IMG/VR virus record: IMGVR_UViG_3300045779_000011
Coordinates: 1-48,509 of that record
Length of the DNA stretch: 48,509 nt
Direction: 5' to 3' (one strand)
Source of the DNA: a virus
Taxonomy: Duplodnaviria; Caudoviricetes
Below, piece after piece: positions 1-48,509 of the stretch; position 1 is the stretch's first letter, and the number at the start of each line of letters is the position of its first letter. The position numbers and the translations under genes were made by a program. The notes under the pieces are model-generated. The model was not told where the DNA came from. It saw only the letters and a list, made by a program, of their open reading frames with translations, and did not search any database.

Positions 1-2
1 GA

Positions 3-1589
3 GGACTGTTCCGTAATATCCTTGCTGCGGGCCTGATGGGTGCGGGAGGTATTGGACCCCTCCACGGAGAGCATACGTTTGCCCAGGGGCTGATGGCGGG
101 GGCTGGCGCGGGTATTAAAGAATCTCGGGACATGGCAGAGAAGCAAGACGCCGCCCGTAGAGATCAGGCCCAGAAGAACTATGAGAACCAGCTTAAGGCC
201 AACAAAGAGAAAAGGGAAGATCAGCAGCTAAGTATGCAACAGCAATTAAACGATGTTACTGTTCAGGAATACATTAACCGAAGTGCGATTTCGAAGTTTC
301 AACTAGCTCAAGCGTACGGAGAAAAAGACCTTACAGCAGTAAAGCACATTGTTGAGCAAGATAACGATAAATTGCATCTCTTTAGACAGGCAGGAGCTAT
401 TCCTTTTTCTAAGAACATTGGTGGAACTTCTAAGGATACTTTTAATCCAGAAGAGTATCAGAGCATTGTAGCTGATCCTTCTGTAAAAACAGCGGGGTAT
501 GTCCCTATAACTGTTGGTTGGGATAAAGATAACAGGCCTCTCATTCAACTTTTCCCTCCAGAAGTTACCTTAACTAAAGACGTAATTCAAACTCTTCAGT
601 CTAAATTCGGAAGAGACGTAAATATAGAGAAGGATCTTAACGTAAGAGAAGGCCAAAAATTGGAACCGTCTAAATTAGTGAATCTGTTAAACAGGGGGGA
701 TGCCACCCAAAACCAGAGAGAGATGTCTGATAAAATACAACTAATAGAAGCTCAGACTATCGCAGCTAGGGCGGAATCTTTGGATAAGTCTTTAAACGCC
801 CAAAAAGCTAAACAGGATTTGAAAAAAGGATCCATAGAGTTGCAGGATTTCGAAGATCGGCATAACGGCTTCGAGATTCTTAGATCAATTGCCACAGGAA
901 CTCCTGTAGACTCAGGAAAAAAAGATAGTAAAGGGAAGCCTATCATGATTACTATTGCTCCGGACAATGTCAATGGGTTTAGCACTAGTTTTAAACTTTT
1001 AGGAGACAATCAAAAAAAATCTCTGTTTTCCGCCTATAGCGCGGAGGAGAGAGACAGTGAAAATGAACTCGATAAAGTAAAGACCATTAAAGGAGAAGCT
1101 TCTCCGGAGTATCAAAAAGAATTTGAGCATTTACAGACTATCCGGAATACTAGGAAACAACTTGGTCCAATAAGTGACAATGAAACAGGAGCACCCTCCG
1201 CCCCCCCTAATCCCCTAGACCCTTTGCAGTCTAAATATGTTTCGTCCTTGCCCGGAAAGCCTGGGAAGATTCTTCAAAGAGTTTTGACTTCGCAGCCCGA
1301 CATTCAACAGGCTAGGGTAGTTATCGCTGGTATTCCGATAACTAAAGACTTTACCGAAAAAAATAAACAAGATCTCCAAAAGTCTTTTGAGGATTACGTT
1401 AAAGAGTCTATTCCTGTGCGGGACCAGATGGCTTCAGAGAACAGGAGTAAATCGGAGGAAGACGAAAGACTTAAACGAGCAACGCAGCAAGCGATAGATG
1501 ATGCTAAAGAGACGGGGGAGCAAGAAAAAGCTTCGGAGCGCAGAAACACCCCTGCTTATACAAATTTCATGACTTCTATGCCGCAGTAA
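3..1589 (+). CDS. Probable internal virion / DNA ejection protein (5' partial)
   Basis: Frame is open from the window edge (GLFRNILAAGLMGAGG...). Gly/Ala-rich start followed by Gln/Lys/Glu coiled-coil; directly upstream of a 1886-aa protein. Function inferred from composition and context. Confidence 0.5.
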   Translation, partial: GLFRNILAAGLMGAGGIGPLHGEHTFAQGLMAGAGAGIKESRDMAEKQDAARRDQAQKNYENQLKANKEKREDQQLSMQQQLNDVTVQEYINRSAISKFQLAQAYGEKDLTAVKHIVEQDNDKLHLFRQAGAIPFSKNIGGTSKDTFNPEEYQSIVADPSVKTAGYVPITVGWDKDNRPLIQLFPPEVTLTKDVIQTLQSKFGRDVNIEKDLNVREGQKLEPSKLVNLLNRGDATQNQREMSDKIQLIEAQTIAARAESLDKSLNAQKAKQDLKKGSIELQDFEDRHNGFEILRSIATGTPVDSGKKDSKGKPIMITIAPDNVNGFSTSFKLLGDNQKKSLFSAYSAEERDSENELDKVKTIKGEASPEYQKEFEHLQTIRNTRKQLGPISDNETGAPSAPPNPLDPLQSKYVSSLPGKPGKILQRVLTSQPDIQQARVVIAGIPITKDFTEKNKQDLQKSFEDYVKESIPVRDQMASENRSKSEEDERLKRATQQAIDDAKETGEQEKASERRNTPAYTNFMTSMPQ

Positions 1590-1600
1590 CTTAGGACTTT

Positions 1601-4600
1601 ATGGCCGACTCTGTTGACGATTATCTGAACTCTGCACTAAAAACCCCAACCTCTTCTGCTAGAGAAGAGGTTCAGACTAGTGTCTCCCCTTCCCTCTCCC
1701 CTTCCCAGAATTCCGGAGGTTCCGTTGACGATTATCTGAACTCGGCACTATCCCCAAAACAAAATTCTCCCGTTTCCAATCCGGAAAATGGAAATCCTAA
1801 CCCAGAGGCTCACGATGAGTCCGATAGGTTTACTCAAGATGACCCTAATGACAACTGGCTAGAAAAAGGCTGGCACACTGCTAATAAACCTCTTACTGAG
1901 TCTCTGCTTGGTTGGGGCCAATATAGACAAGGTGCAGGGGGATTAGAGAGAGGGGTGGAAAAGGTATTATCTGGACTTACCTCTCCTCTTAGCTTGGTAA
2001 CTATGGCCGCTTTCGCCCCTGCGGGTATTGTAGGAAGTGTTGGTGGTAGCCTCCTCAAAGAAGGTTTGATGGAGGAGGGCGGAGCTATCCTCGGAGAGGC
2101 TATGGATGCTGCTAATGCCGGAGCTACTGTAGAAAAATATGCCGGGGCGGTGTCCGCCGCAACAAAGGCTAGAGTAGCTGGACAGAGCATCAATGAAGCT
2201 GTAACAAATGCGGGTATGACCCCTACTAATTTCGAAAAAATGGGAGAGTTCCTAAGAAGTAATGGGTTACAGGAGTCGGATCTTCTTAAAGAGGGAACCG
2301 TTCGAAGAGTGGCCGCACAGGGCTTGTACAAAGCCGGGATGTCTGCACAGGGGGCCGTATCTATAGCTAAAGGTGCCGAGACTCTAGTTAATGCGGGGTT
2401 CGCTGCACAGCAGATTCAAGGGGCCGTATACTCTCTCCCCCGTTTTGCTGATCTAATGGAACATGGACAGTATGATGAAGCCTCTGAGTACCTAGTTACT
2501 GGTGGGGCCTCCGCTTTGTTTGGTGCTCTCGGAGCCGCACACTCATTAAAGAGTATTGACACTTTAGTTCCAGGATTGAACGAAAAGAACAACCTGCCTT
2601 TGACCCAAGGCACCCAGAATATAATGAACGTGGTCAAGGCCCGGGACGCGGCAATGAATGCGGGCGTGGTAAAGTTCAATACTCTGAGCAAGGCTCTACA
2701 GAGAAGTATGTTTAATCTTGCGGGGGTTGAAGTTCCTGAATCTTTGCAAGAAGACGGGACATTTCTAGGGGCAGTTGGCGGGTCAATAAAGAACGTCGTA
2801 GACAAAGTTCTGCATAAGAATCCGGTAGACTCTCCTGAACTCGCGGCTACCCGAAAGGTTGTAAACTTCTTTATGCAGGCCGGTGGAGATACTAACCGAC
2901 TGTTTCAAGAAGGTCGCGCCCTTGCCGAAGCAATGGGTGAACAGGATAAGTGGGATGAGTTTACCAAAGACTACGCCCGCCCTACCCGTACCGTAGACCA
3001 CATTGTAGACGATCAGAAGTCTGATTATCTACTTACCAAACGCGCTATTGAAACGAGACAAGACCAAATAAAAGAACTCCAAGACAGGGTATCTGAAACC
3101 TCGGCGAGTCTTAAGAGAGCTTCGAGTCCTAGCAGTATAGCGTCTCTATCAGCGTCTTTAAGCGATTTTAGTACCCGTTTACAGGAGGCTCAGAAATTCC
3201 AAGAAGCTAACGAGGTCAAACTCGAAGGTCTCAAGAAATGGGAAGGTAGCCCCGAAGAAGCTCTAAAGGCACACCACCAGGAGTTAGTTAAAACTTTTTA
3301 TGAAATGAGAGCGAAGCAACTTCCGACAGAACCTAGTCCGGAAAGCGGAACGGCTCTAGACGAGTTTAACACCCGAGCAAATGTTATGGGTCACGCCGCC
3401 CATGACGCTCAGGTTATTCAGGAAGCGCACCCTGAGTGGTTTGAAGGGTCACAAGGCATAATCAAAGGATACCACGGTACTCCCGCTAAGTTCGAAGGTA
3501 TGCCAGATGCCGCCGGTCTCGGGACGCACGTTACTCCGGATAAGGCTCTAGCCGAAAGATTTGCTAACGAGAGCGGTGAATACGCCAAGTCGGGTAGGGA
3601 GCCTGGGCGAGTTATAGAAATGAATCTCGGGCTAAAGAACCCTCTCAGGATAGAGGACCACGGATTTCCTCACTCTAATGCTATAGCTACTATTACTGAT
3701 TTTGAAAAACAAGGAGTTATTCCGAAAGACCTTTTAGGGACGAAAGAAGAGATCACTAAGAGAATCACAGATAGGGCTGTAGAAATTTATGGAGGTCCTG
3801 AAGGTCTTAAGGGTATGAACAAAAAAGAACTGGGAGACACCCTTACAAGGTCCTACCAACAGGCGCATAATGAAGAATTAATTAAGGTAAAAGAATACCT
3901 AAAGTCAAAAGGATACGACGGTCTAGTTTATAAAAACGAACTAGAAAATGGGGGAAAGGATAACTACGTAGTCTTTGATAGAAATCAAATGCATGAACCT
4001 ATCAAAACTATCCCCACGGAAGACTTAGAAGGCTACGTAGGAAAGAACCAACCTACCTGGGAAGAAGGCCCCCGCCATCCAAAGCTTCCTGATGACTTGG
4101 AAGAGATGGTAGAAAAGTCTAAAGGCGTGTTTGCTAAAATGAAAGCAGACCACCCCGAAGAGTATCAACACCGTCTCGACATCCTTAAGGGGTATGCAGA
4201 CGCGGCCCGGGGTGTCTCTCCTGAAGTCCAGGCAATTGTAGATAGGCTCCGCCAAGCAGATGACGATATTTGGTCTGCTGGTAGTAATAACGATCTTATC
4301 CACGGATATATAGAGAATCACTTGTTCCGCCAATGGGGGGATGATACTAAAGTAGGTAATGTTCTCCGGACGGAAGCTAAAGCAGGGAACTTCGCTACTA
4401 ATGTAATTCAGGCCCGCCACAGATTTTATCAGATCCCTCTCGAAGGGTTCCTTTCCGGAAAGCGTATGCTTAACTACGATCCGGTTGAGGCTGTACGTAA
4501 GAACGGAATATGGGTAGCCGAGGCCGCAGCAAACAGAAAAGTAGTAGACGCCTTCCTAAAGTCCGATCTCAGAACCCCTCGTGGGATGCCTTTGTTTATC

Positions 4601-7261
4601 CTCAAAGGTTCTGGCTCTGTTCCTCCGGGGGTAGACGGACAATCTTCTGCTGTTCTTATTAATCCAGACAAGGTTCGCAGTGTTCTAATTAAGCCAGAGG
4701 AGCTACAAACTCTGAAAGCTAACGGGACTCTGGATCAACTGCTACAGACAAGAGAAATTGTAAACCTCACTCCTCAGGTTTCTTTGGATAGTATTCCGGA
4801 ATGGATTAATTCTACTAAAAAACAACTCTTCAAAATGGAGCAATCTAACCAACTTCTGGGTGAAGGAACGCAAGCTATAAAACGCCACAGAGAAGCTTGG
4901 GGCCAACTCGGAACTTTCGTTAAGGAGAAGGCAGGAAGGTCTGCTAAATTTATTCGTAGTGAACTCGAAGCCGCAAAGCGGAATAACGGAGTTCCTACAC
5001 GAACGGATCTTCCTGCTGATGTAGCTCTCGGAAACTATGCTACCAAACTTCTCACCTCTGGTGAAAGGCTTCGACCCCGTGCGATCCAAGACCTCGAAGC
5101 CTTGGCGGAACGGTTTGAAACTCAGGCGGAAGGAGCTAGCTCTAGTAGACTTTGGGACGATCCTAAAGAAGGAAGTATTCGTCCTTCCGAGGTTAGCTCC
5201 CTATTGCGATTGAACCAGAAGTTCCTTCCCCCAGAACTCAAAGCGTACTTAGACGAGCAGCACGATAAGCTAGTACACGATGATAAGGGGGGACCTGTAC
5301 GTGAACAGGATGGTAGCTGGGGAGCAAAGGGGCTAACCAAGACCATGAGAGCGGTAGAGGATGCTGCTAACAATGCCCGCCACTCCCAACTCACTCTCGA
5401 TTTACTGGACCTACAGAAAATTGATAATGAGTATAGCTCAATAAACCCAATTACACAAGCCAATAACCGGCCAGCAGCAGAAGACCTCTTAAAGGAAATA
5501 AACTCCCGCCAGCCCGAAAGATATCAGTTCTCCCCTAAACCTGGAGACTATAAAGAAATCGACCACCCAGCATTTCAAAACTGGAACTGGATGGCCGCCG
5601 CTCCGGATGGGTCACCCATATTGGCTAAGAGTGGTGTTATGGTGGATAAGAGTATCCACGCATACATTGTTAATAGACTAGGACTAGAAGGGTCTGCTCT
5701 TCGTAAGTCGGAAGGTATTGGAAAACTAGCTGCGCCTATCTTAGGTGCTGGATCACAAGCAAAATCTTTACTCTTGAGCGGTTCGCCTTTCCACATCATT
5801 CAGGAAATGCTTCGCGGAGTTATGCTTGGAGTTAATCCTTTTGTTCGCCCTAACACCGTTGCCGATCTTTCGGTAGCTTATAAGACTGTGCGCGGAGACC
5901 TGCCTATTTATAAACTTGCCGCAAGAAATGGTTTTGATTTTACTGCGAGTAAAGAAAGAATGGGGTATACTGAAGGACTTGCCTCTCACTCGAAATTAGT
6001 CTCTAAGATTCCTATCTGGGGACCCGTTTCGGACGAGATTCATAGTTTCCTCTTTGATAGGATGATCCCCGGACTTAAGGCTTCCGGTTTCCGGAAAATG
6101 TTTGACCAGTATGCAGAGGCGCATCCGGACTGGACCGACGACGCCGTAGCTGAACACGCTGCAAAACATGTTAACAACGCCTTTGGTGGACAGAACTGGA
6201 GAGAGATGGGTCGGTCTGCTACTACTCAGGACTGGTTTAATCTTGTTGCTTTGGCCCCTGACTGGCTCGAATCTGAAATGCGGTTTGCGTCGGGTATCAT
6301 GAACAACGCCGGTCTAGGTGCCGGTAAGTATAAAGAAGAGGAAGGTAAGAACTTTTCCCGCCAGCAAGTAGCTACTATGGCTGCGGGTATATATGTTACC
6401 GCCCGAGTGCTTAATGGGCTTTATTCTGGGGACCCTCACTACGATACCCCTTTTGGCCTTGCCGCTAAAGACAAGGATGGGCGTACTATTGAGTTCGGAG
6501 TGAGAACCCTGCCCGGAGACATCCTCCACATGAGTTCGGATCCGTGGGGCTTCATCACGGGACGCGAGAGTCCCTTCCTTCGTATGGGGCAGGAACTTGT
6601 AACAGGAAGAAACCAATTTGGACAGAAGCTTACAGACGGAGAAAAGTTTGTAGACGCCGCTTCTCAGTTTGCGCCTATCCCTGGACAATCTATTTTAAAG
6701 AAAGTAACGGGTCTAGCTACAGGAACAGACGTGGGTATGGGAGAACAGATAGCTAAAGCCGCTGGTGCAACTGCGTCCGTAAATCGGACTCCTGCTCAGC
6801 AAAAAGCCGCTAATCTTGCTGCGGAAAGAAGTGAATCCGGAGCTATGACTCCACAGAAAGTCGCCCACCACCGGGTCGTCATGAAACTGGAGGATGACCT
6901 TCGTTCTGGAAGAATCACAAACAAAGACCTAACAGACATGGCGGATTACGGGTCGCTGTCCGCTGACGATGCTAAGGCAGTGTTAAAGAACGTTAAGGAC
7001 ACCGTAGGTCTAGATCCAGAAGCGGCAAAGATGTATAGCAGAGTCAGTCGTCTTGATTTATCGTCTGCCTATGATATTTATGATACGGCGAACCCTAGTG
7101 AAAAAGCTGCTTTACATAAACTGGTTCTTAAGAAGGCTCAAGAGTATATAAAAAAATCTAGAACTTCTATGACAGGACAAGAGCGTGCCCAAGACCCTCT
7201 ATTCGCCCGAGCACGAAGAGCGATAGACTTAGATGAAGCACAAAGAGAAAACAAGGAATAA
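1601..7261 (+). CDS. Large internal virion/ejection (polyvalent-type) protein with ADP-ribosyltransferase-like domain
   Basis: 1886 aa, AGGA RBS, Ala/Gly-rich helical. Segment ~3467-3995 reads YHGT...GLGTHVT..ALAERFA...GRVIEMNLGLKNPL...KGYDGLVY...YVVFDRNQM, the ART-PolyVal-like pattern. Confidence 0.65.
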   Translation: MADSVDDYLNSALKTPTSSAREEVQTSVSPSLSPSQNSGGSVDDYLNSALSPKQNSPVSNPENGNPNPEAHDESDRFTQDDPNDNWLEKGWHTANKPLTESLLGWGQYRQGAGGLERGVEKVLSGLTSPLSLVTMAAFAPAGIVGSVGGSLLKEGLMEEGGAILGEAMDAANAGATVEKYAGAVSAATKARVAGQSINEAVTNAGMTPTNFEKMGEFLRSNGLQESDLLKEGTVRRVAAQGLYKAGMSAQGAVSIAKGAETLVNAGFAAQQIQGAVYSLPRFADLMEHGQYDEASEYLVTGGASALFGALGAAHSLKSIDTLVPGLNEKNNLPLTQGTQNIMNVVKARDAAMNAGVVKFNTLSKALQRSMFNLAGVEVPESLQEDGTFLGAVGGSIKNVVDKVLHKNPVDSPELAATRKVVNFFMQAGGDTNRLFQEGRALAEAMGEQDKWDEFTKDYARPTRTVDHIVDDQKSDYLLTKRAIETRQDQIKELQDRVSETSASLKRASSPSSIASLSASLSDFSTRLQEAQKFQEANEVKLEGLKKWEGSPEEALKAHHQELVKTFYEMRAKQLPTEPSPESGTALDEFNTRANVMGHAAHDAQVIQEAHPEWFEGSQGIIKGYHGTPAKFEGMPDAAGLGTHVTPDKALAERFANESGEYAKSGREPGRVIEMNLGLKNPLRIEDHGFPHSNAIATITDFEKQGVIPKDLLGTKEEITKRITDRAVEIYGGPEGLKGMNKKELGDTLTRSYQQAHNEELIKVKEYLKSKGYDGLVYKNELENGGKDNYVVFDRNQMHEPIKTIPTEDLEGYVGKNQPTWEEGPRHPKLPDDLEEMVEKSKGVFAKMKADHPEEYQHRLDILKGYADAARGVSPEVQAIVDRLRQADDDIWSAGSNNDLIHGYIENHLFRQWGDDTKVGNVLRTEAKAGNFATNVIQARHRFYQIPLEGFLSGKRMLNYDPVEAVRKNGIWVAEAAANRKVVDAFLKSDLRTPRGMPLFILKGSGSVPPGVDGQSSAVLINPDKVRSVLIKPEELQTLKANGTLDQLLQTREIVNLTPQVSLDSIPEWINSTKKQLFKMEQSNQLLGEGTQAIKRHREAWGQLGTFVKEKAGRSAKFIRSELEAAKRNNGVPTRTDLPADVALGNYATKLLTSGERLRPRAIQDLEALAERFETQAEGASSSRLWDDPKEGSIRPSEVSSLLRLNQKFLPPELKAYLDEQHDKLVHDDKGGPVREQDGSWGAKGLTKTMRAVEDAANNARHSQLTLDLLDLQKIDNEYSSINPITQANNRPAAEDLLKEINSRQPERYQFSPKPGDYKEIDHPAFQNWNWMAAAPDGSPILAKSGVMVDKSIHAYIVNRLGLEGSALRKSEGIGKLAAPILGAGSQAKSLLLSGSPFHIIQEMLRGVMLGVNPFVRPNTVADLSVAYKTVRGDLPIYKLAARNGFDFTASKERMGYTEGLASHSKLVSKIPIWGPVSDEIHSFLFDRMIPGLKASGFRKMFDQYAEAHPDWTDDAVAEHAAKHVNNAFGGQNWREMGRSATTQDWFNLVALAPDWLESEMRFASGIMNNAGLGAGKYKEEEGKNFSRQQVATMAAGIYVTARVLNGLYSGDPHYDTPFGLAAKDKDGRTIEFGVRTLPGDILHMSSDPWGFITGRESPFLRMGQELVTGRNQFGQKLTDGEKFVDAASQFAPIPGQSILKKVTGLATGTDVGMGEQIAKAAGATASVNRTPAQQKAANLAAERSESGAMTPQKVAHHRVVMKLEDDLRSGRITNKDLTDMADYGSLSADDAKAVLKNVKDTVGLDPEAAKMYSRVSRLDLSSAYDIYDTANPSEKAALHKLVLKKAQEYIKKSRTSMTGQERAQDPLFARARRAIDLDEAQRENKE
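1610..1750 (+). repeat. 30-bp direct repeat encoding SVDDYLNSAL twice
   Basis: Copies at 1610-1639 and 1721-1750; exact 20-bp core GTTGACGATTATCTGAACTC. Confidence 0.9.
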
Positions 7262-7292
7262 AAAAGCCCCTCGTGAGAGGGGCTTAGTTTTT
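7261..7292. terminator. Bidirectional rho-independent terminator
   Basis: AAGCCCCTC-GTGA-GAGGGGCTT stem-loop with an A-tract before and a T-tract after, between convergent genes. Confidence 0.9.
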
Positions 7293-7324
7293 GGTCTAGA
7301 AACAGTTTTAGAGATGTACCTGTG

Positions 7325-9847
7325 TTATCCACATTTAGAACTCCCGCAGTCCTGACATTTAGAGCAGCCTTCGCTGTAAATCAGTTTAGTAGATTTACAA
7401 TTCGAACAGATACCTTTAACTTTCTCCCCGTCCTTAATATAGGAGGACAGAAATTTCTTTATTTGAAAAAGGAAACTGCCTACAAATACCTCATCTACTT
7501 TATCAAGTTCTGAAACAATGTTTACTACCTTGACTCCGTGCCTGAGCAAAAGGCTAATTGCTCGGGCGATTTTGTCTGAGTTACTATCTGGACTGCATTT
7601 TTCTCTTGTGGACTTTATATACTCTTCTGGTATTCCTTTGTGTACCGCCAGCGCAAATAGTTTATCCAAAGCGTCTGAAGTAGTTACATTCTTTTCTGCA
7701 TGATTAGTCCTTACAAAGAGAGCAAAAGGTTTCTTATCTTGGGTGACTACTGTTAAGTACCACTTTCTGTTTTCAGCCCGAAGAACTTTTACCACAGCTT
7801 CGCTAGAATCCGGTAGCTTCACGTCTTGAAGAATAATCTCGTCTTCTTCTATTACTGAGAGAACGTTTGCCATTGTTCCTGCTCGGTAGGTAGTAATACC
7901 CTTTATACACCCAGTATCGTAGGCATCGAGATAGATTCTCTGAAACTTTTCAAAAGGGTAGTTATTAGGAATATTAACTGTCTTGCTTACCGATGAGTCG
8001 CAGTATTTGGCAAACCCTTTTAGGTCCTCGACGTGCTCTTCTACCGTAAGGCTTTGAGCGGTAACGGCCCACTCGGCTTCTGGATTCCATTCCCCTTTTT
8101 GCTTGAGATACCAAACTCCATAGTCCTCGCATAAGGTTTCTTTCAGGAGTCCCCGATTCTTATCAATTTTGTATAGGGTTCCGTTTACTTCTCCTCGGAG
8201 AAGACTCTCGTCGCCCTCTTTAACAAACTTGAAAATATCTGTTTCATGGAACTCTCCTTCCGAAAAGTCTGGGATCAATCCTTTTAATTCGTCTGGAGGA
8301 GTTTGGATAATTGAGGTTCTGATATACTCAGGAGAAAAGCACGGCTCGCATCCCCCGGTAATCAGGTTAGATAGCACACTACTGTTTCCGTTAGGTTGAA
8401 TAGAAAACAGACTAGAGTTTCGAATTCCGTATTCTCTAAGGTCCTTTAATACCTCTTTTGAAAGACCGATACTTGTCCAGTAAGGGGACATCTGGTGGAG
8501 GAAGGGGTCACAATAAGAAAATTTTCCTTTTTCCCTAGCGATTTCGATACTAGATTTTATTACAGCGGTTGTAAAGGATTTCATAACCTCTTCCCGCAGA
8601 ACCTCTGCCTCCTTTGACCCAAACCGAGTCTTAACCATGTAGAGAGAGGATCCCCACCCCATGACTCCGCAGCCAATTCTACGCTTGTTCTCCATAGAGT
8701 GTTTGTACTCAGACAGGGGAGCAGCGGAATAGGTATTAACATTATCCAAGAATCTGGCTAGGTATCCTGCGTACTTAGATATCTTCTTAAGATCGAAATC
8801 TTTTCCGCTCTTACTTATGAACTGAGTTAGATTAAGAGTTCCTAGACAGCACGCTCCTGCTGGGGCCAGAACTTGCTCCCCGCAGGGGTTTGTACTTCGA
8901 ATGGTTTCTCCCGGACGGTTTCCTTTCCAGTACCCGGAAAGAGGATTGAAGTAGTTGGCCCTATCCAGAAACAAAATTCCGGGTTCGTTTCTGTTGTAAG
9001 TAGCGCTAGTAATAAGGTTCCACAACCAATCTACAGAAACAGTATCATATACGGCAACTGGGTACCCTTTAGAAATCCACCGACGAAGATCTCCGTTCCA
9101 CTCTTCCTCATAATATTCACACTCAGTCTCCGGAAAACGGAGTTCCCATACTACCGAATCAATCTCTTCTTGGTCACAACCAGACTCCCTCATTACCTGC
9201 ACCTGCTTCACAAGACTCATAAAGTCGTCCGTACAGTTTACAGACATATTAAACTTGCAGAGTTTTCCTTGATTCTGTTTTGCAGTAATAAACTCTACTA
9301 CGCTGGGGTGCCAGACATCTATAACAGCCATCTGTGCTCCCTTACGGATCTTACCTTTCCCCTTATTCTTTTTTTCGATCCCTGATCCGGATGTAATAAT
9401 CTCGGAACTCTTATCAAACAACTCCATGAATTTTACGGGTCCCGGAGACTCTACTCCTAGAGTAGAAATATATCCGCCCCGAGGACGAAGAGCAGAAAAA
9501 TTATGACCCCACCCTCCTTCTGATTTTAATGTAAGAGACTGGTGCTTAAGTACTTCTAGAATACCTATCAAAGAGTCTGGTTGGGATATAGGCTCAGGAG
9601 AAACGAAACAATTAATCAGCGTTGCTTTATACTCTGTTCCAGCATTCGCGAGGATTCTTCCTCCGGGGAGTACCTTGAAATCTGTAAGCATATCATAAAA
9701 TTTTTCTTCCCACTCCTTACGCAGTTCTGGTTTTTCCACAGAAGAGATCGCCACGGCTACCCTGCGCCAAGTACCCTCAAGAGTCTCACCTTTATACCTG
9801 TAAGTGGTTTCCCACACTTCTTTGCTGAAATCGTTAGTGAACCCCAA
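7325..9847 (-). CDS. nrdJ: Class II (adenosylcobalamin-dependent) ribonucleotide reductase
   Basis: LPGGRILANAG, LINCFV, TNPCGEQ, IQPNG, GITTYR motifs; C-terminal CSNC..EGCSKCQDCGSSKC. No small-subunit gene in the window. Confidence 0.92.
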   Translation of the reverse strand: MGFTNDFSKEVWETTYRYKGETLEGTWRRVAVAISSVEKPELRKEWEEKFYDMLTDFKVLPGGRILANAGTEYKATLINCFVSPEPISQPDSLIGILEVLKHQSLTLKSEGGWGHNFSALRPRGGYISTLGVESPGPVKFMELFDKSSEIITSGSGIEKKNKGKGKIRKGAQMAVIDVWHPSVVEFITAKQNQGKLCKFNMSVNCTDDFMSLVKQVQVMRESGCDQEEIDSVVWELRFPETECEYYEEEWNGDLRRWISKGYPVAVYDTVSVDWLWNLITSATYNRNEPGILFLDRANYFNPLSGYWKGNRPGETIRSTNPCGEQVLAPAGACCLGTLNLTQFISKSGKDFDLKKISKYAGYLARFLDNVNTYSAAPLSEYKHSMENKRRIGCGVMGWGSSLYMVKTRFGSKEAEVLREEVMKSFTTAVIKSSIEIAREKGKFSYCDPFLHQMSPYWTSIGLSKEVLKDLREYGIRNSSLFSIQPNGNSSVLSNLITGGCEPCFSPEYIRTSIIQTPPDELKGLIPDFSEGEFHETDIFKFVKEGDESLLRGEVNGTLYKIDKNRGLLKETLCEDYGVWYLKQKGEWNPEAEWAVTAQSLTVEEHVEDLKGFAKYCDSSVSKTVNIPNNYPFEKFQRIYLDAYDTGCIKGITTYRAGTMANVLSVIEEDEIILQDVKLPDSSEAVVKVLRAENRKWYLTVVTQDKKPFALFVRTNHAEKNVTTSDALDKLFALAVHKGIPEEYIKSTREKCSPDSNSDKIARAISLLLRHGVKVVNIVSELDKVDEVFVGSFLFQIKKFLSSYIKDGEKVKGICSNCKSTKLIYSEGCSKCQDCGSSKCG

Positions 9848-9848
9848 T

Positions 9849-10223
9849 TTACGTTATCTCCTTGATATTAACACCACGTTTTGCTGCTACCATTGCGATA
9901 GCTGTTGTTTCTATTGCTTGTTCTACGTGAGGCATAAATTCATCTGTCTCGTGATTAGGTAGGCAGTAAAAGAACCTAAGATGTAAAAGTTCGTGGACCA
10001 CTGTAACTTCCATGTCTTTTACTGCGGTCCTTCCATCTTCCTCCATACACTCTGGGTGGAGGAATTCTATATACACAGAACCCTCCATAGGCTTGATGGT
10101 GCTACATGCGTAGTCGTCTGACTTGTATACGATCTCGCTATACAAATTCCAGTCGGTTAGACGGAGGGCTTTTTGCCAGTAAGATACGTAACCTTTGATA
10201 GTTTTCAGTAGTGGGTCGCTAAT
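9849..10223 (-). CDS. HEXXH zincin-like small protein; probable ATT start
   Basis: VVHELLH motif. Frame is open upstream of the called TTG (YWQKALRLTDWNL) to ATT at 10223, 6 nt after GGAGG. Confidence 0.6.
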   Translation of the reverse strand: MSDPLLKTIKGYVSYWQKALRLTDWNLYSEIVYKSDDYACSTIKPMEGSVYIEFLHPECMEEDGRTAVKDMEVTVVHELLHLRFFYCLPNHETDEFMPHVEQAIETTAIAMVAAKRGVNIKEIT

Positions 10224-10770
10224 TTTGGGCCTCCGTCAAAAGATAGTTAAGTAGTGCTCCCGCCTGGGCCTCCAGAAGTTTAGTCTGTCCCTTCTTTACT
10301 GTTAAGAAGTAGTCAGCCTCGATCTGGTAGGTACTGATTTCAGATACGTGGTTAGCATCTCTATCCTGTGAAATGTATTCTATTCCATCTCGGACTACTG
10401 CCTTTACCCGGATAATTGACCCTCTAAGGTTGTCAATGAACTCTGCTTCGTTTAAGAACCTTACGTTCGGAATAATTGCCACATCGGTCTTTTGTGTTAG
10501 TAAGTCTGAACGCAGTAGGTCTACCCAGTAGTCTTCATATTCCGCCCTACGAGACATACCTCTTTGTACCAAGAGTCCTACATCGTCTTTAAGGTCTTCC
10601 CTCATGTAAGACTTAGGAACTAGGCCATCTGCTTTCAGGTCTGCTAGTACATAGTCAGACAACTCGAAAATCCCGGCTGTTAGTCCCTTAGCTTCTGCGG
10701 CCCGGAGCAAACCCCGAGCCGCGCTGGACTTCCCACTACGCGCTCTACCCGTCAAGCCAATTAGGAGCAA
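10219..10770 (-). CDS. Deoxynucleoside monophosphate kinase
   Basis: IGLTGRARSGKS P-loop; IIPNVRFLNE and HVSE motifs of phage dNMP kinases. Confidence 0.85.
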   Translation of the reverse strand: MLLIGLTGRARSGKSSAARGLLRAAEAKGLTAGIFELSDYVLADLKADGLVPKSYMREDLKDDVGLLVQRGMSRRAEYEDYWVDLLRSDLLTQKTDVAIIPNVRFLNEAEFIDNLRGSIIRVKAVVRDGIEYISQDRDANHVSEISTYQIEADYFLTVKKGQTKLLEAQAGALLNYLLTEAQN

Positions 10771-11189
10771 GACAGACCTCCAAAACCTGTGGCTGTATTT
10801 TCGGTTTCCGGATAGGTATATCGGGGGTACGTTCCCTTGCTATCAACAAACAAATATCTATATACTTGAGGTTGCTCCGTTTCCGGTTCTGTACCTGGGT
10901 CAGGAATAAAATCTGTCTCCTCAGGGTTCTCCGCATATCCGTCTTCGGGGTCGGAGAGTCCCGTATACACCGTATCTAGTTCTTCAACCGCCACCACCTC
11001 GTAGAACTTATACGCCCCGTCTTGGCATAGGCTTTCAGCATAGTCTTCTGCCTTATCTGTTGCTTCTCGAAGTCCGTTAGCCAGAATAAGAACGTCTGTC
11101 TCATCGGCTTCTAGGTCGTTGAAAAGACTCTCGTTACGGTACTGGCGAATAGTTACGTTATAGATAAAACTGAATTCCGGATTAGCCAT
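10761..11189 (-). CDS. Acidic hypothetical protein
   Basis: ORF in tightly packed operon, GGAG RBS. Confidence 0.7.
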   Translation of the reverse strand: MANPEFSFIYNVTIRQYRNESLFNDLEADETDVLILANGLREATDKAEDYAESLCQDGAYKFYEVVAVEELDTVYTGLSDPEDGYAENPEETDFIPDPGTEPETEQPQVYRYLFVDSKGTYPRYTYPETENTATGFGGLSCS

Positions 11190-11334
11190 TCTCTTTCTCC
11201 TCGTAATATAGTGTCATTGCGTCGTCATACCCACACCAGTTGTCTACTCCCATACTCCGTAAACAGTCTAGAATGTGAGAATCATATAGAAGATTTTCGT
11301 AATCCTTTTTAGGAATTGTTACGGTCTCGCCCAT
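11182..11334 (-). CDS. Small hypothetical protein (MGETVTIPKK...GVDNWCGY)
   Basis: ATG at 11334 follows AAGGAG and the promoter; the longer called start overlaps the promoter. Confidence 0.7.
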   Translation of the reverse strand: MGETVTIPKKDYENLLYDSHILDCLRSMGVDNWCGYDDAMTLYYEEKENG

Positions 11335-11578
11335 TTTTAGTACTCTCCTTAATCTCAACCACTGATATAATTCTAACACAGGTTCCTCTCTGTGTCAAGC
11401 CTCCTGCCCAACTTTTCATAACTTTTTTAGCGGCAGTGAGAGAGTTTTCCGGCCAGTAGACATCGAAGTTCGTCCGCCCACCCCTAATACCGTTCGGCTG
11501 TTCTGCTACTGCTAAGTACAAGTGTTTGAAGTTCTTGCAGTCTGGATTGACTACCTTACGATAGAAGTCTGGGGTCAT
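11309..11578 (-). CDS. Hypothetical protein
   Basis: ATG at 11578 overlaps the upstream stop (ATGA). Confidence 0.6.
   Translation of the reverse strand: MTPDFYRKVVNPDCKNFKHLYLAVAEQPNGIRGGRTNFDVYWPENSLTAAKKVMKSWAGGLTQRGTCVRIISVVEIKESTKNGRDRNNS
11370..11398 (-). promoter_or_regulatory. Sigma70-type promoter
   Basis: TTGACA-17 bp-TAGAAT; ACACAG/CTGTGT inverted repeat across the spacer. Confidence 0.85.
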
Positions 11579-11784
11579 TTCATTCTTTCTGTATACTTTA
11601 TGGCAGAGTCCAACGCTTCTTCTCTTGTATCCCCGTATCCTATTTGCTGCCAATCTCCTGGATAGTGATGTTTGTCGTAGGGATTATTATTAGCTTCTAC
11701 TACCCAATAATCCCCGTGTGGTCCAAAAGTGGGATACACACTGACTTGATACCACCGTTTACGAAGGTCGTCCTCTGTCACCAC
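11575..11784 (-). CDS. Hypothetical protein
   Basis: Overlaps both neighbours; GGAG RBS. Confidence 0.65.
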   Translation of the reverse strand: MVTEDDLRKRWYQVSVYPTFGPHGDYWVVEANNNPYDKHHYPGDWQQIGYGDTREEALDSAIKYTERMK

Positions 11785-12305
11785 GTTTCTCCTATCTGAA
11801 GTTGTACTTTCTTCTTAATGTCTTCTAAGCTGATTGGGTAATAATCCGTCATTTCGACGCTAACGTTTAGATACCTGGGGCCATAAGAAAGCTCCGGCAT
11901 ATAGTGGACGTGCCCATGCACATTACAAAAGCTCCGACCAATCGATTCTGGATGTATAGGTATGTGGGTAAAGATCATCCTATCCAGTAAACGACTAGAG
12001 TAAATGGCCTCGAAGTATTGAGCATATTTTTTATAATCCCCCGTATCGTGGTTTCCTATCACCAAGCGAAGGTGCCCTTTTAGCCTCCCTAGGTGGTGAA
12101 GTTCAGACTCTTTCATTGCTAGGTCGCCGAGCACGTAACACTTATCTGAAGGACGCACGAGGGAGTTGAACCTGTCTATCATAGTTTCATTCATTTCCTC
12201 GACTGAATTAAAACTACGCAGAGGGGTTCCGTCCTTTCTTTTAAAGGAAAAGATGGTCGCGGCGTGGCCAAAATGAAAATCTGAGGTACAGAATACGTTC
12301 GACAC
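11778..12305 (-). CDS. Calcineurin-like metallophosphoesterase
   Basis: SDFHFGH, LGD, GNHD, THIP, HGHVH motifs. Confidence 0.9.
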   Translation of the reverse strand: MSNVFCTSDFHFGHAATIFSFKRKDGTPLRSFNSVEEMNETMIDRFNSLVRPSDKCYVLGDLAMKESELHHLGRLKGHLRLVIGNHDTGDYKKYAQYFEAIYSSRLLDRMIFTHIPIHPESIGRSFCNVHGHVHYMPELSYGPRYLNVSVEMTDYYPISLEDIKKKVQLQIGETW

Positions 12306-12578
12306 TTAGCTCTCCACTATCTCTAGTTTGTTGTTCTCAAACGGAATCTTGCATCCGGTATATAAGTGCGGGCCAAAAATATGGCATAACTCATACAAGT
12401 GAAAGTAGTGTTTATCTCCTTCTGTATGCTCTTTGAGAATAATATCTAGAGCGTTTGGAAGAACATCAACAACCTTGTGGGCAAGACAATGAGCGTGTAG
12501 ACCAAAAATCTCTTTCCCTTCGGGGGTGAGAGTAACATATACCTGATCGTTAAGATTTACTGTAACAAATTTTCTCAT
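12306..12578 (-). CDS. Hypothetical protein
   Basis: ORF abutting both neighbours. Confidence 0.65.
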   Translation of the reverse strand: MRKFVTVNLNDQVYVTLTPEGKEIFGLHAHCLAHKVVDVLPNALDIILKEHTEGDKHYFHLYELCHIFGPHLYTGCKIPFENNKLEIVES

Positions 12579-12579
12579 C

Positions 12580-13125
12580 CTAGTCCTTCTCTCTGCTCTT
12601 TTCTAGATATACTATAGCGCGAGAAAGATTTTTGGTATCTTCTCCAAAGTATCCTAGAGCACTGTTACATTTATGACAGAGTATTCCTCTAACTTTCCCA
12701 GTAATGTGGCAATGGTCTATTCTCCTGTCGTTCCTTGATTCAAAGACTTTCAGGCATATAGCACATGAATTATTCTGAGATTCCACGATTTGTTCGACAT
12801 CTTCGGCTTCAATTCCGTACCTACTTCTTATAGTATTGTTTCTGAATCTCTCTGGGTCTTCTTCTCTGTACTTCTTTTTCCGTTCTCTATCTTGTTCCTT
12901 GTTTTCGTCCCTCCACTTTTTCCCGTAGGCTTTAGCTCTCTCTGGGTGCTCTTTTACCCAAACTTTAGCTCTTTCATACCTACACTTTTTACAGGAACCT
13001 TTTGGCGTCACATTCTCGGGAGTTCTTTCGTGACCCCGTAAACAGTGTGTTTTTCTTTTAGTACCCACAGCTACTCCGGCACCGTATAGTACACTTGCTC
13101 GATAAGACCTTCTTCTGCGGACCAC
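12580..13125 (-). CDS. Endonuclease VII-family nuclease
   Basis: CAIC...IDHCHITGKVRGILCHKCNSALG; N-terminal THCLRGH..TPEN..CKKC. Start uncertain. Confidence 0.88.
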   Translation of the reverse strand: MVRRRRSYRASVLYGAGVAVGTKRKTHCLRGHERTPENVTPKGSCKKCRYERAKVWVKEHPERAKAYGKKWRDENKEQDRERKKKYREEDPERFRNNTIRSRYGIEAEDVEQIVESQNNSCAICLKVFESRNDRRIDHCHITGKVRGILCHKCNSALGYFGEDTKNLSRAIVYLEKSREKD

Positions 13126-14204
13126 ACGTAGGCTTCCGCGTTTCGCAGGTTACCCACAAAACCGTTAGTAGCCAGCCAGTCATCCACCTCTGTAAGAGCA
13201 GGAAGAATACGAACCCGGACCCCGTGCTGCTCATCCAGCTTAGTCTTATGGATATGACCTGTGTGGCACTCCCGGAACTTTGTCTCCCCGAACATCTTGC
13301 TCTGTTCTGTAGCCATCAACAGCGGGTAGTCGTCCCTCTTCCCTTTGTGTCCGTGACACAACATGAGCATAACGTTTCCGTGCTGGTGGTACTTCCTTGC
13401 CCGAGGGAGATTGTCGATCTCCACGTCTTTGTACTTATTGAAGAAACACTCTAGAGAGTCCCCAAGATGCCAGCAAGAAAGCTGATCGTGGTTCCCGCTA
13501 ACAATAACCACCTTTACTGGTGCTACCTGACGGAGACGCTCGATAGAGTTAATCATTACTGTGCGTACCGCCGCGAAGGTCTTATGGTATCGTGCGTCAG
13601 AGCTAACATAAGTTCCTCCCGTTGTACGACCTTCAATGTCGTCCGCGTTGATTAGATCGTTGCCAACTACGTACAAAACACTAGAAAATTTGTGGTGTGC
13701 TACCCTAGACAAAAGAGTTTCTAGTGCTTCCCAGTATATTTTTTCAGCTATTTTAACATCGTAGTTTCCGTATCCAGTTTCAATTCCCCAAGCCAATTTT
13801 CCGAAATGGCTATCTGGCAGGTTTATCTCTAACATAAGATTGGACTTAGAGGATTTCCTAATCACTGCTGAAGGCTTTGGTGCCCAAGTAGCCGCTAATT
13901 CCTTAAGGGACTCAATCTCCTTTTGTGCAGATTCAACATCCTTACGCTTCGAAAGAAATGCCTTAACTTGGAACAAGGGTTCTACCTTAAGATCGCCATC
14001 CTTGTTCTTGGCCCCGACTTCCCACTTGTTAACCAGGAACTTTTCCACAAGCCACACAGAGAGATCAACCTTGCAGTATTCAATGAGTTGATCTAGTGTG
14101 TGTATGCGAGTTTTCGGTAAAGAGATAGCCCAGGTACTATCAGTAATCTCGCTAGTCTCCGCGTCCTTAATCTTTGCTGTGTTGATAATATCGTCTGTCT
14201 TCAC
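13071..14204 (-). CDS. Calcineurin-like metallophosphoesterase (large phage type)
   Basis: DSHFGK, GND, GNHD, HGH, GHIH motifs. Confidence 0.85.
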   Translation of the reverse strand: MKTDDIINTAKIKDAETSEITDSTWAISLPKTRIHTLDQLIEYCKVDLSVWLVEKFLVNKWEVGAKNKDGDLKVEPLFQVKAFLSKRKDVESAQKEIESLKELAATWAPKPSAVIRKSSKSNLMLEINLPDSHFGKLAWGIETGYGNYDVKIAEKIYWEALETLLSRVAHHKFSSVLYVVGNDLINADDIEGRTTGGTYVSSDARYHKTFAAVRTVMINSIERLRQVAPVKVVIVSGNHDQLSCWHLGDSLECFFNKYKDVEIDNLPRARKYHQHGNVMLMLCHGHKGKRDDYPLLMATEQSKMFGETKFRECHTGHIHKTKLDEQHGVRVRILPALTEVDDWLATNGFVGNLRNAEAYVWSAEEGLIEQVYYTVPE

Positions 14205-14470
14205 AGAACCTTCTTTCCAAATAGTTTCTTGTGTTTGCGGCGAAACAATTTTATTGCCGATTTACTTCCGTAATACTCTACCCCGAGAGGAAACTCTACA
14301 CACCAACCCTCTAGGTAGGGGGAGCACGTAATAGTAAGACTGTTAAACCCTAGAGCAGCGGCTACCTCTTCTGGTTCAAACACTTCATCCTTCGGCTGGG
14401 ACTCTAGCCAGTCAACAACTTTCTGTACGTTTTCCGGAAAAGGTTGGCCGAGAACATCATCAATCTTCAT
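14201..14470 (-). CDS. Small winged-helix-like protein, paralog of next gene
   Basis: Aligns by eye with 14467..14709 (LE..P.DE, TI..S..L, LG..Y.GS..A). Confidence 0.6.
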   Translation of the reverse strand: MKIDDVLGQPFPENVQKVVDWLESQPKDEVFEPEEVAAALGFNSLTITCSPYLEGWCVEFPLGVEYYGSKSAIKLFRRKHKKLFGKKVL

Positions 14471-14709
14471 TCCCCCTCCGCGATCTTCTTTTCAAACTGA
14501 GATACGGCCTCTCTTGATCCAAAATAATTCTTCCCTAGAAAGTTAGTTCGGTATGGGCGCAAAGTTTGAGAACTCTTGATTGTGCTTTCCGGGACCCCGA
14601 ACTTTTCATTCAACTCCTGGATGGTATACAACTCGTCTACAGGGGACTTCTCTAGGAAGCTAAGAACTTCCTTGGTGGTCCCACCTTTCAAAATATCTGT
14701 CGTCTTCAT
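14467..14709 (-). CDS. Small winged-helix-like protein
   Basis: HTH-like TIQELNEKFGVPESTIK; paralog of previous gene. Confidence 0.6.
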   Translation of the reverse strand: MKTTDILKGGTTKEVLSFLEKSPVDELYTIQELNEKFGVPESTIKSSQTLRPYRTNFLGKNYFGSREAVSQFEKKIAEGE

Positions 14710-14999
14710 TATCCTTCTTCCTCTTCTTCACGAAAATAGCTTAGAGGGTTGTGCCCAGAAATTGTAGTCGATCCTGTGATGTCCTGTAGCTTATCAATGA
14801 GATCTTGGTCTTCACTTTTTACTGTAATATCGTCTTTGTCCAGGGTCCCATAAATCTCACTATGCTTACCGAGGATTTCTCCGAAGTAGATTTCTTTGCC
14901 GATAGCATTGTCAATTTCTTCTTGGGTACAAATGAACAAGCTTTCCACTATCCCCATCCTGCGAACATACCACTGAAAATGTACTAAAAGTTTCTTCAC
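14709..14999 (-). CDS. Hypothetical protein
   Basis: GTG start after GGAGG; YFGEILGKHSE. Confidence 0.7.
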   Translation of the reverse strand: MKKLLVHFQWYVRRMGIVESLFICTQEEIDNAIGKEIYFGEILGKHSEIYGTLDKDDITVKSEDQDLIDKLQDITGSTTISGHNPLSYFREEEEEG

Positions 15000-15151
15000 T
15001 CTTCTACCTCCTCGAAACTAACTATGGTTGCGGTTAAATCCCGGGGTAATCCGTGCTGGAGGGCGTTATCTACCCAGTATTCTAGGTCTTCTGCGTCGGA
15101 TTCACTGGAATCCTCAATTTCTACGAGTACTTGGTATACGTGGTTTCTCAT
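14996..15151 (-). CDS. Small acidic protein, 51 aa (not in ORF track)
   Basis: MRNHVYQVLVEIEDSSESDAEDLEYW...EEVEE; fills the gap with 4-nt overlaps at both ends. Confidence 0.7.
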   Translation of the reverse strand: MRNHVYQVLVEIEDSSESDAEDLEYWVDNALQHGLPRDLTATIVSFEEVEE

Positions 15152-15894
15152 AATGGCTTCACCCATCCGGTAATCAAGCCAGCCAAGTAGCTAAAGAAAG
15201 CAATCTTGACTTTCTGTTTAAGGTTCTTCGCTTTGAGAGCCTTCACTTCTGTTTTACAGGCGATATCTTGATCCTTAATCTCTGTCTTCAGATTACTAAC
15301 CACATTATTGCAGGAATTAACTTCCGTGGTTAGCCCCCCAATCTGACTATCCTGGTTACTCTTAATGTTCTGGTCGTCTGATATCTGCTGCTTAAGCGCC
15401 GGGATTTGATCTAACGTAGCCGCCGTATTTCCTGCTTGCTGGTGGGTTAGATCAACCCCTGTTGTGCTGCTCTGTATCCCGGATTGACCTGTTAAAGTAT
15501 CCAATCTTGCCGCTAGCTGTTGGTTGTTAAGTTGCTGATCCAACACAGCTTGTTGAGCCGCCGACTTATATGCTGCCGCTGTTTGTGCCGCTAGCTGTTG
15601 GTTCTGTGCCTGAAGTTGCGACTGAATTACTGCTGTCTGCTTCTGTAGGTCTGCATACCCCGCAAGTAGGGTCTTGTTCGTCGCCTCTTGGGTTTTGAGA
15701 ACATTCGTGGCTACGACAGCTTCAGTTTTCGCTTCCGTATAATGCCTGTCGATCCAGTCGCGGCCCAGATACAGGACCACCAAAATAGACACCAATATAA
15801 GGACGAACTTTCCGTGAACCTTGAGCCACGCCCAGCCTTCTTTAACTTCTGATTCTATTTTTTCTACTTCTGTTACTTCCTGTGTACCCATCAT
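15148..15894 (-). CDS. Membrane-anchored coiled-coil protein, spanin-like
   Basis: N-terminal TM (FVLILVSILVVLYLG), long Gln-rich coiled coil, hydrophobic C-terminus. Confidence 0.5.
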   Translation of the reverse strand: MMGTQEVTEVEKIESEVKEGWAWLKVHGKFVLILVSILVVLYLGRDWIDRHYTEAKTEAVVATNVLKTQEATNKTLLAGYADLQKQTAVIQSQLQAQNQQLAAQTAAAYKSAAQQAVLDQQLNNQQLAARLDTLTGQSGIQSSTTGVDLTHQQAGNTAATLDQIPALKQQISDDQNIKSNQDSQIGGLTTEVNSCNNVVSNLKTEIKDQDIACKTEVKALKAKNLKQKVKIAFFSYLAGLITGWVKPL

Positions 15895-16406
15895 TCCCCC
15901 TCAAACCCGTTACGCCAGTCAGATTCACCGGCTAGAAACTTCTGGTAGTTCCTGATATAGATGGCCGCGTTTTCCATTAGTTCCGGATCATCGTTAAATT
16001 TCTGAATTGCTGCGTTACTCTGCCAGTTGAGTATCCCTCTAACACTTAGACGCTTCAGTCTTGCCTTAACCTTAGCCCGAGAAACCTGCTTTAGCCTATC
16101 TACTTCACAAAAGGTTAGGCGTTTGGGGCACTGAGGAAATTCATCAAACTTCGCCCCCACCGGCCACGAAAGCCAGTCTCCGTTAGGTTGTTTCTTGGAT
16201 ACAATCTTCCATCGTTCAATCTTGTGGTCGTGGTCCGTGTGAAGTGCTTTTTCTCCGAGTTGCGGTTTCCCTGAGATTGAACAGACTCCCCCGTTTCTAC
16301 GAAGAGCCTCGTCGTATTCCTTCTGTGTAATCGAAAACTTCTTACGTAGGTAGCGATCCCTTGGGGTCAATTTATCGGAGGTACTTCGGGTCTTCTTTAT
16401 TCTCAT
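15891..16406 (-). CDS. Divergent Endonuclease VII-like protein
   Basis: CSISG..LHTDHDH...VRGILNWQSNAAIQKFNDDP; most Zn-ligand Cys lost; long insertion. Confidence 0.7.
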   Translation of the reverse strand: MRIKKTRSTSDKLTPRDRYLRKKFSITQKEYDEALRRNGGVCSISGKPQLGEKALHTDHDHKIERWKIVSKKQPNGDWLSWPVGAKFDEFPQCPKRLTFCEVDRLKQVSRAKVKARLKRLSVRGILNWQSNAAIQKFNDDPELMENAAIYIRNYQKFLAGESDWRNGFEGE

Positions 16407-16530
16407 CGTATATTTCCTCGTCGTTAAAACTAGGGTAGCGGGCTACCAAGGAATGAAAATGGCTTAAACATTTTGGGCAGTCATCGGAATCCTGACCTTC
16501 ATAAATTATTAGGCAATAGTCGCACTTCAT
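16372..16530 (-). CDS. Small zinc-ribbon protein, 52 aa (not in ORF track)
   Basis: MKCDYC...CPKC; fills the intergenic gap. Confidence 0.6.
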   Translation of the reverse strand: MKCDYCLIIYEGQDSDDCPKCLSHFHSLVARYPSFNDEEIYDENKEDPKYLR

Positions 16531-16538
16531 TAAGGTTG

Positions 16539-17654
16539 TCAAGGCTCCTCCCTCTTAAAAAAAGTTTTTACTGGCTTACAGAGTTCCCAAACTTGGCTGT
16601 CAAACTTGTCCATTCTCCCGTCCATTAGGGTGAACAAGAGTTCGGGGTGTGCATAAAGTTTTGCATAGAAAGCAAACGTCTTTCTGCGCTCCTTCTCGGA
16701 AACGTCCAACCCGAAGCACGCACCGTTAACTAGGGTGTTTATACTCCTAAAAGCCCCGGTATACGCGGTTTTCATAGCGTCGTGGTCTTGTTTTATATCT
16801 TTTGCTAGACTGTTGGCCCAAGACTTAATTTCCTCCGAAGCGTCCGCTAAGATTATATTAACATACTCCGCTCTCTTTGTAAACTCCCAAACAGAAATAC
16901 TTGAGGTGTTGAATACGATCTTATGCAAACGAACATAATCATCAAATTTCAGCTTCACACGAAACGCCGGACCTTCCGGTTGATAGTACGTTACCACATA
17001 CCCTTCTTCATTAGGGATATTCTTGGCTTGTATAACTCCGAGATCTTCGTAGGCATACTCCTTAACAACCTTGTAGTCTTTTAGCCAAGTGCTTACATAG
17101 AGGTCCGCGCACTCTGGAGAATACTCGGTACCATCCAGATTAATGGCCCCGAGTAGAACCAGACCTGAGTAGTCATAATCAACTACCTTTCTATCCTCCG
17201 GAATAATTACCTCGAATATAAAGCTGAGTTCTCTCTCCGAATAGGAACATATCTTTCCAGTAAAATGATTCCTGATCCAAGTGTCTGCCCACTTAGCTTG
17301 GTCGGATTCAAAACTTCCTCGGGTATTGACTACCAGTTCGTTCTTGTACCAAAACACAGAGAGATAGGACCCATCAGCCTTTTCAAACACACGAGGAGTT
17401 CCTTCCGGTAGCGGGCCGGATTTTGGATCACCCCAATTGAAAAATTTTTCAAATCCATGACTCTGAATCTCAAGATCGTCAGAGTATACCAAGCCACGGC
17501 AGCGGCGGAGGGTCTTACCCCACTCTGTCGTAACTGCTTTAGGGGTGTAGTTCAAAACCATCAAATCCAAAGAAGGGTGGCGGCGAGAAGACACAAATCC
17601 GTCGTCTATTAGTTGCCCCAGTTCATGTACATCGATGTATTCATTCAGCTTCAT
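16539..17654 (-). CDS. RNA ligase, T4 Rnl1-like
   Basis: CRGL, FEKFFNWG, motif I EKADGS, TRGSF, FE, EGYVV, VKLK. Confidence 0.9.
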   Translation of the reverse strand: MKLNEYIDVHELGQLIDDGFVSSRRHPSLDLMVLNYTPKAVTTEWGKTLRRCRGLVYSDDLEIQSHGFEKFFNWGDPKSGPLPEGTPRVFEKADGSYLSVFWYKNELVVNTRGSFESDQAKWADTWIRNHFTGKICSYSERELSFIFEVIIPEDRKVVDYDYSGLVLLGAINLDGTEYSPECADLYVSTWLKDYKVVKEYAYEDLGVIQAKNIPNEEGYVVTYYQPEGPAFRVKLKFDDYVRLHKIVFNTSSISVWEFTKRAEYVNIILADASEEIKSWANSLAKDIKQDHDAMKTAYTGAFRSINTLVNGACFGLDVSEKERRKTFAFYAKLYAHPELLFTLMDGRMDKFDSQVWELCKPVKTFFKREEP

Positions 17655-17808
17655 GTTGGTCCACCAGTTCTCCAAAAACTATATCGTAAATATCTTGCCA
17701 ATCTTCCTCTCGGGTTTCCGGACCTTCATAGTCAGAAAGAGGATACATCATTACAACGTCCTCCAAAACTCTGTCCGCTATTCTTTTCGCCAGTTCTTCG
17801 TAGGTCAT
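17641..17808 (-). CDS. Small acidic protein, 55 aa (not in ORF track)
   Basis: MTYEELAKRIADRVLEDVV...HEAE; ATGA overlap with the upstream gene. Confidence 0.65.
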   Translation of the reverse strand: MTYEELAKRIADRVLEDVVMMYPLSDYEGPETREEDWQDIYDIVFGELVDQHEAE

Positions 17809-18005
17809 AGTCTTGTCCTTGTGTCTCCGGGAGCTACTTGTACTTCTGGAAGGCTATAGTAATAAGAGTTCTCGTGGTTTAATCTAGCACACTCCTCTTT
17901 GCTTTGTCTAACCACTCCTGCTGTAGAAGACTCCCAACACATAAAAATTCCTGCCCAGCAAGAAGCCTGCTTACAGCTTTCGCAAACCCAAACATCAGAC
18001 ATCAA
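17805..18005 (-). CDS. Cys-rich hypothetical protein
   Basis: CESC.QASCW.GIFMC. Confidence 0.65.
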   Translation of the reverse strand: MMSDVWVCESCKQASCWAGIFMCWESSTAGVVRQSKEECARLNHENSYYYSLPEVQVAPGDTRTRL

Positions 18006-18910
18006 AAATCCTCCAAATCTCTTCCCCTAATCCACTCTACGTTTAATCCAAGGGCTTCCCAAGCCTTACAGACTCGCGGCCTGTCATCGAGTATCTTAAC
18101 AGGGGTAGACGGAAGTAGTTTCAAAAACTCTGGCTTCACAACTTCATCCGGCCTTCTGTCTCCCCTATCTCGGAATAGGAATAAGAATGGATTGAATATA
18201 GGAACATCTAGCTCCGGAAAAAGGGGATTGCCTACCCAGCAGTCTTTAAACCACTTCCTAGTTTCCCACTCATACTCTGCTCCGCGCCCGCTAACAATAA
18301 TAATCAGATGGCCGGAATCTTCTAGATCCTTAACTTTCTGGAATACCTCTATTACTGGACTGTCGAGATGAATTTCCGAGTAGTACGCATCCCAGTTTTT
18401 CTTATCCCCCTTAAGGAACCTTTCCCGTCCGTTAGAAGAGGCGAGGGTCCCATCGATATCTACAAGCACAATAGGCTTGTCCGGAAATTGAACTAACCCG
18501 TTTCGAAGAGCGGTCTTAATAATAACGTTTGCCCCTACGGAAGGAAGTCCTTTTTCCCCACGTTCCTTGTCTCTACGGATACACTCTTCGAGTGGGGTGT
18601 CCAGAAAAATAGTTTCTGAAGAATAGTCAAACCAAGTATCGCTGTAAAGTTCCTTCCAGAAGTCGGCCTTGAAATTTGTGTCATCAACAATAGCCGACCG
18701 CCCCTGCTCTAGGAGAACTTTAGCAAGAGCTTTCTCACAAGCGATGATAGTCTTCTCTCTGTCTCTAGACCACTTAGAGTCGAAGATCATGGCCCGAAGA
18801 TCGTCTCGGTTAATCCGGCCAGAGTTGTAGCCGGAGTCTTTAACCATCTTACGAGCTAGAGTGCTCTTTCCAGAGGCGGGCAGGCCCTTCAGTAAAGTTA
18901 GCTTACTCAA
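18002..18910 (-). CDS. pseT: Polynucleotide 5'-kinase / 3'-phosphatase (T4 PNK-like)
   Basis: GLPASGKST, RDDLR kinase domain; HAD motifs DIDGTL, SGR, DDR. Confidence 0.92.
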   Translation of the reverse strand: MSKLTLLKGLPASGKSTLARKMVKDSGYNSGRINRDDLRAMIFDSKWSRDREKTIIACEKALAKVLLEQGRSAIVDDTNFKADFWKELYSDTWFDYSSETIFLDTPLEECIRRDKERGEKGLPSVGANVIIKTALRNGLVQFPDKPIVLVDIDGTLASSNGRERFLKGDKKNWDAYYSEIHLDSPVIEVFQKVKDLEDSGHLIIIVSGRGAEYEWETRKWFKDCWVGNPLFPELDVPIFNPFLFLFRDRGDRRPDEVVKPEFLKLLPSTPVKILDDRPRVCKAWEALGLNVEWIRGRDLEDF

Positions 18911-19071
18911 TTCTCCTCCTTGATTACCGATACAATCTGCTCCCAGCCTTCAAGAATCTGTCTGTTGGCCCGCTCCCACGCATCGTGTAGGTCAACCGCG
19001 TCAATCTCAAACTCTCGTTCTTCGTCTTCAGAAAAATCTGAAGGTGTTTTGACTACGCACCAAAACTTCAT
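18907..19071 (-). CDS. Small acidic protein, 54 aa (not in ORF track)
   Basis: MKFWCVVKTP...FEIDAVDLHDAWERA; overlaps both neighbours. Confidence 0.7.
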   Translation of the reverse strand: MKFWCVVKTPSDFSEDEEREFEIDAVDLHDAWERANRQILEGWEQIVSVIKEEN

Positions 19072-19331
19072 CCTACAATATCCTCGGGGAGAGTACCCAG
19101 CAATATGGGTTGTAGGGGGTTGTTAAATGTCATCAACCCTAAGTAGATGTTTCCTCCGTTGGCGATAACAAATCGTTCTTCCATAGTAGGCTCCCATTTA
19201 GACACGACGAGTCCTGATGGAAAACGGATTGTAGGTAGCGGATAGTATTCTGGTTGGTCTGCCGCATACACAACGTCCTCTCCGTTAGAGAACTTTGGAC
19301 TTTCGGTCCTACTAATTTTTACTGGAATCAC
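19068..19331 (-). CDS. Hypothetical protein
   Basis: DQPEYYPLP...SKWEPT.EER...PLQPI. Confidence 0.7.
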   Translation of the reverse strand: MIPVKISRTESPKFSNGEDVVYAADQPEYYPLPTIRFPSGLVVSKWEPTMEERFVIANGGNIYLGLMTFNNPLQPILLGTLPEDIVG

Positions 19332-19494
19332 TTGTTTCTCCTACTGGTGAAATACTGAGTACCTTCTCTTTACCTGCGAGTGTACAATCTGCTATCCAGA
19401 ACTTGGCCTCTTCTAGGTCTTCTGCTTCTACTTGGAAATTCCTGATTCCAGATTCTCCGTAGGGGCTTTCTAAAACAACGTCATAGATATTCAT
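19312..19494 (-). CDS. Small hypothetical protein
   Basis: ATG at 19494 after AGGAG; the ORF-track TTG start is the -35 box. Confidence 0.7.
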   Translation of the reverse strand: MNIYDVVLESPYGESGIRNFQVEAEDLEEAKFWIADCTLAGKEKVLSISPVGETSDSSKN

Positions 19495-19510
19495 TTCTTC
19501 TCCTATTATT

Positions 19511-19539
19511 AGAGTATCACACTTCACTCTACTTGTCAA
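19511..19539 (-). promoter_or_regulatory. Sigma70-type promoter
   Basis: TTGACA-17 bp-TACTCT with extended -10 TG. Confidence 0.75.
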
Positions 19540-20068
19540 GTGTTTTCTTGAAAAATAATAGACTTCCTACTGAAGCTGTCTTGGTATATTCGGGGGAGGG
19601 AAAATCAAGCTGAGATGCACCGAACACCGTAGCACCGTTTACAGTATCAAAAGTTTTGTTGTTTAATACTACGTCTAGATTTTCCAGTAATCGGACAAAG
19701 TTTACTTCTTCTTCTGGATAATCGCTGTGCCATACAGGAGCACCTGAACTCATGCTCTTAAAGAACATCGGATCTTCTAAGTACTGGCGGGGAGGAAATT
19801 TCTTTTGCCGGTTAACCAGAACGTGCAAGACTGCTGACATTCCGGGGTATAGTTCTGATCGGCCCTCCCGCCACGAGCACAGGGCTACTAGGGACTTGTC
19901 TAGGTCTTGAGCCACGACTCCAGACTCTTCTAGGTACTTCTGGAATACAGGATCACGGGGATCGGGCCACTCGTGGGAGGGTTTAGTTTCTTTTTCCCTC
20001 CACGACTTAACTAGATCGATACTCTTTTGGAACGTTTTAAAGTCCGTAGCGACCTCCCCACTTATCAC
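19529..20068 (-). CDS. Divergent SleB/Hydrolase_2-like cell wall hydrolase
   Basis: ALCSWREGRSE..GMSAVLHVLVNR...GATVF...VGSLLFF resembles the SleB pattern EarGE..G..AVa.Vi.NR...GA.yf...iG.H.F. Confidence 0.55.
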   Translation of the reverse strand: MISGEVATDFKTFQKSIDLVKSWREKETKPSHEWPDPRDPVFQKYLEESGVVAQDLDKSLVALCSWREGRSELYPGMSAVLHVLVNRQKKFPPRQYLEDPMFFKSMSSGAPVWHSDYPEEEVNFVRLLENLDVVLNNKTFDTVNGATVFGASQLDFPSPEYTKTASVGSLLFFKKTLDK

Positions 20069-21020
20069 AAACTATCTCTGCATATACTTCTTCTACCAGA
20101 TCGTTTATCCAGTCGTAGTCTGGTTCATTCCGTAAAACGGAAACCTTGGAAGCCTCTTCTACGTCTACTAGAAGTTGTTCGATGTCCTCGGCCACCTTTT
20201 CGTAGGGGAGCAAGCCTTTCTTGATCTCTAGGATGTGCTCTCGGTTCTGTAAAGGAAAAGTAACATTAGCTGTAGTCAAAAGTTCGACTGCCTCATTACC
20301 TACCCTTACCGCGTGAGACAAAGCCTTCCAGTCAATACCTTCGTTGTTCTCTGCCTTCCGTGCCCGGTCTCCGTAGTTCTCGTAGATTCGAGTATATATA
20401 CCAGCGGCCTCCTTGAGAGTATTCTTGAAACCCACCATACGGTTGCAGCACTCAAAGTAGGTCTCAAACTTTCCGGGAGTTGTTTCTTTGGTTACGATCT
20501 TAGTAAATTCTCCGGTCATCTCCGTAAGAAGGCTTTCGAAGTCCCCTACCTTACCTTGTGGGCTGTTTGAGTAGATTGTAGAGAAAACTTGACTGGCTTC
20601 CTTCGCGGCTTTTACCCGACTACCACGGATTCCATATTTGTTCGCTTGAGTTCTTACATATCCGACAAAGGAAGCACTTTTGGTTGTAAGTAGCTTTTCT
20701 TTGTTAGCTTTAATGGTCGTATACCACAAGAAAGAGTCAATCTCCGGATTAGGGGCAAATAACATATCGATAGCTACAGTCTGTCCCTCTGCCAACAATC
20801 CCAGATACCTTTGCAGAGAATAGGATTCATCATCTACATCTTCTGGGGAGTTCCTCTCCCCCGCTACCTTAGACTTTTTATTTCCAAGAGAACCTTTGAC
20901 TCTCTGTAAGAGAATGTCTGAGGCGTCGGGCAAATACACACTCTTATAGTCTAGGTCTGACAGAGGGGTATCTGTTCCATAGAGGTGGCTACCGAATTTT
21001 GTACGAAAGATAGTCTTCAC
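20037..21020 (-). CDS. Pol-beta superfamily nucleotidyltransferase (RlaP/YcgL-like)
   Basis: FGSHLYGTDTPLSDLDYKSVY; DWKALSHAVR; ILEIKKG. Confidence 0.85.
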   Translation of the reverse strand: MKTIFRTKFGSHLYGTDTPLSDLDYKSVYLPDASDILLQRVKGSLGNKKSKVAGERNSPEDVDDESYSLQRYLGLLAEGQTVAIDMLFAPNPEIDSFLWYTTIKANKEKLLTTKSASFVGYVRTQANKYGIRGSRVKAAKEASQVFSTIYSNSPQGKVGDFESLLTEMTGEFTKIVTKETTPGKFETYFECCNRMVGFKNTLKEAAGIYTRIYENYGDRARKAENNEGIDWKALSHAVRVGNEAVELLTTANVTFPLQNREHILEIKKGLLPYEKVAEDIEQLLVDVEEASKVSVLRNEPDYDWINDLVEEVYAEIVCDKWGGRYGL

Positions 21021-21461
21021 TTACTTCTCTTTTCCGTTTTCCGGAAAGGTCTTAGTTCCCTTCCCTGCTGGAAATTGAATAACGTTGCTGATCTTGTTCT
21101 TCTTTCGGATAGCTCCGGCAGCACATTCTGGGCAGCAGTATACACTCTTGTTTCCTGCGTAGTCTGCTACGATAACAATGTTCTGGACTTCCTTAATAAA
21201 TTTTTCCCCACCAGTACCGTCGTCATCAAACGATATTACTGTTGGTACTGTTACAAGATCTTCGTTGATCTTCCCGTTTACACACCTATCTGAGTCACAG
21301 GTTACCACGGTACGGAGTCGTTGGGCGGTTGGTTTACCGTAAGCCACAACCTCATCTACAGAGTCTTTAATAGCCACAAAGTCCTGGCCTACAAACTCCC
21401 CAGTCTTCTCTATTTCGTCTAATCCCTTGATGGTTACATATTGCGTTATCGCTACCGGCAT
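21021..21461 (-). CDS. Hypothetical protein (Cys motifs)
   Basis: CDSDRC and YCCPEC. Confidence 0.7.
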   Translation of the reverse strand: MPVAITQYVTIKGLDEIEKTGEFVGQDFVAIKDSVDEVVAYGKPTAQRLRTVVTCDSDRCVNGKINEDLVTVPTVISFDDDGTGGEKFIKEVQNIVIVADYAGNKSVYCCPECAAGAIRKKNKISNVIQFPAGKGTKTFPENGKEK

Positions 21462-21836
21462 TTACTCTTTCTCCTTAATTTTTGAAGATTGGAATCTACG
21501 ATTCCCGTGAGCTACATTTAAGTGGCAATGGGGGCAGATAAAACATCCGTTGGATATTGATACGTCCCCTCCGGAACCTTTCGGAATTCTTTCGTGCATA
21601 TGGCCTGTCCACCAATCGATACGTTTACCGCAGTCTTCACAGTGAGTGATTCCTTCTTCATCTGTAGCTCTTTTACAAACTGCTTTCCGTATTTCTTCTA
21701 CTGCTACTTTCCGGGCTACGTATCCTACTTTTTCTGGATGTTCTACACTGAGAGCATATGCTTCGTGGTTCACACGAAAAATTTTTAGAATCTCCCCTGA
21801 GTCTCCTAATAGAACGTACACCAACTGCTTACTCAT
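21462..21836 (-). CDS. HNH endonuclease
   Basis: CEDCG...HMHE..KGSGG...SNGCFICPHCH. Confidence 0.8.
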   Translation of the reverse strand: MSKQLVYVLLGDSGEILKIFRVNHEAYALSVEHPEKVGYVARKVAVEEIRKAVCKRATDEEGITHCEDCGKRIDWWTGHMHERIPKGSGGDVSISNGCFICPHCHLNVAHGNRRFQSSKIKEKE

Positions 21837-22080
21837 TCTTAGTAAACTCGTTTTCTTCCGCCCAAGCTACCAGAGATTTATTATCGAAGACCTCTTCTGG
21901 GTAGCATGTATCTTTCACCCACTCAAGTATACTACCTTTCTCGAATACTTGACTCGGAACAAGATTATTTTCTATCCAACTTAGTAGCGTGGGAAGGATT
22001 TCATCTGAAATATTTAACTCACCCAAAAGTTGGGCCTTAAATTCTTGATCTTCCCGTCTAGATGTGTAGTCTGACGCCAT
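21829..22080 (-). CDS. Acidic hypothetical protein
   Basis: Internal repeat WI...L.P..VF. Confidence 0.7.
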   Translation of the reverse strand: MASDYTSRREDQEFKAQLLGELNISDEILPTLLSWIENNLVPSQVFEKGSILEWVKDTCYPEEVFDNKSLVAWAEENEFTKNE

Positions 22081-22619
22081 TACTTTTCCTCCTTGACCTT
22101 TGTCTTGGCGTAGTTCAGTTGTTCCTTCGCCCGTTCTAATTCTTCTTGACTCCTCTTAATAATTCCTTTGTAATAAGAAACATGCCAAGCCCAAGACTTT
22201 GTGTCCTTGGTCTTTCTCTTTAGGGAATCTTTAGCAGTTTGTGTTATCTCTTCTGCTAAAACCTTAGCTCGTTCTTGAGCACCCTCTTCGGTAGAAAAAA
22301 CTTCGCTGTCTTTCATTACACAATTTCCGCCATTACCCGCAGGAATCCGATATTCTACTCCTCCCGGAGTAATTTCTATACCAACGACAGGGCCACTAAA
22401 AACTTTAGCTTCTTGTTTCCAGTAAATTTCAGTTCCGGTAGGTCCCCAGTACCCCCTCTTACATCCTTCGCAGGGTATAGTTACTTCAGATCCGTCCCCA
22501 AGAATGGCGGTAATATACATCTTTCCAAAACAAGTATCACAGACAACATGCTCTTCTATCGATTCTGTCTGAGCTAGCCAAACGGTATCTCCTAGATTAA
22601 ACATTATCCGTTCCCCCAT
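22080..22619 (-). CDS. Hypothetical protein with CxxC pairs
   Basis: FNLGDTVW, CDTC.G, CEGC..G, C-terminal coiled coil. Confidence 0.7.
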   Translation of the reverse strand: MGERIMFNLGDTVWLAQTESIEEHVVCDTCFGKMYITAILGDGSEVTIPCEGCKRGYWGPTGTEIYWKQEAKVFSGPVVGIEITPGGVEYRIPAGNGGNCVMKDSEVFSTEEGAQERAKVLAEEITQTAKDSLKRKTKDTKSWAWHVSYYKGIIKRSQEELERAKEQLNYAKTKVKEEK

Positions 22620-23275
22620 GTTCCTACAAATTCCTGTGCTAGTCTTAGAGCCGCTTGCTTAAGTTGTAGCCACTCCGGTTGGTCGTGAGGAATTGCAGGG
22701 TCTACCGACTTTGCAATCTCAATAGCTTGAGTCCACTCGCGCCACTCCTCGTCGCTTGCAAAAAATCCGCCAACGTCCCGCCATCTACCCTTATCTTCCG
22801 GTAAAATATTGTGTAGCTTGAGGGCACATTCTCCTCGAAGTTCGTCTACCTTCTTCTTAGGGTCCGTAGCCAGGGCCATCAAGTCTTCTGGGATAGTTGA
22901 AACCCCCGACTGTTCCGCGTATTTACTGAGCACCCCCGCCTTTGTAATACCAATCTCACACAGCGTATCTTCTGATAACAAAGGACTTAAGTTCTGCGCG
23001 ATTGAAATACCAAGGTACAACTGAGAGTGTCCAATATCGTACTTCTTTTCTACGAATTTAATATATTCCCCAAAAGACTTGTAATTGCCCAACAGCCAGA
23101 ACTTGCGTTCACGCACCTGATTCAGGAGACTACCTAACCGGGCGTAGTTAGAGGCAAGGGTTCTGGTAGCTGAAAGAATGGTGCTGGTAGCTGAGTCAAT
23201 CTGTTCTTCGACCTTCTTAGCCTCCACTTTATCTTCCGAGGAGAACGATTCAATTAAGAGGGTATGGGCTTCCAA
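22604..23275 (-). CDS. Hypothetical helical (probable DNA-binding) protein
   Basis: LG.LL..VRE..FW...YKSFGEYI...IG.TKA pattern. Confidence 0.6.
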   Translation of the reverse strand: MEAHTLLIESFSSEDKVEAKKVEEQIDSATSTILSATRTLASNYARLGSLLNQVRERKFWLLGNYKSFGEYIKFVEKKYDIGHSQLYLGISIAQNLSPLLSEDTLCEIGITKAGVLSKYAEQSGVSTIPEDLMALATDPKKKVDELRGECALKLHNILPEDKGRWRDVGGFFASDEEWREWTQAIEIAKSVDPAIPHDQPEWLQLKQAALRLAQEFVGTWGNG

Positions 23276-23484
23276 ATTTTTCCTTCCTCTTCTTTTTCCA
23301 ACTTCATCAGATTAAAGGACTTCGCTGTTTGGATAAGCCCCAAGTAAAAACACCACCCCGAGAATGCCGACCCAAAAAATAGAAGGACCCCTATCCCAAG
23401 GAAAATAGCTCCTACACACGACGCTAAACCCGCCGCTGATATGGAGAAATACACCGTGGCTTGAACACTGTGTCTATTTAGCAT
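23254..23484 (-). CDS. Small membrane protein
   Basis: Long hydrophobic stretch (about 2 TM) with charged C-terminus. Confidence 0.6.
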   Translation of the reverse strand: MLNRHSVQATVYFSISAAGLASCVGAIFLGIGVLLFFGSAFSGWCFYLGLIQTAKSFNLMKLEKEEEGKIWKPIPS

Positions 23485-23879
23485 TAGCCCGTCACCAAAA
23501 CTTCTCTGTAAATTTCGTTAGGAAACTGCTCCCGGGCGTACTTTACATCCTCCCACAAGGTATCGTACCAAAAATCAAAAGACTTTCCCTCCACGACCTT
23601 TGTCCCCTCTTTGCATTGAATAACCTTCTTTGGAGTAGGAGGGTCTGGTTCTAGAATAAATAAGTCCATTTCCGATTCTTCACCTTCTTTCAGGCCACCC
23701 GACGAGTAGTAGCTACCCGTATCGTAGACCAACTGAAGAGTTCCTGTATGGTCCAGCCACACCACGGTCTCTTCTTCTGCCTCCGGAGCATACGACACAA
23801 ACTTCGCTGATTTTCCGCTACGCTGGACAATCTTTGCTCCAGCAACCACTTCATCGATATTAAACTTCCTTGTCGCCAC
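23484..23879 (-). CDS. Hypothetical protein
   Basis: GTG start after GAGGAGG. Confidence 0.7.
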   Translation of the reverse strand: MATRKFNIDEVVAGAKIVQRSGKSAKFVSYAPEAEEETVVWLDHTGTLQLVYDTGSYYSSGGLKEGEESEMDLFILEPDPPTPKKVIQCKEGTKVVEGKSFDFWYDTLWEDVKYAREQFPNEIYREVLVTG

Positions 23880-24024
23880 TTTCTTCCTCCTCGATCAATC
23901 CGCACCACTCAACTCTGGCGCAAGACATTAGATCAAAATCAAACTCAGCTTGTATGAGAGCGTCTCCCTCATCTTCTGCTTCAAACTCTTCGTCGTACTC
24001 AAAACTCACTCGCCACTTCGCCAT
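23860..24024 (-). CDS. Small acidic protein
   Basis: ATG at 24024 after GAGG; the ORF-track TTG is the -35 box. Confidence 0.7.
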   Translation of the reverse strand: MAKWRVSFEYDEEFEAEDEGDALIQAEFDFDLMSCARVEWCGLIEEEESGDKEV

Positions 24025-24040
24025 AAATCCCTCTATTGTT

Positions 24041-24069
24041 AGATTACCACACTTCGGTCTTCGTGTCAA
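24041..24069 (-). promoter_or_regulatory. Sigma70-type promoter
   Basis: TTGACA-17 bp (ends TGTGG)-TAATCT. Confidence 0.85.
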
Positions 24070-24076
24070 GTACTTT

Positions 24077-25969
24077 TTAAAATAAATCTTGCTGTACCAT
24101 AGGGGGTTCTATATTTACAATTTCATTGAAGGTAGCCAAAGACCCAAGGAAGAACAGTTTAGTAAAGGCTGCACCTTTCCCCCTACTCCGTCCCTTCATA
24201 CAACGAACCTGTACCTCCGGAGAAAGGTTATCCTTAGTTTCTTCGGTCATATTCTTAACTACTTCCCTGTGTAGAAAAAATACCACATCTGAATCTGAGA
24301 CAATTGACTCTGACCCCTTAGCATCATAAATATCTATAGCTTTCCCTTGAGTCTTCTGCCCCGGCTTGCGTGGCTGTCCTACCACAAAGAACTTCAAACC
24401 GTACTTTTGGGACATACGTTTGATTCTCTGCATAGCTCGTGACTGCTCTTGAATCTCGTTACTGGAGTTCCTACAAAGGAAATGAATATGGTCTAAAATT
24501 ACTGAGGTTGCTCCTATCCTCCGAACTCCGGCTTCTATCAAATCTAAGACACCTTCAGAAGAGTTCTGGTTAGGATCGTTACCTACGTAATACGAAACAC
24601 CTTTGAGCCTCTTAGAAGCTTCTATCCTGTCTTCTTTTTTAACGTCGTTACGATTTTTGGCTAAAAGATTCGCGGTAACAATCTCTCCAATCTCGGAGTC
24701 GCTCATTTCGCACTGGTAATTTAAGACTACTTCTTCGTTTCGTTTGGCTGCGTTTAGAGTAGCTTGTATGAGCCACGTCGATTTTCCCGTAGAGGTTTGA
24801 GTAGCCGAGACATACACCACACTTCCTGGAAGTATGTTGGCCATCTTGTCAACAGACTCCCAACCAAATCTGAACCTGTTGGGGTTGTCTTCCGAGGTCC
24901 CGGACTCGTCTCGTTTCAAGATATCCTGGATGCTCTTGACTCCGGGCATAGGGTTTGAGTATGCAGCAAGGGTAAGATTGTCTACGATATTCCGGAAAAC
25001 GGAGATATCTCGGCCCGCTGACTCCAAGAATACTTGGTTAGCGTCTTTCTTCTTGTCCCAGGTAAGCAAGTAGGTGTGGGCCTGAAACTCATTCCACATC
25101 TTGAGCATCTTAGCCGTACCGGACGCGCCATCGTTGTCCCCGGCCAGAATAAGCACTGGAGCACTCATCAATAAATCTCGCATAGCGGGCGTTAAGTTAG
25201 CTGAAGCGTTAGGAAGAGATATAGCCCGATATCCGGCCTGTACCATAATAGCCATATCAAGTTTGCCCTCTACGAGATATAAAGGTTCTTCTGTAGACAG
25301 AAACTCAGTACCAAACAAAACCTTGTTGGTCATGCCAGTACGAACACGGGTCTCTTTGGTTACAATAGACCGCGCCTCGATACACAAAACTTCATCACCC
25401 TCTATTGCTGCGAAGGTGATCCAGCCTTTATCTGCAATATCCTTTAGCTTCTCTTTGTCGTATCTTTTGGTAACTTCGTCCAGTGTTTGGCAGAATCCGA
25501 ATCTGCACTGGCGGGCCGCTGGATATGTGATACCCCGCTCACGGAACAACCATTCTTGGGCCTCCGGGGACTGGTATAGTCCTAACTCAAACTTGGCATA
25601 CTTCTCTAGAGGAACCCTATCTGATTTGTTCTCTTCGGCCAGTTCTAGGTTCTTGAATACTGCGTCTGCTGCCTGCTTAGTCTCTTCCCAGTCTCCTCCG
25701 GTAACATCTTCCAGAATCTTCTTTGCTGCGGAGAAGGAAATTTTGTCCACGTCCTGGACAAATTTGATAGCATCCCCACCAGCACCGCACGAAAAACACG
25801 AGTATACCCAATCACCTTTTTTATCGTGACCTATGTTAAAACTGTTCCCAGGGGAGCTTTCCTCGTGAAACGGGCATTTCCCCCAAAATGAATCGTTTCG
25901 CTTCTCAAGCCTCACCCGCTGAGAAAAAACAGCCAATAAAGCTGGATGACTCTTAATTGCCTCCGACAT
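24077..25969 (-). CDS. Primase-helicase (CHC2 zinc finger + TOPRIM + SF4 helicase)
   Basis: CPFH..CFSC, VEGKLD, GDND, Walker A STGKST, ILDHIH, SESIVSDSD. Confidence 0.92.
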   Translation of the reverse strand: MSEAIKSHPALLAVFSQRVRLEKRNDSFWGKCPFHEESSPGNSFNIGHDKKGDWVYSCFSCGAGGDAIKFVQDVDKISFSAAKKILEDVTGGDWEETKQAADAVFKNLELAEENKSDRVPLEKYAKFELGLYQSPEAQEWLFRERGITYPAARQCRFGFCQTLDEVTKRYDKEKLKDIADKGWITFAAIEGDEVLCIEARSIVTKETRVRTGMTNKVLFGTEFLSTEEPLYLVEGKLDMAIMVQAGYRAISLPNASANLTPAMRDLLMSAPVLILAGDNDGASGTAKMLKMWNEFQAHTYLLTWDKKKDANQVFLESAGRDISVFRNIVDNLTLAAYSNPMPGVKSIQDILKRDESGTSEDNPNRFRFGWESVDKMANILPGSVVYVSATQTSTGKSTWLIQATLNAAKRNEEVVLNYQCEMSDSEIGEIVTANLLAKNRNDVKKEDRIEASKRLKGVSYYVGNDPNQNSSEGVLDLIEAGVRRIGATSVILDHIHFLCRNSSNEIQEQSRAMQRIKRMSQKYGLKFFVVGQPRKPGQKTQGKAIDIYDAKGSESIVSDSDVVFFLHREVVKNMTEETKDNLSPEVQVRCMKGRSRGKGAAFTKLFFLGSLATFNEIVNIEPPMVQQDLF

Positions 25970-25978
25970 TATTTATCC

Positions 25979-26767
25979 TTAAAGGTCTTCTTCTGCTTCG
26001 TCATCTTCGGGAACTACTTGTTTCTGTGCCTGTTGGTACTGTAGTTGAGCCAGAGCTTCTTGTTTCTGCTGCTCTTCCTTCTGTCTCTTGATGGTAGCAA
26101 TCAAAATCTCCGCTCGTTCCAAAAAATTCTTGGCCGCAAAGTTCTGTCCCTTGTCGTCCACGGTAGCATAGAAGCTGTTGAAGGCTTCGACCACTAACAC
26201 CTTACCATAACTTTTCAAAAGTTGGGCAAGACGAATCCTATAATCTCCACCAAAGAAAACCTTGTTGTCTGTACTAAACGCGATTTGCTTCTCTGTATCG
26301 TCTAGTAAGGGATTAGTTACTAGCGGTTTCCGGGCCGTCATTCCGACCAAGCTACCCACGTTCCGGAGGAAAGCACTGACAGGCTTCTTGCCTAGAAAAT
26401 TGCTCTGGCTAGAACACCACTCGTAGAAGGCACAGAGAACGTCGTCGTGCCCGTACTGCTTTACTGCTACCTTGAGTTCCTTGAGCCACCACTTTCTTTC
26501 TTCAGAAAACCCGATAAGGTCTGAGGCCATCTTTTCGATGTTAGACTCTACAGGCATGTGGTTACTTAGGTAGGCGTCCACTCCTTCGTTAGGGGAGAAG
26601 GTATCAGGCTCCGGTTCGTAGGTTGGTTGAGGTGCAGATAGCCTTTGGGGAATATCTGAATAAATTTCCTTTTCCGTTTTCCGGAATTTCCCGTGCTTAA
26701 CAAACGCCCCCACCACGTCGTCCGTGAAGTCGTCTGTGTCTATAAGTTGGTATGTATCTCCGATCAT
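25979..26767 (-). CDS. Hypothetical protein, replication module
   Basis: Two internal repeats (L...YG...V..AF..F...FL); next to the primase-helicase. Confidence 0.65.
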   Translation of the reverse strand: MIGDTYQLIDTDDFTDDVVGAFVKHGKFRKTEKEIYSDIPQRLSAPQPTYEPEPDTFSPNEGVDAYLSNHMPVESNIEKMASDLIGFSEERKWWLKELKVAVKQYGHDDVLCAFYEWCSSQSNFLGKKPVSAFLRNVGSLVGMTARKPLVTNPLLDDTEKQIAFSTDNKVFFGGDYRIRLAQLLKSYGKVLVVEAFNSFYATVDDKGQNFAAKNFLERAEILIATIKRQKEEQQKQEALAQLQYQQAQKQVVPEDDEAEEDL

Positions 26768-27408
26768 TCAACCTCCAGTAAAGTATATCCTGGCCCGCTG
26801 TGTGGCCGATAGTTTTCATTTAAAAAACTGGCGTTTACGAAAGTCGGCCCCCAAATGCTTGGTGCAATCCCCCTACTTCCGTGTATGTGTCCGAATACGT
26901 GGTACTTCAGTTTAGAAAGTTGTTTCACCCTATGCAACAATTCTATGTCTCCTAAGTGTTCTCCACCTTTTACTGCTTGGTCTAGTATACCATAAGGAGG
27001 TCCGTGTGTAACAAGGAACTCTGTATCGTCCGGAATCTTGGCCCAGTTCTTTTTTAGTTGGGCGCGGGTGGCATTAAAAGCCCAATTATTGAACTCCGGC
27101 GTAAAAGGGGAAAACCAAAACTTTATTTTCCTCACCATAAAAGCTTCGTTTTCAACATAGATTCCTTTGGTCAGAAAATAAGCACTGTTTCTGTCGGATT
27201 CAAAAAGTCTGTCATGATTCCCTCCGCATATAAGTTTAAACATTTCTTTTGGCAGAGTCCCTAGCCATGAGTTAAAAGATGAAATCTCCTCTACGTACCT
27301 CCCGCTGTTCATAAAATCTCCGGCGTGTATGAGGACATCCGCTTCAGGTAGACTACCTATTAGCGAATGACTACCGTGAGTGTCTGAAATGGCTAGTATT
27401 TTGGTCAT
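26764..27408 (-). CDS. Metallophosphoesterase (MPPED-like)
   Basis: SDTHG, HAGD, GNHD, THGPP, FGHIH, VNAS. Confidence 0.9.
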   Translation of the reverse strand: MTKILAISDTHGSHSLIGSLPEADVLIHAGDFMNSGRYVEEISSFNSWLGTLPKEMFKLICGGNHDRLFESDRNSAYFLTKGIYVENEAFMVRKIKFWFSPFTPEFNNWAFNATRAQLKKNWAKIPDDTEFLVTHGPPYGILDQAVKGGEHLGDIELLHRVKQLSKLKYHVFGHIHGSRGIAPSIWGPTFVNASFLNENYRPHSGPGYTLLEVE

Positions 27409-28547
27409 TAGAAATCCTCCGAAATTTGTACAAGATTCTCACGAATAAGTTGCGGATCATCAAGACATAATCCTCTATGGCTACACTGGTTACACACTGC
27501 GTGGGGGAATCTAACCCCAGACTTTTGCGGGAAATTATTGTTCTGATTACAGTCTGCTATCTCAATAGCCTCGTGCTTAATAGTAAACTCCGCATCTTGG
27601 CGGGCCTGTTCAGAAATCAAAGCTGGTAAAAACTGAATTCGACACTTAGTTACTAACTCTCTGGGAACTCTGAAACCCTTAAAGATATATTCGGCTAGGA
27701 GTTCTGATTTTGCAGTCTCCGCTCCTTTACCTTTGATCTCAGACTTTCGTCTCTGGTATTCATCATACTCAGCCTTACTATTCAATATTACCACGAAACC
27801 CTCTTCTATGTCAAGAGTAATATAGGACTCTCCTGCTTCTAAACCTGAAAAGTTTTGCAGTAAAGTAACGTATTGTCCTGTGGATGGGTCAGTAATATTC
27901 TTTACGAGCACCAGGAAACTTACGGTCTCAATCCCTGTAGCCCAGCTATACTCTCGTAGCTGGCGGTCCAAGGAAGCTAGCCTGGGATCGCTAAAATAAG
28001 GGTTTGCGGAAGTTTTTAAGTCAACTATAATCTTCCGTGTTTGTCCGTTTTCCGGAATCCTCGGCAGCAGGGGGTGGTCCCAACGTGGCTCTGCCACTAT
28101 ATCCAGCTTTGCCGTATGCTCAAGACCTTCGTAGTCTGTACCAGGAAACAGAGAGGTAATTACCTCTTGCTGGAACTTAGCATTCTCCAAAGGAAGTCGT
28201 GGACGCATGATCTCGTAAAGAGCTAAGAGTTCTGACCCACACTTATATAGGGCTTCCCAGCTACCATCCTTCTCGCCGTAAGTGATCTCTCCATTCTCTT
28301 TCTCTCGCGCCCAGAGAGATTTAAATTCATTAATCCCCGTTCCCGGTTCAAAGTTCTGGTTATGGTGGAACTCGATTGCAGACTCTACAGCCCGACCGAA
28401 CGAGAGTGCAGCCCTCTCCTCGCGTTCGACCCAACCCTCAAGACGTTTAAATTGGTATTTTTTCGGGCACCCCCAATCTAAACCTCCTGAGTAGGAGTGC
28501 CTTGAAATTTGTCTACCCTTAATATTTTGATACAGTATGCGATTCAC
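27408..28547 (-). CDS. PD-(D/E)XK exonuclease, Cas4/AddB-like
   Basis: SYS..CPKKY, KLD, VDLKTS, QLREY, CNQC....C Fe-S pattern. Confidence 0.85.
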   Translation of the reverse strand: MNRILYQNIKGRQISRHSYSGGLDWGCPKKYQFKRLEGWVEREERAALSFGRAVESAIEFHHNQNFEPGTGINEFKSLWAREKENGEITYGEKDGSWEALYKCGSELLALYEIMRPRLPLENAKFQQEVITSLFPGTDYEGLEHTAKLDIVAEPRWDHPLLPRIPENGQTRKIIVDLKTSANPYFSDPRLASLDRQLREYSWATGIETVSFLVLVKNITDPSTGQYVTLLQNFSGLEAGESYITLDIEEGFVVILNSKAEYDEYQRRKSEIKGKGAETAKSELLAEYIFKGFRVPRELVTKCRIQFLPALISEQARQDAEFTIKHEAIEIADCNQNNNFPQKSGVRFPHAVCNQCSHRGLCLDDPQLIRENLVQISEDF

Positions 28548-28891
28548 TTCTCCTCCTTGTGCCAGCTATCTTGGCACGGAAACCAAGCGTTGAAAGCGTC
28601 TAGATTTATATCCACTCTTTTCTTTTTACTATCGCTTCCGCACTCTGGACAAACATCTATCTTAGCAGGGAGCACAGGATCACCTCCTCCGTTTTCTCTC
28701 TCCAACCTTCTTTTATAGAATTCGCTATCTATCATAATATCTGCTATACAGTAAAGACACAGGTCGAATACTTCTTCTTTTGCGTAGGACCCCCGGTAGT
28801 CTGTTTCTACCCCTGTAGGAAGGATTAAGTGTAGAATATCTCGGTGCTCACTCTTAGGGATTTGGCATTTATCACAAGCCAGTATTTTCAT
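28544..28891 (-). CDS. Zinc-binding hypothetical protein
   Basis: CDKC, DLCLYC, CPECG. Confidence 0.65.
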   Translation of the reverse strand: MKILACDKCQIPKSEHRDILHLILPTGVETDYRGSYAKEEVFDLCLYCIADIMIDSEFYKRRLERENGGGDPVLPAKIDVCPECGSDSKKKRVDINLDAFNAWFPCQDSWHKEEK

Positions 28892-29018
28892 TCTCAAGCC
28901 TCTCTAATTCTTCTTCTATATCCTTACAGTCGTCTGACTCCCAATAAAGCATGAGAGCCTCAAATTTTTCCGTGTCCAGTGTTTCAATCCAAGCCAGCCA
29001 CTCGTCGTCAAGATTCAT
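28872..29018 (-). CDS. Small acidic protein, 48 aa (not in ORF track)
   Basis: MNLDDEWLAWIETLDTEKFEALMLYWESDDCKDIEEELERLENENTGL; GAGG RBS; directly behind a promoter. Confidence 0.7.
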   Translation of the reverse strand: MNLDDEWLAWIETLDTEKFEALMLYWESDDCKDIEEELERLENENTGL

Positions 29019-30810
29019 CTTTATCCTCTAGTTCTAGATTACCACAACTCTCTACTTTAGTCAAGCGTAGATAGGGTGACGGAGCACCCCAATACGAAAT
29101 TTCTAGAACCTTCTCGGCTCGACTCAAGCCAACGTACCACGCACAGCGGTCACTCATTTCATCTTCGCTCTTGCTGTGGGGGAACATATTTGCGTTGCAC
29201 GATATAAAGAAAACATTTTTTGCTTCCCTGCCTTTAAAGCTGTGGACCGTAGACAGGCAGACACCTTTCCTGTTTCTGCTGGCCCCAGCTACCTTCCGTA
29301 CATAGTTCAGGAAGTCCTGTAAAGAGTCATGCTTCTCGCTAATCCGAACCAGTTCTCTGATAGACGCTACAGGATCTTTGTCCGGGCTGATACCGCTCTC
29401 TTCCTTATAATGATCTAACGCGCCGATTTCTTTGATTACCTTGGATACGACCTCCCTAGCAGGAAGGCTCCGGTAAGCGTACATTCTTTGTATAGTGTCA
29501 GTAAATTTCTTTACTGCCTGGGTCTGCCTATCATCTTTACCTCGGTACTCACCAAGAAGTTTCCAAGCGGATTTTCCTGTCTTGGTTATCTGGTCCCGAA
29601 TTTCCTGGGCTACTAACTTACGCTTGATGTATTGAGTAGGGTGGAACGGCGTCTGTAGCGCGGACAAAACAAAATTATCTACCGGAGACTGTACACACCG
29701 GACCCACGACATAACTTCTCTAATCTCACTTTGCTCCCAGAAGCCCTCGTCATTGAGAAGGTAGTAAGGTACATTCTTTTCAATAAGTTGCGACTCACAT
29801 TCTCTTAGGGCTAAATTCGTCCGAGCCAGTACAGTGCATTCACCAGGAACCAGTTTTTGAATCTTTTCAACCACCCCTTCAGCTTCACGAAAGTCTGTAC
29901 TATATCCTGTAACATTTGGTTCTACTCCTTCTTCTTTACTGACTGCCTCGAAGTGTTCTGCTATTTCCGCGTAAGGTGCGGAGTTCTTAACATAGGAAAC
30001 GATGCTACGGGTGGACCGATAATTTTTGCCCATGAAAAGCTTTTTAGTACCAGGAAATAATTCTTCCATATTCAGTAAATGATTAGCGTCCGACCCCCTA
30101 AACGAAAAAAGATTTTGTGCGGCGTCCCCTGTACATAAAAGGTTCTTATGCTTCTGTGTAAGAAGCCGCATCATTCTCCAGTCAAGTTCGCACGCATCCT
30201 GGGATTCGTCTTGCTGGAGGTACTCTACCTGCATTTTACTGCGTATATCCGGGCGAGATTCTAAAATCTCAACTAGGTAATAGATTAGATCGTCAAAATC
30301 AAGGCAACCTTGGTTCTTCAGTAGTCTGCAATACTCCTTATAAGCAAGAGCCTTGTCAAGGTCTTTCCCGGAGTTTTCCGCAAAACGGACAGCTTCTATT
30401 GGACTAATTCTTTTTCTCTTTTGCAGGCTTGTGTACTGTGTAAAGACTTTGTAGTTTATCTGGTTCTTGGTAGCCTGAAATGCGGCCTTAGCTGCTATCC
30501 CATCCCCCGCCAGAGGGTTGTCTGATAGGGGGAAGGGAAAAGAATCAGGGTACTCGTTAGCAAACTTCAGAGCCAACGAGTGTAGGGTGCAAAATTGAGC
30601 GGTACTTCTGGGAAACTCTTTCTCGCACCGAGTACGAAGATTTTTAGCGGCCTCACTGGTAAATGTAACTGTAAGAACTTTGTCACTTTTTTCTGACAAA
30701 CGAGCAGCCCTGTGCAGAAGAACTCTTGACTTACCCGCGCCTGGGCCTGCCAGAACACAAAAGTAGCCCTCTCCTGCGTTAACTACTCTCTGCTGGTCCT
30801 CGTCTAGCAT
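29008..30810 (-). CDS. UvrD/Rep/PcrA SF1 helicase
   Basis: AGPGAGKS, TFT, TLHS, DFDDLI, DESQD, GDAAQ..SFRG, NYRST, STVHSFKGRE, VGLSRA. Confidence 0.93.
   Translation of the reverse strand: MLDEDQQRVVNAGEGYFCVLAGPGAGKSRVLLHRAARLSEKSDKVLTVTFTSEAAKNLRTRCEKEFPRSTAQFCTLHSLALKFANEYPDSFPFPLSDNPLAGDGIAAKAAFQATKNQINYKVFTQYTSLQKRKRISPIEAVRFAENSGKDLDKALAYKEYCRLLKNQGCLDFDDLIYYLVEILESRPDIRSKMQVEYLQQDESQDACELDWRMMRLLTQKHKNLLCTGDAAQNLFSFRGSDANHLLNMEELFPGTKKLFMGKNYRSTRSIVSYVKNSAPYAEIAEHFEAVSKEEGVEPNVTGYSTDFREAEGVVEKIQKLVPGECTVLARTNLALRECESQLIEKNVPYYLLNDEGFWEQSEIREVMSWVRCVQSPVDNFVLSALQTPFHPTQYIKRKLVAQEIRDQITKTGKSAWKLLGEYRGKDDRQTQAVKKFTDTIQRMYAYRSLPAREVVSKVIKEIGALDHYKEESGISPDKDPVASIRELVRISEKHDSLQDFLNYVRKVAGASRNRKGVCLSTVHSFKGREAKNVFFISCNANMFPHSKSEDEMSDRCAWYVGLSRAEKVLEISYWGAPSPYLRLTKVESCGNLELEDKDES
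29036..29064 (-). promoter_or_regulatory. Sigma70-type promoter inside the 3' end of the helicase gene
   Basis: TTGACT-17 bp (ends TGTGG)-TAATCT. Confidence 0.8.
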
Positions 30811-30988
30811 TCTTCTCCTTGATTAGTTCTACTAAACCCCTACTATAAAGATTCTCTGGATAGCCTACTATAATCCAAGGTTTCTCTGGTGGCGGGGACC
30901 TCTGTCCATATAGAGTAATAGACTCCCAGTACTCCTTAAGACAGAAGTTAACCAGCTTGTTCATGGTTTCTGAGAGTCTATCGTCCAT
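30779..30988 (-). CDS. Hypothetical protein
   Basis: Coupled to both neighbours. Confidence 0.6.
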   Translation of the reverse strand: MDDRLSETMNKLVNFCLKEYWESITLYGQRSPPPEKPWIIVGYPENLYSRGLVELIKEKNARRGPAESS

Positions 30989-31509
30989 TACTGTCTGTTC
31001 TCCAAAGCACGCTTCACTTGCTTAAGAAGGTTGTCTCCGTTGGAATAAACATACTCAACATACTGTCTCTTCTCACTCGACAGCCACTTCTCCTGGTCTT
31101 TAATAAAGCTTTGGATCGCGGGATCATCGATGTAGGAAGATAAGACCTCGTAGCTTGTCGAATTTCCGCTCTGGAAAATATTGAAAGAAGACTGCTGTGC
31201 CCCGTAATATCCGACTTGAGGCTTTACGAGATACAAGGTATTTTGGGTGCTACGGAAACAAAAGTACTCTCCGTTGTTGTAGGTAGAGTAAGTTTTCTCG
31301 GTGTCTCCCGGCTTTCGAACCTGCTCCACAAACACAAACTTACCTGCGTACTTACCGAGGTCTTGCTTAGGTGGAGGGGTCGGAGAATATCCTTGGCAAC
31401 ATCCGGCATCTTGTGTGTTGGTCTCCAACTTGAAGACATTAACGATATCCTGTGGAAGAAGATCGTCAGGGATTGTGATAGTTCCATTAAACTGAATTGT
31501 TTTACTCAT
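30988..31509 (-). CDS. Hypothetical protein
   Basis: Coupled (TAATG) to ssb. Confidence 0.7.
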   Translation of the reverse strand: MSKTIQFNGTITIPDDLLPQDIVNVFKLETNTQDAGCCQGYSPTPPPKQDLGKYAGKFVFVEQVRKPGDTEKTYSTYNNGEYFCFRSTQNTLYLVKPQVGYYGAQQSSFNIFQSGNSTSYEVLSSYIDDPAIQSFIKDQEKWLSSEKRQYVEYVYSNGDNLLKQVKRALENRQ

Positions 31510-31844
31510 TAGAATCCTTCTTCCTCCTTGGCTGGAAAATCTATAAACTCAAGACTAGATGCCACGACCTTTGCACGAACTACCTTGTTTTCATTCTTGT
31601 CTGTCCACTCATCAAAAGACAGTCGGCCAGTAACAGCAATACGCAGACCCTTATCCCCGAACTTACCTACGGCTTCTGCGTTACGATCCCAACATTCTAC
31701 CGTAACCCAGTTGGACTTTTTCTTGTCCCCGTAGCCCTCATCTACCGCGACTGAAAATTTAGCCACGGTCTTTTGGGAAGTTGTAGTTTTTAACTCAGGT
31801 TTGGCCCCAAGACGACCACTTATTGTGATTGTGTTAATACTCAT
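31509..31844 (-). CDS. ssb: Single-stranded DNA-binding protein
   Basis: INTITISGRLGAKPEL..VAKFSVAV..W..KG..VTGRL; acidic-Phe C-terminus EEEGF. Confidence 0.93.
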   Translation of the reverse strand: MSINTITISGRLGAKPELKTTTSQKTVAKFSVAVDEGYGDKKKSNWVTVECWDRNAEAVGKFGDKGLRIAVTGRLSFDEWTDKNENKVVRAKVVASSLEFIDFPAKEEEGF

Positions 31845-31954
31845 GCCTTCTCCTTTTTGTCTTGTTTGATATTTCGGTCTATAGCGAGTTTCTCTTTCAT
31901 GCTAAGACCTGATCGGTAATATTGTGCATAATTCTTTAGGGAGGATTTAGCCAT
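31841..31954 (-). CDS. Small basic protein, 37 aa (not in ORF track)
   Basis: MAKSSLKNYAQYYRSG...; AAGGAG RBS; overlaps both neighbours. Confidence 0.5.
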   Translation of the reverse strand: MAKSSLKNYAQYYRSGLSMKEKLAIDRNIKQDKKEKA

Positions 31955-32882
31955 TCTTCTCCTTCACTGAATTAAACAGTTCCTTGACTTTAGCTGGTCC
32001 ACCCTCAACAGCCTCTTCTACTAGATTAAGGGTGTTCTCTGCTGTTACTGCGGGCACGTAGACAAGCTTCTTTCCTCTATGGCGGGCCTCCAAAAATGCG
32101 CTAAGGCTTTTGGTAGTAACTCCCCCCAACTTCTGGGTAGAGATCTCCTTCAGACGTTCCTGAATGAAGTCATACCGCTCCTTACTAAGAGTCTCTGGTG
32201 CGTCCATAGCTTGGGCTGCTGCTTCAGCTTCTGGTGACAAAGGTTCTTGTTCAGTAATAGGGGTATCGAAGTAGGGGATATCGTCGTCAGTAATCTCAGG
32301 ATTACCTCCGGAGGCTGCGCCACCAACTACTGCCGTGTTGGCGTTCTTACCGAAAGGAAAGTCCGTGGCTTCACTAACAGCTTTAGCTACTGCCTTCTCT
32401 GCTGCCTTGGGTGTATCAATCTTCTTAGGAAAAGACGGCTTAGGTGGTTGTGGGGTGTAAGTCTTGTTTGGCTCCTGAACCTTCTTGAGATCGGGTGCGT
32501 CTTCATCATCATCTTCCGCGCAGACTCCGAGGAAAGACATGAGATCGTACCTCTTACTGTACGTAACCTCTCGGCCAAATGCCTTCGATCCCACTAGTCC
32601 TGCTGACAGAAGAACCCCGTCCGTAGCAATAAACTCGTCCCCAAGTTGGACCTTGGTAGTTACACGCTGGCTTCCTTTGTCGTCCACAACTATAGGCTGA
32701 CTAAGGAAGATTCCTTGTTCGTTAAGAGGAGGCTTTACGGCCTCAAGTACTTGAGATAAGGTACTATAAGGGAATTTTTGGTTCCCCTCTTGACCCACGC
32801 GATTTTTCGTGATCTTCTCAAACTTCGCCTGCGCCTTAGCTAGGGCGGGAGCAATAACGTTTACTGAATTACTTTGTGGCAT
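31947..32882 (-). CDS. erf: ERF-family single-strand annealing protein
   Basis: ALAKAQ..I.KN..YSTL..V..AVKPPL...GREVTYSKRYDL...G...EDDDEDA. Confidence 0.88.
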   Translation of the reverse strand: MPQSNSVNVIAPALAKAQAKFEKITKNRVGQEGNQKFPYSTLSQVLEAVKPPLNEQGIFLSQPIVVDDKGSQRVTTKVQLGDEFIATDGVLLSAGLVGSKAFGREVTYSKRYDLMSFLGVCAEDDDEDAPDLKKVQEPNKTYTPQPPKPSFPKKIDTPKAAEKAVAKAVSEATDFPFGKNANTAVVGGAASGGNPEITDDDIPYFDTPITEQEPLSPEAEAAAQAMDAPETLSKERYDFIQERLKEISTQKLGGVTTKSLSAFLEARHRGKKLVYVPAVTAENTLNLVEEAVEGGPAKVKELFNSVKEKNG

Positions 32883-33437
32883 TTATTCTTTCTCCTTATC
32901 AATTCCCGGCCAGTTTCCCGGCCAACTATCGTGAACTTTCTTTACATCTGAAGGTAGTGCGTGGGGGCCGTACCTAGTTTTAAACCACCCTTGTATAAGA
33001 ACCCACTCGCTTAGTGACCAGCCGCCAAACTCTACTAGCTGTAGTTCTTGGTTGTGTTTCTTTTCCTCCTCTGTCTGAACTCTTCCTTTGTTTGCAGCAC
33101 TTATCTTCTCTTTTGTTTCTTCAGAACATTTTCCGTGAGAGCCTCCTGAAGCAATATTGTACCCTATAGACCTTTTTCTAGCCCCCATAAACCAAATAAA
33201 GAAAGTTTCAGCCGCGTCTAACGCTTCTTGATCCGGGCACTCACAAAGAGTTTCTATACTAAAGTTTTCGGAACCATAAAACCTCATCGCGTTGTATAGG
33301 TGAGAATTCTTGTTAAAAGTCCTATCAACTCGTTTAGAGTCTTTTATATGTCCTTTCCACCGAGTCTCCTTGTTGGACCTAGTTTGACCAATATAGTACA
33401 TATTTGTTACTAAATTGGATATTTTATATATTTCCAT
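32883..33437 (-). CDS. GIY-YIG endonuclease with NUMOD3-like motif
   Basis: IYKISN..YYIGQT..RW..H; GYN; SEETKEKISAANKG. Confidence 0.88.
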   Translation of the reverse strand: MEIYKISNLVTNMYYIGQTRSNKETRWKGHIKDSKRVDRTFNKNSHLYNAMRFYGSENFSIETLCECPDQEALDAAETFFIWFMGARKRSIGYNIASGGSHGKCSEETKEKISAANKGRVQTEEEKKHNQELQLVEFGGWSLSEWVLIQGWFKTRYGPHALPSDVKKVHDSWPGNWPGIDKEKE

Positions 33438-34326
33438 CGTTATATTCTTCTCCGTACAAAAGTTCTACTATTTTTGGTATGTATCTTTTATCCACACCTT
33501 CCGCTGCTTGACAATATACTCCAAGAAGCTGACCTTGAGAAAGATGCCCGGTTCTCGATCCAACCACCCGTTCCGGGAGTCCGAGATCGATTAAGAGGGC
33601 GGTGATGTTTCCTCTCCGGAAAGCATGTGGTGACTTATACTCTACCTTAGCTTTCTCACACACAGACTTAATCATCTTTGTTAGCCGGAGCGGATAGCTC
33701 ATTTTGTCTTCTGGAGTCCGGAATATGAAACATTCATCTCCGTTTAATATGAGATGTCGTAGTTCAGCTACGAGTTGGTCAGAAATTGTAATACTCCGTA
33801 ATGAGGAGTCTGTCTTTGGGGAGTCTTGTAAAATCCCCCCACACACGTCACGTTCGATCTTTAGGGTGTTTCCTGATAAATCCCTTGTCTGAAGTCCAAT
33901 CACCTCTCCTACCCGGCACCCGGTCTCAGCAAGTAGCATTACAAGAGCCTTTTCTTCACCAGAACTTGCTTTGATTAGCCTTCGAAACTCTTCTACCGTG
34001 TAAAAGTCTTGTTGTTTCCTACGTTTTCTCGGTAACGTTAGCCGGGGGAGAACAAAATCTTCGTCCGCCCACTGACAAATATTCCGGAAAATGGAAATAT
34101 ACCGCCTGATCGCCCCCGAACCTACACTCACATTCAATTTGCTGATAAAGTTCTGGATATCCTTCTTAGAAATTTGGTCTATTCTCTGGGGTCCAAATTC
34201 TAAGATCAATTTGTCTACCACATAACACACGTTGTAATACGTAGACGCCTTCTTAAGACTAAGAACGTCGTGCTTGTAGCTATCGGCGGCTATTACGAAC
34301 AGTGGGGATTCCTTCGGTTTCTTCAT
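33424..34326 (-). CDS. int: Tyrosine recombinase / integrase
   Basis: Catalytic set TGCRVGE, PKT, HAFRR, TGH, GVY. Confidence 0.9.
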   Translation of the reverse strand: MKKPKESPLFVIAADSYKHDVLSLKKASTYYNVCYVVDKLILEFGPQRIDQISKKDIQNFISKLNVSVGSGAIRRYISIFRNICQWADEDFVLPRLTLPRKRRKQQDFYTVEEFRRLIKASSGEEKALVMLLAETGCRVGEVIGLQTRDLSGNTLKIERDVCGGILQDSPKTDSSLRSITISDQLVAELRHLILNGDECFIFRTPEDKMSYPLRLTKMIKSVCEKAKVEYKSPHAFRRGNITALLIDLGLPERVVGSRTGHLSQGQLLGVYCQAAEGVDKRYIPKIVELLYGEEYNDGNI

Positions 34327-34334
34327 CTACTTTT

Positions 34335-34363
34335 ACTGTACCACACTTCTGTCTCCGTGTCAA
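34335..34363 (-). promoter_or_regulatory. Promoter of the recombinase gene (near-leaderless)
   Basis: TTGACA-17 bp (ends TGTGG)-TACAGT, 8 nt from the ATG. Confidence 0.8.
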
Positions 34364-34369
34364 GAGTTT

Positions 34370-37300
34370 TTATTGCTTGGTATAGTACGGAGTGGTAAAC
34401 CCTTCTGCTCCGAGAATAAATCCAGGTGCCCAGGGAATCTCCTCTGTCATATCTTCTACTAGCTCTTTCACTCCAAGAGGAGAATCTTCATCAACTTCGG
34501 CGCATATTTCATCGTGACACGAAAGCACAATTGGAAATCCCCTATCTTCGGCTCGAATCATTCCGTAGGCTAGAATATCTCGGCAAATAGCTTGAACAAT
34601 GTTCTCAAATATCTTAGCTCCACGGGTCTCCATATCCGGAACCCATTGGTGGGTTTCTGGATGGACCCCCGCACAGTAGAGATTTACTGCTTGGTATGTG
34701 TTCCCTTTCTTGGAGACTCTCTCTACCCGCTCTACGTAAGGATTTATGTAGTGTAGTGCCCTACCCGAAGGTAACCAGATACACAGAACTCGTCCCTGCA
34801 TCTCCAGTTTTACTGGACCCAAGGTAACTACAGAGTCGTTCTCTACTACGTTAGCGAAAGCCCTATGAAGATCGTACCAATAGTCTACAACCTCTTTGTA
34901 GCTCCTGCGGAAAACTTCGACAGATTTTTCAGCGTATTCCTTAGTTAGCTCAATTTGCATTGCCTCCGCATACGCAAGAAGGCCCGTCTTAACAACATTT
35001 CCTTCGTCGTCCTTATCGATATCTCCAGCAGAGAGTCCAAATCCGCAGTTATGAACAATTAGAGGACCCTTGTTCGTCAGAATTGTGAATCTGCTCTTCG
35101 GTCCCGAGTTTAGAATGTCGAACGTAGGGACCACGACACCGAGACTGTTCTGCAATGATCCTTTCTGGGGAGAGACCTTTCTTGAATTTTCTTGCGACAG
35201 TGCTGCTTTCTCGGTACTGTGGGCAATACTTCTCCCAGAACTCTTCCGAAGTGATTCTTTCTCCGTTATATTCGACGTAGCAAAGCTTTTCTTTGTTTCT
35301 ATTATTCTGCTTGCTTGTAACAAATCGAAGATTCCCTTTTTCGTAATTTCCGTCATTATTTTCTCTGTCGATTTGATACTTTGGCTTATCGTGGTTTTCG
35401 AGAGTGAGGCAGTACCCCACAAAATCATAAACATCTTCAAAGAGGCATCGGATACCTCTTCCACCATATCTATGTGCTTCTGGTCCAACTCCTCTGCACC
35501 GAGACTGGATTGCGTAGTATCTGTTTGCAAGTCTGTCAACAAGTTCTCTAGGGTATCGGCTAAATCGAACGTATACTCCGTTCTTCTCTTCCCGGATTTT
35601 CCTGTTGGCGCACGGTACGCATCCGTTTGTTTTTCCTGTCTCCAAGCTAAGTCTATAGACCCTCTTTTCGACTCCACATTCTTCGCACAAGCAGAGATAG
35701 TAGAATTCGTGTTTTCCTTTTTCGCTAGTTCGGACTTCTCCTCTTTTAACAGCCCAGTGACCAAACTTATATCCCTCTGGCCTAAGAGGGTATCTTGAAC
35801 TACGTCCTTTGCGTCCTTCCATCCATCCTCCGTAAGAATCTTATGATCCGGAGTAGCTTCAACTCCAAATAAATCAATAACTTTCTTCTCTCCCTGATAT
35901 ATTACCCCACTGTGGGATACCCAATCCTCCCCGTCCCAGAGAAGGTCATTTACAGACACTTCTGTAATAGGAGTCCATCCTCTGTTAGTAAGAACTGGAG
36001 TATCTTTTCCAAAGCACCCCAATTTGGGGGCCTTAGCATCTGTCCTAGTCTTCTTATTACCGGCCTTGAAGTCTGCATACAACTCCTCATAAGTCTTAGA
36101 AGGGTCCATAAGCACTGCAAAGCTGATATAGGGGTCGAGTCCTTTTCGAAATTCCTCCATACCAGAATCACATCCAGCTACCCAGAACTGTCCTCTGCTT
36201 TCAATAGCAGCTAGATCGGCAATAACAAATTTCTTTCCTGGAGCGGCCCGCAAAATTGGCCTAAGTGCGGAACAGGCTACGTCTAGGGGGCTGCTAAACT
36301 CTTTCTTGATGGTATCGTAGTTTCCTGCTTTCAGAAGTTCCATAGCAAGATCGAACTTTTTCTCAACCTCTTTTGTTGCCTTAATCAAATTATGCGCTTG
36401 AAAAAGTCCACTCGTCCAGCGTCCGGTTCTAGCCGCCCCCATATAGTTGAACAGCCCACGAACCCGGCCATCCGGCATTACCGAATTTTTGCAAGACTCC
36501 AGCTTGGCGACAGAACTCTTCGATACCTGGAGACGGAGTTCTAGAACACGCTTACCAAGAGCGTCAAGTTCGCACTCCCCATTCAAAGCCCTCTTAACGA
36601 AAGGCTTTCCGATTGAGGGAAAAGTATACCCATGCTGGCGAACAAAAGCCAACACCTGCTTAGGTGCCTTTGGGTTGGATATTCCGCTAATTTCACGGAA
36701 TTCCTTTAACAAGGACGCCTGTTCCTTCTCAACAATAATCCCCGCTCCCTGGAGCAGGACTGAATCCGTGTATATGCCTCGGTCATTGATGCGGGCATCT
36801 AGGGCTATCACTTCGTATTCAAAGTCAGTAAGAGGGAAGTCTTGGACTCTTCCCATGATTTCTTTCATGGCGTAGACATCTTGATCGCAGTACTGTCCGA
36901 ACCTATCCCATTCTTTTCTATGTGTGTCCCAGTCTCTGTAGGTTGTCGGCTCGATCCCGAAAAGAGTTAGCTCTCCCCCAAAACGAAGAGGAGCACAGAA
37001 CATATCCACCATGCTCTCGTCTTTGATAAAGAATTCAGTTAGCTTCTTGGACTTAATATCAAGAATCTTACCAACCTTTTCTAGTTTACCGGGCATGGAC
37101 ATATACCGACTTCGAAACATAGGGTCCTCGAATCGGTCCACTGAAATGTCCATTCCAAAGAACCTTTTGAAAACCAAACGCTCGAAACCTACTCCGTTCC
37201 AGGCCACAATTATAGTAAAGGGGTCCTCTAATGCTTCTTTAAGGTCTTCTGGAATAAAACCAGAAGTATGCGTCTCCCACCTCTTCATGGGTTGGTCGTC

Positions 37301-37414
37301 AATCATATATGAAGTCATTAATAGTTCTGTAGACGGATGGAAGACGTAACGATACGCGCCAACTTCTTTAATATTTAATTCACTACGGGTCTCAGTATCG
37401 CAGAACAGATACAT
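34370..37414 (-). CDS. Family A DNA polymerase with intein
   Basis: Exo DTET; ARTGRW; motif A ADLAAIESR; motif B R..AK..LG|CGFG split by the intein; ENIVQAICRD; motif C HDEI. Confidence 0.93.
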   Translation of the reverse strand: MYLFCDTETRSELNIKEVGAYRYVFHPSTELLMTSYMIDDQPMKRWETHTSGFIPEDLKEALEDPFTIIVAWNGVGFERLVFKRFFGMDISVDRFEDPMFRSRYMSMPGKLEKVGKILDIKSKKLTEFFIKDESMVDMFCAPLRFGGELTLFGIEPTTYRDWDTHRKEWDRFGQYCDQDVYAMKEIMGRVQDFPLTDFEYEVIALDARINDRGIYTDSVLLQGAGIIVEKEQASLLKEFREISGISNPKAPKQVLAFVRQHGYTFPSIGKPFVKRALNGECELDALGKRVLELRLQVSKSSVAKLESCKNSVMPDGRVRGLFNYMGAARTGRWTSGLFQAHNLIKATKEVEKKFDLAMELLKAGNYDTIKKEFSSPLDVACSALRPILRAAPGKKFVIADLAAIESRGQFWVAGCDSGMEEFRKGLDPYISFAVLMDPSKTYEELYADFKAGNKKTRTDAKAPKLGCFGKDTPVLTNRGWTPITEVSVNDLLWDGEDWVSHSGVIYQGEKKVIDLFGVEATPDHKILTEDGWKDAKDVVQDTLLGQRDISLVTGLLKEEKSELAKKENTNSTISACAKNVESKRGSIDLAWRQEKQTDAYRAPTGKSGKRRTEYTFDLADTLENLLTDLQTDTTQSSLGAEELDQKHIDMVEEVSDASLKMFMILWGTASLSKTTISQSIKSTEKIMTEITKKGIFDLLQASRIIETKKSFATSNITEKESLRKSSGRSIAHSTEKAALSQENSRKVSPQKGSLQNSLGVVVPTFDILNSGPKSRFTILTNKGPLIVHNCGFGLSAGDIDKDDEGNVVKTGLLAYAEAMQIELTKEYAEKSVEVFRRSYKEVVDYWYDLHRAFANVVENDSVVTLGPVKLEMQGRVLCIWLPSGRALHYINPYVERVERVSKKGNTYQAVNLYCAGVHPETHQWVPDMETRGAKIFENIVQAICRDILAYGMIRAEDRGFPIVLSCHDEICAEVDEDSPLGVKELVEDMTEEIPWAPGFILGAEGFTTPYYTKQ
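35048..36016 (-). mobile_element. Intein (323 aa) in polymerase motif B
   Basis: Starts CFGKDTPVLT, block B ATPDHKI, block F TFDI, ends IVHN followed by extein Cys. Confidence 0.93.
35049..35822 (-). CDS. HNH homing endonuclease overprinted in the -1 frame of the intein
   Basis: GYKFGHW, CLCEECG, SLETG..GCVPC, RC...YGGRGI, IDRENNDGNYEKGNLRFVTSKQNNRNK; ATG 4 nt after GGAGG. Confidence 0.88.
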   Translation of the reverse strand: MEGRKGRSSRYPLRPEGYKFGHWAVKRGEVRTSEKGKHEFYYLCLCEECGVEKRVYRLSLETGKTNGCVPCANRKIREEKNGVYVRFSRYPRELVDRLANRYYAIQSRCRGVGPEAHRYGGRGIRCLFEDVYDFVGYCLTLENHDKPKYQIDRENNDGNYEKGNLRFVTSKQNNRNKEKLCYVEYNGERITSEEFWEKYCPQYRESSTVARKFKKGLSPERIIAEQSRCRGPYVRHSKLGTEEQIHNSDEQGSSNCS

Positions 37415-37417
37415 AGT

Positions 37418-38110
37418 CTACTTTCTTATTCTGTGGCTCTTTGGTCCAGGAGTCCAATCCCCGAACAGGTTTTCTTTGTGTATTTCTTTCAGGACAGGAA
37501 AAAATTTAATCCAAGCAGAATAAGGCATATCCCTTCTTAGATAATTGCATCTACGGCAAGAAGGAACGACGTTAGATTGAAGGTGTCCTAAAGAGTTATC
37601 TACTCTATCTAAAGTCATCCTCATGTCTGTAGCTTCGCAACAAGAGCAAGGACTATTCATACCCTCTTCTACAAAAGAAAGAGTTAGATCATTTTCTAGA
37701 CCACGAACCTCGTCTCTCTTTTTAGATTCCTTTAAAAAGTTCTTTGCTTGGTGTTTTTGGTAGTTATAGTTTCTTCCTCCACGTCTTATCCTAGCTTTTG
37801 TTGTCATACTTTTGTGGTGTTCTTTCGTTCTTTCATAGGTCTCTTTACCTTTTAAGTTTCGACAGGAGGTGCAGTAAGAGAAGAGTAAATTTCCTCGATA
37901 AGGTAAAGTATTGTTTAAAGTCTTTTCTACCCCACATATGGGGCAAAACTGAGGTTCTCCTTTTCTTGGCCTTCTCCCTGTATACGGAGCATCCGGATTC
38001 CTTCGTTTCCTACCTTCTCGGCAATACTCGTTCCAGTTTTCTAAACAGACCAAGCATTTACATTTGTGTTGAGTATATGCTGTTAAAGTTCCGTGAACTA
38101 TTTCTTTCAT
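37418..38110 (-). CDS. HNH endonuclease
   Basis: HGT...Y..HKCKC..C; CPICG..CTSC; CSCC..TLDRVDNSLGHLQSNVVPSCRRCN. Confidence 0.87.
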   Translation of the reverse strand: MKEIVHGTLTAYTQHKCKCLVCLENWNEYCREGRKRRNPDAPYTGRRPRKGEPQFCPICGVEKTLNNTLPYRGNLLFSYCTSCRNLKGKETYERTKEHHKSMTTKARIRRGGRNYNYQKHQAKNFLKESKKRDEVRGLENDLTLSFVEEGMNSPCSCCEATDMRMTLDRVDNSLGHLQSNVVPSCRRCNYLRRDMPYSAWIKFFPVLKEIHKENLFGDWTPGPKSHRIRK

Positions 38111-38346
38111 CCTTATCCTTAATTATCTTTAGCTGCTACTAATCTTTTTGTGTAGTCTATTGCCGCCAAAAGAGCGTCTTCTTTACAAGAGTCCCACCCA
38201 GAAGATAAGATCACCATCTGGAACCCTCCTTTTACCTTCTCGTCCTTTTTGTGGCCGCGAAGACCCCCCAGGATACTCTCCCCTAATAAAAGGTTTTGTA
38301 TTGTTTGTGAAGATTAAGTTGTCCCAATACTGGTATAAATACTCCA

Positions 38347-38658
38347 TCACTCACCCTTTGCTGCTACACCAGAACCAACAAATCCAGATTCTTTTGTCCA
38401 GATTACTTCACCTATAGAACTGTCTACTATGTACTCGTCAGGAACTTCGGCCTTCTTTATAAGATACTGAAAGTCTTTTTCTGATAGAACCCTAACTTGT
38501 TGTGTTCCACAGTGCTCTACACACTTCCTGCGGTCTTTCAAGTCTTCTAGAGAAGGGTGGACAGTCGTACCCCCGGAGGCTTGTCCGAGTTCGCAGTCAA
38601 AATCCGTCTTACACATCCATCCTGGTATAGCAAAAATCTTTTTAATCTTTTTCATCAC
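38347..38658 (-). CDS. Hypothetical protein
   Basis: MCKTDF..ELG.A..G..V.PS.EDL....C...CG. Confidence 0.7.
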   Translation of the reverse strand: MMKKIKKIFAIPGWMCKTDFDCELGQASGGTTVHPSLEDLKDRRKCVEHCGTQQVRVLSEKDFQYLIKKAEVPDEYIVDSSIGEVIWTKESGFVGSGVAAKGE

Positions 38659-38745
38659 TCATCCTTTGCTGCTAGAACTAAGTATTGCAGACTACCCATC
38701 CATAAAGCAATACCGATAAATTCTATTATTTTAATCATAGATTTT

Positions 38746-38820
38746 TGGTGCGCCCGGGAGGACTCGAACCTCCAATCCTCGCCTTAAAGGGGCGGTGCTT
38801 TGCCATTAAGCTACGAACGC
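38746..38820 (-). tRNA. tRNA-Lys(UUU), atypical C33
   Basis: GCGTTCG acceptor, GCTT/AAGC D stem, anticodon loop CCTTTAA, GGAGG-TTCGAGT-CCTCC T arm, encoded CCA. Confidence 0.88.
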
Positions 38821-38821
38821 T

Positions 38822-38898
38822 TGGTGGGCCTTGAAGGATTTGAACCTCCGACACAGGGATTATGAGTCCCCTGCTCTAACCATCTGAGCTAAAGGCCC
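38822..38898 (-). tRNA. tRNA with CAU anticodon, probably Ile2
   Basis: GGGCCTT acceptor, loop CTCATAA, encoded CCA. G1-C72 paired (not initiator); overall resembles bacterial tRNA-Ile2. Confidence 0.85.
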
Positions 38899-38907
38899 TA
38901 AACTTTT

Positions 38908-39005
38908 GCCGGTACTTTCCCGGCTGTCAGACCAACTTACCGAACTTGAGCACGGCAGGGCTACTTTGCTTCATGGTCATCAGCGGGATTCGACACCCGC
39001 AACAG
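38908..39005 (-). ncRNA. Candidate structured RNA upstream of the tRNAs
   Basis: CTGTT/GACAG closing stem, GCGGG-TGTCGAAT-CCCGC hairpin, GACCA/TGGTC stem, 3' GCCGG-GAAAGTA-CCGGC hairpin. Confidence 0.6.
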
Positions 39006-39224
39006 TTAATCACACCAATTCCAGAACCATTGAAAATATGCATCTCCAGTAATAGCAAACTCTCCTAAAGAAATAAGAGTAATAACTGTTTGCCCCACAG
39101 TAAAACAAATAAGAACAAAAGCACCCGCAACGAGCAGTAGGGGGAGCATAACTGCAAAAACAAACATCCTTAAAGCAACTCTACTAGGAGTCCTATCTGC
39201 TACCAAAGATTCAATGAACTTCAT
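39006..39224 (-). CDS. Membrane protein, holin candidate
   Basis: Hydrophobic 72 aa coupled to the lysozyme gene. Confidence 0.45.
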   Translation of the reverse strand: MKFIESLVADRTPSRVALRMFVFAVMLPLLLVAGAFVLICFTVGQTVITLISLGEFAITGDAYFQWFWNWCD

Positions 39225-39640
39225 ACGTTCTCCTTCTGAAACAAAGCTAGCTCCCGTTTACGGCGGGCCAGCAAAGCAGGTACATCTTTACCGCCTGCTT
39301 TGTCCCACCTAAGAATCTGTTCAGGAATCTGGTCTATTCCGTGGGCTAGAAGCATACGAAGGGAGCCTACTCCCAAATTGAATCCAAAACTAGCCAAAGC
39401 ATCGTGCTGATTCTGGTTTAGGTCTGGGGCTATCCGGGTCAGAACTTCATCCACCTTGGCCACGTCCGCAGCCAAAAGCGCGTATGCTTGCTCCTGTGTG
39501 ATACCCCCAGAGAAATCTTCTCCCGGCAAGATAAGATGCCCTACGCCGATAGTTGGCTTCCCAACAGAATCGAGATAGACCTTTAGTCTGAGTCCTTCTT
39601 GCTCTTCAATAAACTTTAGTCCGTTAGCCGATGTTTTCAT
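39221..39640 (-). CDS. Endolysin, GH24 lysozyme
   Basis: EGLRLKVYLDSVGKPTIGVGH (E-D-T triad), FNLG, RRKRE. Confidence 0.93.
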   Translation of the reverse strand: MKTSANGLKFIEEQEGLRLKVYLDSVGKPTIGVGHLILPGEDFSGGITQEQAYALLAADVAKVDEVLTRIAPDLNQNQHDALASFGFNLGVGSLRMLLAHGIDQIPEQILRWDKAGGKDVPALLARRKRELALFQKENV

Positions 39641-40604
39641 TAATCTTCTCCATCCAGTAGGATTTCGCCCGCTTATTTACTTCCCCCATCACTTCTTTTC
39701 GTGATAGCCCGGAAGCATCAATGGTATCTACTTCCTCTTTTATTACGTCTTGGCCCACGAGTTTTAGGTAGGCCCCGGTATTCTTCATTTTTAATTCTAA
39801 CCCAAGTTCCTTCAAGCTGTCAAGCTTTTTCTCTAGCCTGTGCTCAGTAAGAATAGTGTCCACTAGCTCTTTGATCGAATTCAATTTTTCTACATCTACA
39901 GGGGCCAAAGTTTTTACCTTAGACTCAGAGTGCTTCTCTCCCTTGACCTTGAATTCCAGATCTCGGACGTTAAACGTTGGATGAGGGAGGGGCCACCAAA
40001 CAATTCCCTCCCCTACACCAGAAACCCCATGTGCCTTCCCTACCGGGCATTCGTTCTCTACTGCTTGAGTAAGTTCTACAAGCCTGTTCTGTGCTTCCTC
40101 TGGGTGGTTGAAATCAATAGTAATCTCCCAAGTAGGGTAGTTGTAGATACAATCAAGATTCAATATCCTAGCGGTCGTCTTTACTGTGCTGACACTCGCC
40201 CACCAGCTATCTCCGTTCTCTAGCATTCGAACAGCAAATACAATAAAATTCTTTGGTAGCTGGGAAATAGCTACACCTTTTCGAATGCTCTGTCCACACC
40301 ACTCACCGTATACCACCATATTCCAACCGGAGAAGCTAGCAAACTTTTCCTCGTTATCGTGAACCCACTTAGAGAACCCCGCATTATCGTGTTCTGGATC
40401 AATGACCTGTGTCCTAGACTGTTCGTACTGGCCCTCTACTCCGTTTTCCGGAAAAACTATAGAGGCGTTAGTCCCGTGAAGTTTAACTGAACCAATAAAC
40501 GACACAGTAGGAAGAGGCACACCTAAATGTTCGGCCCGCTTCCTAACCAACTTGATGCAATTCCTAAATTGTCCAATATCAGCAAACGGAATATGCACGT
40601 TCAT
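39624..40604 (-). CDS. RNA ligase, Rnl2-like
   Basis: KLHGTN, QSR, DNAGF, YGEWCG, GEGIVW, FKVKG. Confidence 0.85.
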   Translation of the reverse strand: MNVHIPFADIGQFRNCIKLVRKRAEHLGVPLPTVSFIGSVKLHGTNASIVFPENGVEGQYEQSRTQVIDPEHDNAGFSKWVHDNEEKFASFSGWNMVVYGEWCGQSIRKGVAISQLPKNFIVFAVRMLENGDSWWASVSTVKTTARILNLDCIYNYPTWEITIDFNHPEEAQNRLVELTQAVENECPVGKAHGVSGVGEGIVWWPLPHPTFNVRDLEFKVKGEKHSESKVKTLAPVDVEKLNSIKELVDTILTEHRLEKKLDSLKELGLELKMKNTGAYLKLVGQDVIKEEVDTIDASGLSRKEVMGEVNKRAKSYWMEKINENIG

Positions 40605-40767
40605 CGTCCCTCTCCTGTATGGTCATCGTGCGGATATCCGGTCAAACAAAGACCCCAGACTCCAGCAAGAACAATTATTATAAAGCAAATCCCTAATAGA
40701 TTAGTCAATTCTTCCTCCCATTACTGGCTATGATAACAAACACCAGGATAATACACACAAAAAGCAT
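40601..40767 (-). CDS. Two tandem single-TM micropeptides (40705-40767, 20 aa; 40601-40708, 35 aa)
   Basis: MLFVCIILVFVIIASNGRKN, then TTG-TNLLGICFIIIVLAGVWGLCL... after GGAGG. Confidence 0.45.
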
Positions 40768-40770
40768 TAT

Positions 40771-41004
40771 CTATTCCTGCCCGTGGCCAAAATAGCCGCT
40801 CTCAAACGGATGACCTAAATAATCTTCTTCATCGTCTTCTCTTCCGGTCTGATGATACAAAAAGTTTGTGTGTTGGTGTGTTCTTTTCTCTTGCTCAGAA
40901 GCCTTACACGACTTTGAACAAAATTTGGCCCAACCTCTTTTAACGTCAGCAGATCTAGCCATAAAAGGATCGCCGCAATAAACGCATTTTCTTTGTACTT
41001 TCAT
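40771..41004 (-). CDS. Zinc-finger protein
   Basis: CVYCG..F.....RGWAKFCSKSC. Confidence 0.75.
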   Translation of the reverse strand: MKVQRKCVYCGDPFMARSADVKRGWAKFCSKSCKASEQEKRTHQHTNFLYHQTGREDDEEDYLGHPFESGYFGHGQE

Positions 41005-41009
41005 ATCTT

Positions 41010-41144
41010 TGGTGGAACCTGTTTTTATTCTTCCCGTCCCATAGGGCGTGGTCCCGTGGAAGCTGCTAGTCTGTGATTCGCAGGTACAGAAACCCTGTAA
41101 GGTCCGTGGACATTTACCGGCCGTCTTGGGCCTTCAGGTCATCC
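41010..41144 (-). ncRNA. Candidate structured RNA ending in ACCA
   Basis: 5' GGA(TG)ACCTG pairs with 3' CAGGTTCC followed by ACCA; several internal hairpins; no ORF. Confidence 0.5.
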
Positions 41145-41152
41145 AGCCATCT

Positions 41153-41392
41153 CTAGCAAACAGACAACACGTTTCCGTCAAGGACTACGTAATCCTTCAC
41201 ATACTGCGATGAAGCGGAGTCCAGTTCGTATGTATAAAACTGTCCGCTGTTATCGAAGTATGCTATGGTAAAATTCTTTCCGTTAGGAAGAGAAATACAA
41301 AGGTTAACATCGTTTCCGTCAGGCTCAAGGTAAACTTCTGCGTTTACCCGCTTCTTTTCACGAACAGTAAGTCCCATGTTTCTCCTTTTCAA
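41153..41392 (-). CDS. Hypothetical protein
   Basis: Start probably the ATG (MGLTV) after AGGAG. Confidence 0.65.
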   Translation of the reverse strand: MKRRNMGLTVREKKRVNAEVYLEPDGNDVNLCISLPNGKNFTIAYFDNSGQFYTYELDSASSQYVKDYVVLDGNVLSVC

Positions 41393-42333
41393 TATAATTC
41401 ATCGATAATCTGGCAAAGATAAGCTCCGTTAACTTTTTCCGGGTCCTTATCTTGAAGCCTGTCAATAACCTGGGCGAAATACGCCGCGTCAAGGCCAACC
41501 AACTGTTCTCTCAAAACGTTGAAATCAGTAAGATCGAGAGCAGCCGCTTGCATAATGATTTTCAAGTACTGGCCCGCGTTAATTCGCCACCCACGAGAAA
41601 TAAATTTCCTGGTCCGGATAAGAGAACACACAGGGTATTTGCTACCTACATATCGGAGTTCCTTAGCTAAGATCGCTTCTAGAGCTTCCGGTTTGAGGGT
41701 AAGTGTCTGGTCCCACGATACATAGTGGCACGTCGCATGTACAAAGTCGTAATTCTCGTGAATCTCTTCAGGATTACCGAAGAACCGGATAATCAACTGA
41801 ACCTTATCAGTAAGAGTGATAGCGTTGCTGGTCAAGAACATCGGCCTATACTTAGCCTTGGTTTTTGTTTCGAGGGCCAAAGTTTCCTGCTCCTCGTGAA
41901 CCTTCTCAACATCCTCGGGGTTTGTCAGAATCTCTTGGACGTAATCTTCCCCAGCATCGTCTCCACCGGGAGATGCTTCGAAGTACTCGTAGGGTTTGTC
42001 TGTGCCTTCTGCGCTAGAGATACCAGCACTCTTGGCTACAATCCTGACTCGTCCCTCACTTCCGTCTACGTAGAGGGGAACATCCAAACCCTTGTGCTTG
42101 CGGGGCTTGAATTCCTTAACATAGTGTTGTGCGATAGCGAGAGTTGTTTCGTAGTCCCGGAAATACACATCGTAGTCGTGAGGCTCTTCTCCAGTAAGTA
42201 GAGAAACGATAGCCCCACCAGTTACGATGATCTTGTCCTTCGTCTTCTCACGGAGTTCTTCCGGGAGAGTCTTGAGCCACGAGTCCAGCTTCTTTTTAAT
42301 CGTAGCCCGAATTTCCTTGCTTTTCATGCCCAT
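41389..42333 (-). CDS. Pol-beta superfamily nucleotidyltransferase (GG..DxD head, as in CCA/poly(A) polymerases)
   Basis: IVTGGAIVSLLTGEEPHDYDVYF, NAITL, YDFVH, RKFISRGW. Confidence 0.8.
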   Translation of the reverse strand: MGMKSKEIRATIKKKLDSWLKTLPEELREKTKDKIIVTGGAIVSLLTGEEPHDYDVYFRDYETTLAIAQHYVKEFKPRKHKGLDVPLYVDGSEGRVRIVAKSAGISSAEGTDKPYEYFEASPGGDDAGEDYVQEILTNPEDVEKVHEEQETLALETKTKAKYRPMFLTSNAITLTDKVQLIIRFFGNPEEIHENYDFVHATCHYVSWDQTLTLKPEALEAILAKELRYVGSKYPVCSLIRTRKFISRGWRINAGQYLKIIMQAAALDLTDFNVLREQLVGLDAAYFAQVIDRLQDKDPEKVNGAYLCQIIDELY

Positions 42334-42367
42334 TACTTCCTCTTTTCCATTTACCGGAATTCTTTAT

Positions 42368-42454
42368 TGGTGGATGTTACACGGCTCGAACGTGCATTTT
42401 GTACGCCCCCTTTCGGGCACAGCGCACAATTCTTTCCATTTAGAGGAAACACCC
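42368..42454 (-). ncRNA. tRNA-like RNA without anticodon, encoded CCA
   Basis: GGGTGTT/AACATCC acceptor + ACCA; GCACG-TTCGAGC-CGTGT T arm; GG-containing D loop; anticodon arm replaced by an 8-bp stem plus CCC-GAAA-GGG. Confidence 0.75.
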
Positions 42455-42465
42455 AAAAAATTAAA

Positions 42466-42543
42466 TTGTGCGGTCGGACCTGCTTAGACCGCAACATAGG
42501 CGTGGTTTGCAACCCACGACAGGCACGTTTACAGACCGCACAA
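42466..42543 (-). ncRNA. Structured RNA unit of the array
   Basis: 10-bp terminal stem TTGTGCGGTC/GACCGCACAA; inner CGTGG-GTTGCAAA-CCACG hairpin. Confidence 0.6.
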
Positions 42544-42550
42544 ACTTAAA

Positions 42551-42641
42551 TTACGCCTAGACCTTTTCCCACCGATAGAGTCCAAGGTTTTGGGTCACCA
42601 GAAGTACTATCGTCTACTCTGGATCTTCCTACTAGGCGTAA
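42551..42641 (-). ncRNA. Structured RNA unit of the array
   Basis: 10-bp terminal stem TTACGCCTAG/CTAGGCGTAA; inner CGATAG/CTATCG stem. Confidence 0.6.
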
Positions 42642-42652
42642 ACTCAAACTTT

Positions 42653-42724
42653 AGTGGGGCGGAAGGACTCGAACCTTCGCTGCACCGTCGTGCAACTTCC
42701 TAGACTTGCGGCCCTAACCCCACT
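42653..42724 (-). ncRNA. tRNA-like RNA without anticodon, first unit at predicted +1
   Basis: AGTGGGG/CCCCACT stem; GAAGG-TTCGAGT-CCTTC T arm; TTGCAC-GACG-GTGCAG arm with 4-nt loop. Confidence 0.7.
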
Positions 42725-42760
42725 GTCTTTATACTACCACACAATACTTCAGAAGTCGAG
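42721..42760 (-). promoter_or_regulatory. Promoter, copy 1 of a 40-bp repeat
   Basis: TCGACT-17 bp-TAGTAT; 39/40 identical to 43571-43610. Confidence 0.8.
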
Positions 42761-42762
42761 AA

Positions 42763-42996
42763 CTATTTTGAAGACTTCACCGTAGCCGTTCTCTTGAAAA
42801 AGACAGCGGTAATATAGTTCAGCCAGAGAGCCTTCCAGAATGTTAGCTGGGCGACCCCAAATAAACCACTGATTACTGAAGAAGTAAATAGGTAATTGAC
42901 GATCCACATAGTTGGATATGCCATCAACAGGGAAAGTCCTGCCACAAGAACGAGTGCGAAAACAAAAGCACCTACAGCTACTAAAAACTTATCCAT
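42763..42996 (-). CDS. Small membrane protein
   Basis: ATG after AAGGAG; hydrophobic segments; LTFWKALWL. Confidence 0.7.
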   Translation of the reverse strand: MDKFLVAVGAFVFALVLVAGLSLLMAYPTMWIVNYLFTSSVISGLFGVAQLTFWKALWLNYITAVFFKRTATVKSSK

Positions 42997-43417
42997 AATT
43001 CTCCTTAATGTACGCCGATTTTTCAGCAAGAACGAACTCTAGGGTTAATTCCTCTGGGTCCTCCCCGCCTTTAAAATGTTCTGCCAAGAATCCGCCGCTT
43101 TTTACCCAATTGGCTCTTTTCTCTAAACAAGATTCCAGAAGTTCTCTGGCGGATTCTTCCAGACGTTTTCTAGTTACCGGAATTTCTAATCGCGGAGAGG
43201 TTCTCTCACCCCTCAAGGCAAGCCTAGCTTGTCGCGCCGTAGCGGTCTCACTTAAGAGCAACCTATCGGACGTGCTGATCCAGCGGCTTTCCCAGAACTT
43301 AAAACTTTTACGGACTGCATTTCGACATCCCTGTTTTGTTGGGTAGTTTCTCTCTATCTCGAACTCGGTTGTACACCCTACAACTCCACAGGTAAAAAGT
43401 ATCAGTCGGCTAGCCAC
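42989..43417 (-). CDS. Hypothetical protein
   Basis: GTG start after AAGGTG. Confidence 0.6.
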   Translation of the reverse strand: MASRLILFTCGVVGCTTEFEIERNYPTKQGCRNAVRKSFKFWESRWISTSDRLLLSETATARQARLALRGERTSPRLEIPVTRKRLEESARELLESCLEKRANWVKSGGFLAEHFKGGEDPEELTLEFVLAEKSAYIKENYG

Positions 43418-43574
43418 GCCACCTTTCGGTCGTAACCTTTTGCGCCGGTCCCCGATTGGCCTTAGCTTTTTTGGAGGACGGAGACCTTGTATAGTTCTAG
43501 ATCACAACAAGGCACATTTACTCTAACGGCGCAACTTTGCGAGATGGACTATTTACTCCGCCTCGACTATCACT
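43418..43574 (-). ncRNA. Candidate structured leader/ncRNA
   Basis: TTGCGCCG/CGGCGCAA encloses CCTTGT/ACAAGG and GTCTCCG/CGGGGAC stems; starts at the predicted +1. Confidence 0.55.
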
Positions 43575-43610
43575 GTCTTTATACTACCACACAATACTTC
43601 AGAAGTCAAG
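43571..43610 (-). promoter_or_regulatory. Promoter, copy 2 of the 40-bp repeat
   Basis: TTGACT-17 bp (ends TGTGG)-TAGTAT. Confidence 0.85.
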
Positions 43611-43805
43611 CTTTTTCTTCAGTTCTCCACAAGCAGGGCAGGAGGAGTCAAAATTTCCTGAGTGACAAGACCTTTGGCGGTTTTGGAGGGCCTCCCCACT
43701 TTTATACCTTACTACCTGCTTACGTCGTTCTTGTTGGAAGAAGGGGTTTTCATTTAGCGTGTACAGTTTGAATACAGATAGTCCCGAAGAGTGTCTCATG
43801 TATTT

Positions 43806-43834
43806 AGTAGATCACAGAACTCTCCCTGTGTCAA
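43806..43834 (-). promoter_or_regulatory. Possible promoter
   Basis: TTGACA-17 bp-TCTACT (weak -10); CACAG/CTGTG inverted repeat as at 11.4 kb. Confidence 0.5.
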
Positions 43835-44009
43835 GAACTTTTTGGTAACGGGGCGAAGATATTCCAGTTTTCGGAATACAGGTTTATATATCATACTTGC
43901 CTTCTAAAAGTCAATAGGTTTTCAGATATTTTTCAAAAATCTTGTCAAGGGGCGGGCGGTTTGTAGGTGGTCCAGAATCAAACACATACAAGTGGTTACC
44001 AAAGATTTC

Positions 44010-44038
44010 TTGACAAAAGAAGGCTTCGATGATAGAAT
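44010..44038 (+). promoter_or_regulatory. Rightward sigma70-type promoter
   Basis: TTGACA-17 bp-TAGAAT with extended -10. Confidence 0.85.
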
Positions 44039-44287
44039 GTATTTAGTTAGTTCATTCAATATGGTTTTAGTACATAGAGCTAAGAGCTTCTGTAGGCCAA
44101 GAAACAAAGGTACTGGGCCGGGAAAGAAAAAGAGTTCTATGATATTGATAATTAATTTCCTTTACGTAAGTAAAGGCTAAACAAAGACGCTTGCAAAGCA
44201 AGCAACAGATTTGCTTTTCCTTACGGAAAAGAAAAAACAGTATTTCCAAGAAAAGATTTTTCAGTAAAGATAGGAGAATGGTTTAGG

Positions 44288-44761
44288 ATGTTTGTGTATT
44301 TAATAACGAATAAGGCTACTAAGCAATATTATGTGGGGCAAACTAGAGGGACTGTTGAGAGGAGATGGGAGTCTCACTTAGAGGCCGCAGAGGATATGGA
44401 GAACAGTTATTTGCCTTTATATAGGGCTATGAGAGACTGTGGGTTTGACAACTTTATCGTAGAAACTTTGTGTGAATGTCCTGATCTAGTCTCTCTCAAT
44501 TCTGCTGAAAAATTCTTTATCTGGTTCCTGGCAGCTAATGTAGATGGTTTTGGGTACAATATTTTAGGAGGCGGACAACCTCTCCCAAATCCTCCGTGGT
44601 TTGGTAAGAAAATTCCAGCGACAGAGAGTAAGAAAAGGTTTATTGAGCAAAACTGGACAAAACCTTTCGAGGGAAAAGAGGGATTTGAGAGAAGTCTAGC
44701 GTGCTCTACAGGACGTTCGTGCCGTGGTTGTAAATTTGAAAATAGTAAGGAGTGTAGATAA
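44288..44761 (+). CDS. GIY-YIG endonuclease
   Basis: VYLITN..YYVGQT..RW..H; GYN; similar to 32883..33437. Confidence 0.85.
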   Translation: MFVYLITNKATKQYYVGQTRGTVERRWESHLEAAEDMENSYLPLYRAMRDCGFDNFIVETLCECPDLVSLNSAEKFFIWFLAANVDGFGYNILGGGQPLPNPPWFGKKIPATESKKRFIEQNWTKPFEGKEGFERSLACSTGRSCRGCKFENSKECR

Positions 44762-44762
44762 T

Positions 44763-45038
44763 ATGCCGTTCCCTAAGCACGAACCTGATCCCAACATCCC
44801 TCCCCCAAAGAAGAGGGTGAAGTCTGCTATTAATAGACTCCTAACAGTAGCCCTCGACTTAGCAGAGAACGTTAATCTAGGAGAAGCCCAACGTCTGCAA
44901 GCTGCCCGTCTTGGCGCAGATATCTGGGATAAAAGGCCGCGTCCTCGACGTAAGTCAGACAAAGAAAAATTACTTATTTCAGCTTTGTCTGGTGCTAAGG
45001 GCAAACAAAAAAGGCCCAGTCCGAAGACCGAGCCTTAG
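44763..45038 (+). CDS. Small basic helical protein
   Basis: ATG at 44763 after AAGGAG; Lys/Arg/Pro-rich. Confidence 0.65.
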   Translation: MPFPKHEPDPNIPPPKKRVKSAINRLLTVALDLAENVNLGEAQRLQAARLGADIWDKRPRPRRKSDKEKLLISALSGAKGKQKRPSPKTEP

Positions 45039-45053
45039 TTCCGTTTTCCGGAA
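45039..45053. promoter_or_regulatory. Type copy of the dispersed palindrome TTCCG-N5-CGGAA
   Basis: Forms the entire gap between two convergent stop codons; many other copies in the window. Confidence 0.75.
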
Positions 45054-45671
45054 TTACTTTCTGAGTCCTTGTTTTCTTTCTTCTTCCAACTCCTCTTTGA
45101 GTTGCTTCCAGAAAGGCTCAAGGTTTACTCGAATTTTTCCTGCCCACCAAGATATGGGACCAGACTCTAGGATTGCTTTGTTTAGCTCTTCCACTTTTAC
45201 TGCAACTTCTTCTGGTAGTTCCCCGTCTCCGTCGTCTGGTAGCTCATCACACCAAGTATCGTACCCTATCGTGTGCAGTTTTTCAGGTTTGCACTTCACC
45301 ACCTCTATTACTGGTACTTCATTCTCTCCACAAGACTCTAACTGCTCGTAAAGATACTCTATTAGGTCGTCTTCGTCCCAAAAGAAAGTATCGTCGTCCC
45401 ACAAACAGACAGGTTCAGTTCCGTCCCAATCTTCTTCAGGTAGGGCGAGGAATTGTTCCTGTCTTTTCTTTTGGTGGCAGGCATGACAGTAGGATCTGTT
45501 TTCATACACCGTACCGCATTTTTCACAGGTTCGGTGGGTACACCCGCACCATCGGGCCATGTGCTCGTCCTGACCCCAATACTGGCCCGTCCTGGATACC
45601 CACCCACTCAGTCCGGTCTTGAATTCTGCGGCTTCCGTACTGTCATACATTACGATCTTCTCTTCTACCAC
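45054..45671 (-). CDS. Conserved-looking phage hypothetical protein
   Basis: GWVSR.G..WG.DEH.ARW.GCTH..C..CG...C..C. Confidence 0.75.
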   Translation of the reverse strand: MVEEKIVMYDSTEAAEFKTGLSGWVSRTGQYWGQDEHMARWCGCTHRTCEKCGTVYENRSYCHACHQKKRQEQFLALPEEDWDGTEPVCLWDDDTFFWDEDDLIEYLYEQLESCGENEVPVIEVVKCKPEKLHTIGYDTWCDELPDDGDGELPEEVAVKVEELNKAILESGPISWWAGKIRVNLEPFWKQLKEELEEERKQGLRK

Positions 45672-45886
45672 CCCTCTTCCTCCCTTTCATACTCTTCCAA
45701 AAGTATACACCTATCACAAGGTTCCGAGATACCGCCATCACAGTAATCACAGGGCCAGTCTTCCGGGTCGTCCATATCGTCCCACCTACCTGTGTGGAGG
45801 TAGCCCCGCCCATTACAGGAACTACAGATAACACAGGTACATTCTTCTGATTCCAGTTTCCGGACCCAATCAGGCTTATAGGTCAT
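45665..45886 (-). CDS. Cys-rich (DnaJ-type CxxCxGxG) protein
   Basis: CSSCNGRG, CDYCDGG, CDRC. Confidence 0.7.
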   Translation of the reverse strand: MTYKPDWVRKLESEECTCVICSSCNGRGYLHTGRWDDMDDPEDWPCDYCDGGISEPCDRCILLEEYEREEEGW

Positions 45887-45982
45887 GCTGGCAACCCTCC
45901 ATCCTCGTTATATCATCGTCTGTACAAGCCCACAGGAGTACGCAAAAGCATATTCCTACAAAGCACCACCACAACATATCAC

Positions 45983-46177
45983 TCATACTTCCTCCTCCCC
46001 ATCTACCACACATTTTGTTGGCGGTGTGTTGTATATAGTGGTTGAACACCCTTCCTCGTGGTATAACTCACAATCCACTCTGTCCCAACAACTTTCACAG
46101 AAGTCTTTCGTGGTTTCGTCACACATGAAGTAGATATTTTCTTCTTCAAGGTCTTTACCACACACAGAACAAGTCAT
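45983..46177 (-). CDS. Cys-rich small protein
   Basis: ATG at 46177 after AAGGAG; CSVCG..C..FCESC. Confidence 0.7.
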   Translation of the reverse strand: MTCSVCGKDLEEENIYFMCDETTKDFCESCWDRVDCELYHEEGCSTTIYNTPPTKCVVDGEEEV

Positions 46178-46236
46178 AAATTCTCCTTTGGTTGCCGGTC
46201 CTTTTTTAGGGGACCGGCTTTTCCGGTAAATGGAAT

Positions 46237-46449
46237 TTAGTACGACCGCGACCGCGACCGCGACCGCGACCACGACCCCGACCGCGACCGCGACCACGAC
46301 CGCGACCGCGACCCCGACCGCGACCCCGACCCCGACCACGACCCCGACCACGACCACGACCACGACCGCGACCGCGACCCCGACCACGACCACGACCCCG
46401 ACCCCGACCACGACCACGACCCCTTTACTTTTGCTGATCGAACAGCCAT
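46237..46449 (-). CDS. Ser-(Trp/Arg/Gly) dipeptide-repeat protein
   Basis: AGGA RBS; ATG 7 nt after the Sm-like stop; stop codon immediately after the repeat. Confidence 0.7.
   Translation of the reverse strand: MAVRSAKVKGSWSWSGSGSWSWSGSRSRSWSWSWSGSWSGSGSRSGSRSRSWSRSRSGSWSRSRSRSRSY
46243..46422. repeat. 30 x hexamer CGACC[ACG]
   Basis: Perfect 6-nt period; only one position varies. Confidence 0.97.
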
Positions 46450-46455
46450 GTTGTC

Positions 46456-46722
46456 CTACTTTCCGAGTCCGAAAGACTCTATAGCAGAGGTCTGTACATA
46501 CCACACGGTTCCAGGAAGCTTTTGTGCATCCTTATATCCTTTGTCAGTAAAACTCCCTGTTTCATACACAATCTTGGCCCCCTCAATTTGGATGCAAGTT
46601 GTATTAACACCTACCAGCTTACCTGAATAGATGTAGTTAAGCGCGAAGATAAGAACATCTTCTCCTAGAAGAGCCTCGAAGCCCTCCCCCTCTACTTCAG
46701 TAACATTCACAAGCTTCTTCAT
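46456..46722 (-). CDS. Sm/LSm-fold-like small protein
   Basis: LLGEDVLIFALNYIYSGKLVGVNTTCIQIEGA matches the Sm1 pattern (G..V.i....y.G.L.g.d...l.L.da); C-terminal VQTSAIESF resembles Sm2. Confidence 0.6.
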   Translation of the reverse strand: MKKLVNVTEVEGEGFEALLGEDVLIFALNYIYSGKLVGVNTTCIQIEGAKIVYETGSFTDKGYKDAQKLPGTVWYVQTSAIESFGLGK

Positions 46723-46812
46723 AAATCTTTTTCTCCTAGACTATTGGTAGAAGCACATCCCTGCCGCGTGTAGGCTAGTCTGTAGGGACTGCCGGGGTAC
46801 GTCCCGGCCCGG

Positions 46813-47787
46813 TTAGAAATTGTCAAGCACTGTTGGAGTGTCCAGATTATTTGATGCCCACTTATCGAGAGACGCCTCAAGCGGAATATTCAGTTTTCTG
46901 CACATAACAGCGACCTGATTTGCAAATTCTCGTGCGGTATCTCGGTCGTAGTCCCGTCCAAAGTCTTCAGCAACTACTTCTGCTGCAAGTGCCCCAGCCA
47001 ATTCAGCAAAAATCCGGAACTTGGTTAGCATCTTGACAGGAGAGTTTTCTGATATATCGTGCTGCTTCGTGGGCTTAGGTGCTGGTTTTCCTTGGGACTC
47101 CTCCTTAGCTGCCTTAGCATCCTCAACTTTTAACTTCTTCCCACCCTCTTTCTTTGTCTTCTCAATTACTGCATTCTGCTGCTTGCGTGATGGAATTTCT
47201 GCTAGCTGGAGAGCCGCCGAAGTACTCATGAAACCTTTCCGGTACTCCTCCTGGGCCTCTGGGCTAAGTTCCAGTAAAGCGAGACAGTTCTTAACCTCTC
47301 GGATTGCTTTTGCCAGTTCTTCTGGAGTAGAGATTTCCGGGTAGTAGATTCTTGCAATATCCTCCTCGGATTTCCCAAACTTCAGCTTTAGAATCTGCTG
47401 GTTGTGGCCGTCGTCAAGCGGCGAAGGGTTCAAACGTTCTCTGTTTTCAATAATCGTGTAACAAAAAGCTTCTGCCTCTGTCTTTGCTGGAATGAAGTTA
47501 AACAAAAGGTTCAACCTCTTGTTGGGGTCTTTTTCCCGTTCGTTGAGTCGAAGAATAGCTCGAAGTCTGCGATGACCTGCTGCTACTACAGGCCATCCTT
47601 CATCATTCTTCCAACACAAGGCAGGTTGGCGTTGCCCGTTGGTATTAATACTTTGAGCCAACGTCTCTATTTCGGTTGCCTCGAAACGTCCTGACAAGTC
47701 GTTTAGAGTGATAACATTCAAAGGCGAGACACTATAGCCTTGCCCAGTTCTTGTTACTCCCGCTTGGGGATTCCATTGCACGGCCAT
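46813..47787 (-). CDS. ParB/Srx-domain protein
   Basis: LAQSI..NGQRQP, AAGHRRLRA (GxRR), ENRER.N.SP.D, then an HTH-like segment. Confidence 0.85.
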   Translation of the reverse strand: MAVQWNPQAGVTRTGQGYSVSPLNVITLNDLSGRFEATEIETLAQSINTNGQRQPALCWKNDEGWPVVAAGHRRLRAILRLNEREKDPNKRLNLLFNFIPAKTEAEAFCYTIIENRERLNPSPLDDGHNQQILKLKFGKSEEDIARIYYPEISTPEELAKAIREVKNCLALLELSPEAQEEYRKGFMSTSAALQLAEIPSRKQQNAVIEKTKKEGGKKLKVEDAKAAKEESQGKPAPKPTKQHDISENSPVKMLTKFRIFAELAGALAAEVVAEDFGRDYDRDTAREFANQVAVMCRKLNIPLEASLDKWASNNLDTPTVLDNF

Positions 47788-47795
47788 ATTTCCTC

Positions 47796-47975
47796 CTAGA
47801 AATTGTGAACAGTAAAGGTGAAAAGATCGTTTAACCTCAAAGTGCTGGCAGGATCAACATAGATTGTTTTCTTAGGGTTCAACAATTTTTCCAACCCCGC
47901 AGAGATTAAATCCTTGTCCTCGTTTTCTAACTGATCCCACACTTCTTCCAGTTTCCGGAATTTCGGTTTATCCAT
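47796..47975 (-). CDS. Small protein, 59 aa (not in ORF track)
   Basis: MDKPKFRKLEEVWDQLE...; GAGG RBS behind a promoter. Confidence 0.6.
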   Translation of the reverse strand: MDKPKFRKLEEVWDQLENEDKDLISAGLEKLLNPKKTIYVDPASTLRLNDLFTFTVHNF

Positions 47976-47991
47976 TTTGTTCCTCGATTTC

Positions 47992-48020
47992 AGTTAAGCA
48001 CGGTTTTAATTTTTTGTCAA
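47992..48020 (-). promoter_or_regulatory. Promoter of the ParB / Sm-like / Ser-repeat operon
   Basis: TTGACA-17 bp-TTAACT with TG upstream of -10. Confidence 0.65.
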
Positions 48021-48259
48021 GCGAAATTTTCATCCATATAGATGATTCTTTTTCGCGCCGCAATTTTCAACGGAATGACTTCTCTCTCGATTTCTGGAAC
48101 GTTTTCCTTTCCAGTATGCCACCTCCCACAGAGATGACATGCGTATGTGTGCGTGTACTCTACTCCAGGGCACTCAGCACGGCGCATCATAACAATGGCG
48201 TGCTTCGCCCTAGCCTCGGAATGGTATTTCTTCTTACCGGAACTACAACGATTAGACAC
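48017..48259 (-). CDS. Small Zn-binding protein
   Basis: C.SGKKKY....A...YACHLCGRWH. Confidence 0.7.
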   Translation of the reverse strand: MSNRCSSGKKKYHSEARAKHAIVMMRRAECPGVEYTHTYACHLCGRWHTGKENVPEIEREVIPLKIAARKRIIYMDENFA

Positions 48260-48363
48260 TCATACTTCTCCTTCTAGAAGATTAGTAGGTACCCATTCCC
48301 GCCATCGTGGAGGCTCTTCTTTGGGAACAACCGGGGGACCGCCCCGGCGCGGATTAAAGTACC

Positions 48364-48507
48364 TTACCACACTGTTACTGTTGTCTTGGTATCCTTTGGG
48401 TTAAGGGCTTTGATAATGTTTTCAATCTCAGCACGGAGTTTGTGGGTGGGATGGTTAAAAATTCGATGTCCTCTGTACCCTGACCCATCCAAAGAGATGC
48501 CAGGGAA
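48364..48507 (-). CDS. Hypothetical protein (5' partial)
   Basis: Frame open from the window edge: FPGISLDG...KTTVTVW*. Confidence 0.45.
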   Translation of the reverse strand, partial: FPGISLDGSGYRGHRIFNHPTHKLRAEIENIIKALNPKDTKTTVTVW

Positions 48508-48509
48508 AT

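Follow-up and report, generated by a model that had tools for sequence, protein, structure and literature searches.

A predicted self-splicing intein and a conserved nuclease gene nested in a shifted frame within a phage DNA polymerase gene likely act as one homing element

Does a single stretch of one strand in a phage DNA polymerase gene encode both an intein and a separate nuclease read in another frame, and do the two work together? We addressed this question in a 48.5-kb viral record that holds a phage replication module; the window is the whole stretch of DNA that we analyzed (48,509 nt), and all positions refer to it. The dual-frame layout, with an intein and a nested nuclease ORF on the same strand, is real. 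The features concerned are the following.

34370..37414, minus strand: family-A DNA polymerase gene (PolA ORF) encoding a 1014-aa precursor (ORF; PHROG 17, 7766 and 10285, DNA polymerase; intein-free orthologs).
35048..36016, minus strand: predicted class-1 intein of 323 aa, inserted between LG and CGFG (invariant residues; profile matches; predicted structure).
35807..36016, minus strand: predicted N-terminal splicing region, intein residues 1-70 (pLDDT 94-98; dN/dS 0.10 over residues 1-60 in relatives).
35048..35137, minus strand: predicted C-terminal splicing region, intein residues 294-323 (pLDDT 88-97; alignment).
35138..35806, minus strand: intein-frame linker, stop-free and mostly disordered, a shadow of the nuclease gene (pLDDT; dN/dS 1.64; codon adaptation 0.72).
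35049..35822, minus strand: nested gene for a probable His-Me-finger-type nuclease of 257 aa, in frame +2, equivalent to -1 (PHROG 374; invariant residues; model).
35827..35831, minus strand: Shine-Dalgarno (SD)-like GGAGG, 4 nt ahead of the nested ATG, made by intein codons T62-E63-D64 (sequence; duplex energy).

The polymerase ORF matched PHROG 17 (DNA polymerase) with an E value of 7e-83, and intein-free orthologs could be aligned with it end to end at 56-67% identity. The intein occupies precursor residues 467-789, running from Cys1 to a terminal His-Asn followed by Cys at +1, and the exteins total 691 aa, the predicted length of the spliced product. The original prediction of a 323-aa intein with intact splicing blocks held up: C1, T55, H58, W66, D300, H322, and N323 are invariant among 40 aligned inteins, and the class-1 residue set is present (Cys1, the block B TxxH, the block F Asp, the terminal His-Asn, and the +1 Cys). 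The intein profile matched solved inteins (E value of 1e-4), the predicted structure resembled DnaX and DnaB mini-intein structures (best Foldseek E value of 8e-4), and all 43 of the Foldseek matches listed for the model were HINT-family chains. Pfam gave no match to the intein and NCBIfam barely any; the NCBIfam family NF038136 (radical-SAM intein, E value of 1e-3) was considered and rejected, with a single member above the cutoff (L258) and no nuclease match in its six frames. Model confidence was about 88-98 pLDDT at residues 1-70 and 291-323 and mostly below 50 at residues 106-258, and the intein-frame match to PHROGs was confined to residues 14-76. As originally described, the middle of the intein is featureless, with S, T, K, and E making up 42% of residues 71-295, and the nuclease profile gave no in-frame match in 120 homologous polymerases, out of 341 polymerase-sized proteins matching the intein region. 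The orthologous polymerases L173, L174/L176, and L175 lack the intein and read LGC uninterrupted at the insertion site, which we take to be motif B of PolA. By its sequence and its model, the insert is a class-1 intein, and splicing is predicted.

Several other genes surround the polymerase. A free-standing endonuclease VII/HNH-like gene (37418-38110) lies directly upstream, and a tyrosine integrase gene (33424-34326) lies directly downstream, with a near-consensus sigma-70 promoter at 34363-34335. Further free-standing nuclease genes in the window are a GIY-YIG gene (32883-33437) and two endonuclease VII-like genes (15891-16406 and 12580-13125), and there is an RNA-repair set of two RNA ligase genes, a polynucleotide kinase, and a nucleotidyltransferase (16539-18910, 39624-40604, and 20037-21020). 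Contigs of two sequencing runs depart from the window sequence at 34332, which indicates that some relatives differ downstream of the polymerase.

The nested ORF starts 194 nt into the intein. It matched PHROG 374 ("HNH endonuclease") with an E value of 4e-26 and, far more weakly, PHROG 1035 ("endonuclease VII") with an E value of 1e-7; Pfam and NCBIfam gave no match to it, and Pfam Endonuclease_7 was not found. The model (mean pLDDT of 80) has an N-terminal barrel with two CxxC pairs (C46/C49 and C68/C71), a core holding D152, R153, Y160, N164, N173, and N176, and a C-terminal helical domain, ending in a tail (residues 232-257) below 50; this unconserved tail is the part overlapped by the intein's C-terminal splicing region. 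All 73 dereplicated relatives have R108, R122, G123, D152, R153, Y160, N164, and N176, and 72 of them keep all four CxxC cysteines. The original prediction of a 257-aa HNH nuclease in the -1 frame was right about the ORF, but the name HNH is loose, because the same relatives share no conserved His, and the site reads D152-R153...Y160...N173/N176 with D152-R153 at the HNH catalytic position.

We searched widely for structures resembling the nuclease core, and the best match was PacI (3m7k; Z score of 5.5, rmsd of 3.2, 89 residues aligned), which lies within background and ties with unrelated barrels. At an E value of 0.001, Foldseek found no match to the model in the PDB, and a profile search of PDB sequences matched no solved nuclease; neither absence is informative about the fold. 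Among predicted viral structures, 75 match the model at an E value of 0.001, many of them named HNH. The spacing of the D-R pair, Y at +8, and N at +21 presumably agrees with PacI numbering. The lack of a catalytic His, the invariant Tyr, and the loop Tyr that replaces His in PacI make "His-Me finger, probably PacI-like" a better description than HNH, and on these grounds the protein is probably such an enzyme, with predicted activity. An antisense ORF over the same DNA (35070-35798, plus strand, 242 aa) had no Pfam match and no counterpart of steady length in relatives, and we rejected it as a shadow.

We surveyed the family in two ways. A search with a splice-junction DNA pattern, blind to the nuclease, returned 86 viral loci, of which 67 could be fully delineated and 19 could not; the nuclease lies in +2 in 66 of the 67, and the remaining one is a 141-aa mini-intein. 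A scan with the nuclease profile, blind to frame, found 548 loci; among the best 80, the nuclease of 75 is overlapped by a second frame free of stops (nuclease in +2 in 30 and in +1 in 45). A scan of viral contigs with the single nuclease protein found nothing, while the alignment-based scan succeeded. Pooled, the searches gave 145 inteins, 122 of them distinct, with the nuclease in +2 in 84, in +1 in 37, absent in 1, and in frame in 0. Among the best 80 nuclease relatives in cellular genomes, 17 are nested, all in the polymerase intein's family (16 polymerases and 1 helicase), and the other 63 are free-standing, with no open overlapping frame on the same strand. The layout came from peat, gut, and freshwater and from cultured phages of Salmonella, E. 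coli, Sodalis, Caulobacter, and Gardnerella; SO-1, AV129, and SETP5 carry the nuclease in +2, and GB2A and vB_Gva_AB1 carry it in +1. Both the nuclease and the intein are matched by 145 Salmonella phage records. Of six records examined, only that of SO-1 annotates the nested ORF, which is labeled there as an intron.

Some members depart from the common form. One family intein with its nuclease in +1 (L254:3-2438) sits inside a gene for an SF2 helicase (Helicase_C, ResIII) in a Lentisphaeria MAG, which gives the family a second host protein. Another locus (L104, about 2760-3700) has four intein-frame stops over the nuclease core, an intact nuclease ORF, and both splicing ends; it is possibly a split intein derived from the polymerase-intein family, or else a broken polymerase. 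A 580-aa protein (P0190) appears to consist of the N-terminal part of a terminase and an intein N-half, joined in frame to a related nuclease with which the protein stops; it belongs to a different intein clade and has a fractured layout. Shortened inteins of 123-182 aa (L024, L027, and L048; P0063, P0098, P0116, P0129, P0130, P0145, and P0148) represent decay to mini-inteins, and L024 and L027 retain nuclease remnants in +2. The intein also occurs at several neighboring positions in or near the polymerase motif (L100, L105, L110, L129, and L169; P0051, P0054, P0055, and P0063), and among these loci there is a second intein site before or after the "EN" of the YGG..EN motif.

We estimated dN/dS by frame from pairs of 80-99.5% identity drawn from 78 sequences, with short and stop-bearing sequences dropped. 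Over 14 independent pairs, the ratio was 0.156 in the nuclease frame, 1.64 in the intein frame, and 0.10 in the N-terminal splicing region (residues 1-60), and 9 pairs of the +1 group gave 0.10, 1.59, and 0.12, respectively. Differences concentrate at the third position of nuclease codons (0.13 versus 0.04 and 0.02). These results show purifying selection on the nuclease frame and the splicing blocks. An intein-frame ratio above 1 is the expected shadow of the nuclease frame, and the contrast between about 1.6 and 0.16 indicates that the linker is kept stop-free with no sign of amino acid constraint. The idea that both frames are under selection is thus correct for the nuclease frame and for the stop-free state of the intein frame, but over the overlap the intein-frame amino acids show no constraint. 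The frame-by-frame comparison suggested with the original prediction gave the expected answer: the nuclease frame is conserved and the linker is not, and there was no case for the reverse, a conserved linker over a -1 frame lost to stops.

Over the same pairs, synonymous divergence was 0.15-0.18 in the intein versus 0.42-0.46 in the exteins. A search with only the N-extein found three distinct polymerases (56-67% identical), all of them without the intein, and one polymerase that is equally close (67%) has it; intein-free alleles among the closest polymerases are as homing predicts. With the intein-bearing polymerase gene of a Dhillonvirus as the query, 9 of 315 records covered at least 80%, and 27 of the 60 matches listed covered 71-72%, in two pieces; against Salmonella phages, this query matched only around the intein. 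Judged by sequence comparison, the patchy distribution and the low divergence of the intein relative to the exteins fit homing. The nuclease tree and the splicing-domain tree both split the +1 from the +2 group (SH-aLRT of 83 and 99), so that the nuclease and the splicing domain travel together; the trees come from quick searches, unrooted and without bootstrap, in which one origin with a frame switch looks the same as two invasions.

Based on these results, we propose that the predicted self-splicing intein and the conserved shifted-frame nuclease likely act as one homing element in the phage DNA polymerase, with a probability of roughly 0.8. Ribosomes starting at the polymerase ATG would make the 1014-aa precursor, from which the intein would excise itself by the class-1 Cys1/His/Asn/Cys+1 route, with the linker discarded. 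Other ribosomes would initiate at the internal SD-ATG and produce the free 257-aa nuclease. During coinfection, the nuclease would cut or nick intein-free polymerase alleles near the LG/CGFG junction through a PacI-like Tyr/Asp/Arg/Asn site, and repair would copy the whole 969-nt element. Keeping both frames open costs little: a synonymous change of nuclease codons is enough to remove almost any stop from the intein frame, and conserved intein codons (x-Trp, x-Tyr-Asp/Glu, and His-Asn) provide start and stop codons for the shifted frames.

The nested protein may instead be expressed and conserved but not be a homing enzyme, serving as an inactive DNA-binding protein or as a nuclease with another use for the phage, such as excluding competitors. 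Its missing catalytic His would fit this explanation, as would the lack of a known activity for any close relative in structure libraries and the other free-standing nuclease genes of the window, which could act in trans. However, all 73 relatives keep the D, R, Y, and N of the predicted site, the accessible text on PacI describes an active enzyme with Tyr in place of His (PMC5714182), and the patchy distribution and low intein divergence fit homing. We therefore consider a nonhoming role unlikely.

In the homing reading, the nuclease would be initiated separately, and the signals for this were as originally described, with a start of its own behind GGAGG. The SD duplex of -9.5 kcal/mol is at least as strong as those of 18 of the 19 other window genes (exceeded by 1 and equaled by 1). 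In the window, the +2 frame has its last upstream stop at intein codon 58 and then a single start before the conserved domain, the ATG at codon 65; this position is unlike the usual family start (codon 31/33), and the 4-nt SD-ATG spacing is short. In the +2 group, a start codon is found at intein codon 31 in 47 of 49 relatives (43 open; 40 with an SD of -6 kcal/mol or lower), and in the +1 group an ATG is found at intein codon 49 in 17 of 20 (14 with an SD of -6 kcal/mol or lower). The TAA stop lies within the CAT AAC (His-Asn) codons in the window, as had been noted, but only 18 of 49 relatives use this stop; such start and stop counts overstate the number of events because related sequences are not independent. 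In +2 relatives, +2-frame stops are depleted over codons 33-63 (10 observed versus 65 expected), and no such depletion was found over codons 1-31 (86 observed versus 73 expected) or in the same frame of the +1 group. The SD-like strings are in part a by-product of purine-rich Asp-Gly-Glu codons. Since the nuclease starts arise from conserved intein codons, the splicing domain is partly read in two frames in most members. A promoter scan gave 4 sites versus 5.3 expected, and no site within the intein was of use.

If the nuclease instead came from a programmed -1 frameshift of ribosomes translating the intein frame, the product would be a fusion of the polymerase N part, the intein N part, and the nuclease, with no free protein. 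There is room for such a shift, since the shifted frame opens at intein codon 59 in the window and at about codons 25-31 in most relatives, and P0190 offers a case in which half of an unrelated terminase intein continues in frame into such a nuclease. However, canonical slippery heptamers occur in codons 46-85 in just 4 of 49 relatives and are absent there from the window, the SD-start pairs are conserved, and about half of the +1 group has a stop 2-3 codons upstream of the ATG. Frameshifting thus appears quite improbable, and we favor internal initiation of a free nuclease.

How far chance could produce the layout was assessed by synonymous recoding. When the nuclease was recoded, the intein frame stayed stop-free in 2 of 20,000 trials (mean of 8.1 stops), so the chance of a stop-free overlap is about 1e-4 rather than the 1e-5 first estimated; when the intein was recoded, the nuclease frame stayed open in 0 of 20,000 trials. 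The longest off-frame, same-strand open stretch among 17 other window genes is 81 codons. Codon adaptation was 0.83 for the nuclease frame, 0.72 for the intein frame, and 0.75-0.83 for other genes, indicating that codon use tracks the nested frame. The compensating indels that might have been feared at the outset did not appear: contigs were compared for 8 of 20 listed runs, not counting the possible source run, and none has an indel. One contig (run X2) covers the entire intein with a single substitution, which changes an amino acid in both frames, and a substitution at window position 35663 occurs in four runs (R54W in the nuclease and R584S in the precursor). These eight runs, with depths of 2-7, gave no contig joined across the intein, and missing cover of this kind proves nothing. 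Contigs of an RNA-library run (X18) lie over 35415-35755 and are silent on strand, start, and expression.

A normal intein with its nuclease in frame, corrupted by a pair of compensating errors in sequencing or assembly, is refuted, as is a frame open by chance: these contigs lack indels, 121 of 122 distinct inteins show the same layout, cultured phages included, and the in-frame form is absent from the 120 polymerases, as is, in a weak test, a PolA domain from 60 longer nuclease-bearing proteins. The GenBank note for phage SO-1 gp38/gp39 makes the insert a group I intron removed from RNA. This has next to no chance of being correct: 34300-37500 has 0 Rfam matches at an E value of 1, the length of the insert is a multiple of three, and the insert has the intein fold and invariant protein-splicing residues on which purifying selection acts.

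A broader proposal, which we put forward tentatively and at somewhat less than even odds, is that the out-of-frame arrangement is neither accidental nor a transitional stage but the stable, and perhaps obligatory, state of an intein that ranks among the commonest in phage polymerases. Its His-less, tyrosine-using nuclease would never have been fused to the intein, would have settled in both shifted frames, and would be switched on by ribosome-binding and start signals supplied by the conserved codons of the splicing domain, with 15-35 codons read in two frames. If this proposal is true, many of the inteins now listed as degenerate or as lacking a nuclease are active homing elements, a prediction that is testable in ordinary coliphages. 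The intein-plus and intein-free Dhillonviruses provide a bench system for asking whether the element homes and how a gene inside an essential gene is translated. The nuclease would be an uncharacterized, His-less class of homing enzyme, and the family offers a test of the "splicing first, nuclease invades later" model of intein evolution.

The architecture was at first thought to be undescribed, and this view has to be given up, since it is in print for other inteins in two preprints (bioRxiv 10.64898/2026.09.14.751524 and, in its accessible text, bioRxiv 10.1101/2025.01.02.630785). In the accessible text of the latter, Gosselin, Arsenault, and Gogarten describe inteins of actinobacteriophages that carry an endonuclease VII-like gene "in reading frame 3 relative to the intein" and propose that a free-standing nuclease gene invaded an intein. 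As described there, these inteins have in common with the PolA intein a contiguous intein, a same-strand, frame-3 nuclease of the His-Me-finger type, an unstructured in-frame linker, and a phage host. By the same description, their nuclease matches T4 endonuclease VII (1E7D); the PolA-intein nuclease has a His-less D-R...Y...N site and a barrel/CxxC N-terminal domain. The DNA polymerase host that the accessible text names is Pol III alpha, whereas the host here is family A.

Phillips, DeSimone, and Gogarten (bioRxiv 10.64898/2026.09.14.751524, which cites Gorbalenya 1998) describe a cyanobacterial dnaX intein with a +2-frame LAGLIDADG gene, its own SD, and frame-specific dN/dS. The two systems share the frame offset, an SD of their own, a disordered linker, low dN/dS in the nuclease frame only, and the coexistence of full, mini, and empty alleles, but the dnaX case has a LAGLIDADG nuclease, a cellular dnaX host, and an unrelated intein. 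Both preprints, the first in its accessible text, call out-of-frame intein nucleases rare (10.1101/2025.01.02.630785; 10.64898/2026.09.14.751524), whereas here the layout is the rule in more than 120 distinct inteins and in two frames, and annotation nearly always misses the nested gene. The ShiLan domain and other hidden HNH insertions in phage methylases, in the accessible text of PMC11855218, likewise combine a stop-free in-frame insert with an HNH gene in frame 3 and a stop in a terminal TAAC; the ShiLan domain is described there as being without a splicing domain, and the insert is thought to be retained in the host protein. A search of the accessible literature found no paper on the hidden gene of the PolA intein, and the accessible parts of two phage genome papers (PMC8425127 and PMC11162368) do not mention it.

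PacI, placed in His-Me finger group 20 with a loop tyrosine in place of the catalytic histidine in the accessible text of PMC5714182, may share this Tyr-for-His His-Me finger with the nested nuclease and is its best core match. It differs in being a restriction enzyme that is not intein-borne, and the match has 10% identity and a weak score. Dassa reportedly described in 2009 fractured genes in which split inteins flank a free-standing endonuclease. Those systems are alike in that a nuclease gene lies between intein halves, apart from the splicing frame; their host frame is broken, whereas that of the PolA intein reads through, and L104 has intein-frame stops with the nuclease intact. The principle of an out-of-frame intein nuclease is thus already published for other inteins, and the PolA-intein element would work in the same way but departs from the published cases in its type of nuclease, its host gene, its scale, and its occupation of both shifted frames.
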